Assembly: GCA_965205265.1 (NCBI GenBank)
Contig: CBDBGH010000003.1
Span: forward strand, 448,001-512,000
From: Alphaproteobacteria bacterium
GTDB lineage: Bacteria > Pseudomonadota > Alphaproteobacteria > Bin95
Direction of reading: 5' to 3'
DNA length: 64,000 bases
Part shown: piece by piece, positions 1-64,000 of the stretch
How positions within the stretch are numbered: position 1 is the first letter of the stretch
Layout of the letters: each line of letters opens with the position of its first letter
Notes under the pieces: model-generated
Databases searched by the model: none
Told to the model about the DNA's origin: nothing
Seen by the model: the letters and a program-made list of their open reading frames with translations, nothing else
Position numbers and translations under genes: made by a program

Positions 1-1862
<1,862 letters not shown>

Positions 1863-1916
1863 CGTCTCCAGCAAATGCCTCCGGCCGGCGAGGAAAGGTG
1901 AGGGGGTCTTCCGATC

Positions 1917-3200
1917 CTAGTTAAGTTCCGCGCCGCTGGAAACAAGGGCAAATCCCGGGCCCGCCAACGGAGCGCGCGGCCGGAATGTCGCACAGGGATA
2001 TGCCGTTTCGTCAAGATGGCACGCCGTGCCCTCGGGTTCGAGCAGGCGGCCGTCCTCGGAAAAGAAGGCGGGCAGGGCGCGGTCGAGCGCGGCGGGCCAG
2101 GGCCGGGATTCTGCCGCTGCCGCTCGCGGCCGTCGCCCCACCGCAACCGGAGACGGACCCGGATTGACGACCTCGAAGCGCCCGTCCCAAAGGCCGCGTC
2201 CCCCCGGGCCGAGCCGCAGCACCTCCCCGATCCGCCCGGCCTCCCGCCCGCACCACCAGCCGGTGCGGGTCCGCATCACGGCGCAGCCGCCCAGAACGCT
2301 TGCCGCAGGCGCGTCCCTGAGGCGCGCGGCGAGGCCGGCGATTCTGGCGCTGCGGGGCGGATGGACCTTGCCGCCGAGCGTCGCCAGCAGGCGGCCGAGC
2401 GCGGCCCCGCCGTCCGGCGCGGCAAGCATCCGGGCGATATCGACGCGCGCAATGCCGCTGTCATGGAGTTCGACCGTCGCGGCGAGCAGGCCGGCTATGC
2501 GATCCTCCTGCTCTCGACGCCGGGCGGCGCGGGCGGCCGCCTCCCGACCCAACCTTGCCAATTGGGCGGGTGTCATGGCGGCGCGCAGGCGGCCCCGCGC
2601 CGAGGAGGGCGCGAGATTCGTCGGATCGTCGATCCAGCCGACGCCGAGGCGGGCCAGATACGCCTCGAGCTCCTGCCGCGGCCGCTCCAGCAGCGGGCGG
2701 AGCAGGCGCATATCGGCGAGTTCGGAGACGGGCGCCATGGCCGCGAGGCCCAGAGCGCCGCTGCCGCGTTCGGCGCGCATCGCCGCGGTCTCGCCCTGGT
2801 CCTCCAGGTGGTGGCCGAGCAGCAGGTGCAGGGCCCCGGCGTGCCGGCAGGCTTCGGCGAGCAGCTCGTAGCGCGCCTTGCGGGCCGCCGCCTGCACGTT
2901 TCCGCGGGCGAGCGGGCCGGTGCGGGTGAGGATGCGGTGGGGGATGCCGAAAGGCGCAAGCCGGGCGCCCGCGATGGCTGCTTCATCGGCGGATTCGGGC
3001 CTCAGGCGGTGATCGACGGTGAAGGCCAGAAGTTCCCCGCCATGCGCGACGGTCCAGGCCCCGGCCATCAGGGCAAGCGCCATGCTGTCGCGCCCGCCGG
3101 AAACGGCGGCGGCGAGGCGCGGCGCCCTCTCGAACGGACCCAGTCGCGCCATGGCGCAATCGAACGCCGGGTCGGAAGGCGGCGGGTTGGGCGTCAGCAC
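1917..3200 (-). CDS. tilS: tRNA(Ile)-lysidine synthetase
   Basis: PP-loop AVSGGRDS, VDHRLR, HHLEDQGET, DDPTN motifs; conserved cpoB-tilS-ftsH order. Confidence 0.95.
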   Translation of the reverse strand: MLTPNPPPSDPAFDCAMARLGPFERAPRLAAAVSGGRDSMALALMAGAWTVAHGGELLAFTVDHRLRPESADEAAIAGARLAPFGIPHRILTRTGPLARGNVQAAARKARYELLAEACRHAGALHLLLGHHLEDQGETAAMRAERGSGALGLAAMAPVSELADMRLLRPLLERPRQELEAYLARLGVGWIDDPTNLAPSSARGRLRAAMTPAQLARLGREAAARAARRREQEDRIAGLLAATVELHDSGIARVDIARMLAAPDGGAALGRLLATLGGKVHPPRSARIAGLAARLRDAPAASVLGGCAVMRTRTGWWCGREAGRIGEVLRLGPGGRGLWDGRFEVVNPGPSPVAVGRRPRAAAAESRPWPAALDRALPAFFSEDGRLLEPEGTACHLDETAYPCATFRPRAPLAGPGFALVSSGAELN

Positions 3201-3892
3201 TTCAGCCGCCGGCGCTCGGAGGCGGCGGCGGCGATAACGGCGGGCGGCGCCTGCTTGTGCTTGCGCGACAACCGCGACAGCGCAATGCAGGCTTCCTCTT
3301 CCTTGCCGAGCGCGGCAAACGCCCGGCCGAGCTTCAACAGATTGTCGGGAGCCTTGGGACCGTCCGGGTCCTTTTCGTAGGCGAGCAGGAATTGCTGCGC
3401 GGCAGCGTCGTGCTTGCCCTGCCCGGCGAAACTGGCCGCAAGCCAGTGCCTGGCGTTGTTGGCCAGTTCATGTGCGGGAAAATCGTTCAGGAAAGCCGTG
3501 AAGACCTGCTCGGCCTCCGGCAGCCGCGCCTGCAGCAGCAGGTTCCGGCCCTGCTTGTACAACTCCAGGGCATCGCCTTGGGGCAGCGCGCCCGGCGGCT
3601 GCGCCCCGGTCTCGCCCGACGCGGCGACCGGCGGGGCAGCCGCGCCGGCATCCGGCGCCGGTGTTTCGGCGGTTTCCGCCGGTCGCTCGGCGGCCGCTTT
3701 CTCCAGCGCCTCTATGCGCAACTCAAGACCGTCGACCTGGCGTCGCAGCCGTTCGACGGTGTTGTTGAGGTCGCGCAGGTCGCGTTCATAGGTCGAGAGC
3801 CGGTTCAGGATCGGGAGCAGCGTCTGGTCGGCTGTCTGCGCCGCTGCCGTCGCGGGCAGGGCGCAGAGCAGCAGGAACGCCAGAACGCGCAT
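3194..3892 (-). CDS. cpoB: Tol-Pal system TPR protein CpoB/YbgF
   Basis: Signal peptide, coiled coil, C-terminal TPR (KAPDNLLKLG); follows pal. Confidence 0.9.
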   Translation of the reverse strand: MRVLAFLLLCALPATAAAQTADQTLLPILNRLSTYERDLRDLNNTVERLRRQVDGLELRIEALEKAAAERPAETAETPAPDAGAAAPPVAASGETGAQPPGALPQGDALELYKQGRNLLLQARLPEAEQVFTAFLNDFPAHELANNARHWLAASFAGQGKHDAAAQQFLLAYEKDPDGPKAPDNLLKLGRAFAALGKEEEACIALSRLSRKHKQAPPAVIAAAASERRRLKC

Positions 3893-3899
3893 CGCCGGA

Positions 3900-4424
3900 T
3901 CAGTCCAGGATCATCACCGAACGACGGTTCTGGGCCCAGGCTTCCTCGTTCGATTCGACCGCGATGGGCCTTTCCTTGCCGTAACTGACGATCCGCACCC
4001 GGTTGGCGTCGATGCCGGAGGCGAGCAGGTAGCTGCGCACCTCGGCGGCGCGCCGTTCGCCGAGCGCCAGGTTGTATTCCCGCGTGCCGCGCTCGTCCGC
4101 ATGGCCTTCCACGACCACCGAGAGGCCGCTATGCGCGGTAAGCCAGTTCGCCCATGCCGCGACCTGGTCCTGCGCTTCCGTGTTGAGATCGTGCTGGTCA
4201 TAGGCGAAATGCACCCGGTCGCCGATCACCTGCTGCAATTCTTCCGCGGAGCCTGGCGGCGGCGCCAGCGCCCGCGAATCGACCCCCTGGTCCTGCCTGG
4301 CCGCCTGGGCGCCCGCTGTAGCTGCGGCCGTGCCGTCCGCCTTGCCGTCTTCCAACTCCGAGCTCGTCTCGCAGGCGGCGAGGAACACCAGTGCCAGCGC
4401 CGGCGCCAGCAGTTTCATCGACAT
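3900..4424 (-). CDS. pal: Peptidoglycan-associated lipoprotein Pal
   Basis: Lipobox LAAC; OmpA-like motif EGHADERGTREYNLALGERRA; AAGGAG RBS before ATG 4424. Confidence 0.97.
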   Translation of the reverse strand: MSMKLLAPALALVFLAACETSSELEDGKADGTAAATAGAQAARQDQGVDSRALAPPPGSAEELQQVIGDRVHFAYDQHDLNTEAQDQVAAWANWLTAHSGLSVVVEGHADERGTREYNLALGERRAAEVRSYLLASGIDANRVRIVSYGKERPIAVESNEEAWAQNRRSVMILD

Positions 4425-4509
4425 GCGAATTCTCCTTTGGTCTCGCGACGTGTAAGCCAACCGCGAATCGGCGCCATTGTGCGGCATTCGATACGCGGCA
4501 CAAGGGCAT

Positions 4510-5844
4510 TCACGGGGAAATCGGCGACCAGGCCGGGTCGGATGCGTCCGTCTCCGTCGCGATCCGGCGCGGTGCGCCTCCGATGATGTTGACCTGCCAC
4601 AAGCCGGGCGAATAACCCACGCGGCGGTCCTGCGCTCTGTCCTGCTTGAAATAGGCCAGCACACGCCCGTTCGGCGACCAGGTCGGCCCTTCGGCATGAT
4701 AGGCCGAATCGAGGAGTCTCGCCTCGGTGCCGTCGGGGCGCATGGTGCCGATATGGAACTGACCGCCCAGAATTTGGGTGAAGGCGATCAGGTCGCCGCG
4801 CGGAGACCAGACCGGCGTGGCGAACCGGCCCTTGCCGGTGCTGATCCGCCGCGGGTCGGAGCCGTCGGCGTTCATGACATAGAGTTGCTGGGTGCCGCTC
4901 CGCTTGGACTCGAACACGATCCGGGAGCCGTCCGGGCTGAAGGAGGCTGCCGCGTCGATGCCGGCCGTGTGCGTCAGGCGGGCGAGCGTGCGCGTGCGGA
5001 GGTCCATCGAGAAGATGTCGGAATTGCCTTCTTCCTGGGTCATCGTGACGAGCACGCTGTTGCCGTCCGGGGAGAAGCGCGGCGCGTATTGCATGCCGGG
5101 AAACCGGCCGAGCGCTTCGCGCTGGCCGGAATCGATATTGAGGATGTGGACGCTGGGCGGCTGGTTCGGGCGGTCGTAGGCGAGATAGATGACTTCCTGC
5201 TCGGTCGGCGAGAAGCGCGGCGTCAGCACCAGATTGGCCCCGTCCGTAAGGTAGCGCGCGCGCGCGCCATCCTGGTCCATCAGCACCAGCCGCTTGCGGC
5301 GCTTGTCCGCGGGGCCCGTCTCCGAGACGAAGACGATGCGGCTGTCGAAATATCCCTCCTCGCCCGTGACCCCCTTGTAGATGGCGTCGGCGATCTTGTG
5401 GGCGACCTTGCGCCAGTTCTCCGGCGGCGTGGTGTATGTCCAGCCCACGACCTGCTGCTGAGTGAGCACATCCCAAAGCCGGAACAGGGCGCGCAGGTCG
5501 CCGTTCGGTTGCATGGCGGTTTCGCCGACGACCAGCAGATGGGCGCCGATAACGCGCCAATTGTTGAAATTCGGGCGAAGGTCGGCGTCTTCCGGGCGGG
5601 AGAGGAATGCCTCCTCTGAAATGGCGCGAAAGAGGCCGGACCTCTCCAGGTCGGCGCTGATGACACTGGCGATTTCGTCCCCGAAGCGGGCGGCCTCCCT
5701 GTCCGCGCCGGAGAAGGGCGCAATGGCAACCGGAACGGGGTCCGGCACGCCTTCGGTAATGTCGATGGTCACCTGTGCCGCCGCGGGCAACGCGGCCGCG
5801 AAGAACATGGGGAGCAGGGCAAGGCGGAGAAACGGGAGCAGCAT
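4510..5844 (-). CDS. tolB: Tol-Pal beta-propeller protein TolB
   Basis: DLERSGLF N-domain and repeated P-x-F/W-SPDG PD40 motifs. Confidence 0.97.
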   Translation of the reverse strand: MLLPFLRLALLPMFFAAALPAAAQVTIDITEGVPDPVPVAIAPFSGADREAARFGDEIASVISADLERSGLFRAISEEAFLSRPEDADLRPNFNNWRVIGAHLLVVGETAMQPNGDLRALFRLWDVLTQQQVVGWTYTTPPENWRKVAHKIADAIYKGVTGEEGYFDSRIVFVSETGPADKRRKRLVLMDQDGARARYLTDGANLVLTPRFSPTEQEVIYLAYDRPNQPPSVHILNIDSGQREALGRFPGMQYAPRFSPDGNSVLVTMTQEEGNSDIFSMDLRTRTLARLTHTAGIDAAASFSPDGSRIVFESKRSGTQQLYVMNADGSDPRRISTGKGRFATPVWSPRGDLIAFTQILGGQFHIGTMRPDGTEARLLDSAYHAEGPTWSPNGRVLAYFKQDRAQDRRVGYSPGLWQVNIIGGAPRRIATETDASDPAWSPISP

Positions 5845-5862
5845 GGTCGCAGGCCTCCTCGT

Positions 5863-6816
5863 CTATTGCATTCGGTGCGGGTCGAACCGCAGGGTCAGCG
5901 ACTTCCAGAGCGCCATCTTGCCCGAAGGCACATCGAGTTGCTCGCAGAACGGATGGCCGAGCGCGCGTCTCGCGCGCTCCTGCGCGGCGCGGTAGCTGCG
6001 GCTGCTCTGGCCGTCCACCGTCTTGACCGAGGTGACGCGCCGGTCCGGGCCGAGTTCGATCTGGAGCACGACGACATGGCGTTCGGAGGGCGCGAGGCCG
6101 GGGATCGTCTGCCAGCAGCGGGAAAGCTGCCGGAACAGCCGGTGCTTCTCGGAAACGGTGAACACGGCTTCCTCGGACTCTTCGGCGGGAACCGGGGTTC
6201 TGTTCGCGAGCGCGCTTTTGAGCTTGTCGAGGTCGTTCCCGCTCGCAGCCTTGCGTAATGCTGCCAGTTCGTCGGGCGGGTCCTTGGGCGCGATCTGCGG
6301 CAGCGGCGGAGGCTCGGGCGCGGGTTCCGGAGGTTTGGGCGGCGCCTTGGCCCGCGCCTGTTGCTGCGGCGGGCGCTGCGGCAGGGGCGGCGGCTTCGGG
6401 TCGGACGCCGGCGGCTCAGGCTCGGGCTCCGGCGGGCTCGGGGGCAGCGGGGCGGCTACCGGTTCGGGCTCGGGCGGCGGCGGTTCCGGCTTCGGCGGTT
6501 CGGGAGCAAGCGCAGCCACCTCCACCGGCTCTTCCGGTTTCGGCGGGTCCGCCGGCGGTGTCTCGACGGGCGGCGTCTCGACAGGCGAGGGCTCGGCTGC
6601 AACCGGTTCGGGCTCCGGCGGCGCTTCCGGCGGCAAGGGCTCCGGCGGCGGCAGAGGCGCTTTCGCTTCCGTGCGTTCGCTCACCATAGTGACCGTGACG
6701 GGGACCGCCGTCTCGAACGGGTCCGGCGGATCGTGCAGCGCCGGCAGGCCCACCGCGGCCAGCACAAGCAGGCCGATATGGGCGAGCGCCGAGAGAAGCA
6801 GGCTCGAATGGCTCAC
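5863..6816 (-). CDS. tolA: TolA/TonB-like proline-rich inner-membrane protein
   Basis: N-terminal TM with SxxxH motif (SALAH), long Pro/Glu linker, C-terminal TolA-like domain; lies between tolR and tolB. Confidence 0.85.
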   Translation of the reverse strand: MSHSSLLLSALAHIGLLVLAAVGLPALHDPPDPFETAVPVTVTMVSERTEAKAPLPPPEPLPPEAPPEPEPVAAEPSPVETPPVETPPADPPKPEEPVEVAALAPEPPKPEPPPPEPEPVAAPLPPSPPEPEPEPPASDPKPPPLPQRPPQQQARAKAPPKPPEPAPEPPPLPQIAPKDPPDELAALRKAASGNDLDKLKSALANRTPVPAEESEEAVFTVSEKHRLFRQLSRCWQTIPGLAPSERHVVVLQIELGPDRRVTSVKTVDGQSSRSYRAAQERARRALGHPFCEQLDVPSGKMALWKSLTLRFDPHRMQ

Positions 6817-7253
6817 GGCGAAGATCCCGCGCGCGGCACTTCCGCCATCAGCGACACCTTGTCGAAGCCAGCCGCCGCAAGCGCGCCCATGACCTCCATC
6901 ACCCGCCCGTAGTCGATGGCGCGGTCGCCGCGGACATAGACGAACGTGTCCTCCCGCGCGCCCATGATCGCGCGCAGCTTCGCCGCGAGCCCGTCCAGAC
7001 CCACTTCGGTTTCCTGGATATAGACCTTGCCCTCGGCATCGACGCTGACCACCAGCGGCTCGTCGCGGTCGGTCAGCTGCGCCGCTTCGGTCTCCGGCAG
7101 GTCCACCGGCACGCCGACGGTGAGCAGCGGGGCGGTTATCATGAACACCACCAGCAGCACCAGCATGACATCGACGAGCGGCGTCACGTTGATCTCGCTC
7201 ATCGGGCGGTATCTGCGCCCGCTCCGGCCCGGTCCTCCCAGCCAGGCCGCCAT
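6813..7253 (-). CDS. tolR: TolR
   Basis: EINVTPLVDVMLVLLVVFMITAP signature. Confidence 0.96.
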   Translation of the reverse strand: MAAWLGGPGRSGRRYRPMSEINVTPLVDVMLVLLVVFMITAPLLTVGVPVDLPETEAAQLTDRDEPLVVSVDAEGKVYIQETEVGLDGLAAKLRAIMGAREDTFVYVRGDRAIDYGRVMEVMGALAAAGFDKVSLMAEVPRAGSSP

Positions 7254-7254
7254 C

Positions 7255-7986
7255 TCACCCGGCCTCCGAAAGCTCGCGCGAGGTGACGGTGACGACGTCG
7301 GCCACCAGCCCGTCGAGCCGCGCGCCATAGCGCGCGATGTCGTTGGAGAACTTGTTGTAGGCGACGACCGCCGGAATTGCGGCGACCAGCCCGAGCGCGG
7401 TGGCGAACAGCGCTTCGGCGATACCCGGCGCCACGACGGCGAGGTTGGTCTGCTTGGACGCCGCGATCGCGGCGAAGCTGTTCATGATGCCCCAGACCGT
7501 GCCGAAGAGGCCGATGAACGGCGAGACCGAGCCGACCGAAGCGAGGAACATCATGTGCCGCTCGATTCGGTCCATCCAGCGGCCGGCCTCGACCGTCATC
7601 ACCCGTTCGACCCGCACCTGCAAGGCATCGCGGGCGGCCGCGTCCCTGAGCGTCCCGCTGCCGAGCGAGCCCTGGAGTTCCAGCATCGCTTCGCCGAACA
7701 CGCAGCTCATCGGGTCGCGTTCCTGGTGGCTGGTCTGGGCATGCAGGTCCTCGAGGGAGGCGACCGACCAGAACAGCTCCTCGAACCTGCCGGCGTCGCG
7801 GTTGAGGCGGCGCATCCGGCGCCATTTGTCGAAAATGATCGCCCAGGACATGACGGAGGCGACCAGCAGCACGAGCATCACCGCCTTGACGACAAGATCG
7901 GCCTGCAGAAACAGGCTGAACGGAGACAGGGTGTCAGTCGCCGCAAGCGAACCCGTGACCAGACCTTGCACCAGTGAATCGTCCAT
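7255..7986 (-). CDS. tolQ: TolQ
   Basis: PFIGLFGTVWGIM and VAPGIAEAL motifs. Confidence 0.97.
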   Translation of the reverse strand: MDDSLVQGLVTGSLAATDTLSPFSLFLQADLVVKAVMLVLLVASVMSWAIIFDKWRRMRRLNRDAGRFEELFWSVASLEDLHAQTSHQERDPMSCVFGEAMLELQGSLGSGTLRDAAARDALQVRVERVMTVEAGRWMDRIERHMMFLASVGSVSPFIGLFGTVWGIMNSFAAIAASKQTNLAVVAPGIAEALFATALGLVAAIPAVVAYNKFSNDIARYGARLDGLVADVVTVTSRELSEAG

Positions 7987-7993
7987 GGACTGT

Positions 7994-8431
7994 CTAACCT
8001 TCCCCCACGATGTCGCCCTGCAATTGGGCAAAATCATGGCGCAACGGCGCCGGGAGCCGCCTGGGGCGACCGTTTTCGCCAAGTCTGGCGATGCGGATGC
8101 GAATCGTCACCAGCAGCTCGCCGGCCCGCCATATACTCTGCGCCAGCGACAATGTCGCGCTGCTGGCGTCCGTCGCCCGCGTGCGCACTTCCAGCGCATC
8201 GTCGAGTCTGGCGGGCCGGTGGTAGCGGATCGTGCAATCGACCACGGCGAACGCGACGGAGCGATTGCTGTAGCCCAGTTCCCGGAGCAGCTCGGTGCGC
8301 GCGCGCTCGGCGAAGCGCAGATAGGCGGCATGATAGACGATGCCGCCCGCGTCGGTGTCCTCGTAATAGATCCGGACCGGGAAGACATGGTCCTCCCGGC
8401 AGGGCCGCCCGTCCTCGGGGTCATGCTCCAT
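7994..8431 (-). CDS. ybgC: Tol-Pal-associated acyl-CoA thioesterase
   Basis: [19 protein letters not shown] hot-dog motif. Confidence 0.93.
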
Positions 8432-9443
8432 CGAACAGGTCCGCCGCGCTCCGGGGCGGCGCGAGGCCGAGACACTCCCAGCCCTGGCGCGAGAGCATGC
8501 GCCCGCGCGGCGTGCGCAGCACCAGCGCCTCCCGGATGAGATAGGGCTCCACCACCTCCTCCAGCACGTCGCGCTGCTCGGCGAGCGTGGCGGCAAGGGC
8601 TTCGGCGCCGGCCGGGCCGCCGCCATAGGCGTCTGCAAGGCAGCGCATATAGCGCCGGTCCATCGCGTCGAGGCCGAGCCGGTCCACCTCAAGCTGCACG
8701 AGCGCGGCGTCCGCCGCCACGTCGTCGATCTCGCCGCGGCCGGCAACGGCGGCGAAGTCGTGGACCCGGCGGAGAAGACGCCCGGCGATCCGCGGCGTGC
8801 CGCGCGCCCGCCGCGCGATCTCCAGCGCGCCGGCCTCGCTTGCCGGAATCCCGAGCAGCCCGGCGGCGCGCGCCACGATCCGCGCCAGTTCCTCCGGCTC
8901 GTAGAATTCGAGCCGCAGCGGAATTCCGAAGCGTTCGCGCAGCGGCGTCGTCAGCAGGCCGGCGCGCGTCGTGGCGCCGACCAGGGTGAAGGGCGGCAGG
9001 TCGATGCGCACCGAGCGCGCGGCCGGTCCTTCGCCGATCATCAGGTCGAGCTGGCAGTCCTCCAGCGCCGGATAGAGGATTTCCTCGACCGCCGGGTTCA
9101 GGCGGTGGATTTCGTCGATGAACAGCACGTCGCGCGGCTGGAGGTTGGTGAGCAGGGCCGCGAGGTCGCCGGCGCGCAGGATGACCGGGCCGGAAGTCGC
9201 CCGGAAGCCGACGCCCAGTTCGCGGGCGACGATCTGCGCCAGCGTCGTCTTGCCGAGGCCCGGAGGCCCGACGAACAGCACATGGTCCAGCGCCTCGCCG
9301 CGCGCTCTGGCCGCGTCGATGAAGACCTTCAGGTTCCGCCTGAGGCGTTCCTGGCCGACGAATTCGTCCAGCGTTTCCGGGCGGAGCGCGGCGTCGCGGT
9401 CTCCGGGCCGGCGTTCCGGCATGACGCTGCGGTCCTCCGTCAC
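8421..9443 (-). CDS. ruvB: Holliday junction branch migration helicase RuvB
   Basis: [23 protein letters not shown]. Confidence 0.98.
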
Positions 9444-10033
9444 CCGGCAAGCTCCCGAAGGCTCGCCCGGACCAGGTCGTCGAAGGCGGCGTCCTCGCCG
9501 AGGCTGCGCCTGGCCGCCGCCGCCGCCGTGAGAGCCTCGGAGCGCCCGTAGCCGAGATTGACCAGCGCCGAAAGCAGTTCGTCCCCGCCGCCGGCCCCCG
9601 CGGCGCCGGGTATGGACGAGAGCGGCGCGGCCGGCGTCTCGGCCTTGCCCTTCAGTTCGTTGACGATGCGCGCCGCGAGCCTCGGGCCGACGCCCTCGGC
9701 GCGGGTAAGCGCCTTGCGGTCATCGGCCAGCAGGGCGGTCGCCAGTTCGTCGGGCGTGAGCGCGGACAGCAGGGCGAGCGCTACGCGCCCGCCGACCCCC
9801 TGCACGCCCGTCAGGTGGCGGAACCAGTCCCGCTCGGCGGCGTCGGCGAAGCCGTAAAGCGCGATCGAGTCCTCGCGGACCCGCGTTTCCACCAGGAGGG
9901 TGGCCTCGCGGCCGTTCTCCAGCCGCCCGGCGGTGCGGCTGGAGGCCTGGACCAGATAGCCGACGCCGGCGACATCCACGATCAGCGCCTCGCCGTCGCC
10001 GAGATCGACCCTGCCGGTCAGCCGCCCGATCAT
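9440..10033 (-). CDS. ruvA: Holliday junction DNA-binding protein RuvA
   Basis: MIGRLTG start, VAGVGY, HhH motifs GVGGR/GVGPR. Confidence 0.96.
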
Positions 10034-10527
10034 CCGGCCGCCGCCGCGAAAGGCATGCCATGCGCGTGCGCGACCGCGACCGCCAGCGCATCGGCGGCGT
10101 CGGGGCCCGCCGGATTGCAGCCGGGCAGCAGGATGCCGATCATGTATTGCACCTGCGCCTTGTCCGCCCCGCCGGCGCCGACCAGCGCCTTCTTCACGCT
10201 CCTCGGGGCATATTCCGTCACCGGCAGCCCCGCATTGGCGGAGGCCACCAGCGCCGCGCCGCGCGCCATGCCGAGCTTCAGGGCCGCGCCCGGGCTGCGG
10301 TGGACGAACACCTCTTCCACCGCCGCCATGTCCGGCCCGTATTGCCGGATCACCTGCGTGACGCCGGCGAAGAGTTCGGCCAGCCGGTCCGCCGTCCGGG
10401 CCTTCGGGTCCGGCTTGAGTTCGCCGTTGGCGACATGGACGACCCGGCTGCCATGCGCATCGACGATCCCCCAGCCCGTAATCCGCAAGCCGGGGTCGAA
10501 CCCGATGACGCGGACGCCGCGGGTCAT
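10030..10527 (-). CDS. ruvC: Crossover junction endodeoxyribonuclease RuvC
   Basis: [19 protein letters not shown] motifs. Confidence 0.96.
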
Positions 10528-11273
10528 CCGGCGAGCCTGGCGAGCACCTCGTCCGACACGTCGTAATTGGCCGAGACGTTCTGCACGTCGTCATGGTCGT
10601 CGAGCGCTTCGAGCAGCTTGAAGAGCACGGCCGCCGGTTCCTCCCCGACGGGCACGAGGGTCTGCGGCTTCCAGATGAGCCGCGCGGCCTGCGGCTCGCC
10701 GATGGACCGTTCCAGCGCTTCGCGCACCGCATGCAGGTCTTCCGGCGCGGTCAGCACGTCGTGGCCTTCGTCGTCGGAATCCATGTCGTCGGCGCCGGCC
10801 TCCAGCGCCGCCTCGAAAATCTCGTCGCTGCCGGCGGCGTCCCGGGAGAAACGGACCAGTCCCGCCCGGTCGAACAGGAAGCTCACCGAGCCGGTCTCGC
10901 CGAGCGAGCCGCCGTTCTTGGAGAAGGCGGCGCGGACATCGGCCGCCGTGCGGTTGCGGTTGTCGGTCAGCGCCTCGACGATCACCGCGACGCCGGCCGG
11001 CCCGTATCCCTCGTAGCGCACCTCCTCATAGACGGCGCCGTCGCCGTCGCCGGCGCCGCGCTTCATCGCGCGCTCGATGCGGTCGCGGGGCATGTTGGCG
11101 CCGCGGGCGGCCTGGATGGCGGAGCGCAGGCGGGGGTTCGATTCGGGGTCGGGGGAGCCCAGCTTCGCCGCCACCTCGATCTCGCGCCCGATCTTGGTGA
11201 ACAGGCGCGCGCGCTTCGCGTCCTGCGCGCCCTTGCGGTACATGATGTTCTTGAATTGCGAATGTCCGGCCAT
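10524..11273 (-). CDS. yebC: YebC/PmpR family protein
   Basis: [23 protein letters not shown]. Confidence 0.96.
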
Positions 11274-11315
11274 CGGCCTGCCGCCCTCTTGCCGCCGCGG
11301 AATCGGGACCCGTGG

Positions 11316-12137
11316 CTATATAACGCAGGCGGGCAGGGTCTGCGAGAGCCGGCCCCCGACCCGCACCGGCTCGGCGCTGAGCGCAAGCCCCGTCCGGTCG
11401 TCGGTTTCGACGAAGAGGCCGCATACCGTCGCCGGGCCGGCCGCGGGCTCCGGCCGTCCGCCCGACATCTTGCGCACGAAGCGGCGCATCGGCTCCTCCT
11501 TGTCCATGCCGATGACCGAGTCGTAGTCGCCGCACATGCCGGCGTCGGTCTGGTAGGCGGTGCCCTTGGGCAGCACCGTCGCGTCGGCGGTCGGGACATG
11601 GGTGTGGGTGCCGACCACGACCGACACCTCGCCGTCGAAGAAATGCCCGAAAGCCATCTTCTCCGCGCTCGCCTCGCCGTGGAAGTCGATCAGGACCGCG
11701 TGCGCCCCCCCGCCCAGCGGGTAGCGCCTGAGCGCGCGAAGCACCGTGGCGAAGGGGTCGTCCAGCGCGTCCATGAACAGCCGCGCCATCGCGTTGACGA
11801 CGACGGCCCGTCTCCCGTCGCCCAGCACGACCTCGGCGAGCCCCCGCCCCGGCGTGCCGGGCGGATAGTTGATCGGCCGCAGCAGCCTCGGTTCGCCCTC
11901 CATATAGGGGATGACCTCCTTGCGGTCCCAGACATGGTTGCCGGAGGTCACGACATCGGCGCCGGCCTTGAACAGGCCTTCCACCATGTCCGGCATCATG
12001 CCGATGCCGTGGGCCATGTTCTCGCCATTGACGACGGCGAGGTCCACGGCGAGCCGCCGCCGCAGCTCCGGCAACTCCTTCGCCACCGCATCGCGGCCCG
12101 AACGGGCCACCACATCGCCGAGAAAGAGGATTCGCAC
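11316..12137 (-). CDS. YmdB-like metallophosphoesterase
   Basis: FLGDV, NGEN, SGNH, DFHGE, GTHTH motifs. Confidence 0.92.
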   Translation of the reverse strand: MRILFLGDVVARSGRDAVAKELPELRRRLAVDLAVVNGENMAHGIGMMPDMVEGLFKAGADVVTSGNHVWDRKEVIPYMEGEPRLLRPINYPPGTPGRGLAEVVLGDGRRAVVVNAMARLFMDALDDPFATVLRALRRYPLGGGAHAVLIDFHGEASAEKMAFGHFFDGEVSVVVGTHTHVPTADATVLPKGTAYQTDAGMCGDYDSVIGMDKEEPMRRFVRKMSGGRPEPAAGPATVCGLFVETDDRTGLALSAEPVRVGGRLSQTLPACVI

Positions 12138-12138
12138 G

Positions 12139-12681
12139 TCACGCTCTCCGCTGGAAAAATCCGAGGCCGGTCTCCGTCAGGACGCCGGCGAGCGGCCGGT
12201 CGTCCGGTCCGACGGGCACGGCCGCCACCTCCTGTGCCGCATGGGCCGCGCCGATGGCAAGGGCGCCCGTCGCCGCAATCGTCCGGTCGTAATAGCCGCC
12301 GCCGTAACCGAGGCGGTTGCCGCGGGCGTCGAAGGCGAGCAGCGGCACCAGCAGCACATCCGGCTCCGCCGCCAGCCCCGTCGGCTCTAGGATTCCGAAG
12401 GGGCCCGGAACCATTCTGTCCCCCGGCCGCCAGAGCCGGAATTCCAGCACCGTGCCGCGCGGCCCGGTCACCGGCAGCGCCACCGGCCGGCCGAGCGCCT
12501 GTAGCAGCGGACGGGGATCGATTTCCCCCCGGACCGGCCAGTAGCCCGCGATGCACCGCCCTTCGAGCGGCGCGTCCGGGCAGAGCGCGGCCGGCGCGAA
12601 GCCCGCCCGGCGCCGCAGCATTTCGCGGCGCATGGCCGCCTTGGCGGAGGCAAGCGAAGCCGCCCTGGCCGTCGGTCTCAA
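12139..12681 (-). CDS. ygfA: 5-formyltetrahydrofolate cyclo-ligase (start uncertain; ATG at 12633 is an alternative)
   Basis: RLGYGGGYYDR motif; lies directly downstream of 6S RNA as in other proteobacteria. Confidence 0.93.
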   Translation of the reverse strand: MRPTARAASLASAKAAMRREMLRRRAGFAPAALCPDAPLEGRCIAGYWPVRGEIDPRPLLQALGRPVALPVTGPRGTVLEFRLWRPGDRMVPGPFGILEPTGLAAEPDVLLVPLLAFDARGNRLGYGGGYYDRTIAATGALAIGAAHAAQEVAAVPVGPDDRPLAGVLTETGLGFFQRRA

Positions 12682-12811
12682 GCCAATCCTCCGGGACCCT
12701 CGCCATCGAGGTGGGCGTCGTGTGCCGAAGCCGGGACTCCGGCAGGGACAACTCCCTGGAGTTTCGGTAACGGCCCCGGGATTTCGTTAGCCAAACGCAC
12801 CGGGCAGCTTC
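12656..12811 (-). ncRNA. ssrS: 6S RNA
   Basis: zapA-ssrS-ygfA synteny; closing stem GAAGCTGCCC...GGGCGGCTTC; alphaproteobacterial core CAGGGAGTTGTCCCTG and CGCCCACCT. Confidence 0.88.
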
Positions 12812-12820
12812 GCGGCGACT

Positions 12821-13129
12821 CTATTCGGGCGCGAATCTGGACGCAACCGACTCGACCTTGTCGGCCAGATATTCGAGCGCCACGGCCAGTTCCTCCAGGT
12901 CCGGCGCTTCCTCCTGCTTCCGCGCCGCCTGCTCCCGGATGAGGTCGTCGGCGAGCATCACGCTCGCCATGACGACGAGGTTGAGGTCGTTCACCCGGCC
13001 CATCTGGCCTGCAAGCTCGCCGACCCCCGCGTCGAGCAGCGCGCCCGCCGCCCGGATGCGCTCCTCCTGCCCGTCGTCGCAGGAGAGGCTGTACTGCTTG
13101 CCGTTGATCGTGATCGCGACCTGGGCCAA
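12821..13129 (-). CDS. zapA: Cell division protein ZapA
   Basis: ITINGKQYSLSCDDGQEERI; position upstream of ssrS. Confidence 0.92.
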   Translation of the reverse strand: MAQVAITINGKQYSLSCDDGQEERIRAAGALLDAGVGELAGQMGRVNDLNLVVMASVMLADDLIREQAARKQEEAPDLEELAVALEYLADKVESVASRFAPE

Positions 13130-13134
13130 GGGCG

Positions 13135-13341
13135 TTACTCCCCGCTTTCGACCGCCGCATCGAGGCGGGCTATGGCGGTGTCGAGGCGCGCGGCAACCTG
13201 GCCGTGCAGGGCGCGGAGCGCGGCGATCTCGGTTTCGGCTTCCGGATTTCCCACCGGGGCCGAATCGAGCCGCTCCAGAGCGGCGTCGATGCGCGAAAGC
13301 GCCGCTTCGATGCGCGAAATAACGTCTTCGTTTCCGGTCAT
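13135..13341 (-). CDS. Small coiled-coil protein upstream of zapA (DUF4164-like)
   Basis: 68-aa helical ORF; usual position between tkt and zapA in alphaproteobacteria. Confidence 0.7.
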   Translation of the reverse strand: MTGNEDVISRIEAALSRIDAALERLDSAPVGNPEAETEIAALRALHGQVAARLDTAIARLDAAVESGE

Positions 13342-13487
13342 GCGGTTTCCGGCCCCGTTACGGCCCTTATTTGACAGCCCGCATTGAGCAGCGTCAACAA
13401 ACCGCTGTCCGGCCGTGTTGACGGCGGCGGTCCGGGGCGGGCATTTTGCCGGCCCCGATGCTTCCAATTCCGGACCGCCCTGTTCCC

Positions 13488-15464
13488 ATGTCCGCCCGAT
13501 CCGACCTCGCCTCGATGGCGAACGCTTTGCGCGCGCTTGCGATGGACGCCGTCGAGCAAGCGAACTCCGGCCATCCGGGCATGCCGATGGGCATGGCGGA
13601 CGTGGCGACCGTGCTGTTCACGCGCTATCTGCGCTACGACGCCGGCGCGCCCGACTGGCCGGACCGGGACCGGTTCGTGCTCTCTGCCGGCCACGGTTCG
13701 ATGCTGCTTTACGGCCTGCTGCACCTGGCCGGCTATCCCGGCATGGAGATGGGCGAGATCGAGCGCTTCCGCCAGCTCGGCAGCGCTACGCCCGGCCATC
13801 CGGAATACGGTCACAGCCCCGGTGTCGAGACCACGACCGGCCCGCTCGGCCAGGGCATCGCCACGGCAGTCGGCATGGGCATCGCCGAGCGTGCGATGAA
13901 CGCCGCCTTCGGCGACGGTCTGGTGGACCACCGCTGCTGGGTGATCGCGAGCGACGGCGACATGATGGAGGGCGTGTCGCACGAGGCCGCGGCGCTTGCG
14001 GGCCATCTCGGGCTCGGCCGGCTGATCGTGCTCTATGACGACAACGGCATCTCCATCGACGGGCCGACCGCGCTCGCCATGTCGGACGACCCGGCCGGGC
14101 GCTTCGAGGCCTGCGGCTGGCACACCGCCGCCTGCGACGGGCACGACCCGGACGACATCGCCCGCGCCATCGACGCCGCACTCGCCGACCCGCGCCCCTC
14201 CCTCGTCTCCTGCCGCACGACCATTGCCAGGGGCGCGCCGACCAAGGCCGGAACGGCCGCCTCGCACGGCGCGCCGCTCGGCGCGGACGAGGTGGCGGCG
14301 GCGCGCGAGGCGCTCGGCTGGCGCCATGCCCCCTTCGTCATCCCGGACGACATCACCGCCGCCTGGCGCGAAGCGGGCGCGAAGGGCAGCGCGGCGCGGG
14401 AAGCCTGGCAGGCGCGGCTGGAAGCGAGCGCGGACCGGGCGGAGTTCGAGCGGCGCATGAGCGGTGCGCTGCCCGCCGGCTTCGGGGCCGCCATGGCGGA
14501 GTACAAGGCGGGCCTGCTGGCGGACCCGCCGAAGCTGGCCACCCGGCAGGCGTCGCAGCGCGCGCTCGGCGCGGTGAACGCCGCACTCCCGGAGACGATC
14601 GGCGGCTCGGCCGACCTCACCGGCTCCAACGGCACGCTGACGCCCGGCCTCGAGCCCTGGAACGCGGAGAATTACGGCGGCCGCTACCTGCATTACGGCG
14701 TGCGCGAGCATGGTATGGCGGCGGCGATGAACGGCATGGCGCTGCATGGCGGCGTCATCCCCTACGGCGCCACCTTCCTGACCTTCACCGACTATTGCCG
14801 GCCCTCCATCCGCCTCGCGGCGCTGATGGGCGTGCGTTCGATCTTCGTCATGACGCACGATTCCATCGGCCTCGGCGAGGACGGGCCGACGCACCAGCCC
14901 ATTGAGCATCTGGCGAGCCTGCGCGCCATGCCGGGCCTCCTCACCATGCGCCCGGCGGACGCGATGGAAACGGCCGAATGCTGGGAGGTGGCGCTCTCGC
15001 TGAAGGGCCCGTCCGTGCTCGCGCTGACGCGTCAGGGCGTGCCGGCGGTGCGCACCGAGGCGGCGGCGGAGAACCTGTCGGCGCGCGGGGCCTATGTGCT
15101 CGCCGATTGCGAGGGCGCGCCGGCGGCGGTGCTGATCGCCACGGGCTCCGAGGTCGGCATCGCGATGGAGGCGAAGGCGGCGCTCGACGAGTCCGGCGCG
15201 CCGACGCGCGTGGTCTCCATGCCGTGCATGGAGCTGTTCGAGCGGCAGGACGCCGCATATCGGTCGAGCGTGCTGCCGGAGGGGCCGGTGCGGGTCGCGG
15301 TCGAGGCGGCTGCGTCCTTCGGCTGGGAACGCCATGTGGGTCCGGGCGGCGCGGTGGTCGGCATGGACGGCTTCGGCGCCTCGGCCCCGGCCCCGGCGCT
15401 TTACGAGCATTTCGGCATCACGGCCGCGCGGGTGGTCGAGGAAGTGCGCGCCCGGCTCGGCTGA
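13488..15464 (+). CDS. tkt: Transketolase
   Basis: [38 protein letters not shown]. Confidence 0.98.
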
Positions 15465-15502
15465 GTTCCGGGAGCGCGGAACGGGCAAGGGAGACAGGCG
15501 GC

Positions 15503-16507
15503 ATGACAGCCAGGGTCGCAATCAACGGTTTCGGGCGCATCGGCCGGCTGGCGCTGCGCGCGGCGCTGGAATCGGGGCGCAACGATCTGGAGTTCGTCGC
15601 GGTCAACGATCTGGGCTCGGTCGAGGCGAATGCGCATCTGCTCAAATACGATTCGACCCACGGCACCCTGCCGTTCGAGGTCGAGGCGTCGGGCAGCAGC
15701 ATCGAGGTCGCCGGGCGGTCCATCGAGGTGATGGCCGAGCGCAATCCGGCGGACCTGCCCTGGGGACGGCTCGGCATCGACATCGTGCTCGAATGCACCG
15801 GCATTTTTGCGAGCAAGGCCAAGGCCGCCGCCCATCTGGAGGCCGGCGCGCGCAAGGTGCTGGTCTCGGCCCCGGCCGACAATGCGGACCTCACGGTCGT
15901 CTATGGCGTCAACCATGAGGGGCTGGAGGCCGGCCACACCGTCGTCTCCAACGCCTCCTGCACGACCAATTGCCTCGCTCCGGTGGCGCAGGTGCTGCAC
16001 CGCGCGGTCGGCATCGAACGCGGCTTCATGACGACGATCCACGCCTTCACCGGCGACCAGGCGATCCTCGATACGCTGCACGGCGACCTGCGCCGGGCGC
16101 GCGCGGCCGGCCAGTCGATGATCCCGACCTCGACGGGTGCGGCCCGCGCCGTCGGGCTGGTGCTGCCGGAGCTCGCCGGCAAGCTGGACGGCACCTCGGT
16201 GCGCGTGCCGACCGCAAATGTCTCGCTGATCGACTTCAAGTTCTCCGCCGGCCGCGCCACGACCGAGGACGAGGTGAACGGGGCCATCGCGGAGGCGGCC
16301 GGCGGGCGGCTCAAGGGCATTCTCGGCGTCAACGAGGCCCCGCTGGTCTCCGCCGACTTCAACCACGACCCGCACAGCGCGGTGTTCGACGCGACCCAGA
16401 CCAAGGTGATCGACGGCAGCTTCGTGCGCGTCATGGCCTGGTACGACAATGAATGGGGCTTCTCCAACCGCATGTCAGATACCGCTGCGGCGCTGGCCGC
16501 GGCCTGA
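15503..16507 (+). CDS. gap: Glyceraldehyde-3-phosphate dehydrogenase type I
   Basis: [26 protein letters not shown]. Confidence 0.98.
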
Positions 16508-16578
16508 CCCCGCGCCGCCCCTCCGGGAATCCGTGTATAAAGGGGCTGGCGGGACAGAAGATGCCCGGGAGCGGCAAT

Positions 16579-16872
16579 ATGGCGACAAGGGCGGAAGTGC
16601 AGGCTGCTCTGGAGAAAGCCGGCGTCGATCGGGACGCGGCGCGGACGCTTGCGGGGCAATTGCCGTCCGCCGCCATGCCGGGCTGGCTCAGCGGCCTCAT
16701 CCCGGTGTTCGCTGCGGCCCTGCTCGGCTTGCTGGGCTGGGGCGTGTTGGCGATTTCCGATCTGCGCGAGGATGTCGCCCGCCTGGATGAGAAAGTCGCC
16801 GGCCTGGGTGAGAAAATTGAACGGGTCGATGAGAAGATCGACCTTGTTATCGAGCGTCTGCCGCACCGGTAG
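16579..16872 (+). CDS. Small membrane-anchored coiled-coil protein of unknown function
   Basis: Hydrophobic segment LIPVFAAALLGLLGWGVLAI followed by heptads LREDVARLDEKVAGLGEKIERVDEKIDLV; alternative ATG at 16561. Confidence 0.65.
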   Translation: MATRAEVQAALEKAGVDRDAARTLAGQLPSAAMPGWLSGLIPVFAAALLGLLGWGVLAISDLREDVARLDEKVAGLGEKIERVDEKIDLVIERLPHR

Positions 16873-17070
16873 GACCGGCCGGCTAAAGCCGCGCTCGGCA
16901 TTATCGGCCTGGCCGTCGCAATCCTGAAATTCGCCTGACAGGCCGCCGGCCGTGGCATGACCGTGGAATTCGGAATTTATTGGCGCGAGCGCTTCCACGT
17001 GGGCTTCCGCGTGGCCTTGTCGTACTGTCCTGCCCTCTTCCCCGGAGGCGACTCAATGTGGCCTTGATAT

Positions 17071-17090
17071 GGTAAGGAATACTCCTTACC
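17071..17090. promoter_or_regulatory. Probable autorepression operator of prlF-yhaV
   Basis: Perfect inverted repeat GGTAAGGA-atac-TCCTTACC 30 bp upstream of the antitoxin start. Confidence 0.55.
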
Positions 17091-17120
17091 TTCGCGCATG
17101 GCACGCAGGGAGCGTCGATC

Positions 17121-17441
17121 ATGCCGATCATCCACGAAGTCGCCACGATGACCGCCAAGGGCCAGATCACCCTGCCGAGGACGATCCGCCGGGCGCTGGG
17201 GGTGGATGTCGGCGCCAGGGTGGCGTTCGAACTTCACGAGAACGGACGGGTCGTCGTCAGCCGCGCCGATGCCGGGCATGAAGACCCTGCCATCGCGGCG
17301 TTCCTGGACCTGCTCGCCGGCGATATCCGGGCCGGCCGGCACGTTGGGGCCATGCCCGACGATCTGGCCAGGAGCATGCTCGACCATGCCGGGCGTGAAT
17401 CGCAAGCAGGCGAGGACATCGACGGCGACGTCGATCTCTGA
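17121..17441 (+). CDS. prlF: Type II antitoxin, PrlF (AbrB-fold) family
   Basis: ATMTAKGQITLPRTIRRALG AbrB domain, EDPAIAAFLDLLA, acidic tail. Confidence 0.88.
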   Translation: MPIIHEVATMTAKGQITLPRTIRRALGVDVGARVAFELHENGRVVVSRADAGHEDPAIAAFLDLLAGDIRAGRHVGAMPDDLARSMLDHAGRESQAGEDIDGDVDL

Positions 17442-17899
17442 TGCAGCGCCACGAATGGACGCTGCTGTTCCACGATTGCCTCATCGACCAGCTGCGCAAG
17501 CTCCACGAGGCAGCGCAACGCGCGCAAAGAAACGATCCGGCCGGGTTCGCATCCAATGCCAACGTCAAGCTGTTCCAGGCATTGAGCCGGCTGATGCTGG
17601 AGGTCGTCCCTCAGGACCCGTCCCGGGACGAATACCGCCAGGGCGCCGCGCTCGGCCCGGACCGCCGCCACTGGAGGCGCGCCAGGATCGGCAGGCGGTT
17701 CCGCTTGTTCTTCCGCTACGACGCCAGGGCGAGGGTGATCGTCTATGCGTGGGTGAATGACCGGCGCACGCTCCGCTCCTCGGGGAGCCGGACCGATCCG
17801 TACCGGGTGTTCGCCGGGATGCTCGCGCGGGGGAATCCGCCCGACGACTGGGCCTCGCTGATGGCGGCCTCAAGGCGGGATTGGGAGGGGCAGGACTGA
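17441..17899 (+). CDS. yhaV: Type II toxin, YhaV family RNase
   Basis: VPQDP..EYRQG..LG, FRLFFRYD, YAWVND, GNPPDDW; TGATG overlap with prlF. Confidence 0.92.
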   Translation: MQRHEWTLLFHDCLIDQLRKLHEAAQRAQRNDPAGFASNANVKLFQALSRLMLEVVPQDPSRDEYRQGAALGPDRRHWRRARIGRRFRLFFRYDARARVIVYAWVNDRRTLRSSGSRTDPYRVFAGMLARGNPPDDWASLMAASRRDWEGQD

Positions 17900-17994
17900 C
17901 CGTTCCCGGTTGAACGCCATCTGCCCATGCCCATGCGGAGGCGCCCGCGCGACTGACTTCCGAACGGCTCTCACCGCGACCGGGGAGGACGCAA

Positions 17995-18759
17995 TCATCG
18001 CGAAGATGTCTCTTCCGCCAGCCGATGGGCTGTCAGGAAGGTATCGATATGGCGAAGCGCCAGCGAGATTGTCTCCGGCGACTTTCTCCATGGAAAGAGG
18101 CTTACCTGGGCGTTCGGGGCGAGGCGCGCGGTCTCCATGGCCATGGCGTAGGGGTGCGGCGGAATGTCGTCGGGCAGGATCAGGACCGGTGTCTCGCACC
18201 CGCGCACGAATTCGCGGGTCGCGGTGAAGACGAAGTCGGCGGTGTCGGGGTACATGTTCGTCAGGAAGGCGTCGACCATCTCCATGGTGAGATCGGGCCG
18301 GCGTTCGCAGAGTTGGGGGCCCCAGGACTCGGAATTCATCCGATGAAAGAAGCCGGGTGCATCCGGATTGAAGCCGCTCGGGTGAACCAGCACGGCTGCG
18401 ACGATACGGTCCGGTATCTTGCTGAGGAGATTCCAGATGAAGGGGCCGCCGATGCAAAAGCCCAGCACCATGAACCGGTCGATCCCGAGGTGATCCATCA
18501 GGCCGATCTGGTCGTCGGCATGCGCATCCCACGGTCGTTCAATCTCAAGCGGCCCCGACGACTCCCCGCCATTGCTGTTGCGGAGGTCGATTGCGATGCA
18601 GCGATGGGCGTCCCGGAACTCCTCCATCGGGTTGAAATCGTGATTGGCGAGGCCGGCGATGGACGCATTCAGGCCACCGCCCGGAATGACCAGCAACGGA
18701 CAGCCCGACCCGGCCTCTTCATAGTGGATGCGGGTTTGGCCTTTCTCATAGAACGGCAT
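17995..18759 (-). CDS. Alpha/beta-fold hydrolase
   Basis: IHYEEAGSG start; nucleophile elbow GFCIG. Confidence 0.85.
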   Translation of the reverse strand: MPFYEKGQTRIHYEEAGSGCPLLVIPGGGLNASIAGLANHDFNPMEEFRDAHRCIAIDLRNSNGGESSGPLEIERPWDAHADDQIGLMDHLGIDRFMVLGFCIGGPFIWNLLSKIPDRIVAAVLVHPSGFNPDAPGFFHRMNSESWGPQLCERRPDLTMEMVDAFLTNMYPDTADFVFTATREFVRGCETPVLILPDDIPPHPYAMAMETARLAPNAQVSLFPWRKSPETISLALRHIDTFLTAHRLAEETSSR

Positions 18760-18886
18760 GGCGCGTTTCCCCTGCTGTCACTCGCCGTCTTTCACACCTC
18801 CAGCATGGCCCGGCCCCGGATCGGGATTCTGGGCGATGATAAAGGTTGCCCGGGTCGGCTAATCGGGAGCTGACTCCCCGCCGGCG

Positions 18887-19786
18887 TCAGGCCGCCCGCG
18901 GCCTCTCCCCCTGTATCTGCGTCCGGTGCAGCCGGCGGCGGGTTGCGGCGTCGAAGGGGTCGCGGCGGTGCATGGTGCAGCGGTTGTCCCAGAGCACCAC
19001 GTCGCCCACCTGCCAGCGGTGGCGATAAGTGAATTGCTCCTGCTCGACATGGCTCCACAGCTCGTCCAGCAGCGCCTCCGAATCCGAAACCTTCATGCCC
19101 TCGACATAGGAGTTGAGCCGCCGGCCCAGATAGAGCACCGGGCGCCCGCTCTCCGGATGCACCGGCACGGCCGGGTGGCTGGCGCCGGGCGCCTGGCTCA
19201 CATCCGCCACCTCGTCGAAGCCCGCGCGCAGATAGCCGCCGGAATTGACGCTCGAATCGTGGCGGACGCTGGCGGATTCGAGCCGGCGCCGCATCCCCGC
19301 CGGAAGCGCTTCCAGCGCGGCATACATGTTGAGGAAGCAGGTGTCGCCGCCCTCCGGCGGGATTTCCAGCGCGTAGAGGGCGCTGGCCTTGGGCGGGCGC
19401 TCCTCATAGCTCATGTCGGTGTGCCAGGACGCCTCGCCCGCGCCGAGCGAGCCGATGGGCTTGCCGTCCCTGACGATGTTGGAAATCACATAGAGCTCCG
19501 GCACGCCCTCCACCATGGTCTGGCCGTTCTCCATGATCGGCGCATGGTCGAGCTTGCCGAAGCGCGAAGAGAAGGCGACGAACTCTGCGTCCGTCAGCGT
19601 CTGCCCGCGAAACACCACCACCCCATGCTCGATCCAGGCGGCATGGATGGCGGCGAAGGTCTCGTCGTCGAGCGGCTTGGACAGGTCCACGCCCTCGATC
19701 ACGGCGCCCAGCGCGGCCCCTGTCGGCGCCGCCCTTACGATCTGCTCGACACCTTCCGGCATGGCTTCGGCCTCCTCGTTCGCCAA
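18887..19786 (-). CDS. TauD/TfdA family Fe(II)/2-oxoglutarate dioxygenase (start uncertain)
   Basis: WHTD, GGDT, WDNRCTMHRR facial-triad motifs. Confidence 0.92.
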   Translation of the reverse strand: MANEEAEAMPEGVEQIVRAAPTGAALGAVIEGVDLSKPLDDETFAAIHAAWIEHGVVVFRGQTLTDAEFVAFSSRFGKLDHAPIMENGQTMVEGVPELYVISNIVRDGKPIGSLGAGEASWHTDMSYEERPPKASALYALEIPPEGGDTCFLNMYAALEALPAGMRRRLESASVRHDSSVNSGGYLRAGFDEVADVSQAPGASHPAVPVHPESGRPVLYLGRRLNSYVEGMKVSDSEALLDELWSHVEQEQFTYRHRWQVGDVVLWDNRCTMHRRDPFDAATRRRLHRTQIQGERPRAA

Positions 19787-19926
19787 CCGCCCGCAATGTC
19801 GGGCAAGCGGCGCTCAGGGTCAATGCATTCGTCCTGTCGCCTCGCCAAGGGCGGTAGCGCGCCTGTTTCCCACTCTTTGGGATAGGGAGTCAAGTGTTTG
19901 TTCGTAATATCAGAAATATTTCTTAA

Positions 19927-20450
19927 ATAAGCTTGATTTTGCTGCGTCCACACCGATATTGAGCGGGAGGAATGGAGCGGCCTTCGCGCGGGGCCGCTTC
20001 ACTGCGCTCAAGGCGCCGCCGCGAAAAGCTCCGGGGCAGCCGACAGGAGAGGTGCGCGCTGCGTCTGCCTCGTGCGCGCCGGCGCGCCCGGGCAATCAGG
20101 CGCGCGATTCGCGCCGCCGCGAAACGCGCAGGGGCGCGCAGGCGCGGGCGCGCAGGATACGCGCGAATTAGGGTTCCGCCGCTCGGAGAAAGGCGGCGGT
20201 GGGACGGAGGGAACGAAGTGGAACAAAACGGGATAAGAGAACGACATTCAGGATGCGGAGGGACAGAGTTTCGGCGGAACGGTTCCGATGCTCGAATTCT
20301 CCTCTTCCGCCTGCGGAAGCGGCGGGCGCAGCCCAACAGGCGCCCGTCACACCGGGAGAAGAAGACAAACAGCGGTCCCATACCGGAAAGGGCCACAGGG
20401 TATGAGCATCGCGCATGCGGATCATGACATCGCATGACATACCATGACGC
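19927..20450 (+). repeat. Dispersed intergenic cassette, copy A (promoter-like head, structured leader, phased CATGAC end)
   Basis: Several collinear blocks shared with the reverse complement of 30195-30822 (33/36, 13/13 and 27/28 identities, counted by eye). Confidence 0.8.
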
Positions 20451-20515
20451 CTGCCAGGGGATTAGGAGGCGCCGCATTGCCCGCCGGGTTCCGTGCGGCT
20501 ATGTGGGCCGGCATC

Positions 20516-21094
20516 ATGCTGCGCCGCCTCTATGACGGAACCATGCGCCTTGCCGGGCACCCCCGCGCCGTGTGGATGCTGGCGGCCGTCGCCTTCGCGG
20601 AGAGCCTCTTCTTTCCCGTGCCGGTCGAGGTGCTGCTGCTGCCGATGGTGCTGGCGGCGCCGGCGCGGGCCTGGCGCTACGCGGCCGTCGCCACGGCCGC
20701 CTCCGTCGCGGGCGGCCTGGCGGGCTACGGGACGGGCGCCTTCCTGTTCGAGACCGTCGGCGAGCCGCTGCTCCGCTTCTACGGCCATGGCGAGGCGTTC
20801 GCCGAGGCGCAGGCGCTCTACAACGCGCATGGCGGGCTCATCGTCTTCACCGCCGCCTTCTCTCCCATCCCCTACAAGGTGTTCACCATCGCGAGCGGCG
20901 TCGCCGGCACCGACCTCGCCACCTTTGTCCTAGCCTCGGCGGCCGGCAGGGGACTGCGCTTCTTCATCGTCGCCGCGCTGCTCTGGCGCTTCGGCGCGCC
21001 GATCCGCGCCGTTGTCGAACGCCGGCTCGCGCCATTGACCCTCGCCTTCGCCGTCCTGCTCGTGGCAGGCTTCCTGGTGTTGAGGGTGCTGTGA
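20516..21094 (+). CDS. YqaA/DedA family membrane protein
   Basis: AFAESLFFPVP, SVAGG, FSPIPYKV, RGLRF. Confidence 0.9.
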   Translation: MLRRLYDGTMRLAGHPRAVWMLAAVAFAESLFFPVPVEVLLLPMVLAAPARAWRYAAVATAASVAGGLAGYGTGAFLFETVGEPLLRFYGHGEAFAEAQALYNAHGGLIVFTAAFSPIPYKVFTIASGVAGTDLATFVLASAAGRGLRFFIVAALLWRFGAPIRAVVERRLAPLTLAFAVLLVAGFLVLRVL

Positions 21095-21585
21095 TGCGGT
21101 TCCTGCTCCATCCCGCGGCCATTGCGGCCGGCAGCCTGGCGGCGCTCGCCGCGGCCTTCGCCTTCCAGCATCTGGGCGGGCTGGAGCCGTGCCCGCTCTG
21201 CATCTGGCAGCGCTGGCCGCATGTCGCGACCGCCCTGCTCGCTGCCGTCGCTCTCGGCTTCCGGGGCCCGGCGGCGGCGTTCGCTATGGGGCTGGCGGGG
21301 GCGGCCGCGCTTGCAGGGGCGGGCCTTGCGGGCTTTCATGCCGGCGTCGAACAGCACTGGTGGGCGGGCCTCGCCGCCTGCGAGGGCGGCCCGCCGGCGG
21401 CGACGGTCGCGGAATTGCGCGAGCGCCTGCTGAATGCCGCGCCCGCGCGCTGCGACGAGGCGGCATGGTCGTTCCTCGGCCTCTCCATGGCGGCCTGGAA
21501 CGGGCTGCTTTCGCTGGCGCTGGCGGGCCTGGCGGCCGGCGCGGCGGGACGCACGATCCGGGCCGGCAGGAGCGAAGCGGCATGA
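21094..21585 (+). CDS. dsbB: Disulfide bond formation protein DsbB family
   Basis: LEPCPLCIWQRWP, HAGVE, second Cys pair, GLSMAAWN. Confidence 0.9.
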   Translation: MRFLLHPAAIAAGSLAALAAAFAFQHLGGLEPCPLCIWQRWPHVATALLAAVALGFRGPAAAFAMGLAGAAALAGAGLAGFHAGVEQHWWAGLAACEGGPPAATVAELRERLLNAAPARCDEAAWSFLGLSMAAWNGLLSLALAGLAAGAAGRTIRAGRSEAA

Positions 21586-22118
21586 AGCGCCTTCCCGGAG
21601 ACCCGACGCGGAAAGCGCGCATCGAGGCGATGGTGCGCGTCAACCATGCGGGCGAATACGGCGCGCAGCGCATCTATGAGGGCCAGCTTGCCGTGCTCGG
21701 GCGCGGGCCCGCGGGGCCGGCGCTCCGACACATGGCGCGGCAGGAGGCGCGGCATCTCGCCTATTTCGAGGGCGAACTCGCCGCCCGGCGGGTGCGCCCG
21801 ACCGCGCTCCAGCCGCTCTGGCATCTCGCCGGCTTCGCGCTCGGCGCCGCCACCGCCGCACTCGGCGAGCGGGCGGCCATGGCCTGCACGGTCGCCGTCG
21901 AGGAGGCCATAGACGAGCATTATGCGGGCCAGCTCGAAGCGCTGGAGGGCGAGGAGCCGGAGCTGGCGGCGGCCATCGAAGAGTTCCGGGCCGAGGAGCT
22001 GGAGCACCGCGACACGGCGCTGGCCGCCGGGGCGGAACGGGCCCCCGCCTACGGCCTGCTCTACCGGGCGGTGAATTCCGCCTCGAAACTCGCAATTGCG
22101 CTCTCGACACGGATATGA
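21582..22118 (+). CDS. coq7: Demethoxyubiquinone hydroxylase Coq7
   Basis: RVNHAGEYGA, VAVEEAIDEHY, EELEHRD di-iron motifs. Confidence 0.94.
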   Translation: MKRLPGDPTRKARIEAMVRVNHAGEYGAQRIYEGQLAVLGRGPAGPALRHMARQEARHLAYFEGELAARRVRPTALQPLWHLAGFALGAATAALGERAAMACTVAVEEAIDEHYAGQLEALEGEEPELAAAIEEFRAEELEHRDTALAAGAERAPAYGLLYRAVNSASKLAIALSTRI

Positions 22119-22166
22119 GGCCAAGTCCTTCCAAGCATCGGCTTCTCGTGCCGAGTGTCCTCCCTG

Positions 22167-22205
22167 TTGCAGATTTTCACGAGTATTGATATTGTATCGA
22201 AAATC
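22167..22205 (+). promoter_or_regulatory. Putative sigma70 promoter and operator of the RES TA pair
   Basis: TTGCAG-N17-TATTGT overlapped by the inverted repeat GATTTTC...GAAAATC in an AT-rich patch. Confidence 0.45.
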
Positions 22206-22222
22206 ACAGAAAACTGACCGCC

Positions 22223-22912
22223 ATGGCCGATTCGGCGAAATCGCCGCCCGCGCTGGAATTGACATCGGAGGATGTCGAACGGCTGCCGGCCGGCCTGCGC
22301 GGCAGGCTCGGATCGATGGAAGGCGGCCGGGGCGGGGATTCGCTCAAGCGCTGGGTCGTGATCGGCGCGCGGTCGGACCGGCAGGCAGCCCTTATTCGCC
22401 GTGCGGCGACAACCGCCGGGCGCATCGCCGAACACCGCCGTCGGGAAATGACCGAGCGCAATATCGAAACCCTGGTCGATCTCTTCCTCGCAGACGAGGA
22501 GCGCGCCGAAACCGACCGGGAGATAGAGCAGGACAATGCCGAGTTGCGTGCGCGTTATATGCGGGAGGTCCCGACCTGGACGGCTGCCCATATCCGCGCG
22601 CTCCTGCCCGGACCCAGGCCGGGCAACCCGAGCGAACCGGCGTCGCGGTGGAAGCGGGAGAAGCGCATTTTTGCCGTCCGCGGCGGCCGCACCCTGCTTT
22701 ACCCCTGTTTCCAATTTGCCGATGGACTGCCTCTGCCGGTCATCGGCAAGGTGCTGAAGCGCCTGCCGGACGACATGACGCCCTGGCAGACTGCCTTCTG
22801 GTTCCGGTCGGGCAATGGCTGGCTCGATGGACGGGCGCCGCAGGAGGCGCTGGGCGACGAAGACCGCCTGCTGGAGGCTGCCGAACGGATGCGCGAGCCG
22901 GCCGCAGGCTGA
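22223..22912 (+). CDS. Putative antitoxin of RES toxin (Xre/MbcA/ParS-like C-terminal domain)
   Basis: YPCFQF and PWQTAFWF..NGWLDGRAP C-terminal motifs; 3 bp upstream of the RES gene. Confidence 0.72.
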   Translation: MADSAKSPPALELTSEDVERLPAGLRGRLGSMEGGRGGDSLKRWVVIGARSDRQAALIRRAATTAGRIAEHRRREMTERNIETLVDLFLADEERAETDREIEQDNAELRARYMREVPTWTAAHIRALLPGPRPGNPSEPASRWKREKRIFAVRGGRTLLYPCFQFADGLPLPVIGKVLKRLPDDMTPWQTAFWFRSGNGWLDGRAPQEALGDEDRLLEAAERMREPAAG

Positions 22913-22915
22913 TCC

Positions 22916-23551
22916 ATGTCGATCCCGGATCCGCCGTCGCCGCTGACGGCGCCGCAATATGCCGTCTTGCCTCCGGGGGCGATCCTGCACCGCGTCCATC
23001 TGTCGGCCTATCGGGCTGCGGAGTTCAACCCGGGCCTTGGCGGGCCGACGCGCTTCGCTCCCATCCGGGACAGAGCCGGGAATCCCGTTCCGTCCCTGTA
23101 TGCGAGCGCCACGGTCCGCTCGGCAATCCACGAGACGATCTTCCACGACATTCCGGCGAATGCAGCCTTCAAGACCGTTCGGCTGGACGATGTGCGCAGG
23201 CGCACGCATTCCCTGCTGGCCGTCAGGCGCGTCCTGCGGCTTGTCGAGCTGCGCAATCCGACTCTGGGCAAATGGGGCATCTCGCGGGAGGAGCTGATTT
23301 CCTCGGGGCCGGTGCTCTATGCCTCGACCGCCGCCTGGGCTCAGGCGGTTCATCGGGATATCGCGGATGCCGACGGACTCGTCTGGACTTCCAGTCAGTG
23401 CGACCCCGACGACGCCTATCTCTTCTTCGGCGACCGGATCGCGGAAGCCGAATTCGCCACGGTCCGGTCGCGCGACGGGATGAGCGACAAGTCATTCCTG
23501 AGAGATGTCCGCGACGAGGGCCGGGTTCGAGGCATCGTCCTGACGATCTGA
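22916..23551 (+). CDS. RES domain toxin (NAD+-consuming / mART-like)
   Basis: LHRVH, FNPG...[28 protein letters not shown] (R-E-S residues). Confidence 0.88.
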
Positions 23552-23648
23552 ACCGGCCGATTGCCTGCGTTCGAGCGGGCCGCCATTTACAGCGCCGGGG
23601 CGCGCTGATAGGTTCCGCGCCGTCCGGGGGAGAGGGGCGGCGGGTGGA

Positions 23649-24581
<933 letters not shown>

Positions 24582-24614
24582 GCCGGCCGGCGGAAGGAAG
24601 AAGAACGGAAGACC

Positions 24615-25271
24615 ATGAGCGAAAACGCCACTCTCGCCGCACTGCCGCGGCAGGACGCGGGCACCGGGCCGGCGCGGGCGCTGCGCCGCGAGGGCCGGGT
24701 GCCGGCCATCGTCTATGGCGGCAGCAAGGAGCCCGAGAAGGTGTCCGTCGAGGACCGCCGGCTGCGCTGGCTGATGGGCCGCGGCGGCTTCACCGCGACA
24801 CTGCTCGACCTGGAGATCGAAGGTTCCGGCCGCGAGCGCGTCATCCCGAAGGAGGTCCAGCGCCATCCCGTCACCGACCGCCCCTTGCATGTCGATTTCA
24901 TGCGCGTGTCGGCGGCCTCGGAGCTGACTGTGCGCGTGGCCGTCGCCCTGCTGGGCCAGGAAGACTGCGCCGGCTTGCGCGCGGGCGGCACGCTCGCCGT
25001 CGCGCAATACGAGGTCGAGGTCGTCTGCCGCGCGGACAGCATTCCGGAGGCGCTCGAAGTGGATATCGCCGCGCTGGAGATCGGCAGCGGCATCCGGCTT
25101 TCGGAAATCGTGTTGCCGGAAGGCGTGCGTCCGGCGGGCGATGACGACCCGCTGATCGTCTCGGTTTCGGCGCCTGCCGGCGGCCTGGACGACGAGGAAG
25201 AGGTCGGGGAAGGCGAGGAAGAAGGCCAGGAGGGCGAAGAGGAAGGCGGCGGGGAGCCTGCCGCCGACTGA
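24615..25271 (+). CDS. rplY: 50S ribosomal protein L25/Ctc (long form)
   Basis: ARALRREGRVPAIVYG, QRHPV, HVDF; acidic tail. Confidence 0.95.
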   Translation: MSENATLAALPRQDAGTGPARALRREGRVPAIVYGGSKEPEKVSVEDRRLRWLMGRGGFTATLLDLEIEGSGRERVIPKEVQRHPVTDRPLHVDFMRVSAASELTVRVAVALLGQEDCAGLRAGGTLAVAQYEVEVVCRADSIPEALEVDIAALEIGSGIRLSEIVLPEGVRPAGDDDPLIVSVSAPAGGLDDEEEVGEGEEEGQEGEEEGGGEPAAD

Positions 25272-25298
25272 TCGCCCGGGCAGGGGAGGCCGGCTGCC

Positions 25299-25898
25299 GT
25301 GCATCTCTTTGTCGGGCTCGGCAATCCCGGCCCGAAATACGCCCGCCACCGGCACAATATCGGGTTCATGGCGCTGGACGCGATCGCCAACCGGCACGGC
25401 TTCCCGGCGTTCCGCAAGCGGTTTCGCGGCCTGGTGAGCGAGGGCCGGCTCGGTGCGGAGCGCGTGGCGCTGCTCAAGCCGCAGACCTTCATGAACCAGT
25501 CCGGCCGCGCCGTCTCGGCGGCCATGCAGTTCTACAAGCCGGGCCTCGCCCAGGTGGTGGTGTTCCACGACGAGCTCGACCTGGCGGCCGGCAAGCTGCG
25601 CGTGAAGCGGGGCGGCGGATCGGCCGGCCATAACGGGCTCGGCAGCATCGACCGCATTGTCGGCCCGGGCTATCGCCGCGTGCGCCTCGGCATCGGGCAT
25701 CCGGGCGATTCGCGGCGCGTGACCGGCCATGTGCTGCATGCCTTCGATTCGGACGACTCGGGCTGGCTCATGCTCATGCTGGACGCGGTGGCGCGCTCGG
25801 CCGACCTGCTGGCGGCGAATGACGATGCGAATTTCATGAACCGGGTGGCGATCCTGACCCGTCCGCCGCCTCCCGCCGCGCCGGCCCCGGAGGCCTGA
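25299..25898 (+). CDS. pth: Peptidyl-tRNA hydrolase
   Basis: VGLGNPG, RHNIGF, KPQTFMN, HDELD, GHNG. Confidence 0.97.
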   Translation: MHLFVGLGNPGPKYARHRHNIGFMALDAIANRHGFPAFRKRFRGLVSEGRLGAERVALLKPQTFMNQSGRAVSAAMQFYKPGLAQVVVFHDELDLAAGKLRVKRGGGSAGHNGLGSIDRIVGPGYRRVRLGIGHPGDSRRVTGHVLHAFDSDDSGWLMLMLDAVARSADLLAANDDANFMNRVAILTRPPPPAAPAPEA

Positions 25899-25905
25899 CG
25901 GGGTC

Positions 25906-27009
25906 ATGGGCTTCAAATGCGGCATAGTGGGGCTGCCGAATGTCGGCAAGTCCACGCTCTTCAACGCGCTGACGGCGACCGCGCAGGCGCAGGCGGAGAA
26001 CTATCCGTTCTGCACGGTCGAGCCGAATGTCGGGCGCGTCGCGGTTCCCGACCCGCGCCTGGAAAAAGTCGCCGACCTCGCGGGGGCGCCGAGCGTGCAG
26101 CCGGCCTTCCTGGAGTTCGTCGACATCGCCGGGCTGGTGCGCGGCGCCTCGCGCGGCGAGGGGCTGGGCAACCGTTTCCTCGCCAATATCCGCGAGGTGG
26201 ACGCCATCGCCCATGTGCTGCGCTGCTTCGAGGACGGGGGCGTGACGCATGTGGAAAGCGGAATCGATCCGGTGCGCGATGCCGAGACGGTCGAGACCGA
26301 GCTCATGCTGGCGGACCTCGAAAGCCTGGAGCGGCGTTTCGACCTGGCGAAGAAACGCGCGGCGGCCGGCGACGGCGAACAGAAGGTCCTGGTCCGCACG
26401 ATGGCGCCCGTGCTCGAAGCGCTGGAGGCGGGCCGCCCGGCGCGCAGCGTCGCCTTCGGCCGCGAGGACGACCGGGCGGCCTTCAGGGGCCTGCAGCTGC
26501 TCACCGCCAAGCCCGTGCTCTATGTGTGCAATGTCGGCGAGGCGGACGCGGCCTCCGGCAATGAATGGTCGCGGCTGGCGGCGGCGCGCGCGGCCCGCGA
26601 GGGCGCCGAATGCGTCACCGTGTCCGCTGCCGTCGAGGCGGAGATCGCCATGCTCGCAGATGCCGGAGAGCGCACGGAGTTCCTGGAGACGCTGGGTCTG
26701 GACGAATCCGGCCTCGACCGGGTCATCCGCGCGGGCTACCGGCTGCTCGGGCTGATTACCTTCATCACCGCGGGGCCGAAGGAAGCCCGCGCCTGGACCG
26801 TCGCGGCAGGCGCATCCGCGCTTGAGGCGGCGGGCCGCGTCCACACCGATTTCGAGCGCGGTTTCATCCGCGCCGAGACCATCGCCTTCGAGGACTATGT
26901 GGCCTTCGGCGGCGAGCGCGGCGCGAAGGATGCCGGGCGGATGCGTGTCGAGGGCCGCGACTACGTGGTGCAGGACGGCGACGTGCTGCTCTTCCGCTTC
27001 AATGTGTAG
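25906..27009 (+). CDS. ychF: Ribosome-binding ATPase YchF
   Basis: GLPNVGKST, NYPFCT, DIAGLV, HTDFERGFI. Confidence 0.98.
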   Translation: MGFKCGIVGLPNVGKSTLFNALTATAQAQAENYPFCTVEPNVGRVAVPDPRLEKVADLAGAPSVQPAFLEFVDIAGLVRGASRGEGLGNRFLANIREVDAIAHVLRCFEDGGVTHVESGIDPVRDAETVETELMLADLESLERRFDLAKKRAAAGDGEQKVLVRTMAPVLEALEAGRPARSVAFGREDDRAAFRGLQLLTAKPVLYVCNVGEADAASGNEWSRLAAARAAREGAECVTVSAAVEAEIAMLADAGERTEFLETLGLDESGLDRVIRAGYRLLGLITFITAGPKEARAWTVAAGASALEAAGRVHTDFERGFIRAETIAFEDYVAFGGERGAKDAGRMRVEGRDYVVQDGDVLLFRFNV

Positions 27010-27015
27010 CGGCCC

Positions 27016-27957
27016 CTACGCGGCGGCCCGTTCTCCCCTCAACGCCTCCGCCGCCGGGATGACCTCCTCCACCAGGCGCCGCGTCTGAGCCATGATCTCC
27101 TCGTCGTCGCGGCCCATCGGGCGCAGGATGAACTTGGAGATGCCGGCGTCCACGAAGGCGGCGATGCGGGCGAGAATGTCGTCCCGGCCGCCCACCGCCC
27201 ATTGCCGGCGGGGATCGCGCCCGGTGCGTTTCATCTGGGCGTCGGCCGCCTTCGCCACCAGCGGCTCGTCCCAGGAGCCGAAGCGCGCGTTCAGCCCGGT
27301 GCCGAAATGCTCGGGGTCGAACGGCCGGCCTTCGGCCTCGGCGGCTTCGCGGATCGCGGCCACGACCGGCGCCACTTCCTCCGGCGCCTCGCCGCCGGCC
27401 TGCCAGCCCGTGCCCCATTTCGCGGTCCGGCGGATCGCGGCCCGGCTCGACCCGCCGATCCAGAGCGGCAGCGGGTCCTGCACCGGGCGCGGCGAGATCG
27501 AGGCGTCCTTCATGGCGTAGAACTCGCCCTCGAAGCTGACCTTCTCCTCCGACCAGAGCCGGGAGAGGATTTCCAGCCCCTCGTTCGTCCGGCGCGCGCC
27601 CTTGTCGAAGGCCTCGCCGCGCACCTGCCATTCCGGCCCGCGCGGGCTGCCGACGCCGAAGGCCGGCAGCAGCCGCCCCTCGCTCAGCACGTCGATGGTG
27701 GCGCACTGCTTGGCGAGCAGCAGCGGGTCGCGCAGGCCGACCGACGCGACATTCATGCCGAACTTGATCCGCCTCGTGCGGCCTGCGATGGCGGCCATGG
27801 CGCTCATGCATTCCAGGATCGGCTGGCGCGAGACCAGCCGGTCCGTCTGCCAGAGCGAGTCGACGCCGCCCTCCTCGCAGAGATCGATCCAGCGCCAGAA
27901 GGCGCGCGCGTCCGAGAACGGAAAATCCGCCAGCCCCAACCCGACACCGATGCCCAT
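27016..27957 (-). CDS. Luciferase-like (LLM) flavin-dependent oxidoreductase
   Basis: LAKQCATIDVLSEGRL, PVQDPLPLWIGGSS. Confidence 0.9.
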   Translation of the reverse strand: MGIGVGLGLADFPFSDARAFWRWIDLCEEGGVDSLWQTDRLVSRQPILECMSAMAAIAGRTRRIKFGMNVASVGLRDPLLLAKQCATIDVLSEGRLLPAFGVGSPRGPEWQVRGEAFDKGARRTNEGLEILSRLWSEEKVSFEGEFYAMKDASISPRPVQDPLPLWIGGSSRAAIRRTAKWGTGWQAGGEAPEEVAPVVAAIREAAEAEGRPFDPEHFGTGLNARFGSWDEPLVAKAADAQMKRTGRDPRRQWAVGGRDDILARIAAFVDAGISKFILRPMGRDDEEIMAQTRRLVEEVIPAAEALRGERAAA

Positions 27958-28025
27958 TGCCCGCCGCTCCTGCTATATCCGGGGCGACTATACCCGAGAG
28001 ACACGACAGCCGGGAGCGGCGCCCC

Positions 28026-28982
28026 ATGGAATTCGGTCTGAGCATCCCCAATCGCGGCCCTATGGGCACCCCGGAAGCTATCGGGGCTCTGGCCCGCAAG
28101 GCGGAGGAGGGCGGTTTCGCGCGGCTTGCCGTGTCCGACCATATCATCATCCCGAAAAGCTACGCCTCGCGCTATCCCTACGACGCATCCGGCAAGCTCG
28201 CCGGCGACTGGGGCGACTGCATGGAGCAGCTGATCGTGATGACCCATGTGGCGGCGGTCACGAAGAAGGCGCGCATCCTCTCCGCGGTCATGGTGGTGCC
28301 GCACCGCCCGGCGGTGTTCACGGCCAAGGCGGTTGCGACCATGGACGTGCTCTCCGGCGGGCGCATCGACCTCGGCATCGGCGCAGGCTGGCTGCGCGAG
28401 GAGTTCGAGGCGATCGGCGCCCCGGATTTCGATGCCCGCGGGCGCGTCACAAGCGAGTATCTGGAGGCGTTCAAGACCCTCTGGACCGAAGAGAATCCGT
28501 CCATGGCGGGCGAGTTCGCCGCCTTCGACGGCATCGTCTTCGAGCCGAAGCCGGTGCAGCGCCCGCACCCGCCGATCTGGACCGGCGGCGAGAGCGGCCC
28601 GGCGCTCCGCCGCGCCGCGCGCCATGCCGATGTCTGGTTCCCCATCGGCGCCAATCCGCGCCATCCGCTGGACACGCCCCGGCGCTTCGCCGCCGGCGCG
28701 GCCGCCATGCGCGCCGAGGCGGAGAAGGCCGGCCGCGACCCGGCGGAGATCGGGCTCGCCTTTTCGGCCAACTGGTACCGCGAAGACCTTGAGCGGCGGA
28801 ACGACGAGGGCGACCGCTTCCTCTTTACGGGCACGGACGAGCAGGTGGCCGGGGACGCGGCGGCGCTTGGCGAGATCGGCGTCACGCGGCTCATGTTCAA
28901 CTTCCTGCGCCCGAGCCTGGAGGAGACCTTCGAGGCCATCGACCGCTTCCGCGAGAACGTCATGGCGCGGGTGCTGCCATGA
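28026..28982 (+). CDS. LLM class oxidoreductase, possibly F420-dependent
   Basis: [46 protein letters not shown]. Confidence 0.88.
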
Positions 28983-29332
28983 CCGCCCCGCTCGTCGAAC
29001 CGGCCGCGCTCGCCGATGTGCGCTTCGACGAGGCGGGCCTCGTCCCCGCCGTCGCCCAGGCGTATGGCACGGGCGAGGTGCTGATGATGGCCTGGATGAA
29101 CCGGGAGTCGCTTGCCGAGACGCTGCGCACGGGCCGCGCCTGCTACTGGTCGCGCTCGCGCCGGGCGTTCTGGCGCAAGGGCGACACCTCCGGCCATATC
29201 CAGCAGGTGCGCGAATGCCGCCTCGACTGCGACGGCGACACCGTCCTGCTGCTGGTCGAGCAGACCGGCGCCGCCTGCCACACCGGCGCCCGGAGCTGCT
29301 TCTTCCGGCGCATGGAGCGGGAGGGCGGCTAG
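28979..29332 (+). CDS. hisI: Phosphoribosyl-AMP cyclohydrolase
   Basis: WSRSR, KGDTSG, DCDGD, ACHTG..SCF. Confidence 0.96.
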
Positions 29333-29409
29333 TGTCGGCTCTCCGATGCTCGGACGATTTCGCTTCGGTGCGGCTGACCGTTTCTGCGTCGTGCCTGAAC
29401 GACCTCCTC

Positions 29410-29486
29410 CGTCATGCCCGGACTTGTTCCGGGCATCTCTCCGGGCCGGCTGCGTGTGGATGGCCGGAACAAGTCCGGCCATGACG
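29410..29486. repeat. CGTC-type REP palindrome pair (family 1)
   Basis: CGTCATGCCCGGACTTGTTCCGGGCATC ... GATGGCCGGAACAAGTCCGGCCATGACG. Confidence 0.85.
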
Positions 29487-29539
29487 GGATGGGGACGCTG
29501 CGCAAGAGCGCTGAAACTTCCCGATCGGAGACACTGGCC

Positions 29540-30160
29540 ATGATCCGGACCCTTCGCGGTCTTGCCGCCTGCCTTGCGCTGCTTGCCGCCGGCTGCGCGA
29601 CCGCGCCGCCGGACAATCAGGGCAATCTCTGCTCCGTGTTCGAGCAATATCCGGACTGGTACGACTATGCCCGCGCCAGCGAGAGCGAGTGGGGCACGCC
29701 CGTTCCGGTCCAGATGGCCTTCGTCCATCGGGAGTCCAGCTATCGCAGCCATGCGCGGCCGCCGAGAAAGTGGCTCTGGTTCATCCCCTGGGGGCGCCAG
29801 ACATCGGCCAAGGGCTATGCGCAGGCGCTGGACGGCACCTGGGCGGAATATGAGAACGAGCGCGGCGGGTGGTTCCGCAGCCGCTCCGACATGGAAGACG
29901 CGCTCGACTTCATCGGCTGGTACAACCGCAAGAGCCACCGCCAGCTCGGCCTTGCCTACACCGACGCTTACAGCCTCTACCTGGCCTATCACGAGGGCCG
30001 CGGCGGCTACCGGAGCGGCAAGTGGAAGAACAAGAAGGGCGTCAAGGCGGCGGCCCGCAAGGTCGCCCGCACGGCCAAGCGCTACACCTCCCAGCTCGCC
30101 AAATGCGAGGCCCGCTTCCGCTGCGACTCCTGGTACCAGATCTGGCCCTTCTGCAGCTGA
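29540..30160 (+). CDS. Lipoprotein with transglycosylase SLT-like domain
   Basis: Lipobox LAAGC; HRESS, GYAQA, LYLAYHEG motifs. Confidence 0.85.
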   Translation: MIRTLRGLAACLALLAAGCATAPPDNQGNLCSVFEQYPDWYDYARASESEWGTPVPVQMAFVHRESSYRSHARPPRKWLWFIPWGRQTSAKGYAQALDGTWAEYENERGGWFRSRSDMEDALDFIGWYNRKSHRQLGLAYTDAYSLYLAYHEGRGGYRSGKWKNKKGVKAAARKVARTAKRYTSQLAKCEARFRCDSWYQIWPFCS

Positions 30161-30194
30161 CCGCGCCCGCGCCGCGAAGCCGGCCCCCGGCGAT

Positions 30195-30822
30195 GCGTCA
30201 TGGAATGTCATGCGATGTCATGTTCTCCATGCGCGGGGGACATGCCCTGTAGCCTGTCCGGGCATAACGCTCCGTTCATGCCTCTTCCTTTCCGCCTGCG
30301 GGCTGCCGCAGCCGGATGGCCCTTGTCCGTCGCCCCGGACGGCGCGCCGGCGCCGGTCCGGGGCCTCGCGCGGCTGGAGCCAGGCTGCATGAGGCCCCGG
30401 ATCGCCCGGCGGGCGTCCGGGGTGACGACGGGGGGCCTGCAGGCGCGGTCGTCCTCCGGCAGCGGCGCTGCGCTCATGTCCTGGGCATAAGCTTCGGCAA
30501 GGGCTGCGGCGGCGGGGGCCAGCTTTTCGGCCAGCATCGCCGCCAGTGCGGGGCGGGGGTCGGGTGCGGTCATCGTCTCTCCTCTTGCGACGGGGAGCAT
30601 GTCCCTGTTTCGCGCGTATCCCGCGCGCGGGCGGGCGTTACGCGGCGGCGCGGTTCGCGCGCCTGATTGCGCGCGCGAGGCACAGGGCGCACGTCTCCCG
30701 TCGGCTTCTCACGGGTTTTCAGAAACTGGCGCCGCTCGGCCGCGCGGCACCCGGGGGAGGCGGCTCCGGAGTCCGCTTCCCTGGGGACCATCATACCACA
30801 ATCCGTCAGATGTCAAGCTTAT
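30195..30822 (-). repeat. Dispersed intergenic cassette, copy B
   Basis: Same blocks as 19927-20450 in the same order on the minus strand; TTGACA and extended -10 TGgTATGAT at its 5' end. Confidence 0.8.
30208..30573 (-). CDS. Hypothetical ORF inside cassette copy B
   Basis: [12 protein letters not shown] before ATG 30573; helical-looking N-terminal half; no recognisable domain. Confidence 0.4.
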   Translation of the reverse strand: MTAPDPRPALAAMLAEKLAPAAAALAEAYAQDMSAAPLPEDDRACRPPVVTPDARRAIRGLMQPGSSRARPRTGAGAPSGATDKGHPAAAARRRKGRGMNGALCPDRLQGMSPAHGEHDIA

Positions 30823-30945
30823 ATAGGGAACAAAATTCAAAAATATCGGAAATTATTCATGTTTCGCGAAATCGGAAAGGGCATTGGCCGGGGTTTTCGC
30901 GAGAACCGAATTGGGCCTGTCCCCCGAAAAAGCTTTGCCCGTGGC

Positions 30946-31863
30946 CTACAACACTGTCACCTCATACCCCAGCCGGGGGAAGTGGACATGGATTTGGCCG
31001 GTTTTCGGGTCCTGGCGGCGGATTGTTATTTCGGTCGGGGTCGCGTGGACGGTCTCGCCTTCCACGGGGTCGAGGGCGAAATCTTCCGTTGCCACGCGGA
31101 CGCGCAGGCCGGGCGGGATGTCGCCGGGCGCGCCGGTTGAAGGCAGGGGCGCCGGCTCCATCTCGGCGGCGATGCGGAGCGCGTCGGCCGGCGTCAGTTC
31201 CGAGCGCCGGCCGTGGCCGATGCTGGCGATCCGGGCCATCCAGTCCGCGATGCGGGGATAGCCGGCGAGAACGGGGGCGGCCTTGCCGTCGAGGGCGTTC
31301 AACCACCACAGCCGCTGGTAGAGGGCGAAATCCGCGAGTCGGGGCGTGCGGGCTGCAAGGCCGAAGTCTTCGTCCGCCAGCAGGTCTTCCACCCAGCCCA
31401 GCATGAGGCGGAGCTGGCCTTCCTGGTGGGGCAGGTCGGCCGCCACCTTCTCCATGTCCGGGGCGGCGTGGCCGCGCATGGCGGAGCGGTCGCGGAAGAA
31501 GCCTTCCGACAGCGTCTCGCGGTTCATGCCGGTGACGTAGCGCGCGGTCGGCCACATCAGCACGCGCTCCGCCCAGCTCGCCAGCATGGCGTCGAACCCG
31601 CGCCCCGCTTCCGGCAGCAGCGGTGGGTCCGGGACGCGCCGGTCGAGCTCCATCGCGATGCGGAGCGTGTCGCAATAGATGTCCGCGCCGACCTGCAGCA
31701 CGGGCGTCCGGCGGAAGCCGCCGGTGAGCGGCATCAGGTCCGGTTTCGGCAGCACCATCGGCTGGATGACCGAGCGCCATGCCAGCCCCTTCAGCCCGAA
31801 GGCGAGGCGGATTTTCTCCGCATAGGGGGAAATGTCGTAATGGTGCAGAATGAGTCCGGCCAT
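30946..31863 (-). CDS. Glutathione S-transferase family protein
   Basis: LHHYDISPYAEKIR, LTGGFRRTPVLQVGADIYCDT, HVHFPRLGY. Confidence 0.92.
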   Translation of the reverse strand: MAGLILHHYDISPYAEKIRLAFGLKGLAWRSVIQPMVLPKPDLMPLTGGFRRTPVLQVGADIYCDTLRIAMELDRRVPDPPLLPEAGRGFDAMLASWAERVLMWPTARYVTGMNRETLSEGFFRDRSAMRGHAAPDMEKVAADLPHQEGQLRLMLGWVEDLLADEDFGLAARTPRLADFALYQRLWWLNALDGKAAPVLAGYPRIADWMARIASIGHGRRSELTPADALRIAAEMEPAPLPSTGAPGDIPPGLRVRVATEDFALDPVEGETVHATPTEITIRRQDPKTGQIHVHFPRLGYEVTVL

Positions 31864-31970
31864 GTCCGTGAGCCCCGGCATGTCGGGAAGCATGCGTCAT
31901 ATCGCGGACGGGACGGAAAACAAGGGGGCTTATATAGACAGGTTTGCGAGGCTTGGCGCCTTCTCTCCAA

Positions 31971-32083
31971 CGTCATACTCGGACTTGTTCCGGGTATCTC
32001 TCTCCACCGTTGCTGCCGGACGGCCGCATGGATACCCGGAACAAGTCCAGGTATGACGGAGGGGGCGTCGAGGTATGACGGAG
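31971..32083. repeat. CGTC-type REP pair (family 1) plus one tandem tail unit
   Basis: CGTCATACTCGGACTTGTTCCGGGTATC ... GATACCCGGAACAAGTCCAGGTATGACG then GGGGGCGTCGAGGTATGACGGAG. Confidence 0.85.
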
Positions 32084-32172
32084 GAAATGTCGTTGGTCTC
32101 CCCCATTAAATCTATCAACCTATCTTTGTAATCCCCAAAACAAGAGCTTCGAGACGAAAGGCCCAGGGCCCC

Positions 32173-32364
32173 ATGAGCGAGACAGAACGAGACGAACCCT
32201 TTCCGGGCTACCGCTACGACCCGGCGGCAAGCGCCCGGTCGGACCGCGCCCAGGCGGCGACCCGCCGCGCGCTCCTCGACCATGGCGACGGCTCGCTCTT
32301 CGACACCGAGCCGCAGCATATCGACACCGCGATGGCGCGCCTCGCGCCGGAGGCGGGGGCATGA
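32173..32364 (+). CDS. Small protein translationally coupled to amidase (possible GatC/AtzG-like partner)
   Basis: 63 aa; ATGA overlap with the amidase start. Confidence 0.55.
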   Translation: MSETERDEPFPGYRYDPAASARSDRAQAATRRALLDHGDGSLFDTEPQHIDTAMARLAPEAGA

Positions 32365-33770
32365 GCCTGACAGACCTCACGCTTGCCCAGGCGGCGGAAG
32401 GCGTCGTCCGGGGCGACTTCACGGCGGTGGAGCTTGCCGAGGCCGCGCTCGCCCGCATCGAGGCGGTCAACCCGAAGCTAAACGCCTTTGTGCGCGTCGA
32501 GGAGGAGACCGCCCGCGAAGGCGCGGCGGCCGTGGATGCGAAACGCGCCCGGGGCGAGACGCTCGGGCCGCTCGCCGGCGCGCCGCTCGCCCACAAGGAC
32601 ATGTATTACCGTGCGGGCGGGCTCACGACCTGCGGCAGCAAAATCCGCCGGGATTTCCGCCCCGACGTGACCTCGACGGCGCTGGCGCGGCTGACGGAAG
32701 CCGGCGCGACTTATCTGGGCGGGCTCAACATGGCGGAGTTCGCCATGGGGCCCACCGGCCACAACGAGCATTTCGGCCCCTGCCGCAACCCGTGGGATAC
32801 GGACCGGATCACCGGCGGGTCGTCCTCCGGCTCCGGGTCGGCGACGGCGGGCCGGCTCTGCTACGGCGCGCTCGGCTCCGACACCGGCGGCTCGATCCGC
32901 CTGCCCGCCGGCCTCTGCAACCTTGCCGGCATGAAGGCGACCCAGACGCGGGTGAGCCGCTTCGGCGTGATGGGCCTCTCCTTCTCGCTCGACAATGTGG
33001 GCCCGCTCACCCGCACTGTGCTCGACAACGCGCTGATGCTGGCGGCGATCGCCGGGCGCGACCCGCTGGACCCGACCTCGGCGGAGATGCCGGCTGCGGA
33101 CTATGCCGCCGCCGCCCGCGCGCCCGCGGCCTCGGGCGTGCGGGTCGGCGTCGCGCGGGGCTTCTTCGAGGAGGATGCGGACGAGCCGGCGCTCGCGGCC
33201 CGCGACAAGGCGCTCGCCGCGCTGGTCTCGGCGGGCGCGGAGCTTGTCGAGGTCGATGTCGGCGACATGGCGCGCATCAACGACCTGTCGGCGCCGCTCA
33301 CCGCCTGCGAGGCGGCGACGCTGCACGCGCACTGGCTGAGGGAGCGGCGGGAGGATTACGGCGCGCAGATGCGCGCGCGTTGCGAGATGGGCTTGCGCTT
33401 CAGCGCGGTCGATTACCTGTCCGCCGTGCAGCTCCGCCCCCGGATCGTGACGGAGTTCGTGGAGCGCGTGTTCCGGGTCTGCGACGTGCTGCTGGCGCCG
33501 ACCTTCAATGTCGCCACACCCACCATCGAGGAGACCGATGTCGGGGCGTCGCAGGGGTTCGAGGCGGTGATCTCGCGCATCTCGCGCTGCACGCGGCCGT
33601 TCAACTACCTCACGCTTCCGAGCCTCGCGCTGCCGACGCCGGACGCCGTGCTCGGCATGCCGGGCTCGATCCAGCTTGTCGGCCGCCCGTTCGGGGAAGC
33701 TGCGCTCTACAGCCTCGGCGCGGCCTATGAGCGGGAGACGGGCTTCCCCGCCCGCAGCCCCGACCTGTAG
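32361..33770 (+). CDS. Amidase signature family enzyme (GatA/AtzE-like)
   Basis: HKD, GGSSSGSG, GSDTGGSIR (Ser-cisSer-Lys triad). Confidence 0.93.
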   Translation: MSLTDLTLAQAAEGVVRGDFTAVELAEAALARIEAVNPKLNAFVRVEEETAREGAAAVDAKRARGETLGPLAGAPLAHKDMYYRAGGLTTCGSKIRRDFRPDVTSTALARLTEAGATYLGGLNMAEFAMGPTGHNEHFGPCRNPWDTDRITGGSSSGSGSATAGRLCYGALGSDTGGSIRLPAGLCNLAGMKATQTRVSRFGVMGLSFSLDNVGPLTRTVLDNALMLAAIAGRDPLDPTSAEMPAADYAAAARAPAASGVRVGVARGFFEEDADEPALAARDKALAALVSAGAELVEVDVGDMARINDLSAPLTACEAATLHAHWLRERREDYGAQMRARCEMGLRFSAVDYLSAVQLRPRIVTEFVERVFRVCDVLLAPTFNVATPTIEETDVGASQGFEAVISRISRCTRPFNYLTLPSLALPTPDAVLGMPGSIQLVGRPFGEAALYSLGAAYERETGFPARSPDL

Positions 33771-33959
33771 AGCGCAAAGCCGGGGCGGGCTTGCATCGGG
33801 CGGGGACGGGGCATACCGTTGCCGCCCGACGGTCCGCTGCCGGTGCAGCGCGGGGCGGGAGCCCGCTCGGAACGGCTGTTGCGGGGCGTTTCAGCCGATA
33901 TTCCAGCGCGTCGAGACCGGCATCCGTCGGACGGCAGGCAACCTTCGGGGAGGCCGACA

Positions 33960-34835
33960 ATGGACGATGCGGCAATCCAGGGAAACGGGGCGGCACCGGA
34001 CCAGGAGGCCGCCGCGCCATCCGTCACAAGCGTCTTTCGCGAAGGCGTCTATCCCTATGCGGACCGGATGCCGAGGGCCGAATATGAGCGGCTCAAGGCG
34101 GCGCTCCAGGTCGAACTGCTGAAGGCGCAGCACTGGGTCAAGGAGGCCGGCGCCAAGGTCATCGTGCTGTTCGAGGGGCGCGACGCCGCCGGCAAGGGCG
34201 GCACGATCAAACGCTTCATGGAGCATCTGAACCCGCGCGGCGCGCGTGTCGTGGCGCTGGAGAAGCCGAGCGAGCGCGAGCAGAGCCAGTGGTTCTTCCA
34301 GCGCTATATCCAGCACCTGCCGGCGGCGGGCGAGATCGTGATGTTCGACCGGTCCTGGTACAACCGCGCCGGCGTCGAGCGCGTGATGGGCTTCTGCTCC
34401 GGCGCGGAATATCTGGAGTTCATGCGCCAGTGCCCGGAGCTGGAGCGAATGCTGGTCCGCAGCGGCATCCACCTGTTCAAATACTGGTTCTCGGTTTCGC
34501 AGGACGAGCAGGCGAGCCGCTTCGACAGCCGGCTGACCGACCCGTTGAAGCAGTGGAAGATCTCGCCCATCGACCTCGCGTCGCTGGACAAGTGGGAGGC
34601 CTACACTCAGGCCAAGGAGGCGATGTTCTTCTACACCGACACGGCCGATGCGCCCTGGACCGTTATCAAGTCCGACGACAAGAAGCGCGCCCGCCTCGGC
34701 TGCATGCAGCATTTCCTGTCCAGCCTGCCCTATCCGGACCGCGACCCGGAGGTGGTCGCGGGACCCGACCCGCTGGTCGTCGGCCCGGCCGAGCATGTCG
34801 TGGACCGCAGCGAGCCGATGGGGTCGGGCGCCTGA
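33960..34835 (+). CDS. ppk2: Polyphosphate kinase 2
   Basis: FEGRDAAGKGG, FDRSWYNR, PLKQWKISP. Confidence 0.96.
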   Translation: MDDAAIQGNGAAPDQEAAAPSVTSVFREGVYPYADRMPRAEYERLKAALQVELLKAQHWVKEAGAKVIVLFEGRDAAGKGGTIKRFMEHLNPRGARVVALEKPSEREQSQWFFQRYIQHLPAAGEIVMFDRSWYNRAGVERVMGFCSGAEYLEFMRQCPELERMLVRSGIHLFKYWFSVSQDEQASRFDSRLTDPLKQWKISPIDLASLDKWEAYTQAKEAMFFYTDTADAPWTVIKSDDKKRARLGCMQHFLSSLPYPDRDPEVVAGPDPLVVGPAEHVVDRSEPMGSGA

Positions 34836-34845
34836 CGGGTAAGCC

Positions 34846-35376
34846 TTGAGACGCCGGAAGCCGGGGGTCTGGGACCGGGCGCGACTGCGGCGCGCGGCGC
34901 TCGCCTATCTCTCCCGCTATGCCGCGCCCTCGGCGCATGTCCGGCGCCTGTTGCGGCGCCGGCTGGAACGGGGCGCGGCGCACGGGGCGGAGATTCGCGC
35001 AGGCGACGAGGATATCGACGCGGTGCTCGCCGACCTCGTCCGCCTGGGCCTGATCGACGACCGCGCCTGGGCGGAGGCGCAGGCCAGGGCGCTGCGCCGT
35101 CGGGGGGCTTCGGCGCGCGGGCTCGCGGCGCGGCTTTCGTCGAAGGGCGCCCCGCGGGAGGAGATCGAGCGGCTGCTCGCCCGGGAAGACGATGCGGCGG
35201 AACTGGAGGCCGCGAAGGCGCTGGCGCGGCGCAGGCGGCTCGGGCCGTGGCGCCACCCGGCCGAGCGCGCGGCGCGGCGGGAGAAGGACCTGGCCGCGAT
35301 GGCGCGGGCCGGGTTCCGGCTGGACGCGGCGCGGCAGGTCATCGACGCGGACGGGCCGCGGGAAGCGGATCAGTAG
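34846..35376 (+). CDS. recX: Regulatory protein RecX
   Basis: AALAYLSRY, GLIDDRAWAE, MARAGF. Confidence 0.82.
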   Translation: MRRRKPGVWDRARLRRAALAYLSRYAAPSAHVRRLLRRRLERGAAHGAEIRAGDEDIDAVLADLVRLGLIDDRAWAEAQARALRRRGASARGLAARLSSKGAPREEIERLLAREDDAAELEAAKALARRRRLGPWRHPAERAARREKDLAAMARAGFRLDAARQVIDADGPREADQ

Positions 35377-36242
35377 GGGACGGTGCCCTTCACGACCGTG
35401 CGGTGCAGCACCCGGCGTTCGTTCTCCATGTCGAAATTGGCGACCGCGCGGTGCAGCAGGCAGCGATTGTCCCAGAGCACGAGGTCGCCTTTCTGCCATT
35501 GGTGGGTGTAGATGAAGTCGGCCTTGGTCGCGCGGCGCAGCAGCCGGTTCAGGAAGGCGTGGCCCTCCTCCTTCGGCATGCCTTCGATATGGCTCGTGTG
35601 GATGCCGAGATAGAGCGCTTTGCGCCCGGTGACGGGATGGGAGCGCACCACCGGGTGGCGCACGGGCGGGCGCTCGCGCTTCTGGATTTCGGTGGCCGGC
35701 GACTGCCTGGTGTTGCGCCGGTTGGCCTCCCAGCTGTGGATGGCGCAGAGGTCCGACACTTCCTCCTGCGTCTCCCGGTCGAGCGAGTCCCAGGCCATGT
35801 GCATGTTGGCGAACTGGGTGTCGCCGCCCTGCGCCGGCGTCTCGACCGCGTGCAGCATGGTCAGCAGCGACGGCACAGCATGGTAGGACTTGTCCGTGTG
35901 CCAGAAATAGTTGCCGCCCGAGATGCGGACCGGGTTGCCGTCCTCGTCGAGATTGTGGACGACATGAAGCAGCGGGTATTTCTCGCCGTTCGGCAGCCGC
36001 CCGACATGCTCCTCGATCTCGCCGAAACGCCGCGTGAAGGCAAGCTGCGCCTCGCCCGGCAGGTCCTGGTCGCGGAACACGAGGATGTGGTGCTCCAGGA
36101 AGGCGTCCATGATGGCGTCGAAGACCTCGTCGCCGAAGGGCGCGGCCAGGTCAATGCCGCGGATTTCGACGCCGCCTACCGGCGACAGCGGCGTCATCGC
36201 GAAGGGCGGCGGGGACGCGATCTCGCGGGCGGGCGCGGCCAT
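35370..36242 (-). CDS. TauD/TfdA family dioxygenase
   Basis: WHTDKSY, GGDTQF, WDNRCLLHR. Confidence 0.93.
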   Translation of the reverse strand: MAAPAREIASPPPFAMTPLSPVGGVEIRGIDLAAPFGDEVFDAIMDAFLEHHILVFRDQDLPGEAQLAFTRRFGEIEEHVGRLPNGEKYPLLHVVHNLDEDGNPVRISGGNYFWHTDKSYHAVPSLLTMLHAVETPAQGGDTQFANMHMAWDSLDRETQEEVSDLCAIHSWEANRRNTRQSPATEIQKRERPPVRHPVVRSHPVTGRKALYLGIHTSHIEGMPKEEGHAFLNRLLRRATKADFIYTHQWQKGDLVLWDNRCLLHRAVANFDMENERRVLHRTVVKGTVPY

Positions 36243-36359
36243 GGCGTCGGGCTCCTGCTGACGGTGCTTTGCCGGCAAGCCTAGCCCGGAACTCTCGCCA
36301 TTGTCACGGCCGAGGCGCTATGCTGCCCGGCGCACGCGCTCTGTGAAGGACCGACCGGC

Positions 36360-37670
36360 ATGAAATTCGGACTGCTTTACGAACACCAGCTGCCGCGAAG
36401 CTGGGAGGAGAAGTCGGACTACGACCTGCTGCACGAGGCCATCGAGCAGGTGGAGCTCGCCGACCGGCTGGGCTTCGACTATGTGTGGGAGAACGAGCAC
36501 CACTTCCTGGAGGAGTATTCGCACTCCTCCGCGCCGGAAGTCTTCCTCGCCGCCTGCGCGCGCAACACGAAGCGGATCAGGCTGGGACACGCCGTCGTGC
36601 TTTCCCCGCCGCCCTACAACCACCCGGCCCGCGTCGCCGAGCGCATCGCCACGCTCGACCTCATCAGCCACGGCCGGGTGGACTGGGGCACGGGCGAGAG
36701 CGCCTCGCGCATGGAGATGGAAGGCTTCGGCGTGCCGATGGAAGACAAGAAGGCGATGTGGTTCGAGGCGACCGAGCAGTCCGCCAACATGCTGACCATG
36801 GAGCCCTATCCGGGCTTCGAGGGGCAGTTCTTCTCCATGCCCTGCCGCAATGTGCTGCCGAAGCCCTACCAGAAGCCGCATCCGCCGCTCTGGGTCGCCT
36901 GCTCGCGCATGGAAACGATCCACGCCGCGGCCAGGGCCGGCATCGGCGCGCTCACCTTCGCCTTCGTCAACCCCGAGGTGGCGCGGCAGTGGGTCGAGGA
37001 ATACTACGCCATCATCAGGTCCGAGGAATGCGTGCCCATCGGCCATGCCGTCAACGCCAATATCGCCATGTGCACCGGCTTTTCGGTCCACCGCGACGCG
37101 GAGGAGGCCAAGCGGCGCGGGGCGGACGGCTTCCGCTATTTCGGCTACTCGCTCGGCCACTACTATGTCTTCGGCGAGCACAAGCCGGGCGTGACCGGGG
37201 TCTGGGAGCGCTTCGAGGAGGCGCGCGCGCATATGGACGATGTCGGCAAGGGCAGCGGCATCGGCACGCCGGAGGAGGTGCGCGAGCATCTGCAGGAGTT
37301 CGCGGATGCGGGCGTGGACCAGGTGATCTTCATCCAGCAGGGCGGCAAGAACGAGCACACCCATATCTGCGAGGCGATGGAGTTGTTCTCGGCCGAGGTC
37401 ATGCCGCATTTCAAGGCAGGCGAGGCCGAACGCGAGGCGCGGAAGGCCGAGGAGCTCGCGCCCTATATCGAGGCGGCGCTGGCGCGCAAGCCGCGCATGG
37501 AGCCGCTGGCGGAGACCGACATTCCGCCGGTCGGCGCCTTCGGGCGCAACATCGTCCAGACCGACCAGGACCCGGACGCCCGCTCCACCCACCACGCCGC
37601 CGCCGACATCACCGTGCCCGCCGCCGACCCGATGGCGAGGGAGGAAGCGGCGGCCGCCGGGGAGGACTGA
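36360..37670 (+). CDS. LLM class flavin-dependent oxidoreductase
   Basis: MKFGLLYEHQLP, EHHFLEEYSH, PKPYQKPHPP. Confidence 0.92.
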   Translation: MKFGLLYEHQLPRSWEEKSDYDLLHEAIEQVELADRLGFDYVWENEHHFLEEYSHSSAPEVFLAACARNTKRIRLGHAVVLSPPPYNHPARVAERIATLDLISHGRVDWGTGESASRMEMEGFGVPMEDKKAMWFEATEQSANMLTMEPYPGFEGQFFSMPCRNVLPKPYQKPHPPLWVACSRMETIHAAARAGIGALTFAFVNPEVARQWVEEYYAIIRSEECVPIGHAVNANIAMCTGFSVHRDAEEAKRRGADGFRYFGYSLGHYYVFGEHKPGVTGVWERFEEARAHMDDVGKGSGIGTPEEVREHLQEFADAGVDQVIFIQQGGKNEHTHICEAMELFSAEVMPHFKAGEAEREARKAEELAPYIEAALARKPRMEPLAETDIPPVGAFGRNIVQTDQDPDARSTHHAAADITVPAADPMAREEAAAAGED

Positions 37671-38032
37671 TGCAGGGCAGCGACATACTGCCCGCAAACG
37701 GCAGCGGGGAGAGCGGCGGCAATGCGAAGGTCGTCTATATCCTCTACCTCGCCGCCATCGTCATCGGGCTGCTGGCGCTGATCGGCGTCATCATCGCCTA
37801 TGTCAGCCGCAACGACAGCGGCGGCTGGGTGGGCGACCACTACCGCTTCCAGATACGCACGTTCTGGATCGGCCTGCTCTATTCGGCCGTCGGCGCCGTC
37901 TCGACGGTCTTCCTGGTCGGCTGGCTGATGCTGCTGGCGACGCTCGTCTGGTGGATCGTCCGCTGCGTCAAGGGCCTCCAATGCGTGTCCCGCTCCGAGC
38001 CTTATCCGAACATAGAGACCTGGATGTGGTGA
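37670..38032 (+). CDS. Small membrane protein (DUF4870-like)
   Basis: VVYILYL, HYRFQIRTFW, RCVKG; TGATG overlap with the upstream LLM gene. Confidence 0.8.
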   Translation: MQGSDILPANGSGESGGNAKVVYILYLAAIVIGLLALIGVIIAYVSRNDSGGWVGDHYRFQIRTFWIGLLYSAVGAVSTVFLVGWLMLLATLVWWIVRCVKGLQCVSRSEPYPNIETWMW

Positions 38033-38046
38033 GGCGGCGCGACTGC

Positions 38047-38364
38047 TCAGCCTGCACCGGCCTGCTTTGCGTCCATGTAGCTGCGAAGCACGGCGTTCAT
38101 TCTGGTCTGGTATCCGCGCCCCTGCGATTTGAAGAAGGCCAGCACGTCGTCGTCCACGCGAATTGACACGAGCGTTTTGCGCGGCGGAACGACCAATTTG
38201 GCCTTCGACCAGTCGATCGCGGAGGGATCGCTTTCGTCCGCGTCGATTTCCGGCTCCAGGCCTGCGGCCTGCTCGCGGCGCAGATGCTCCCAATCCGTCT
38301 TGCTGTCTTTCTGAAGGGCACGCGCCTCCTCAAGCGAGACTCTGGTAATACGCTCTTTGCTCAT
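38047..38364 (-). CDS. brnA: BrnA family antitoxin
   Basis: SIRVDDDVLAFFKSQGRGYQTRMNAVLR. Confidence 0.9.
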   Translation of the reverse strand: MSKERITRVSLEEARALQKDSKTDWEHLRREQAAGLEPEIDADESDPSAIDWSKAKLVVPPRKTLVSIRVDDDVLAFFKSQGRGYQTRMNAVLRSYMDAKQAGAG

Positions 38365-38599
38365 TGTTCCGGGCCCTTCTTGCAGTGATTATCCTGTAGG
38401 CATCGTCCCGGACGGTGTAGATGACGGCGAGCGCCACTCCATTGAGAACACCGAGAACGATCCAGCGCGCTTCGCCCTCGCGGGACGATACGGCCCGCAG
38501 GAATGGCGCATCGAAGAACTCGACAGCATCGCGGAAGTCGATGCGATGTTTCCTGACGGTTGCCTCGCGCTTGTCTTCGTCCCACTCGAAGCGCGGCAT
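38330..38599 (-). CDS. brnT: BrnT family toxin
   Basis: FEWDEDK, KHRIDF, RIITARRA; alternative ATG about 33 nt further upstream. Confidence 0.9.
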   Translation of the reverse strand: MPRFEWDEDKREATVRKHRIDFRDAVEFFDAPFLRAVSSREGEARWIVLGVLNGVALAVIYTVRDDAYRIITARRARNNEQRAYYQSLA

Positions 38600-38667
38600 G
38601 GACGCGAGTTCGACTCGCTCGAAGTCGGGCATGGCGCGCGCCGCGTTTGCCGGGCTGGGTGTAAGAA

Positions 38668-38701
38668 CAATTATATATACAGAATAGCCTTGGCATGTCA
38701 A
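38668..38701 (-). promoter_or_regulatory. Putative brnTA promoter/operator
   Basis: TTGACA followed by an AT-rich TGTATATATAAT near-palindrome. Confidence 0.45.
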
Positions 38702-38826
38702 CGCAGGAAGCGCTGCGCGTCCTTCCCGTCCCGCCGGTCCGACAGCGCCGCGCAGACCATGACATCTGTGAGAAATCCGGGCTAAGCTCGGCCGGCGAAG
38801 GTATGGACGGCAGAAGGAGCAGGCCC

Positions 38827-40524
38827 ATGAGCTACGATCTCGTCATCAGGAACGGCACCGTCGTGGACGGCTCGGGGCTTGCGCGCTACCGGGCGGATGT
38901 GGGGGTGAAGGACGGGCGGATTGTGCGGATCGGGCGCATCGCCGCCCCGGCGGACGAGACCGTGGACGCCGAGGGCCATGTGGTCGCGCCCGGCTTCGTG
39001 GACGGCCACACCCACATGGACGCGCAGCTCTTCTGGGATGAGCTCGGCTCCTGCTCCTGCTACCACGGCGTCACCACGGCGGTGATGGGCAATTGCGGCT
39101 TCACGCTCGCCCCCTGCCGCGAGGCCGAGGCCGACCTCGTGTTCCGCAACCTGGAGCGCGCGGAGGACATCGACCGGAACGCCATGCTGACCGGCATCGA
39201 CTGGAGCTGGGAAACCTTCCCGGAGTTCATGAAGGCCGTGGACGCCGCGCCCAAGGGCATCAACTATGCCGGCTATATCGGCCATGCCGCGCTGCGCACC
39301 TATGTCATGGGCGAGCGCGCCTTCGAGGAGGAAGCCGGCGAGGACGACCTGAAGGCGATGGAGGCGCATGTGCGGGACGCGGTGCGCGCGGGCGCGCTCG
39401 GCTTCTCGACGTCGCGCAGCCCGAGCCACCTCACCTCCGACGACCGCCCGGTGGCGAGCCGCGTGGCGGCCTTCTCCGAGGTGCAGCATCTGGTGCGCGC
39501 CATGGGCGATGAGGGCGCCGGCATCTTCCAGCTCGCCATGGAGCGCGGCGGCGACAACGAGATGATGGCCTTCTACCGGAGCCTGATCGACCTCTCCGCC
39601 GAGACCGGCCGGCCCGTGACCTTCGGCTCCCTCAGCCGCAAGGAGCGGCCCGGCCAGTGGCGCGCCTTCTACGACCTGATCTCGGAAGGCAACCGCAACG
39701 GCGCCAATGTCTTCACCCAGGTCCATGCGCGCGAGATCAACACCGTGCTCTCCTTCGAGACGAGCACGCCCTTCGACAAGCGCGAAGTCTGGCGCGAGGT
39801 CCGCGCGCTGCCGCTGGAAGAGCAGAAGCGGGCCTTCGCCGACCCGGAAATGCGCGCGCGCCTGATCGAGGTGGCGAGCCGGGAGCATGACGGCGCGGCG
39901 GTGGTCGGCGCCGAGGCCCGCCCGCCGGAATGGGACATCTTTTTCTGGATGGACCGCATCAGGCTGCCGCACCGCTCGCTTGCCGAGATCGCGGCGGAGC
40001 GCGGCGTCCACCCGGCCGAGGCGATGGTCGATATCGCGGTCGAGCACGACCTCAAGGCGTTCTTCCGCCAGCCGATCGCCAACGAGAACCTGGACGATGC
40101 ACTGGAGCTGATGCGCCACCCCTATGCCTGCACGACCTTCTCGGACTCGGGCGCGCATGTCTCGCAGATCGTCGATTGCTCGCTCCAGACCCACCTGCTG
40201 AGCCACTGGGTGCGCGAGCGCGAGGAGTTCACCCTGGAAGAGGGCGTGCGCAAGATCACCTACGACACCGCGACACGCTGGGGCTTCCACGACCGCGGCC
40301 TGCTGCGCGAGGGCCTGAAGGCGGACATCGTCGTGTTCGATCCCGACCGCGTTGCGCCGGCGATGCCGGAAGTGGTGCATGACCTGCCGGCAGGCGCGAA
40401 GCGGCTGAAGCAGTATGCCGTCGGCATGAAGGCGACGGTGGTGAACGGCGTGCCGACCCTGGTGGACAACGAGCCGACCGGGCGCCTCGCCGGCCGGCTT
40501 CTGCGCGGCCCGCTCGCCGCCTGA
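38827..40524 (+). CDS. N-acyl-D-amino-acid deacylase-like amidohydrolase
   Basis: GTVVDGSG, PGFVDGHTH, GNCG, SDSGAH, ADIVVFDP. Confidence 0.9.
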   Translation: MSYDLVIRNGTVVDGSGLARYRADVGVKDGRIVRIGRIAAPADETVDAEGHVVAPGFVDGHTHMDAQLFWDELGSCSCYHGVTTAVMGNCGFTLAPCREAEADLVFRNLERAEDIDRNAMLTGIDWSWETFPEFMKAVDAAPKGINYAGYIGHAALRTYVMGERAFEEEAGEDDLKAMEAHVRDAVRAGALGFSTSRSPSHLTSDDRPVASRVAAFSEVQHLVRAMGDEGAGIFQLAMERGGDNEMMAFYRSLIDLSAETGRPVTFGSLSRKERPGQWRAFYDLISEGNRNGANVFTQVHAREINTVLSFETSTPFDKREVWREVRALPLEEQKRAFADPEMRARLIEVASREHDGAAVVGAEARPPEWDIFFWMDRIRLPHRSLAEIAAERGVHPAEAMVDIAVEHDLKAFFRQPIANENLDDALELMRHPYACTTFSDSGAHVSQIVDCSLQTHLLSHWVREREEFTLEEGVRKITYDTATRWGFHDRGLLREGLKADIVVFDPDRVAPAMPEVVHDLPAGAKRLKQYAVGMKATVVNGVPTLVDNEPTGRLAGRLLRGPLAA

Positions 40525-41633
40525 TGCGCATAGAACCGTTCCGCGCGGCGGTCGAGGAGGCGGCGCTCGACGACCTGAAGCGCCGCCTCGCCGCCACCCG
40601 TCCGCCCGTCTGGCCGGAGGGCGGCGGCTGGGAGTTCGGCATCGAGCGCGAGACGCTGGCCGAAACGCTCGCCTACTGGCAGGACGGCTTCGACTGGCGT
40701 GCCGTCGAGGCGCGGCTCAACGCCTGGCCGCAATTCCGCACCGAAATCGACGGCATCCCGGTCCACTTCATCCACACGCGCCATGCCGACCCGGACGCGC
40801 CGGCGCTGATCCTGACGCATGGCTGGCCGGGCTCGGTGCTGGAGTTCCTGGACGCGCTGCCGGCGCTCTCGGCGCGGGCGCATGTGGTGGTCCCGCACCT
40901 GCCGGGCTACGGCTTCTCCTCGCCCACGACCCGGCCGGTCTATGCGCGCGAGGTGGCGGGGCTCTGGCGCCGGCTGATGGCGGCGCTCGGCTATGAGCGT
41001 TTCGTGGCGCAGGGCGGCGACTGGGGCTCGCTGGTCACCTGCTGGCTCGGCTACGACCATGCCGACGCCGTGCGCGCCATCCACCTCAACATGCTCATCA
41101 TGCGCCCCGATCTGGCGCGCCTCCAGGAGCCGCTCGACGAGGCGGAGAAGGCGTGGATCGGGGCCATGCGCCGCACGGTGGACCTCGAGGGCGGCTATCT
41201 GCGCATCCAGGCGACCAAGCCGCAAAGCCTCGCGGTCGGCCTTTCGGACTCGCCGGCGGGGCTCTGCGCCTGGATCCTGGAGAAGTTCTACGGCTGGCCG
41301 GACGCGGGCTCGAATCTCGACCGCGACCTCGTGCTCGGCAATATCGCGCTTTACTGGTTCACCAACACGCTCGCCAGCTCCGCCTGGATGTATGCGACGG
41401 TGCTGGACCGCAAGCACTACATGCTGCCGGCGGGCGAGCGGATCACCGTGCCGACGGGCATGGCGCATTTCCCGAACGACACCTATCCGATGGCGCCCCG
41501 GCGCTGGCTGGAGCGGATCGCGCCGGTTATGCGCTGGACCGACATGCCGCGCGGCGGCCACTTCGCCGCCATGGAGGAGCCGGCGCTGTTCGCGGAAGAA
41601 GTGCTGGCCTTTCTGGACCAACTGGACGGTTGA
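40524..41633 (+). CDS. Microsomal-type epoxide hydrolase
   Basis: EHN domain, HGWP, GGDWG, GGHFA; TGATG coupling to the amidohydrolase. Confidence 0.92.
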   Translation: MRIEPFRAAVEEAALDDLKRRLAATRPPVWPEGGGWEFGIERETLAETLAYWQDGFDWRAVEARLNAWPQFRTEIDGIPVHFIHTRHADPDAPALILTHGWPGSVLEFLDALPALSARAHVVVPHLPGYGFSSPTTRPVYAREVAGLWRRLMAALGYERFVAQGGDWGSLVTCWLGYDHADAVRAIHLNMLIMRPDLARLQEPLDEAEKAWIGAMRRTVDLEGGYLRIQATKPQSLAVGLSDSPAGLCAWILEKFYGWPDAGSNLDRDLVLGNIALYWFTNTLASSAWMYATVLDRKHYMLPAGERITVPTGMAHFPNDTYPMAPRRWLERIAPVMRWTDMPRGGHFAAMEEPALFAEEVLAFLDQLDG

Positions 41634-41651
41634 GGCGGGGGGCTCCTTCCT

Positions 41652-41908
41652 CTTCTCCCCTCCCGCTGGGCGGGGGGGGGGGGGGCGGGGGAGGGCCTCT
41701 CGGCGTGACGGGTGTCCGCCGGCCTTCGCCCGCCGCTTGCGCCGCCTGCCGGCGGCCCCCTCTCCCGGCCTCTCCCCGCAAGCGGGGAGAGAGGAAATTG
41801 CGGCGGCGGTTCCTTCCTCTTCTCCCTTTGCCTGGCCAAGGGAAGCCGCCCCGTCTTCTCCCCTCCCGCTGGGCGGGAGGGGCGGGGAGGGTCTCTCGGC
41901 GTGACGGG
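41652..41908. repeat. GC-rich palindromic repeat cluster (two direct copies around a CCTCTCCCCGCAAGCGGGGAGAG hairpin)
   Basis: CTTCTCCCCTCCCGCTGGGCGGG..GAGGG.CTCTCGGCGTGACGGG at about 41652 and 41855; first copy has a G14 run. Confidence 0.75.
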
Positions 41909-41948
41909 CCTTCGCCCCGCGCCCTGTGGATATTTTTCTTCCCGAGGG

Positions 41949-41977
41949 TTGCAATTCGGGAAAATAAGCCCTAATTT
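41949..41977 (+). promoter_or_regulatory. Putative sigma70 promoter of the HTH gene
   Basis: TTGCAA-N17-TAATTT in an AT-rich patch. Confidence 0.45.
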
Positions 41978-42166
41978 CCTGCCCATAAAGGTTTAAAAAG
42001 GGAACAGTGACCTGACGAAACGCGCCGCATTGCGGCCACGCGACGGGATTGGGGCAGTCGAACGCGCCGGGGGCGGCAGACGGGGGAGCTGCGCGCGCCG
42101 GCCGGGCAGGGGCGCGCAATGTTCCATTGGAGAAGACAGGGGGCCGGGCGCGGCCGGGGAGGGAAG

Positions 42167-42568
42167 ATGACCGGGACATTGACGGAGCGCAGGCGGGGCA
42201 GCCCCGTCGGCGAGGACCTCCGCCGCCGGGCGGTTGCGGCGGTGCTGGAGAAAGGAATGACCGGGCGGGCCGCCGCCCGGCATTTCGAGGTGAGCGAACC
42301 CAGCGTCTGGCGGTGGGTAAGGCGCTACCGGCAGCGCGGCCATCTTCGCCCCGACCCGAAGAGCGGCCGCCCGTCCGGGATCGAGCCGGAGCGGGAGCGC
42401 ATTTTCCGCCTTGTGGAGGGCCGGCCGGACCTCTCGGTGCGCGCGCTGCAACGGGCGCTCGCCGCCGAGGGCGCGGTTTTCGCCGTAACCACCCTGCACC
42501 GCTTCCTGAAGCGCCACGGCCTCCAGCGCCGCCGCCGCAACCCCGCCCCCACGCCCGCCGGCGGCTGA
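42167..42568 (+). CDS. Stand-alone IS630/Tc1-type transposase HTH protein (no DDE domain)
   Basis: DLRRRAVAAV, RAAARHFEVS..SVWRWVRRY, GRPS, LHRFLKRHGL; GGGAGG RBS; no catalytic ORF follows. Confidence 0.8.
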   Translation: MTGTLTERRRGSPVGEDLRRRAVAAVLEKGMTGRAAARHFEVSEPSVWRWVRRYRQRGHLRPDPKSGRPSGIEPERERIFRLVEGRPDLSVRALQRALAAEGAVFAVTTLHRFLKRHGLQRRRRNPAPTPAGG

Positions 42569-42584
42569 TGCGGGCCCTCTTCAT

Positions 42585-42860
42585 CGTCATACCCGGACTT
42601 GTTCCACTGCTGTCCGGTTTAGATTTGGGGGACAGAGCGCATGGCTTGGATTCAACCGGGTTTCGAGGGGTTCGGCGAAATCGGGACTCGGATCGACACC
42701 CGGCGTCCCGGCCCTGTTCCCGTCATACCCGGACTTGTTCCGGGTATCCATACGGCCGCCTGGTGGAGCCGCTTGAGAGAGATACCCGGAACAAGTCCGG
42801 GTATGACGAAAGGGGGGCGTCCGGGTATGACGGACAGGGGGCGTCCGAGCATGACGGAGG
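42585..42860. repeat. Composite REP locus (family 1): truncated left arm, ~115 bp insert, full REP pair, tandem ~24 bp tails
   Basis: CGTCATACCCGGACTTGTTCC at 42585 and 42721; right arm ends 42808; GGGGGCGTCCG.G.ATGACGGA units follow. Confidence 0.85.
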
Positions 42861-42957
42861 AGGGCGTTCGGGCAGGGTGGACGGAACGCCGGGATCGATC
42901 CCGATGCGCGTTGCGCTCACAGTCCGCGGCCTCCCCGGTGCTGGCCTTGCGGGCCGA

Positions 42958-43263
42958 TCACGCCGGATGATACCGGCGAACGTCGATCTCGCCGGCCCGT
43001 GCGCGCATCTGCGCGGCGTCGTGCCACGCCTGCATCCGCAGCAGCAGGTCCATGCTGAGGCCGAACGCCTTCTCGACCCGCATCGCCATCTCGGGCGACA
43101 GCGAGGCGTTGCCGTTCACCAGGTCCGAGAGCGTCGCGCGGCGCACGCCGAGAATCCGCGCCGCCGCCGCAACGCTCAACCCCAGTTCCTCAAGGGCCTC
43201 GATCCGGATGAAGGTTCCGGGATGCGGGGGAGTCATCCCCATCTTGATGCCGTCGCTGGTCAT
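42958..43263 (-). CDS. higA: HigA family antitoxin
   Basis: PPHPG, HTH RRATLSDLVNG, LSPEMAMR, MQAWHD. Confidence 0.92.
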   Translation of the reverse strand: MTSDGIKMGMTPPHPGTFIRIEALEELGLSVAAAARILGVRRATLSDLVNGNASLSPEMAMRVEKAFGLSMDLLLRMQAWHDAAQMRARAGEIDVRRYHPA

Positions 43264-43553
43264 CAGTGGTAGTCCTCCAGGTTCACGCGCCCGATCGCGC
43301 CATCCCTCTCCTCGAAGGTGATCCGCCAGTTGCCCGACACCGAAACGCTCCACTCGTTGCGGCGCGCGCCGGAGAGCCGGTGGACCCGCCATCCGGGCGC
43401 CGCATCGCGGATAAAGCCCTCCATGGTCTCGGCTATGGCGAGCGCGGCCAGGATACCGCGCACGCGGTCTACGAGGTCCTGTTTCAGCAGCCGGGACGAG
43501 TCGGTCTCGTAGAGCTGGCGCAGGCCCCGGTGGCGAAACGAACGGACGATCAT
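43263..43553 (-). CDS. higB: HigB/RelE family toxin
   Basis: SFRHRGLRQLYE, HRLSG, WSVSVSGNWRITF, LEDYH. Confidence 0.93.
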   Translation of the reverse strand: MIVRSFRHRGLRQLYETDSSRLLKQDLVDRVRGILAALAIAETMEGFIRDAAPGWRVHRLSGARRNEWSVSVSGNWRITFEERDGAIGRVNLEDYH

Positions 43554-43560
43554 GGCGGCA

Positions 43561-43583
43561 TGCGTACGGCAATACCGTGCGCA
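43561..43583. promoter_or_regulatory. Probable higBA operator
   Basis: Near-perfect palindrome TGCGTACGG-caata-CCGTGCGCA just upstream of higB. Confidence 0.5.
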
Positions 43584-43696
43584 ATGCAAGCTTTCGTGGG
43601 TATGAGGCGGCCGGGTCTGGACGACCGCCCGCCGCCTCACCACATTCCGGGAGAGGCCGGGATTCGCAATGCCCGCCTGTCATGGAGGCCGTCGCC

Positions 43697-44815
43697 ATGC
43701 TCATCGGGGTGCCGAAGGAGACCAAGGACCACGAATACCGCGTGGGACTCACGCCCGACAGCGTGAACGAAGCGGCCCTGCACGGTCATGGCGTGATCGT
43801 GGAGCAAGGCGCCGGAACGGGCATCGGGGCTGACGACGCCGACTATACCGAGGCAGGCGCTGAGGTCGTTGACAGCGCGCAAGAGGTCTTCGAGCGGGCG
43901 GAGATGATCGTGAAGGTCAAGGAACCGCTGGCCGCCGAGCGCGCCATGCTGCGCGAGGGGCAAGTGCTCTTCACCTATCTGCACCTCGCTCCGGACCCCG
44001 AGCAGGCCGAGGACCTCGTCAGGAGCAGGGCGGTTTGCATCGCCTACGAGACGGTCACTTCTCCGCGCGGCGGCCTGCCTCTGCTTGCGCCGATGTCGGA
44101 GGTGGCGGGCCGGCTCTCCGTCCAGGCCGCGGCCCACGCGCTCGAAAAGGTCAATGGGGGGAAGGGAATGCTGCTCGGCGGCGTGCCCGGAGCGCCCCGG
44201 GCCAAGGTGGTCATCATCGGCGGCGGGGTGGTCGGCACCCACGCGGCATACATCGCGATGGGGATGGGCGCCGATACATGGGCCATAGACCGCTCGGCGG
44301 AGGCGCTGAGGGCGCTGTGGCGCCAGTTCGGCGGCCCGCTCGACACCGTTTACTCCACCCGCACCATGATCGACCGACACGTCACCGACGCGGACGTGGT
44401 GATCGGCGGCGTGCTCATCCCGGGCGCGACCGCCCCGAAGCTCGTCACGGAGGGCATGATCCGCCGGATGAAGCCGGGCTCGGTGGTGGTCGATGTCGCC
44501 ATCGACCAGGGCGGCTGCTTCGAGACTTCGCATCCCACCACCCACAGCGACCCGACCTACATCGTGGACGATGTGGTCCATTACTGCGTGGCCAACATGC
44601 CGGGCGCCGTCCCGCAGACCTCGACCTACGCGCTCAACAACGCGACGCTCCCGCATGTGCTGGCGCTGGCCGACAAGGGCTACCGCCGCGCGCTTGCCGA
44701 CGACCCCCACCTGCGCAACGGCCTCAACGTGCATGCCGGCGAGGTGACCTGCAGGGAGGTCGCCGACGCGCTCGGTTATCCGTACCGCGAGCCCATGGAG
44801 GCAATGGCGGCGTAA
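43697..44815 (+). CDS. ald: Alanine dehydrogenase
   Basis: [42 protein letters not shown]. Confidence 0.96.
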
Positions 44816-44852
44816 TACCAGCGGCTGCAAGCAAGAACCCATGAGCCTTTGC

Positions 44853-44965
44853 CGTCGTCCCGGACGGCGCGTCAGCGCCGATCCGGGACCTTTCCCGGTA
44901 GGCGCAACGCCGCAGGGAGACCCCGGCTCTCCACTCCGCTTCGCTCCGTTCCGGCCGGGGTGACG
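44853..44965. repeat. CGTC-type REP pair (variant)
   Basis: CGTCGTCCCGGA...TCCGGGACC ... GACCCCGGC...GCCGGGGTGACG. Confidence 0.6.
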
Positions 44966-45168
44966 CTGAAGGGGAACCGGGGCGTCCCCCGGTTTCGCGA
45001 GGGCAGGCGGCGGGGCGCGTTCTTCATGAGTCGCAACCCGCCGCCGCTGGAAAAAGGGGGAAACCGGCCGGGCCGCTCCGCCGGGACGGGCGTCCCGATT
45101 TCTCCGTTCCGGCCCCAGCCTGTATGATGGGCGGGTTCGGGCAGTCTTTCCGGGAGAGGGAGCGGAAT

Positions 45169-46200
45169 ATGTTGACGACACGGTTTGCGGCCGCGCTCCG
45201 GCGGTCGGCGCTGGCGCTGCTGGCGGGGGCGACGGTTCTTGCCGGCACCGCGGTTGCGGCGGACGACAGGATCAAGGTGGGGGCGCTGCGCTTTACCTCC
45301 CACTCCGCAAGCTTCATCGCCTTCGAGAAGGGCTACTTCAAGGAAGCCGGGCTCGATGTCGAGTTCGTGTATTTCCAGGCCGCCGCGCCGATGGCGGTCG
45401 CCATTGCCTCCGGCGACATCGACTACGGCGTCACCGCGATTACCGGCGGGCTCATAAACCTCGCCGACAAGGGCGCCATCAAGGTCATAGGCGGCGCGCT
45501 GCACGAGGAGGAGGGGATCGACGGGTCCGCGATCCTCGTTTCCGACGCGGCGTTCAAGGACGGCGTGACCTCGCCAGCGAAGCTCGCCGGGCGCAGCTTC
45601 GGCATCACGCAGACGGGCTCCTCCTTCCACTACATGGCGTCGCGCATTGCCGAAAAGGAAGGCATCCCGATGTCCGAGATCGCGCTCAAGCCGCTGCAGA
45701 AGGTGGGCGCGGTCATCGGCGCGCTCAAATCGGGCCAGATCGACGCCTGGGCCATCGTGCCGCATATCGCCAAGGCGCTGGCGAAGGGCGGCGCGGTCCA
45801 CATCGTCGGCTGGGTCAACGACTATGCGCCCGACTACCAGGTGACGACCGTGTTCACCTCGGCGGAGAACGCGGCCAACAAGCGGGACCTGACGACGCGC
45901 TTCCTCGCGGCCTTCTCGCGCGGGGCGGCCGACTTCAACGCCGCGCTTGTGGACAAGACCGCCGGCGAGGACGCGGCCGAGGCGACGGTCAGGCTCATCC
46001 ACAAATACGTCTATACCAGCCGGCCCTACGAGAAGGCCGCGCCGTCGATCCGCAACGGCGCCATGCGGCTCAACGAAGGCGCGAAGCTGAACCTGTCGAG
46101 CGTCCGGGCGCAGCTCGACTGGTTCAAGGCCGAAGGGCTGGTGAAGGGCGACATCGGCATCGACAAGCTGGTGGACGGGAGCTACGTCGAAACCTACTGA
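45169..46200 (+). CDS. NitT/TauT family ABC transporter substrate-binding protein
   Basis: Signal peptide; IAFEKGYFKEAGLDVE, GSSFH, ALKSGQIDA. Confidence 0.9.
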   Translation: MLTTRFAAALRRSALALLAGATVLAGTAVAADDRIKVGALRFTSHSASFIAFEKGYFKEAGLDVEFVYFQAAAPMAVAIASGDIDYGVTAITGGLINLADKGAIKVIGGALHEEEGIDGSAILVSDAAFKDGVTSPAKLAGRSFGITQTGSSFHYMASRIAEKEGIPMSEIALKPLQKVGAVIGALKSGQIDAWAIVPHIAKALAKGGAVHIVGWVNDYAPDYQVTTVFTSAENAANKRDLTTRFLAAFSRGAADFNAALVDKTAGEDAAEATVRLIHKYVYTSRPYEKAAPSIRNGAMRLNEGAKLNLSSVRAQLDWFKAEGLVKGDIGIDKLVDGSYVETY

Positions 46201-46262
46201 CCCGCCGGGCCTGCCGCATGCATACATCTCTGCCCGGTCGTGTGGCATTGCATGTCCCACTT

Positions 46263-46417
46263 CGTCACCCCGGCCCCCGAGCCGGGGTCCAGCCTCGATT
46301 CTCGCGGCAGCTCCGGATCGCGGTCCGGGGCAGGCCCCGGCGGTTCGGCCTCTTCTCCACCGGCCGCGGCGGCATCGGGAGTCATGGATGGACCCCGGCT
46401 CGGGGGCCGGGGTGACG
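46263..46417. repeat. CGTC-type REP pair (family 2) inside the ABC operon
   Basis: Perfect 29-bp inverted repeat CGTCACCCCGGCCCCCGAGCCGGGGTCCA at 46263-46291 and 46389-46417. Confidence 0.85.
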
Positions 46418-46439
46418 GATGGGGGGCGGGGGCGGCGCG

Positions 46440-47199
<760 letters not shown>

Positions 47200-47207
<8 letters not shown>

Positions 47208-48003
47208 GCGCAGCGATGGCGACCGCCCCGTCGCGTTCCGGGGCGGCGGCTTCTCGCCGCGGCCGCTCGGCGTCGTCGGGCCGCTGGTGTTCATCGCCGT
47301 CCTTGCATTGTGGGAGGCGGGGTGCCGCACGGGCGCGATCCCGCCGCTGGTGCTGCCGGCACCGTCGGAGGCGCTGGCCGCGCTCGCCCATCTCGTCGAA
47401 AGCGGGCTGCTCTGGAAGCATCTGGGCGCCTCGCTCCAGCGCCTCCTGGCCGGCTGGACGCTGGGCACGCTGCTCGGCATCGCCGTCGGCTTCTCCATCG
47501 GGCTGTTCTCGCTCGCCCGCGCCGGGCTGGCGCCGGTGGTGGCGGCCATCTTCCCGATCCCGAAGATCGCGCTGCTGCCGCTCTTCGTGGTCTGGTTCGG
47601 CATCGGCGAGGGATCGAAGGTGGCGACCATCCTCTTCGGCACCTTCTTCCCGACCGTGGTCGCGACCTATGGCGGCGTGGACAATGTGGACCGCGGCCTG
47701 ATCCGGATGGGGCAGTCCTTCGGGCTCTCCTGGCTCTCCATCGTGCGCAAGATCGTCCTGCCGGGCGCGCTGCCGGCGATCCTGCCGGGCTTCCGCATTT
47801 CGGCCGCCATCGCCATCGTGCTGCTGGTTGCAGCGGAGATGATCGGCGCCGAGTTCGGGGTCGGCGCCTATATCCTGCTCGCCGGCAGCCTCATGGCGCT
47901 GGACGAGCTGCTGGCCGGCGTCGCGATCCTGTCCGTCATGGGATTGACCGTGAACTGGTCGATCGCGCGCCTGGAGCGCTTCCTGCTCAGATGGCGGACA
48001 TGA
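47200..48003 (+). CDS. NitT/TauT family ABC transporter permease
   Basis: LPAPS, PIPKIALLP, WFGIGE, AAEMIG. Confidence 0.94.
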
Positions 48004-48013
48004 GCGCCGGCGG

Positions 48014-49012
48014 TTGACGCCCGCAGGCGCCCGGCCTATTCCGGCAGCCATGTCCGAGATCGCCCGGGACCTGCTGCGAGAGGCCGCCACGGAGATCATG
48101 GCGCGCGCCGCCATCGAAATCCCGCGCGACTACCGCGACGGCATACGCGGCATGCTGGGGCGCGAGCAGCACGAGCTCTCGCGTTTCGTGCTGGAGGCGA
48201 TGCTGGAGAATTGGGAGGCGGCGGAGGCCGACCGCCGCGCCATGTGCGCCGACACGGGCGTGCCGCGCTTCTATGTGAAGGCCGGCAACGAGGCGCGGCC
48301 GGAAGGCGGCTTCGTGGCGCTGGAGGAGGCGATTCGCGCGGCCACGGCCGAGGCGACGCGAACCGTGCCGCTCCGCCCGAACCGGGTGCATCCGCTCTGG
48401 CGCACCGACCATGACAACAATGTCGGCATCAACGCGCCGGAAATCGAATACAGCTTCGAGCCGGATGCGGACTGGATCGAGCTCACCACCGTCCACAAGG
48501 GCGGGCTGTTCGGCACCGACTACCGGATGCTGTTCCCCGCCGACGGCATGGACGGCATCAAGCGCTTCTTCCTCGATACGCTGGTGCAGTTCGGGCGGCG
48601 CGGCCTCGCCTGCCAGCCGGCCATCGTCGGCATCGGGCTGGGCGGCTCCAAGGACACCTCCATGACGCTCGGCAAGCAGGCCGCCTGCCTGCGGCCCGTG
48701 GGCGAGCCTAACCCCGATCCGGGCATCGCGAAGCTGGAGGCGGAGCTGAAGGAGCTCGGCAACAATATCGGCATGGGGCCGATGGGCTTCGTCGGCTCCT
48801 CCATGGTGATCGACTGCCATGTGGAGGTCGGCTACACGCATACCGGCGGCATGCCGATGAGCGTGCATTGCTTCTGCCTCTCCTCGCGCCGGGCGACGGC
48901 GCGGGTCCATGCCGGCGGCGGGGTCGAATACCGCAGCGACCCGCGCTGGTTCACGCCTTATATGCGCCGGGAGACGGTCGGGTGGCCCACACCCCTCGCA
49001 CGCACCGCCTGA
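48014..49012 (+). CDS. Fe-S hydro-lyase alpha subunit (class I fumarase / L-tartrate dehydratase family, divergent; ATG 48050 is an alternative start)
   Basis: MCADTG, LRPN, ACQP..VGIGLGG, GMGPMGF, C-terminal Cys (HCFC). Confidence 0.85.
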   Translation: MTPAGARPIPAAMSEIARDLLREAATEIMARAAIEIPRDYRDGIRGMLGREQHELSRFVLEAMLENWEAAEADRRAMCADTGVPRFYVKAGNEARPEGGFVALEEAIRAATAEATRTVPLRPNRVHPLWRTDHDNNVGINAPEIEYSFEPDADWIELTTVHKGGLFGTDYRMLFPADGMDGIKRFFLDTLVQFGRRGLACQPAIVGIGLGGSKDTSMTLGKQAACLRPVGEPNPDPGIAKLEAELKELGNNIGMGPMGFVGSSMVIDCHVEVGYTHTGGMPMSVHCFCLSSRRATARVHAGGGVEYRSDPRWFTPYMRRETVGWPTPLARTA

Positions 49013-49653
49013 GCACGCCGGTCGGGCCGGAGGCGCTCGCGGCGCTCGCCATCGGCGACATCGTCTATCTGGACGGGGTGATCTATACCGGCCGCGAGGG
49101 GCTTTACCGCCGGCTGGTGGACGAAGGCATGGCCCCGCCGGTGGACCTCAAGGCGCTCAGCAACGTCAATTTCCACTGCTCGCCCGCCGCCAGCGTGGCC
49201 GAGGACGGCAGCCTGAACCTCGGCGCGGTGACGGCGACGGCGAGCTTTCGCTTCTCGCGCTTCATGGCGCGCTTCTTCGAGCTTTCGGGCGCGAAGGTGA
49301 TCGTCGGCAAGGGCGGCATGTCGGAGGCCGACTACCGCGACCTCTTCGTGCCGAACGGGGCGGTCTATCTCACCACGGTCGGCTACGGCACGGGCGCGTT
49401 GCTCGGGCGCGGCGTCACGCATGTGCAGGCGGCGCACTGGCTGGAGGACCTCGGCATCGCCCAGGCGGTCTGGGTGCTGGAGGTTGCCCGCTTCGGCCCG
49501 CTGCTGGTCGAGAGCGACCTCGCCGGCAACAGCCTCTTCGAGCGCGAGAACCGGGCCACGGCCGAGGCGGTCGAGCGCGCCTATGCCGGCCTCAGGCCGC
49601 CCTCCCTCTCCCGCTACGGCGAAACCGTCTCGCGCGGCGACGAGGTGCTTTAG
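48982..49653 (+). CDS. Fe-S hydro-lyase beta subunit (fumarase C-terminal domain family)
   Basis: LAIGDIVYLDGVIYTGRE, IVGKGG, FGPLLV..D..GNSL; GTG start with GGGAG RBS, overlapping the alpha gene. Confidence 0.85.
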   Translation: MAHTPRTHRLSTPVGPEALAALAIGDIVYLDGVIYTGREGLYRRLVDEGMAPPVDLKALSNVNFHCSPAASVAEDGSLNLGAVTATASFRFSRFMARFFELSGAKVIVGKGGMSEADYRDLFVPNGAVYLTTVGYGTGALLGRGVTHVQAAHWLEDLGIAQAVWVLEVARFGPLLVESDLAGNSLFERENRATAEAVERAYAGLRPPSLSRYGETVSRGDEVL

Positions 49654-49746
49654 GCGAACTTCCGGCGGCATCCGCAAGCGGGCCGTGACAAGGATGCGGC
49701 TTCCGGGCTAAACCCCCTCTGCGCTTACCGGAGGCTCGGGGGCCCC

Positions 49747-50304
49747 ATGGACGACAAAGAAACGCCCGCCTGGCACGGCACCACCATCCTTTCGGTGCGC
49801 AAGGGCGGCCGGGTGGTGATCGCCGGGGACGGGCAGGTGACGCTCGGGCCCACTGTGCTCAAGGCCAATGCGCGCAAGGTGCGCCCGCTCGGCGACGGCA
49901 AGGTGATCGCGGGCTTCGCCGGCGCCACCGCCGACGCCTTCGCCCTCTTCGAGCGCCTTGAAGGCAAGCTGGAGCAATACAAGGGCCAGCTGGCGCGCGC
50001 CTGCGTGGAGATGGCGAAGGACTGGCGCACGGACCGCTACCTGCGCCGGCTGGAGGCGATGATGGCGGTGGCCGACCGGGACGTCTCGCTGGTGCTGACC
50101 GGCAATGGCGACGTGCTGGAGCCGGAGGACGGGCTGATCGGCATCGGCTCGGGCGGGGCCTATGCGCTGGCGGCGGCCCGCGCGCTGCATCCCGTCGAGG
50201 ACATGGACGCCGAGACGGTCGCGCGGCGCGCCATGGAAATCGCGGCCGGCATCTGCATCTATACCAACAGCGAACTGACCATCGAGAGCCTGGAGACGCC
50301 GTGA
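49747..50304 (+). CDS. hslV: ATP-dependent protease subunit HslV
   Basis: [28 protein letters not shown]. Confidence 0.98.
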
Positions 50305-51614
50305 CCTCGTTCAGCCCCCGGGAGATCGTTTCCGAGCTCGACCGCTTCATCGTGGGCCAGGACGACGCCAAGCGCGCCGTCGCCATCGCGCTGCGCAACC
50401 GCTGGCGCCGCCAGCAGCTTCCCGAGGCGCTGCGCGACGAAATCCTTCCGAAGAACATCCTGATGATCGGGCCTACCGGCGTCGGCAAGACCGAGATCGC
50501 GCGGCGCCTCGCCCGGCTCGCCCAGGCGCCCTTCCTCAAGGTCGAGGCCACCAAGTTCACCGAGGTCGGCTATGTCGGCCGCGATGTCGAGAGCATCGTG
50601 CGCGACATCGTCGAGATTTCGATCCACCTGACCCGCGAGCGCCGGCGCAAGGAGGTGCAGGCCCAGGCCCACGGCGCGGCGGAGGACCGGGTCGTCGATG
50701 CGCTGGTCGGAAAGACCGCCTCCGCCGACACGCGCGAGAAGTTCCGCAAGCTGCTGCGCGACGGCAAGCTCGACGACCGCGAGATCGAGCTGGAACTGGA
50801 GGACACGGGCGGCCTCTCGCTGCCGACCATGGATATTCCCGGCATGCCGGGCGCGCAGATGGGCATGATCAATCTCGGCGACATCTTCGGCAAGGCGCTG
50901 GGCGGCGGCCGCACCAGGACCCGCAAGATGAAGGTCGCGGAGAGCTACGAGGCGCTGATCGCCGAGGAAAGCGACAAGCTGCTCGATGACGAGTCGCTGA
51001 CCCGCGACGCGATCCATGCGGTCGAGCAGAACGGCATCGTGTTCATTGACGAAGTGGACAAGATCTGCGCGCGCTCGGACCGGCTCGGCGCGGATGTCAG
51101 CCGCGAGGGCGTGCAGCGCGACCTGCTGCCGCTGATCGAGGGCACGACCGTCGCCACCAAGCACGGCGCGGTGAAGACCGACCATATCCTGTTCATCGCG
51201 TCCGGCGCCTTCCACCTCGCCAAGCCGGCGGACCTCCTGCCCGAACTCCAGGGCCGGCTGCCGATCCGGGTCGAGCTCGATGCGCTGACGCGCGAGGATT
51301 TCCGCCGCATCCTGACCGAGCCGGAAGCGAGCCTCATCACGCAATACAAGGCGCTGATGGGCACGGAGGACCTGACGCTCGACTTCACCGACGATGCGGT
51401 GGACGCGCTGGCTGAGCTCGCCGCCGACATCAACGCCCAGGTCGAGAATATCGGCGCGCGCCGCCTGCACACCGTGCTGGAGAAGCTGCTGGAGGAAATC
51501 AGCTTCACCGCATCCGACCGCGGCGGCGAAACCGTGACCATAGACGCAGGCGAAGTCCGCGAGCGCGTCGGCGAACTCGCCAAGAGCGCCGACCTGTCGC
51601 GGTTTATTCTCTGA
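50301..51614 (+). CDS. hslU: ATP-dependent protease ATPase subunit HslU
   Basis: [28 protein letters not shown]-terminus. Confidence 0.98.
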
Positions 51615-51718
51615 GAGCGCGGGGCCGCCTGGAAAGGACCGCGTCTGCGGACCGCGCACTTTGCCGTCCCGCCCGGCTGCGCTATGCAATGCGGGCAGGC
51701 TGCGACAGGGAGAGGGCG

Positions 51719-52495
51719 ATGACGCAAGCTGTGCTGGTTTCGACGGATGGCGGGGTGGGGGTGCTGACGCTCAACCGGCCGGACAAGTTCAACTGCATCT
51801 CCACCGGGCTTCTGGACGGGCTCATCGCCGGCATGGACCGGTTCGAGGCGGACCCGGCGGTGCGCGCCGTGCTGGTGAATGCGAACGGCAGGCAGTTCTG
51901 CACCGGCGCGGACCTCGACGAGGTGCTGGAGCGGCGGAAGTCGGCCGAGGCGCTCACGCCCTTCATCGGCGCCATCCATGAGGCGACGCGCCGTTTCGAG
52001 GACTCGCCGCTGCCGGTGGTGGCGGCGGTGCAGGGCCTCGCGCTTGCCGGCGGCATGGAGCTCGTCGTCGCCTGCGACACGGTGTTCGCGGCCGAGAGCG
52101 CGCGCATCGGCTGCCAGCACGCCCGCTACGGCCTGCCGCCGGGCGGCGGCGGCACGCAGCGCCTGGCCCGCATCGTTGGCCTCCGCCGGGCGCTCGACCT
52201 CATGTTCACCGCCCGCTGGCTCGACGCGGCCGAGGCGGAGCGCTGGGGCCTCTTCAACCACGTCGTGCCGGATGCGGAGCTGGACGCCCGCGCGCGGGCC
52301 TATTGCGCCGACCTTGCGGCCAAGAGCCGCCACGGCCTCGCCTTCATGAAGGGCATGGCGCGGCGCGGCCTCGAAGGCCCGCTCGACGTGGGTCTCGCGC
52401 TGGAGCGGGGCGCCGTCGTGGCCGCCCTCCAGCACAGCGACGTGGCCGAGGGCCTCGACGCCTTCCAGAACCGCCGCGAGCCGGTCTTTCCATAA
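51719..52495 (+). CDS. Enoyl-CoA hydratase/isomerase family protein
   Basis: LNRPDKFN, FCTGADL, AGGMEL, GGTQRL. Confidence 0.92.
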   Translation: MTQAVLVSTDGGVGVLTLNRPDKFNCISTGLLDGLIAGMDRFEADPAVRAVLVNANGRQFCTGADLDEVLERRKSAEALTPFIGAIHEATRRFEDSPLPVVAAVQGLALAGGMELVVACDTVFAAESARIGCQHARYGLPPGGGGTQRLARIVGLRRALDLMFTARWLDAAEAERWGLFNHVVPDAELDARARAYCADLAAKSRHGLAFMKGMARRGLEGPLDVGLALERGAVVAALQHSDVAEGLDAFQNRREPVFP

Positions 52496-52512
52496 ACGGG
52501 AGCCTTCGTTCC

Positions 52513-53718
52513 ATGCAGCTCGAATTCACCGCCGGGGAACGCGCCTTCGCCGAGGAGGTGGACGCCTTCTTCCGGGCCAATCTGGAGCCGCGGCTCTCCG
52601 AGCAGGTCCGGCGCAACCCCTCCTATGTCTCCAAGGAGGATATGCGGCGCTGGCAGAAAGCGCTCTACGACCGGGGCTGGATCGCGCCCAACTGGCCGCA
52701 GGAGCATGGCGGCACCGGCTGGACGCCCACGCAGAAGTTCATCTTCGAGGAAGCGTACCAGCGCCATTACGCGCCGCGGCTCTCGCCCTTCGGCATCATG
52801 ATGGTGGGGCCGGTGATCTACACCTTCGGCAGCGCGGAGCAGAAGGCCCGGCACCTGCCGGCGATCCTGAAGAGCGACGTCTTCTGGTGCCAGGGATATT
52901 CGGAGCCCGGCTCCGGCTCCGATCTCGCCTCGCTCAGGACGCGGGCCGTGCGCGAAGGCGACGAGTATGTCGTCAACGGCTCCAAGATCTGGACCAGCGG
53001 CGCGCACAACGCCGACTGGATCTTCGCGCTGGTCCGCACCGACCCGGAGGCGGCGAAGCAGCAGCAGGGCATCTCCTTCCTGCTGATCGACATGGAAAGC
53101 CCCGGCATCGAGGTGCGGCCGATAATCTCCATGGACGGCGGGCACTATCTCAACCAGGTGTTCTTCACCGATGTGCGCGTGCCGGTGTCGAACCGGGTCG
53201 GCGAGGAGAACAAGGGCTGGACCTACGCCAAGTTCCTGCTCGGCAACGAGCGCGCGGGCGTTGCCGGCGTCTCCAAGTCGCGCATGAAGGTCGAGCGGCT
53301 GAAGGAGGTGGCCTCCGTCGAGACCGGGACGAACGGCGGCGCGCTCGCCGACGACCCCGGGTTCCGCGCCCGCCTCGGCGAGGTGGAGGCAAGGCTCGGC
53401 GCGCTGGAGATCGTCAATCTGCGCACGCTGGCGGCCGAGGAGAAGGGCGGCGGCGTCGGCCCGGAAGCCTCGATCCTCAAGATCTGCGGCACCGAGATCG
53501 AGCAGGCGCTCAACGAGATGCTGATCGAGGCCGTCGGCGTCGATGCCATTCCCTATTCGCTGGAGTGGACGCGTCTCGACACCAATGAGGAGCCGCCCAT
53601 CGAAGATCGCGCGGTCGGGCTGATGAGCGAGCATCTGCTGAAGCGTGCGGCCACGATCTACGGCGGGTCGAACGAGATCCAGCGCAATATCGTCGCCAAG
53701 CACGTGCTGGGGCTTTGA
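52513..53718 (+). CDS. Acyl-CoA dehydrogenase (PimC-like)
   Basis: WCQGYSEPGSGSDLASL, NGSKIWTS, IYGGSNEIQRNI. Confidence 0.93.
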   Translation: MQLEFTAGERAFAEEVDAFFRANLEPRLSEQVRRNPSYVSKEDMRRWQKALYDRGWIAPNWPQEHGGTGWTPTQKFIFEEAYQRHYAPRLSPFGIMMVGPVIYTFGSAEQKARHLPAILKSDVFWCQGYSEPGSGSDLASLRTRAVREGDEYVVNGSKIWTSGAHNADWIFALVRTDPEAAKQQQGISFLLIDMESPGIEVRPIISMDGGHYLNQVFFTDVRVPVSNRVGEENKGWTYAKFLLGNERAGVAGVSKSRMKVERLKEVASVETGTNGGALADDPGFRARLGEVEARLGALEIVNLRTLAAEEKGGGVGPEASILKICGTEIEQALNEMLIEAVGVDAIPYSLEWTRLDTNEEPPIEDRAVGLMSEHLLKRAATIYGGSNEIQRNIVAKHVLGL

Positions 53719-55994
53719 GCGCGGTGGCGGTCTTCCATCACGGCTCCCACTGGGGCGCCTTCCGCGCGGAGACGGCGGAGGGCCGCGTCACCGCCGCGCT
53801 GCCCTTCGCGAAGGACCCCGAGCCGTCTCCCATCGTCGCCTCGATTCCAGACGCGGTGCATCACGCCTCGCGCATCGAGGGACCGGTGGCGCGACGCGGC
53901 TGGCTGGACGGCGACGGCGGCGAAGGCCGGGGCCGCGACGCCTTCGTGCCGCTCGACTGGGACCGGGCGGTCGATCTCATCGCGGAGGAGGTCGCCCGCG
54001 TCGGCCGCGACCACGGCAATGCCTCGCTCTTCGGCGGCTCCTACGGCTGGGCGAGCGCCGGGCGCTTCCACCATGCCAAGAGCCAATTGCAGCGCTTCCT
54101 CGGCATGGCGGGCGGCTTCACCAACCAGCGGCACAATTACAGCTACGCGGCGGGTCTCGCCGTGCTGCCGCATATACTGGGCGGCGTCGAGGCGGCGGCG
54201 GGCCCGGTCACCGACTGGCCCTCCATCGTCGGGCATACCGGGCTGATGGTCTCCTTCGGCGGCCTGCCGTTGAAGAACGCGCAGGTCGATTCCGGCGGCA
54301 ATGGCGAACATGCGGCGGCGGGCTTCATCCGCGAGGCGGCCGGGCGCGGCGCGCGTTTCGTCGCCGTCTCGCCGCTCGGCGACGATCTGCCGCCCGATGT
54401 CGAAGGTGAGTGGATCCCGATTCGTCCCGGCACCGATACCGCCATGATGCTGGCGCTCGCCCAGGTGCTGCTGACGGAGGGGCTGGCCGACCGGGCATTC
54501 CTGGAGCGTTGCTGCACCGGCGCGGCCGCCTTCGAAGCCTCGCTGGAGGGCCGGACGCCGGAATGGGCGGAGGGCATTACCGGCGTGCCGGCGGCGCGCA
54601 TCCGAACGCTCGCCCGCGAGATGGCGTCGGCGCGCACCATGATCTCCACCGCCTGGGCGCTCCAGCGCGGCGACCATGGCGAGCAGCCCTTCTGGGCCAC
54701 CGTGGCGCTCGCGGCCTGCCTCGGCCAGATCGGCCTGCCGGGCGGCGGCTTCGGCTTCGGCTACGGGTGCGTCTCCGGCATCGGCGCGCCGCGCCACGGC
54801 ATTGCCGGGCCGACCTTCCCCATCGGGCCGAACCCGGTCGATGAGTTCATCCCCGTGTCGCGCATCGCGGACATGCTGCTCGATCCTGGCGGCGCCTACG
54901 ATTTCGACGGCGAGCGGCGGCGCTATCCGGACACGCGCCTCGTCTATTGGGCGGGCGGCAACCCGTTCCACCACCACCAGGACATCAACCGGCTCGTCCG
55001 CGCCTTCCGCCGCCCGGAGACGGTCATCGTCCACGACCCCTGGTGGACGGCGACCGCGCGCCATGCCGACATCGTCGTGCCGGCGACCACGACCCTGGAG
55101 CGCAACGACATCGCCGCCGGCCGGCGGGACCGGTTCTGGCTCGCCATGCACCGCGCCATCGGTCCCGTGGGCCGGGCGCGCAACGACCATGACGTGTTCG
55201 CCGACATCGCCGACCGGCTGGGATTCCGGGAGCGCTTCACCGAGGGGCTCGGCGAAATGGAGTGGCTGCGCCGCATCTATGACGAGGCCTGCGGGCGCGC
55301 GGCCGAACGCGGGCTCAACCTGCCGGACTTCGACGCCTTCTGGGCCGAGGGGCATGTGGAACTGCCGCGGCCGGAAAGCCCGCGCGTGCTGTTCGAGGGC
55401 TTCCGCAGGGGCGAGGAGCGGCTGGCGACGCCTTCGGGAAAGATCGAGCTCTATTCCGAGCGTGTGGCGGGCTTCGGCTATGAGGACTGCCCCGGCTATC
55501 CGGCCTGGCTGCCGCCGAAGGAATGGCTGGGCGCCGAGGCCGCAAGGCAATGGCCGCTGCACCTGATCTCGAACCAGCCGGCGACGCGCCTCCACGCGCA
55601 GCTCGACCAGGGCCGCGTCTCGCAGGCGAGCAAGGTGCAGGGCCGCGAGCCGATCCGGCTGAACCCGGCGGATGCGGCGGCGCGCGGCATTGCGGACGGC
55701 GATGTCGTGCGGGTGTTCAACGCGCGCGGTGCGCTGCTCGCAGGCGCGGTGCTGAGCGGGGATGTCCTGCCCGGCGTTGCGGCGCTGGCGACCGGGGCCT
55801 GGTACGACCCGGCCGACCCTTCCGAGCCCGGCAGCCTCGACAAACACGGCAACCCCAATGTGCTGACCGCCGACCGCGGCACCTCGAAACTCGGCCAGGG
55901 CCCGAGCGCGATGAGCGCGCTGGTCGAGGTGGAGCGTTTCGAGGGCGAGCCGCCCCCCGTCACCGCCTTCGACCCGCCCGCCACTACGGCATGA
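53715..55994 (+). CDS. Mo-bisPGD oxidoreductase, S/N-oxide reductase (BisC/TorZ/DorA) subfamily, no signal peptide
   Basis: SHWG, GSYGW, NYS Ser ligand, GQIGLPGGG, GGNPFHHHQD, RLHAQL, HGNPNVLT. Confidence 0.9.
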   Translation: MSAVAVFHHGSHWGAFRAETAEGRVTAALPFAKDPEPSPIVASIPDAVHHASRIEGPVARRGWLDGDGGEGRGRDAFVPLDWDRAVDLIAEEVARVGRDHGNASLFGGSYGWASAGRFHHAKSQLQRFLGMAGGFTNQRHNYSYAAGLAVLPHILGGVEAAAGPVTDWPSIVGHTGLMVSFGGLPLKNAQVDSGGNGEHAAAGFIREAAGRGARFVAVSPLGDDLPPDVEGEWIPIRPGTDTAMMLALAQVLLTEGLADRAFLERCCTGAAAFEASLEGRTPEWAEGITGVPAARIRTLAREMASARTMISTAWALQRGDHGEQPFWATVALAACLGQIGLPGGGFGFGYGCVSGIGAPRHGIAGPTFPIGPNPVDEFIPVSRIADMLLDPGGAYDFDGERRRYPDTRLVYWAGGNPFHHHQDINRLVRAFRRPETVIVHDPWWTATARHADIVVPATTTLERNDIAAGRRDRFWLAMHRAIGPVGRARNDHDVFADIADRLGFRERFTEGLGEMEWLRRIYDEACGRAAERGLNLPDFDAFWAEGHVELPRPESPRVLFEGFRRGEERLATPSGKIELYSERVAGFGYEDCPGYPAWLPPKEWLGAEAARQWPLHLISNQPATRLHAQLDQGRVSQASKVQGREPIRLNPADAAARGIADGDVVRVFNARGALLAGAVLSGDVLPGVAALATGAWYDPADPSEPGSLDKHGNPNVLTADRGTSKLGQGPSAMSALVEVERFEGEPPPVTAFDPPATTA

Positions 55995-57148
55995 CGGGGC
56001 CGCTTGCCGGTCTGCGTGTGCTGGAGATTGCCGGCGTCGGGCCGGGGCCGCATTGCGCCATGCTGCTGGCCGACATGGGCGCCGACGTGCTGCGCATCGA
56101 CCGGGTGCGGCCGCGCTACCGCGTCCATGCGCGCACCGACCTGCTGAACCGCGGCCGGCGCTCCGCCGCGCTCGACCTCAAGGACCCGCAGGCGGCCCGG
56201 GCGGTGCTGGCGCTTGCCGAACGCGCCGACGTGCTGCTGGAAGGCTTCCGGCCGGGCGTGATGGAGCGGCTCGGCCTCGGGCCGGAAATCCTGCTCGCGC
56301 GCAATCCCCGCCTCGTCTATGCGCGCCTCACCGGCTGGGGGCAGGCGGGGCCGCTTGCGGGCGCGGCCGGCCACGACATCAACTATCTGGCGCTGACCGG
56401 CGCGCTGCACGCCATCGGCCCGGCCGCCGGCCCGCCCGCGCCGCCGCTCAACCTCGCCGGCGATTTCGGCGGCGGCGCGCTCTACGCCGCTTTCGGCATA
56501 ATGGCGGCGCTGTTCGAGCGCGGAACCTCCGGAAAGGGGCAGGTCGTCGATGCCGCCATGGTCGATGGCGCGGCCTCGCTGATGACCTTCGTGCAGGGGC
56601 TCTTCGCCGCCGGCTGGTGGCGCGACGAGCGCGAGGCGAACCTGATCGACGGCGGCGCGCCCTTCTACCGCTGCTATGAGACGCGGGACGGCAAGTGGGT
56701 GGCGCTCGGCGCCATTGAGCCCGAATTCTACGACGCCTTCCTGAAGCTCACGGGCCTCGATGCGGAGGCGCTGCCGAAGCGCATGGACCGCGCCCGCTGG
56801 CCGGAACTGACCGAGCGCTTCCGGCGGTTGTTCCTGACGAAGACGCGCGAGGAATGGCGCGCGCTGCTGGAAGGCACCGATGCCTGCTTCGCCCCGGTGC
56901 TGACCCTGGAGGAAGCCCCGGCCCACCCGCATATGGCGGCAAGGGGCGCGCTCGCCGCAAGCCGCGGCATCCGCCAGTCCGGCCCCGCGCCCCGCTTCTC
57001 GCGCACGCCGGGCGCGCTCTCCCGCCCGCCGCCGGCCCCCGGCGAGGACACCCGCGCCGCGCTCGCCGACTGGGGGCTCGACGAGGCGGAAATCGACGCC
57101 CTGATTGCGTCCGGCGCGGCGTTGCAGGCGGAACCGCCGGAGGAATAG
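55991..57148 (+). CDS. CaiB/BaiF family CoA-transferase / alpha-methylacyl-CoA racemase-like protein
   Basis: GPGP, EGFRPGVMERLGLGP, AGHDINY, GDFGGG. Confidence 0.92.
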   Translation: MTGPLAGLRVLEIAGVGPGPHCAMLLADMGADVLRIDRVRPRYRVHARTDLLNRGRRSAALDLKDPQAARAVLALAERADVLLEGFRPGVMERLGLGPEILLARNPRLVYARLTGWGQAGPLAGAAGHDINYLALTGALHAIGPAAGPPAPPLNLAGDFGGGALYAAFGIMAALFERGTSGKGQVVDAAMVDGAASLMTFVQGLFAAGWWRDEREANLIDGGAPFYRCYETRDGKWVALGAIEPEFYDAFLKLTGLDAEALPKRMDRARWPELTERFRRLFLTKTREEWRALLEGTDACFAPVLTLEEAPAHPHMAARGALAASRGIRQSGPAPRFSRTPGALSRPPPAPGEDTRAALADWGLDEAEIDALIASGAALQAEPPEE

Positions 57149-57164
57149 TCCGGGCCTGACGCCT

Positions 57165-58448
57165 TCAGCCCAGCGCCTGCTCCAGGTCGGCGATGATGTC
57201 GGCGGCGGTTTCGAGCCCGACGGAGAGGCGCACCACCTCGTCGCCCGCGCCGGCGGCAGCCGCCTGTTCCTCGGAAAGCTGGCGGTGCGTCGTCGAGCGG
57301 GGGTGGATGATGAGCGAGCGCGTGTCGCCGATATTGGCGAGATGGCTCAACAGTTCGACGCCCTCGACGAGCCGCACGCCGGCCTCGTAGCCGCCCTTGA
57401 GGCCGAAGGTGAACACCGAGCCGCCCGAGCCCTTCAGATACTTGTCCGCGAGCGGCTTGTAGGGGTTGTCGTCCAGCCCCGCATAGGAGACCCAGGCAAC
57501 GGCCGGATGGCCGGAGAGGTAGCGGGCGACTTCCAGCCCGTTCTCGCTGTGCCGGGCCATGCGCAGCGGCAGCGTTTCTATGCCGGTGATGGCGAGGAAG
57601 GCGTTGAGCGGGGCCATGGTCGCGCCGAGATCGCGCAGGCCGACTGCATGGCAATGCACGGTGTAGCCGAGGTCGCCGAAGGTCTCCCAGAAGCGCAGGC
57701 CGTGATAGGCGCCCTCCGGCTCCGTCATGGACGGGAACTTGTCGTTCTGCCCCCAGTCGAACCGGCCGCTGTCCACCACCATGCCGCCCATCGCGTTGCC
57801 GTGGCCGGAGAGGAACTTGGTCATGGAATGCACGATGAGGTCCGCGCCCCACTCGAACGGCCGGCAGAGGAAGGGCGTGGCCATGGTGTTGTCCACCATG
57901 AGCGGGATTCCCGCCTCATGTGCGATGTCCGCCAGCGCCTCCAGGTCGCTGACGATGCCGCCCGGATTGGCGAGCGACTCGCAGAACAGCACCCGCGTTT
58001 CCGGCCTGATCGCCGCGCGCACCGCATCGAGATCGTCGAAATCGACCAGCGAGGCCTGCCAGCCGAACTTGGCGAAGGTGCGCGTGAACTGCGTGACGGA
58101 GCCGCCATAGAGCTTGTTCGACGAGAGCAGGTGCGAGCCCGGCTGCATCAGCGGGAAGAGCCCCAGCATCTGCGCGGCATGGCCCGACGCCGTCGCCGTG
58201 CCGCCCTTGCCGCCCTCGAGCGCCGCCACCCGCTCCTCCAGCACAGAGACGGTCGGGTTGGTCAGGCGCGAATAGATGAAGCCGTAGGTCTGGAGGTTGA
58301 AGAGCGAAGCGGCGTGATCGACATCGTCGAAGACATAGGAGGTCGTCTGGTAGATCGGCGTCGAGCGCGCGCCGGTGGCCGGGTCCGGCCCCGCGCCGGC
58401 GTGGATGGCGAGTGTTTCCAGGCCGAAAGCCGGTTCGTTGTCGGTCAT
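57165..58448 (-). CDS. metY: O-acetylhomoserine aminocarboxypropyltransferase (sulfhydrylase)
   Basis: PIYQTTSY, YSRLTNPT, DNT, HSMTKF, HLANIGD. Confidence 0.92.
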   Translation of the reverse strand: MTDNEPAFGLETLAIHAGAGPDPATGARSTPIYQTTSYVFDDVDHAASLFNLQTYGFIYSRLTNPTVSVLEERVAALEGGKGGTATASGHAAQMLGLFPLMQPGSHLLSSNKLYGGSVTQFTRTFAKFGWQASLVDFDDLDAVRAAIRPETRVLFCESLANPGGIVSDLEALADIAHEAGIPLMVDNTMATPFLCRPFEWGADLIVHSMTKFLSGHGNAMGGMVVDSGRFDWGQNDKFPSMTEPEGAYHGLRFWETFGDLGYTVHCHAVGLRDLGATMAPLNAFLAITGIETLPLRMARHSENGLEVARYLSGHPAVAWVSYAGLDDNPYKPLADKYLKGSGGSVFTFGLKGGYEAGVRLVEGVELLSHLANIGDTRSLIIHPRSTTHRQLSEEQAAAAGAGDEVVRLSVGLETAADIIADLEQALG

Positions 58449-58449
58449 G

Positions 58450-58932
58450 TCAGACGATCCGGCGGCGCTTCGAGGAGATGCGCCGCGAGTTGAAGCCGTT
58501 CCAGGAAAGCTCGCCGAACAGGCGCGCATATTCGATCTTCGGGCAGCGGTTCATCACCACGGTGAGGCCCGCCGCCTCGGCGCGCTCGGCGGCTGCGTCG
58601 TTGCGCACGGTCAGCTGCATCCAGACCACTTTCGCCCCGATCTCGACCGCCTGGTCGGCAAGCGGGCCGGCGGCCTCGGAATTGCGGAAGATATCGACCA
58701 TATCCACCGGCTCCGGCAGCTCGCCGAGGTCGGCGTAGCAGGTCTCGCCCAGTATGGTCTCGCCGGCAGCGACCGGATTGACGGGATGCACGCGGAAGCC
58801 CTTCGCCTGGAGATATTTCATCACGAAGTAGCTCGGCCGGTTCCAGTAGGGGCTGGCGCCCGCCATCGCGATGGTCCGCACACTCTCCAGCACGCCCTTG
58901 AGATGGGCGTCGGTGTAGCTGTCATGGTTCAT
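58450..58932 (-). CDS. CoA-binding protein (YccU-like)
   Basis: GAS..RPS, VDIFRNS, WMQL, MNRCPKIE. Confidence 0.92.
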   Translation of the reverse strand: MNHDSYTDAHLKGVLESVRTIAMAGASPYWNRPSYFVMKYLQAKGFRVHPVNPVAAGETILGETCYADLGELPEPVDMVDIFRNSEAAGPLADQAVEIGAKVVWMQLTVRNDAAAERAEAAGLTVVMNRCPKIEYARLFGELSWNGFNSRRISSKRRRIV

Positions 58933-59033
58933 GGCGGCCGTCGGTTACACCACCGGCGCCCGGCCGGCAATCCCGTTGCCTTCGTGCCCCGAAGCCGCGT
59001 GACCCCGACCCCGAAACTTGCTAGGTTCCACAC

Positions 59034-59303
59034 ATGAGCCCCGAACTGATCGCCATCCTCGCCGTCGGCGTTGCGTTAGCCGGACTGGTCCTTAATGGAC
59101 AGAGGGGCGTCAACGCCCGTCTGGACGGCATCGACAAGCGTATTGACGGCATCGACAAACGCATGGACGGCATCGACGAACGCCTGCGCGCCGTCGAGAC
59201 CGCCCTTGCCGAGGTCAAGGGCCAGCTCACCATCGTGCGCGACTATATTTCGGGCCGGAACGCGCGAGGCCAGGGGCCCACCGAAGCTGGCGCCGGCGAC
59301 TGA
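59034..59303 (+). CDS. Small N-terminally anchored coiled-coil protein with three 21-bp tandem heptads
   Basis: MSPELIAILAVGVALAGLVL then (L/I/M)DGID(K/E)R x3 encoded by GACGGCATCGAC-N9 repeats at 59124-59186. Confidence 0.75.
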   Translation: MSPELIAILAVGVALAGLVLNGQRGVNARLDGIDKRIDGIDKRMDGIDERLRAVETALAEVKGQLTIVRDYISGRNARGQGPTEAGAGD

Positions 59304-59379
59304 GCTTTGTGCCCCCCGGTCATCCCGCTCTTGCTTGTTGTTCGCTGACGGTTGCGCTTGGTTGGAAGGCGGTTTGACC

Positions 59380-59450
59380 GCTGGATTGCAGGATGAGCCC
59401 GCATGGGCGTGCGATCCCGGAGGCGGAGGCGAAAAGCGCCACACCGCAGG
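59380..59450 (-). pseudogene. Decayed duplicate of the 3' end of the ABC-2 permease gene
   Basis: 55/71 ungapped identity to 61003-61073; reads GVALFASASGIARPCGLILQS versus GVALFAYAFNIARRRGLILQS. Confidence 0.8.
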
Positions 59451-59492
59451 TCCGGACGCAATGCAGGCCGCGCCGTCTGCGTGACATGCGGG

Positions 59493-60953
59493 TTAGCCGA
59501 GCAGCGCCAGCGCCTCTTGAGCGACGGGGCTCGGCGCTGCTGCCGGACCAGTGAAATACGCCATTGAGGCGGCCAGAAACCGGTTCCGCCACGCGGAGGG
59601 CGGCATGGCCCGGCAGTTCTCCAGTGCGGCCTCGGTGAACTTGAACTCGTGGGCCCCTCGGCCGTTAAGAGCCAGTTGCCGGCGCGCGCCCGCGCCCAGC
59701 CTGTCGGCCGGGCCGCCCCGTTGCAGGTAGCCCAAGGCCTTGCGGGCTCCCGAGGCGCGATCCCGCGGCAGTTCGGAGAATGCCGCGCGCAACGCGTCCG
59801 CGCCGTCGCCGGGGACCGCGAGAGGCTCCAGCCCGTCGATGCGCAGGTCGCGCCGCGTCGCGCCGACGCCGCGCCGGAAGGCCAGTATGAAGGCCGCCGA
59901 CTGCAGGAGGGCCAGGAGCTGCGTCTCCCCGGTTCGCGCATGGCGGAATACATGGTGGAACGCGTTGGCGGATGTCTGGGCGTGCACCGGGACCACCGCC
60001 GGCCGCGTCAGCACCAGCTCCGCGGCGGCGGCGAAGAGCGCCTCCCATATCGAGCTGGCGGACACGCCGCCTTTCAGGAGATCGACCGCCGCCCGGCCTG
60101 CGTCGAGCTCCGAAACCTCGCGGAGCGTGCGGACGAACTCATTGCGCGCAGAGTCGTCCCGACGGCCTTGTTTCCAGGTCTTCGGAACCTCTCCCAGCAT
60201 CGCCTGGAACGCCCGCCAGGTCCGGTCGGGAGGCAGGTCGCCGGTGGCGGGATTCGGGCCGTAGCCGTGATTCTGGAGTGCGGCAGCCAGAGAGCGAAGC
60301 AGGGGAGCGGCGTATTCGGGCCCGACAAGCGGCAGGAGGCGATGCGTGTTCTGCACCGCGATGGCCTTGTGGCCGATCGCGCGAAGATCCCGGATGCCGT
60401 ATCGAAAAAGGACCTCGAAGAGTTGCTCCGGCGTGGCCAGCCGGGCGAAATCGAGGACAGCGGGATCGACGGCCTCGACGTCCCAGCGGTCCAGCGCATC
60501 GACCAGGCGTTCGCGGGCCGCCTCCGCCGTCCCGACCGCAGGGGCCGGCCGCGGACCCATCGTCCAGCCGCTCCGGCGGCGCTCCGCCTCCTGGGCGCGC
60601 TTGAAATAGTCGAGCGCCCAGAACACCGGCAGCCAGCGTTCCCTGCCGGGCAGGTTGCGCGCCGTCAGGTGGACGGATTGCAGCGCAAGCACCGTGTGGT
60701 ATTTGAACCCGACATGGGGGAAGGGCCGGACCCGGCGCGAAGCCGCGACGGCCAGGGCGGCGAGCGTCCTGCGGCGGTCGAGACCGCCCCGGACCAGGCC
60801 CGCAAGCTCGGCGGCGACGCGTTCGCGGGGCGTTTCTTCCAGGAGGCGGTGCAGCGCGCCGGTCCCGGGAAGCGTCCCGGCCAGGGCCAGCCCGCCGCCC
60901 AGGCTGAATGCGGTTGCGCTACCGGCGGTGCGTAGGAATTTTCGACGGTCCAC
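59493..60953 (-). CDS. Tat-signal alpha-helical protein of unknown function with repeated His motifs
   Basis: MDRRKFLRTAG twin-arginine signal; FKYHTV, IGHKAI, PVHAQT, AHEFKF. Confidence 0.75.
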   Translation of the reverse strand: MDRRKFLRTAGSATAFSLGGGLALAGTLPGTGALHRLLEETPRERVAAELAGLVRGGLDRRRTLAALAVAASRRVRPFPHVGFKYHTVLALQSVHLTARNLPGRERWLPVFWALDYFKRAQEAERRRSGWTMGPRPAPAVGTAEAARERLVDALDRWDVEAVDPAVLDFARLATPEQLFEVLFRYGIRDLRAIGHKAIAVQNTHRLLPLVGPEYAAPLLRSLAAALQNHGYGPNPATGDLPPDRTWRAFQAMLGEVPKTWKQGRRDDSARNEFVRTLREVSELDAGRAAVDLLKGGVSASSIWEALFAAAAELVLTRPAVVPVHAQTSANAFHHVFRHARTGETQLLALLQSAAFILAFRRGVGATRRDLRIDGLEPLAVPGDGADALRAAFSELPRDRASGARKALGYLQRGGPADRLGAGARRQLALNGRGAHEFKFTEAALENCRAMPPSAWRNRFLAASMAYFTGPAAAPSPVAQEALALLG

Positions 60954-60996
60954 GCCGTCCTATATATGCCCCGTTCGCCGACCGGCAATCGCCTCC

Positions 60997-61788
60997 CTAC
61001 TCGCCGGATTGCAGGATGAGGCCGCGGCGGCGCGCGATGTTGAAGGCGTAGGCGAAGAGGGCTACGCCGCCGGCGATATAGGCGACGTTCAGCCCGATGG
61101 CCCACAGGAACAGGTCCGTGCGGAAGACGCCCTCGATCATCACCGCGCGCATGCCCTCGAAGACATGCGCCGACGGCAGGGCAAGCGCGACCGCCTGCGC
61201 CGCCTCGGGCAGCACATCGACCGGGTAATAGACCGCGCTCAGCGGCGCCAGGATGAAGATCGAGGCCCAGGCGAAGCTCTCGGCCGCGAGCCCGTAGCGG
61301 ATGAGCAGCGCGCAGACCGCAAGCCCGATGGCCCAGCCGAACGCCATGAGGTTCGCGAAGAAGGCGATCAGCGGCAGGCCCAGCGAATAGATCGAGTATT
61401 CGTGGAGCAGCCAGGCAACGAGCGTCGCCGGCATCAGGCCGAGCGAGGTGCGGATCAGGCTCCCCAGCATCATCGCTGCCATGAGCTCGCCGGGCCTGAG
61501 CGGGCTTGCGAACAACTGGCCCAGATTGCGCGCCCACATCTCCTCCAGGAAGGAGATGCTGAGCCCGAGCTGGCCGCGGAACAGCACATCCCAGAGCAGC
61601 ACGCCCGCCAGCAGCGCGCCGGCCGCATTCACCAGCCAGCTGCTGTGCTCCAGGAAGAACTTGGTGATGAACCCCCAGAGCGCGACCTGGACGATAGGCC
61701 AGTAGGCGAGCTCGACGATGCGCGGCACCGAGCCCCTGAAGAGGTAATAGTAGCGCCCGAGCATGGCCAGGATGCGCCCGAGGCTCAT
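60997..61788 (-). CDS. ABC-2 type transporter permease
   Basis: Multi-TM; FLEEMWARNL, SPLRP.E, VYYPV, HVFEGMR. Confidence 0.9.
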   Translation of the reverse strand: MSLGRILAMLGRYYYLFRGSVPRIVELAYWPIVQVALWGFITKFFLEHSSWLVNAAGALLAGVLLWDVLFRGQLGLSISFLEEMWARNLGQLFASPLRPGELMAAMMLGSLIRTSLGLMPATLVAWLLHEYSIYSLGLPLIAFFANLMAFGWAIGLAVCALLIRYGLAAESFAWASIFILAPLSAVYYPVDVLPEAAQAVALALPSAHVFEGMRAVMIEGVFRTDLFLWAIGLNVAYIAGGVALFAYAFNIARRRGLILQSGE

Positions 61789-61826
61789 GCCGGCCCGCGA
61801 GCCCCCGGCCGGCCATGGCGGCCGCA

Positions 61827-62285
61827 TCACTTGCCGTTCGCCTTCTTCCAGGCGGCGATTTCCGCCTTCAGCTCATCGTATTCCTCGCAGCCGAGCAGGC
61901 ATATGCGGTCCAGCTCCGCCAGGTGCTTCTCCGCGCCCGCAAGGTCTCCGAGCTGCAGGCGGAGTTCGCCCGCATATTCATGCGCGCCCTTGTGGTCGGG
62001 GTCGAGGAAGAGCGCGCGGGCATAGGCCTTCTGCGCCTGTTTGTAGCGGCCGAGCTCGCGGTTGGCGTAGCCGAGCCAGTTGAAGGCGTCGGCGCTGGTG
62101 CGGTTCTTCTCGATATGGACCTCCAGGTCGGCGACCGCTTCCTCGTATTTGCCGGCCTCGATCTTCTTCTCAATGGCGGCCAGCGGGCCGGACTTGTCCC
62201 CGTTGCCGCCGCTGCCGCTGCCGAGAGCGAAGGCCGTTCCCGCCATGCACAGCATCGCGGCCGCCAGTGCCCATCTGCCCAACAT
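61827..62285 (-). CDS. Exported tetratricopeptide repeat protein
   Basis: Signal peptide; ADAFNWLGYA.R, HKGAHEYAGE, C-terminal C-x3-C; GGAG RBS. Confidence 0.85.
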   Translation of the reverse strand: MLGRWALAAAMLCMAGTAFALGSGSGGNGDKSGPLAAIEKKIEAGKYEEAVADLEVHIEKNRTSADAFNWLGYANRELGRYKQAQKAYARALFLDPDHKGAHEYAGELRLQLGDLAGAEKHLAELDRICLLGCEEYDELKAEIAAWKKANGK

Positions 62286-62393
62286 GCGCCTTCTCCCCGG
62301 ATGTGCCATCCTTCTGCGATCTAGAGTTAGGCGGCCGGCGGCCCCGCATCAAGCGGCGTGTTGGCCGGCCCCGGAACGAAGGGGGGATGGCGG

Positions 62394-63533
62394 ATGCCGC
62401 TCTCAGGCGTGCGCGTCGTCGAACTCGCGCAGATCATCGCCGGCCCCGTCGTCGGGCAGGTGCTGGCGGAGCTGGGCGCCGACGTCATCAAGGTCGAGCG
62501 CCCCGAGGGTGACGAGTCGCGCCGCTGGACGCCGCCGGTCTGGTTCGGCGCAGCACCCACCTTCCACGGCGTCAACCGCTCCAAGCGGTCCGTGTCGCTG
62601 GACCTGATGACGGAGGATGGCCGCGCGGGGCTGCTGAAGCTGGTGCGCGGCGCCGATGTGTTCGTGCAGAACCTCCGGCCCGGCGTCACGGCGAAGCTCG
62701 GCCTCGGCCCGGCGGACCTGCTGCGCGAGAACCCGCGGCTGGTCTATTGCGACATGGGCGCCTTCGGCCACAAGGGGCCGAAGCGGCTCGACCCCGGCTT
62801 CGAGGTCCTGTTCCAGGCGTTCTCCGGGCTGATGGACAATACGGGCGACCCGGACGGGCAGCCGATGCGCCTGGGGGCGGCGGTCTGCGACCTCGGCACC
62901 GGCCTCTGGACGGCGCTCGGCGCGCTGGCGGGCCTGCGCCAGCGGGAGACGACGGGCAAGGGCGTCGTCGTCAACACCTCGCTGCTCGAAACGGCGATGT
63001 TCCTGCTGACCACGCAATTCGTCTCCCACAAGGCGACCGGAAAGCGGCCCGTGCGCCACCCGACCGGCAGCCCCCGCGTGGTCGTGTTCGAGGCGTTCGA
63101 CGCCGCCGACGGGCGCATCCTGATTACCGCAGCGACGGACCGGCTCTTCAAGCGGCTCGGGCTGGCGCTCGGCCGCAGCGACTGGGCCGAGAGCCCGGCA
63201 TTCGAGGGCAATGCCGCGCGCATGGCGCGGCACGGCGAGATCGTGCGCGACCTCCGGGCGGTGCTGGCGGCGGGCCGCGTGCGGGAATGGATGGAGGTCT
63301 TCGAGGCTGCGGGCGTTCCGGCCTCGCCCATCAACAATCTGGCGGACGCGCTCGAGGAGCCGCAGGTGCGGGCGCTCGACATGGTCGTCGATGTGCCGGA
63401 GCGCGACGGCATGCAGGCGCTGGCGCTGCCGATCTCCTTCGACAGCCGGCGCCCGGCGATCCGCGCGCCGGCGCCCGGCCTCGGCGCGGACAACGCGCTC
63501 CTGGACCTCGACGACCCCTGGTCCGGCGCTTGA
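62394..63533 (+). CDS. CaiB/BaiF family CoA-transferase
   Basis: LSGVRVVELAQIIAGP, GADVIKVE, NRSKRS, QNLRPG. Confidence 0.92.
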   Translation: MPLSGVRVVELAQIIAGPVVGQVLAELGADVIKVERPEGDESRRWTPPVWFGAAPTFHGVNRSKRSVSLDLMTEDGRAGLLKLVRGADVFVQNLRPGVTAKLGLGPADLLRENPRLVYCDMGAFGHKGPKRLDPGFEVLFQAFSGLMDNTGDPDGQPMRLGAAVCDLGTGLWTALGALAGLRQRETTGKGVVVNTSLLETAMFLLTTQFVSHKATGKRPVRHPTGSPRVVVFEAFDAADGRILITAATDRLFKRLGLALGRSDWAESPAFEGNAARMARHGEIVRDLRAVLAAGRVREWMEVFEAAGVPASPINNLADALEEPQVRALDMVVDVPERDGMQALALPISFDSRRPAIRAPAPGLGADNALLDLDDPWSGA

Positions 63534-63570
63534 CAGCGGCGGGAGGCGAGCCTAGACGACCCGTCTTTCC

Positions 63571-63645
63571 GGGCGCGTAGCTCAGCGGGAGAGCACTGTC
63601 TTCACACGGCAGGGGTCGCTGGTTCAAACCCAGCCGCGCCCACCA
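63571..63645 (+). tRNA. tRNA-Val (anticodon CAC)
   Basis: GGGCGCG/CGCGCCC acceptor stem, anticodon arm CTGTC-TTCACAC-GGCAG, GGTTCAAA T-loop, encoded CCA. Confidence 0.97.
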
Positions 63646-63671
63646 TCCACCCTGTTGCAGGACCCGGACCC

Positions 63672-63827
63672 ATGCGCAAACGGAGGCCGCCGCCGAAACG
63701 GCGCAACCCGATGGCCCGCATGGTGCGCACCCTGCGCCCGCAACGGGTCCGGAACCGCAAGGCCTACACACGCAAGGGGCGCCGCAAGGCGCCCGGTTTC
63801 GTTCCGGACCCCGCCGCGCCGGAGTGA
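63672..63827 (+). CDS. 51-aa basic peptide resembling ribosome-rescue factor ArfA (below the ORF-track size cutoff)
   Basis: MRKRRPPPKRRNPMARMVRTLRPQRVRNRKAYTRKGRRKAPGFVPDPAAPE. Confidence 0.55.
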   Translation: MRKRRPPPKRRNPMARMVRTLRPQRVRNRKAYTRKGRRKAPGFVPDPAAPE

Positions 63828-63896
63828 CGATGCGGCGCGTCTCTGCGGCGTTCGGGGCGTAGCGCCGGCGCCTGCTTTGGGCCAGTCTGCCGGGTC

Positions 63897-64000
63897 ATGG
63901 ACCTGCATCTCTTCATCGGCAACGAGCATCCCCCCGACGCCGATATGGGCGGGAAGATGGCTGAGCATGTCGAGCAGTTGCGCCTCGCCCGCCAGGGCGG
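63897..64000 (+). CDS. N-terminus of a probable LLM class oxidoreductase (runs off the window)
   Basis: MDLHLFIGNEHPPDADMGGKMAEHVEQLRLARQG resembles LLM starts. Confidence 0.55.
   Translation, partial: MDLHLFIGNEHPPDADMGGKMAEHVEQLRLARQG

What the first reader, a model, noticed from the sequence alone, without database searches (positions are those of the whole stretch)
19927..20450. Candidate new repeated cassette: promoter, conserved structured leader, swappable middle, fixed end (copy A; copy B at 30195-30822 on the minus strand)
Seen: two intergenic regions 10 kb apart, in opposite orientation, share collinear blocks. (1) ATAAGCTTGA at a -35-like position in an AT-rich patch (19927; 30822). 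(2) A first hairpin GGA(A)GCGG...GCCGCYTC. (3) AGCCGACRGGAGASGTGCGC. (4) GCAATCAGGCGCGCGA..CGCGCCGCCGCG.AACGC (20092-20127 versus 30635-30670, 33/36). (5) GGATACGCGCGAA (13/13). (6) An unrelated middle of roughly 0.2 versus 0.35 kb. (7) ACAGGGYATG...CGCGCATG followed by CATGACATCGCATGACATWCCATGACGC (27/28). The stem TCGYGCGC/GCGCGCGA around the GCAATCAG loop is kept in both copies (with a G-U pair and an inserted segment in A). ORFs crossing the shared end are in different frames, so conservation is at the nucleotide level. There are no terminal inverted repeats and no transposase. Inference: a transcribed structured ncRNA or leader carried on a non-autonomous element that exchanges its central cargo. 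It matches no RNA or MITE family that I recognise.
Basis: partly seen in the sequence, partly recalled or inferred. Interest (0 to 1): 0.8.

Follow-up and report, generated by a model that had tools for sequence, protein, structure and literature searches.

The report
Multicopy promoter-leader cassette repeat family
The two look-alike intergenic stretches are decayed members of a roughly 70-copy, genus-restricted family of small modular cassettes (promoter-like AT-rich head, GC-rich leader, variable gene, phased CATGAC repeats) whose founder form carries a phage small-terminase-like DNA-binding gene; the family is real and apparently undescribed, but its RNA structure and its way of moving remain unproven.

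Summary
They are 2 of 73 dispersed loci on the 5.46-Mb chromosome.

Each locus has four parts:
- an AT-rich head with TTGACA-N15-TGnTATGAT;
- a leader of about 200 nt with a nearly invariant core;
- a variable cargo;
- a 3' module ending in 10-bp-phased CATGAC repeats.

Cargo classes recur. One is a 303-aa protein with a phage small-terminase (TerS) HTH domain, and one is an acidic 198-aa protein. Copy B is a deleted form of the acidic type. The others are short and decayed, and copy A belongs to a class of 7.

The family fills 13 of 16 sister genomes and none of 8 genomes from two sister genera. Empty sites exist. I found no terminal inverted repeats, no clear target duplication and no transposase.

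The "structured RNA" reading is weakly supported. There is no Rfam hit, fold z-scores are -0.3 and -1.2, and only the 5' hairpin shows some covariation. Transcription could not be shown.

Best reading: a new mobile cassette family founded by a TerS-like gene plus its binding iterons. The mechanism is inferred, not shown.

The parts
19897..19968 (+). Copy A: AT-rich head with a degenerate promoter-like site (TTGATT 19933-19938, 16-nt spacer, GATATT 19955-19960)
   Evidence: Sequence read. It aligns to the family's TTGACA-N15-TGnTATGAT block. The tool's sigma-70 scan reports 0 sites here because the site matches 8 of 12.
19972..20167 (+). Copy A: GC-rich leader, running from the predicted start region to the end of GGATACGCGCGAA
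   Evidence: alignments. MFE is -118.3 kcal/mol, but the z-score is only -0.28.
19973..20001 (+). Copy A: 5' hairpin H1 (GGAGCGGCC...GGCCGCTTC)
   Evidence: Predicted. It is the only helix that is robust in per-sequence pair probabilities. In the covariance-model realignment 79% of cells are paired and 6 of 8 pairs change on both sides.
20092..20127 (+). Copy A: nearly invariant leader core (GCAATCAGG...AACGC)
   Evidence: These are the most conserved columns across the 73 copies and the 61 non-redundant copies. The core is found with 1-7 mismatches upstream of TerS-like ORFs in other genomes.
20155..20167 (+). Copy A: GGATACGCGCGAA block, used as the alignment anchor
   Evidence: The 9-nt stem GGATACGCG is exact at the aligned position in 30 of 73 copies; the others carry variants.
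20176..20199 (+). Copy A: post-leader hairpin CCGCCGC...GCGGCGG followed by a purine-rich stretch
   Evidence: Conserved in most copies (consensus).
20200..20378 (+). Copy A: variable middle, belonging to a cargo class of 7 copies. It has no convincing ORF, and the ATG of the class is mutated to ATT here.
   Evidence: Clustering; sequences.
20379..20450 (+). Copy A: conserved 3' module ending in three CATGAC at a 10-bp phase (20423, 20433, 20443)
   Evidence: There are 108 phased arrays genome-wide against about 11 expected. Of these, 89 lie 50-1700 nt downstream of a leader on the same strand.
30787..30870 (-). Copy B: AT-rich head with TTGACA (30816-30811), a 15-nt spacer, TG (30798-30797) and TATGAT (30795-30790)
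   Evidence: This matches the family consensus. The scan tool does not report it because it requires a 16-18 nt spacer.
30609..30785 (-). Copy B: leader, including the core at 30670-30635 and GGATACGCGCGAA at 30621-30609
   Evidence: The fold z-score is -1.22.
30208..30572 (-). Copy B: remnant of the acidic B-type cargo ORF (121 aa). It shares the first roughly 50 residues with the 198-aa P0002, then carries a deletion or frameshift.
30195..30275 (-). Copy B: 3' module with CATGAC x3 (30222, 30212, 30202)
18887..19786 (-). Flank of A: TauD/TfdA-family dioxygenase gene, divergent from A
   Evidence: Pfam PF02668, E = 3.8e-72.
20444..21094 (+). Flank of A: DedA/VTT-domain membrane protein gene, co-oriented and immediately downstream
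   Evidence: Pfam PF09335, E = 1.2e-9.
29414..30160 (+). Flank of B: SLT_4 transglycosylase lipoprotein gene, convergent with B
   Evidence: Pfam PF19489, E = 1.4e-72.
30946..31893 (-). Flank of B: GST-like gene upstream, in the same direction as B
   Evidence: Pfam GST_N_3 and GST_C_2.

Best explanation
A and B are two decayed, non-autonomous members of a large family of modular intergenic cassettes. The family has spread by insertion within one genus of uncultured Alphaproteobacteria.

A full unit of about 1.45 kb reads as follows:
- an AT-rich head with an extended -10-type promoter-like site (TTGACA-N15-TGnTATGAT);
- a GC-rich 5' leader of about 200 nt that begins with a hairpin and contains a nearly invariant core;
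- a Shine-Dalgarno site and one ORF;
- a 3' module of about 70 nt that ends in 2-6 CATGAC(AT) repeats spaced 10 bp, or about 32 bp, apart, so all on one face of the helix.

The likely founder cargo is a protein of about 300 aa whose N-terminus is a phage small-terminase (TerS) type helix-turn-helix. Its stop codon lies inside the CATGAC array. I infer, and have not shown, that this protein binds the phased repeats as TerS proteins bind the repeated sites of pac/cos regions. I also infer that this protein-iteron pair is the conserved functional heart of the element.

Other cargos (the acidic B protein, micro-ORF remnants) replaced the founder gene by recombination within the conserved leader core and 3' module. 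Short copies such as A are deletion derivatives that keep only the cis parts. The leader is a lineage-specific addition whose core is under strong sequence constraint. It most likely acts in cis on expression of the cargo, as RNA or as a DNA site. The catalyst of insertion is unknown and acts in trans.
For: Shown by the calls:
- There are 73 loci in this genome. By a crude GC3 gene caller all are intergenic: 0 of 73 cores lie inside a long high-GC3 ORF.
- Leader and 3' array belong together. Of 108 phased arrays, 89 lie downstream of a leader, against about 11 arrays expected by chance. By the regex, 63 of 73 leaders have an array within 1.5 kb.
- Cargo classes recur, so the middle is exchangeable. 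Copies C3_1270653+ and C3_3620078- join a B-type 5' half to a main-type 3' half at the core (read from the alignment).
- The C cargo matches Pfam Terminase_2 over residues 11-87 (3.7e-13), PHROG terminase small subunit (1e-13) and the solved SF6 TerS DNA-binding domain 2cmp (3.3e-9).
- All 7 PF03592 hits in the genome are cassette copies.
- In relatives the TerS-like ORF ends in CATGAC x3. This also holds in distant MAG loci that lack the long leader (L171).
- Multi-copy TerS-like genes (2-12 per genome) occur in 11 of 16 sister genomes. The 3 genomes without leader hits have none, and other genera have 0-1.
- Mobility: the TauD-DedA spacer is empty in G003. The site of C copy 4474746 has adjacent flanks, 1-100 nt apart, in 6 genomes and holds at least the 5' part of the element in G014. 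The G007 junction shows a clean insertion without target duplication. The site of B copy 3308946 is empty in G014.
- No TIRs were found. No Y1 transposase is present.
Against: - No enzyme that could move the element was identified.
- The TerS-like protein has no catalytic domain, so self-mobility is unexplained.
- Element ends are not sharply defined. At one site the inserted DNA includes about 115 nt upstream and about 47 nt downstream of the conserved unit, flanked by an imperfect direct repeat of 25-40 nt. At another site the intergenic DNA of the closest relative is simply unalignable.
- Binding of the protein to CATGAC is pure inference.
- Promoter activity is unproven. The consensus spacer is 15 nt, the scan tool reports nothing for A or B, and only 47 of 73 copies reach 9 of 12 matches.
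- Transcription is not shown.
- G014 has many leaders but no PF03592 hit. Its assembly is fragmented (460 contigs, 93% complete).
Confidence: 0.6

Rival explanations
1. This is the reader's reading: the functional payload is a transcribed, structured non-coding RNA or leader, for example a riboregulator, a ribozyme or a guide-like scaffold. The element is a vehicle for it.
For: - The promoter-like head sits directly upstream.
- The 5' hairpin H1 is kept through sequence change. Six of 8 pairs change on both sides. The covariation score is 0.195 against 0.146 for shuffles (0 of 500 reach it) and 0.07-0.116 for slid controls.
- In the alifold helix the observed changes are mostly pair-preserving, C-G to U-G in 22 of 61 and U-G to U-A in 4 of 61.
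- The core is more conserved than the promoter or the cargo.
- Contigs of a sponge metatranscriptome cover the core.
Against: - There is no Rfam family at gathering score or at E up to 10 beyond noise.
- MFE z-scores are -0.28 and -1.22.
- RNAalifold finds 0 compensatory pairs in the core and no structure at all on the 5' part.
- Overall pairing is only 76.4% against 73.9% in shuffles, and helix H3 fails.
- There is no terminator.
- There is no 5'-3' complementarity (mean z = -0.06 over 49 copies).
- The RNA-library depth ratio of core to flank (about 78x) equals that of the DNA libraries (117x and 70x), so DNA carry-over explains it.
- Distant TerS-like cassettes work without the leader.
Confidence: 0.2
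2. This is a packaging-site reading. The cassettes are dispersed TerS-plus-pac modules. When a phage, or a capsid-forming element absent from this genome, infects the cell, the TerS-like protein recruits its large terminase to the CATGAC arrays. Host DNA next to each of about 70 sites is then packaged. The effect is satellite-like hitch-hiking, genome-wide lateral transduction, or interference with the phage.
For: - The cargo has a TerS DNA-binding domain.
- Helically phased repeats overlap the 3' end of the gene. Recalled from the phage literature, not from a call: pac sites often lie in or next to terS, and lambda cosB has three Nu1 sites.
- The second cargo has a weak phage-family hit (phrog_31793, 7.5e-5).
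- The genome has no terminase large subunit of its own, so any partner must come from outside.
Against: - No TerL_ATPase, Terminase_6N, Terminase_3 or HK97 capsid was found in the genome. The only portal hit is sub-threshold, on C2.
- Only the N-terminal half of the Terminase_2 profile matches, and the C-terminus is low-complexity.
- There is no tblastn or blastn match in 50,697 phage records.
- There is no PADLOC hit.
- Packaging does not by itself explain insertion at new loci.
Confidence: 0.13
3. This is a host cis-regulatory reading. The promoter and leader form a shared 5' control region, a regulon or a mobile promoter, selected to drive the chromosomal genes downstream of each copy.
For: Copy A sits 0-30 nt upstream of a co-oriented DedA-family gene. 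Three other genomes keep an element at that site.
Against: - Where a downstream gene was called, it is co-oriented in only 31 of 69 copies, and 38 of 69 face the element. The commonest context is between convergent genes (18 of 73).
- Copy B points at the end of a convergent gene.
- The cassettes carry their own ORFs and a fixed 3' end.
Confidence: 0.04

Closest known systems
Phage small terminase (TerS, Pfam Terminase_2; for example Bacillus phage SF6/SPP1 G1P) with its pac/cos recognition repeats
   Same: The N-terminal HTH of the founder cargo is homologous at profile level. A short array of helically phased direct repeats lies at or in the gene. That TerS proteins recognise such repeats is recalled knowledge, not a call result.
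   Different: - There are seven chromosomal copies plus about 66 gene-less or other-cargo derivatives.
- No large terminase, capsid or full portal is in the genome.
- The C-terminal two-thirds is unrelated and low-complexity.
- There is no BLAST-level similarity to any of 50,697 phage records.
MITEs with promoters, such as the Correia elements of Neisseria (recalled, not tested against their sequences)
   Same: They are short, multicopy, intergenic and non-autonomous. They carry a promoter-like sequence and derive from a longer gene-bearing form.
   Different: There are no terminal inverted repeats. No target-site duplication is seen at the one clean junction. The parent carries no transposase gene. 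The element has directional 5' and 3' modules and a 200-nt leader.
Mosaic intergenic repeats (BIME/REP, ERIC, rhizobial RIME; recalled)
   Same: They are modular mosaics of GC-rich, partly palindromic blocks. They are confined to intergenic DNA and are lineage-specific.
   Different: This element is 10 to 30 times longer. It has its own promoter-like head, a Shine-Dalgarno site and ORFs. No REP-associated Y1 transposase is in the genome.
Integron gene cassettes (recalled)
   Same: Unrelated ORFs are exchangeable between conserved flanking sequences.
   Different: Every copy has its own promoter-like head and is dispersed, not arrayed. No attC-like imperfect inverted repeat was seen. Integron integrase was not searched for.

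Membership tests
Any Rfam RNA family | Covariance-model score at or above the family's gathering threshold | tested here: not met
   The whole window at gathering threshold gives only a tRNA and 6S RNA elsewhere. The permissive scans of A and B give only hits with E above 2.9 to unrelated eukaryotic or viral families.
MITE / classical IS derivative | Terminal inverted repeats | tested here: not met
   No inverted pair joins the two ends of A or B.
MITE / classical IS derivative | Target-site duplication | tested here: inconclusive
   None at the G000/G007 junction of copy 4474746. An imperfect direct repeat of 25-40 nt flanks copy 3308946. Only two junctions were read.
MITE / classical IS derivative | An autonomous parent encoding a transposase | tested here: not met
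   The cargo classes contain a TerS-like protein, an acidic protein of no known family and micro-ORFs. ISfinder could not be searched.
REP/BIME or IS200/IS605-derived palindromic elements | A Y1 (HUH) transposase or RAYT in the genome | tested here: not met
   PF01797 gives 0 matches in the own genome (98.98% complete), while the control genomes ring.
TnpB/IscB guide-RNA (omega RNA) carrying elements | An RNA scaffold homologous to the end of a TnpB or IscB element | tested here: not met
   Seven identical TnpB-like ORFs exist. None of the 73 leader loci or blastn hits lies at them. One TnpB copy is 2.7 kb from a cassette.
Phage small terminase (Terminase_2) | N-terminal HTH DNA-binding domain | tested here: met
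   PF03592 scores 50.7 bits against a cut-off of 26.1. PDB entries 2cmp, 4zc3 and 3zqp match at 3e-9 to 2e-8. This applies to the C-type cargo only. Copies A and B lack it.
Phage small terminase (Terminase_2) | A full-length profile match, including the oligomerisation core | tested here: not met
   Only profile positions 2-75 of 141 match.
Phage small terminase (Terminase_2) | A partner large terminase and head genes in the same genome or element | tested here: not met
   PF03354, PF03237, PF04466 and PF05065 give 0 matches. PF04860 gives one sub-threshold fragment on C2.
Known anti-phage defence systems (PADLOC) | A profile match of the cargo proteins | tested here: not met
   0 families for P0001 and P0002.
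Sigma-70 promoter | Two hexamers with a 16-18 nt spacer and at least 9 of 12 matches | tested here: inconclusive
   The tool finds 0 in A and B. The family consensus is TTGACA-N15-TGnTATGAT. Across the 73 copies, 32 have an exact TTGACA, 44 have TG before the -10, and 47 reach 9 of 12 when spacers of 14-18 nt are allowed. There are no transcription data.

The most novel reading that the evidence does not exclude
The family may be a new class of selfish DNA. On this reading it multiplies without a transposase, terminal inverted repeats or target duplications. Its only conserved machinery would be a phage small-terminase-like DNA-binding protein, an array of helically phased CATGAC iterons at its 3' end, and an invariant leader core.

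The roughly 70 dispersed iteron arrays could act as packaging-initiation (pac-like) sites for incoming phage or capsid-forming elements. That would turn the whole chromosome of these symbionts into a transduction platform.
Probability: 0.2. Interest if true: 0.85.

Novelty: new variant of a known kind. Interest (0 to 1): 0.62.

Why it matters
If the reading holds, about 1% of this symbiont chromosome consists of one undescribed cassette family: 73 loci of 0.5-1.5 kb in 5.46 Mb. The same family populates most genomes of the genus.

The family links a phage packaging-type DNA-binding domain to a dispersed chromosomal repeat. It also offers a natural set of about 70 near-identical promoter-like and leader units with different cargos.

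It would matter in three ways:
- for annotation, because the TerS-like genes are currently named simply "terminase small subunit" in the one source name seen, and the repeats break assemblies;
- for understanding genome plasticity in uncultured marine or sponge-associated Alphaproteobacteria;
- possibly for finding a transposase-independent or phage-dependent route of DNA spread.

Tried and rejected
**Ideas tested and rejected**
- Leader as coding sequence. One frame stays open through the core in most copies. However, conservation shows no three-base periodicity, and length differences between copies include 2, 7, 11 and 16 nt (read). Rejected.
- Micro-ORF MPKT... in the short copies. One-base indels shift the frame in some copies, and many differences are non-synonymous. 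Not convincing as a gene.
- Long-range 5'-3' pairing. Mean z = -0.06 over 49 copies, with one copy below -2. Rejected.
- Mutual information on the MAFFT alignment was dominated by subfamily signal.

**Searches that gave nothing useful**
- Rfam at gathering and permissive thresholds: nothing relevant.
- RNA evidence. One run search and one read laying. All four runs are contigs. The metatranscriptome X20 covers the core and the 3' module at the same core-to-flank ratio as the DNA runs. X24 has one contig, on the 3' module only. Transcription is therefore neither shown nor excluded.
- PLSDB plasmids by blastn: no match.
- Phage records by tblastn and blastn: no match.
- PADLOC and NCBIfam: nothing.
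- ESM Atlas for the B cargo: best scores 0.85, leads only.
- Empty-site search for copy 1474946. The relative G014 lacks the element, but the spacer is unalignable, so no junction could be read.
- Site of copy 1296629. G005 has a shorter element there. I did not analyse it further.
- Literature, two full-text searches. Terms were [quoted passage not shown] and [quoted passage not shown]. I read only listings and abstract openings, and none describes such a cassette. This is not a proof of absence. Supplementary files were not consulted.
- ISfinder is not available here.
- No structure prediction or complex prediction was run.
Full report
**1. Checking the observation**

Both regions were read and aligned. 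The middles are unrelated, and the 3' ends share CATGAC three times at a 10-bp phase.

The ORFs that cross the shared end stop at different TGA codons of the repeat. The conservation there is therefore at the nucleotide level.

The ATAAGCTTGA motif is private to these two copies (2 of 73).

**2. It is a large family, not a pair**

A genome search with the A leader returned 40 sense-strand matches, of 199 candidates scored. These are the query itself and 39 others, with E from 2.8e-53 down to 5.6e-22.

With the genome laid in the script box, blastn of the 136-nt core gave 81 HSPs. These collapse to 73 loci, all on the 5.46-Mb contig C3 and none on C1 or C2.

A MAFFT alignment of the 73 copies shows a common plan:
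- an AT-rich head, averaging 56% A+T in a 68% G+C genome;
- TTGACA, a 15-nt spacer and TGnTATGAT;
- a hairpin;
- a GC-rich leader whose core (GCAATCAGG...AAACGC) is almost invariant;
- GGATACGCGCGAA;
- a second hairpin and a purine-rich stretch;
- the variable part;
- a conserved 3' module of about 70 nt ending in phased CATGAC repeats.

Some copies carry a second set of repeats about 32 bp further on, which puts them on the same helical face.

Phased arrays number 108 genome-wide against about 11 expected by chance. Of these, 89 lie 50-1700 nt downstream of a leader on the same strand.

**3. The middle is cargo**

All-against-all comparison shows elements from about 0.45 to 1.45 kb.

I clustered the middles of the 60 copies whose middle is at least 60 nt. 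The other 13 have shorter middles. The classes have 12, 10, 8, 7, 2, 2 and 2 members, plus 17 singletons.

- **The 8-member class.** Seven copies are full length. It encodes a 303-aa protein, P0001. Residues 11-87 match Pfam Terminase_2 (3.7e-13), PHROG terminase small subunit families and the solved DNA-binding domain of the phage SF6 small terminase (3.3e-9). Only the first half of the Pfam profile matches. The rest of the protein is an acidic or basic low-complexity tail. An alignment of 22 relatives conserves only the first 200 or so residues.
- **The 12-member class.** It encodes an acidic 198-aa protein, P0002, with no Pfam, NCBIfam or PADLOC match. It has a weak hit to a PHROG of unknown function (7.5e-5).

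Copy B keeps the first 50 or so codons of the acidic gene and then diverges through a deletion. Copy A belongs to the 7-member class, which has no convincing ORF.

A recurring micro-ORF (MPKT...) in the 10-member class is not convincingly coding.

**4. Founder form and age**

A collection scan with P0001 found 79 loci in uncultured Alphaproteobacteria or Rhodospirillaceae MAG records. Several of these are labelled as sponge-derived bins.

In many of these loci the ORF is preceded by the leader core, with 1-7 mismatches, and ends in CATGAC x3.

In more distant loci, for example L171, the ORF again ends in the phased repeats and is preceded by an AT-rich promoter-like stretch. There the long GC-rich leader is missing.

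The protein-iteron pair therefore appears older than the leader.

All 7 Terminase_2 hits in the own genome are cassette copies.

Across the family-level sample:
- multi-copy TerS-like genes (2-12 per genome) occur in 11 of 16 sister genomes;
- the three sister genomes with no leader hit have none;
- the other two genera have 0-1 each, 9 of 20 genomes with one match.

Related genomes are not independent, so this is a pattern and not a test.

A protein search found 364 relatives at E up to 1e-5 among the 8000 candidates scored. The one source name shown was "terminase small subunit".

**5. Distribution and mobility**

The leader core matches 13 of 16 other genomes of the genus. It matches 0 of 8 genomes from two other genera of the family. 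It gives only single weak hits (7.5e-4 and 2e-4) in 2 of 16 class-level genomes.

*The TauD-DedA site, which holds copy A.*
- G003 is a genome without the family. Its two genes are separated by about 110 nt, against about 720 nt in this genome.
- G007, G010 and G016 carry an element at the same site.
- G012, G013 and G015 carry inserts of other sizes.

*The site of C-type copy 4474746.*
- Six sister genomes have the two flanks 1-100 nt apart.
- G014 holds at least the 5' part of the element, at a contig end.
- G002 and G010 have inserts of other sizes.
- The G007 junction shows a clean insertion between GCGCCGGC and AAACTCC with no duplication. It also shows that the element starts about 55 nt upstream of the AT-rich head and ends 7 nt after the last CATGAC.

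*The site of B-type copy 3308946.*
- G014 is empty there.
- The inserted DNA includes extra, non-family sequence on both sides.
- It is bounded by an imperfect direct repeat.

A third site gave no readable junction.

There are no terminal inverted repeats. The genome has no Y1 transposase. Seven identical TnpB-like genes exist but do not coincide with any cassette.

By a crude GC3-based gene caller, none of the 73 cores lies inside a gene. Downstream genes are co-oriented in 31 and opposed in 38 of the 69 copies where one was called. This argues against a role as leader or promoter for host genes.

**6. Is the leader a structured RNA?**

- Rfam gives nothing.
- Minimum free energies are low because of G+C content. 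They are not lower than dinucleotide shuffles, with z = -0.28 for A and -1.22 for B.
- Averaged pair probabilities single out only the 5' hairpin.
- I made a non-redundant set for RNAalifold. It started from 69 copies, after dropping four odd or partial ones. Removing copies at least 93% identical left 61.
- On these 61 leaders RNAalifold predicts 12 pairs with no compensatory change. It predicts nothing on the 5' part, because the sequence alignment puts the 3' arms out of register.
- I built a covariance model with three hand-drawn helices and realigned 90 sequences from this and other genomes.
- On that alignment 76.4% of cells pair, against 73.9% in shuffles.
- The covariation score is 0.195, against 0.146 for shuffles (0 of 500 reach it) and 0.07-0.116 for slid controls.
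- Helix 1 is the best, with 6 of 8 pairs changed on both sides. Helix 3 largely fails.
- That alignment was fitted to my structure, so it leans towards it.
- The core is too invariant for covariation to speak either way.
- There is no 5'-3' complementarity, no terminator and no coding signal.

**7. Promoter and transcription**

It gave these counts over the 73 copies:

| Feature | Copies |
|---|---|
| Exact TTGACA | 32 of 73 |
| TATGAT | 24 of 73 |
| TG before the -10 | 44 of 73 |
| At least 9 of 12 matches | 47 of 73 |

Copy A's site is degenerate.

One sponge metatranscriptome holds contigs of a relative that cover the core and the 3' module. Its core-to-flank depth ratio (about 78) equals that of two DNA runs (117 and 70). 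All data were contigs, so transcription is neither shown nor excluded.

**8. Phage context**

The genome lacks TerL_ATPase, Terminase_6N, Terminase_3 and HK97 capsid. It has only a sub-threshold portal fragment on C2. Control genomes gave hits in each of these searches.

The TerS-like protein and the whole C cassette have no BLAST match in 50,697 phage records.

**9. Reading**

What is shown: a real, high-copy, genus-restricted, insertion-polymorphic family of modular cassettes. It has a directional architecture and exchangeable cargo. It has no TIRs and no transposase. Its likely founder carries a TerS-type HTH gene physically coupled to phased CATGAC repeats.

What is inferred:
- that the protein binds those repeats;
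- that short copies such as A and B are deletion derivatives dependent on functions supplied in trans;
- that the leader acts in cis on expression.

The mover is unknown. The comparisons with lambda cosB, SPP1/SF6 pac, Correia elements, BIME/ERIC/RIME and integron cassettes rest on my recalled knowledge of those systems, not on calls.

Two literature searches returned no description of such an element. I read only listings and abstract openings.

**10. Verdict**

The finding is genuine and more extensive than reported. The "structured RNA" half is weak.

I class it as a new variant of a known kind, namely dispersed non-autonomous intergenic repeats. There is a minority chance that it is a new kind of terminase-domain-based selfish element.

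Noticed in passing
window 12653-12813 (-) and 63571-63642 (+): A 6S RNA gene (64.2 bits) and a tRNA gene are the only Rfam gathering-level hits in the window.
   Followed up: no
window 19822-19861 (+): There is a weak JUMPstart/ops-like match (GGGCGGTAGCG; 14.9 bits, E = 3.5) just upstream of copy A's AT-rich head. It is probably chance.
   Followed up: no
L074 (G000:C3:2141160-2142960) and beyond, about C3:2141780-2143050: An IS110-family transposase gene (326 aa) sits on the opposite strand. It is inserted directly after the first CATGACAT of a cassette's 3' array. The genome has two other copies at 40% identity, and neither is near a cassette.
   Followed up: partly
G000:C3 near 1205640, 1589120, 4009400, 42725 and 5413717 (loci L057, L067, L097, L034, L105): A different repeat begins GGGGCTTATATGGATAGGTTGAC. 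It abuts AACATGA of the CATGAC arrays in both orientations, as if its end targets or joins those arrays.
   Followed up: no
Cargo of several cassettes, e.g. L060, L062, L100: A palindromic repeat of about 60 nt (GTCATGCCCGGACTTGTTCCGGGCATCC and its complement) is nested inside the cargo regions and also occurs in flanks. It is a second dispersed repeat family in this genome.
   Followed up: no
G000:C3:1267891, 4697223, 4856772, 5147638, 5260636, 5285380, 5307380: There are seven identical 430-aa TnpB-like (Cas12f1-like_TNB) ORFs, and the genome has no Y1 transposase. Six of them lie in the 4.69-5.31 Mb stretch, which holds no cassette at all.
   Followed up: no
G000:C3:1-1900 versus 4632600-4634400, and 41300-43100 versus 5412300-5414100: These cassette loci and their flanks are duplicated exactly at two distant places. 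This points to large segmental duplications or assembly redundancy. The genome's contamination estimate is 7.28%.
   Followed up: no
TauD-DedA spacer in sister genomes (L117, L118, L119): The same intergenic site holds inserts of different sizes in G012 (about 950 nt), G013 (about 1.5 kb) and G015 (about 2.6 kb). This suggests a hot spot or repeated turnover.
   Followed up: partly
L171:2070-2215: In a distant TerS-like cassette the ORF also contains internal repeats of CCTTACAC next to CTGACATTTC or CATGACATTTC. This may be a second kind of iteron.
   Followed up: no
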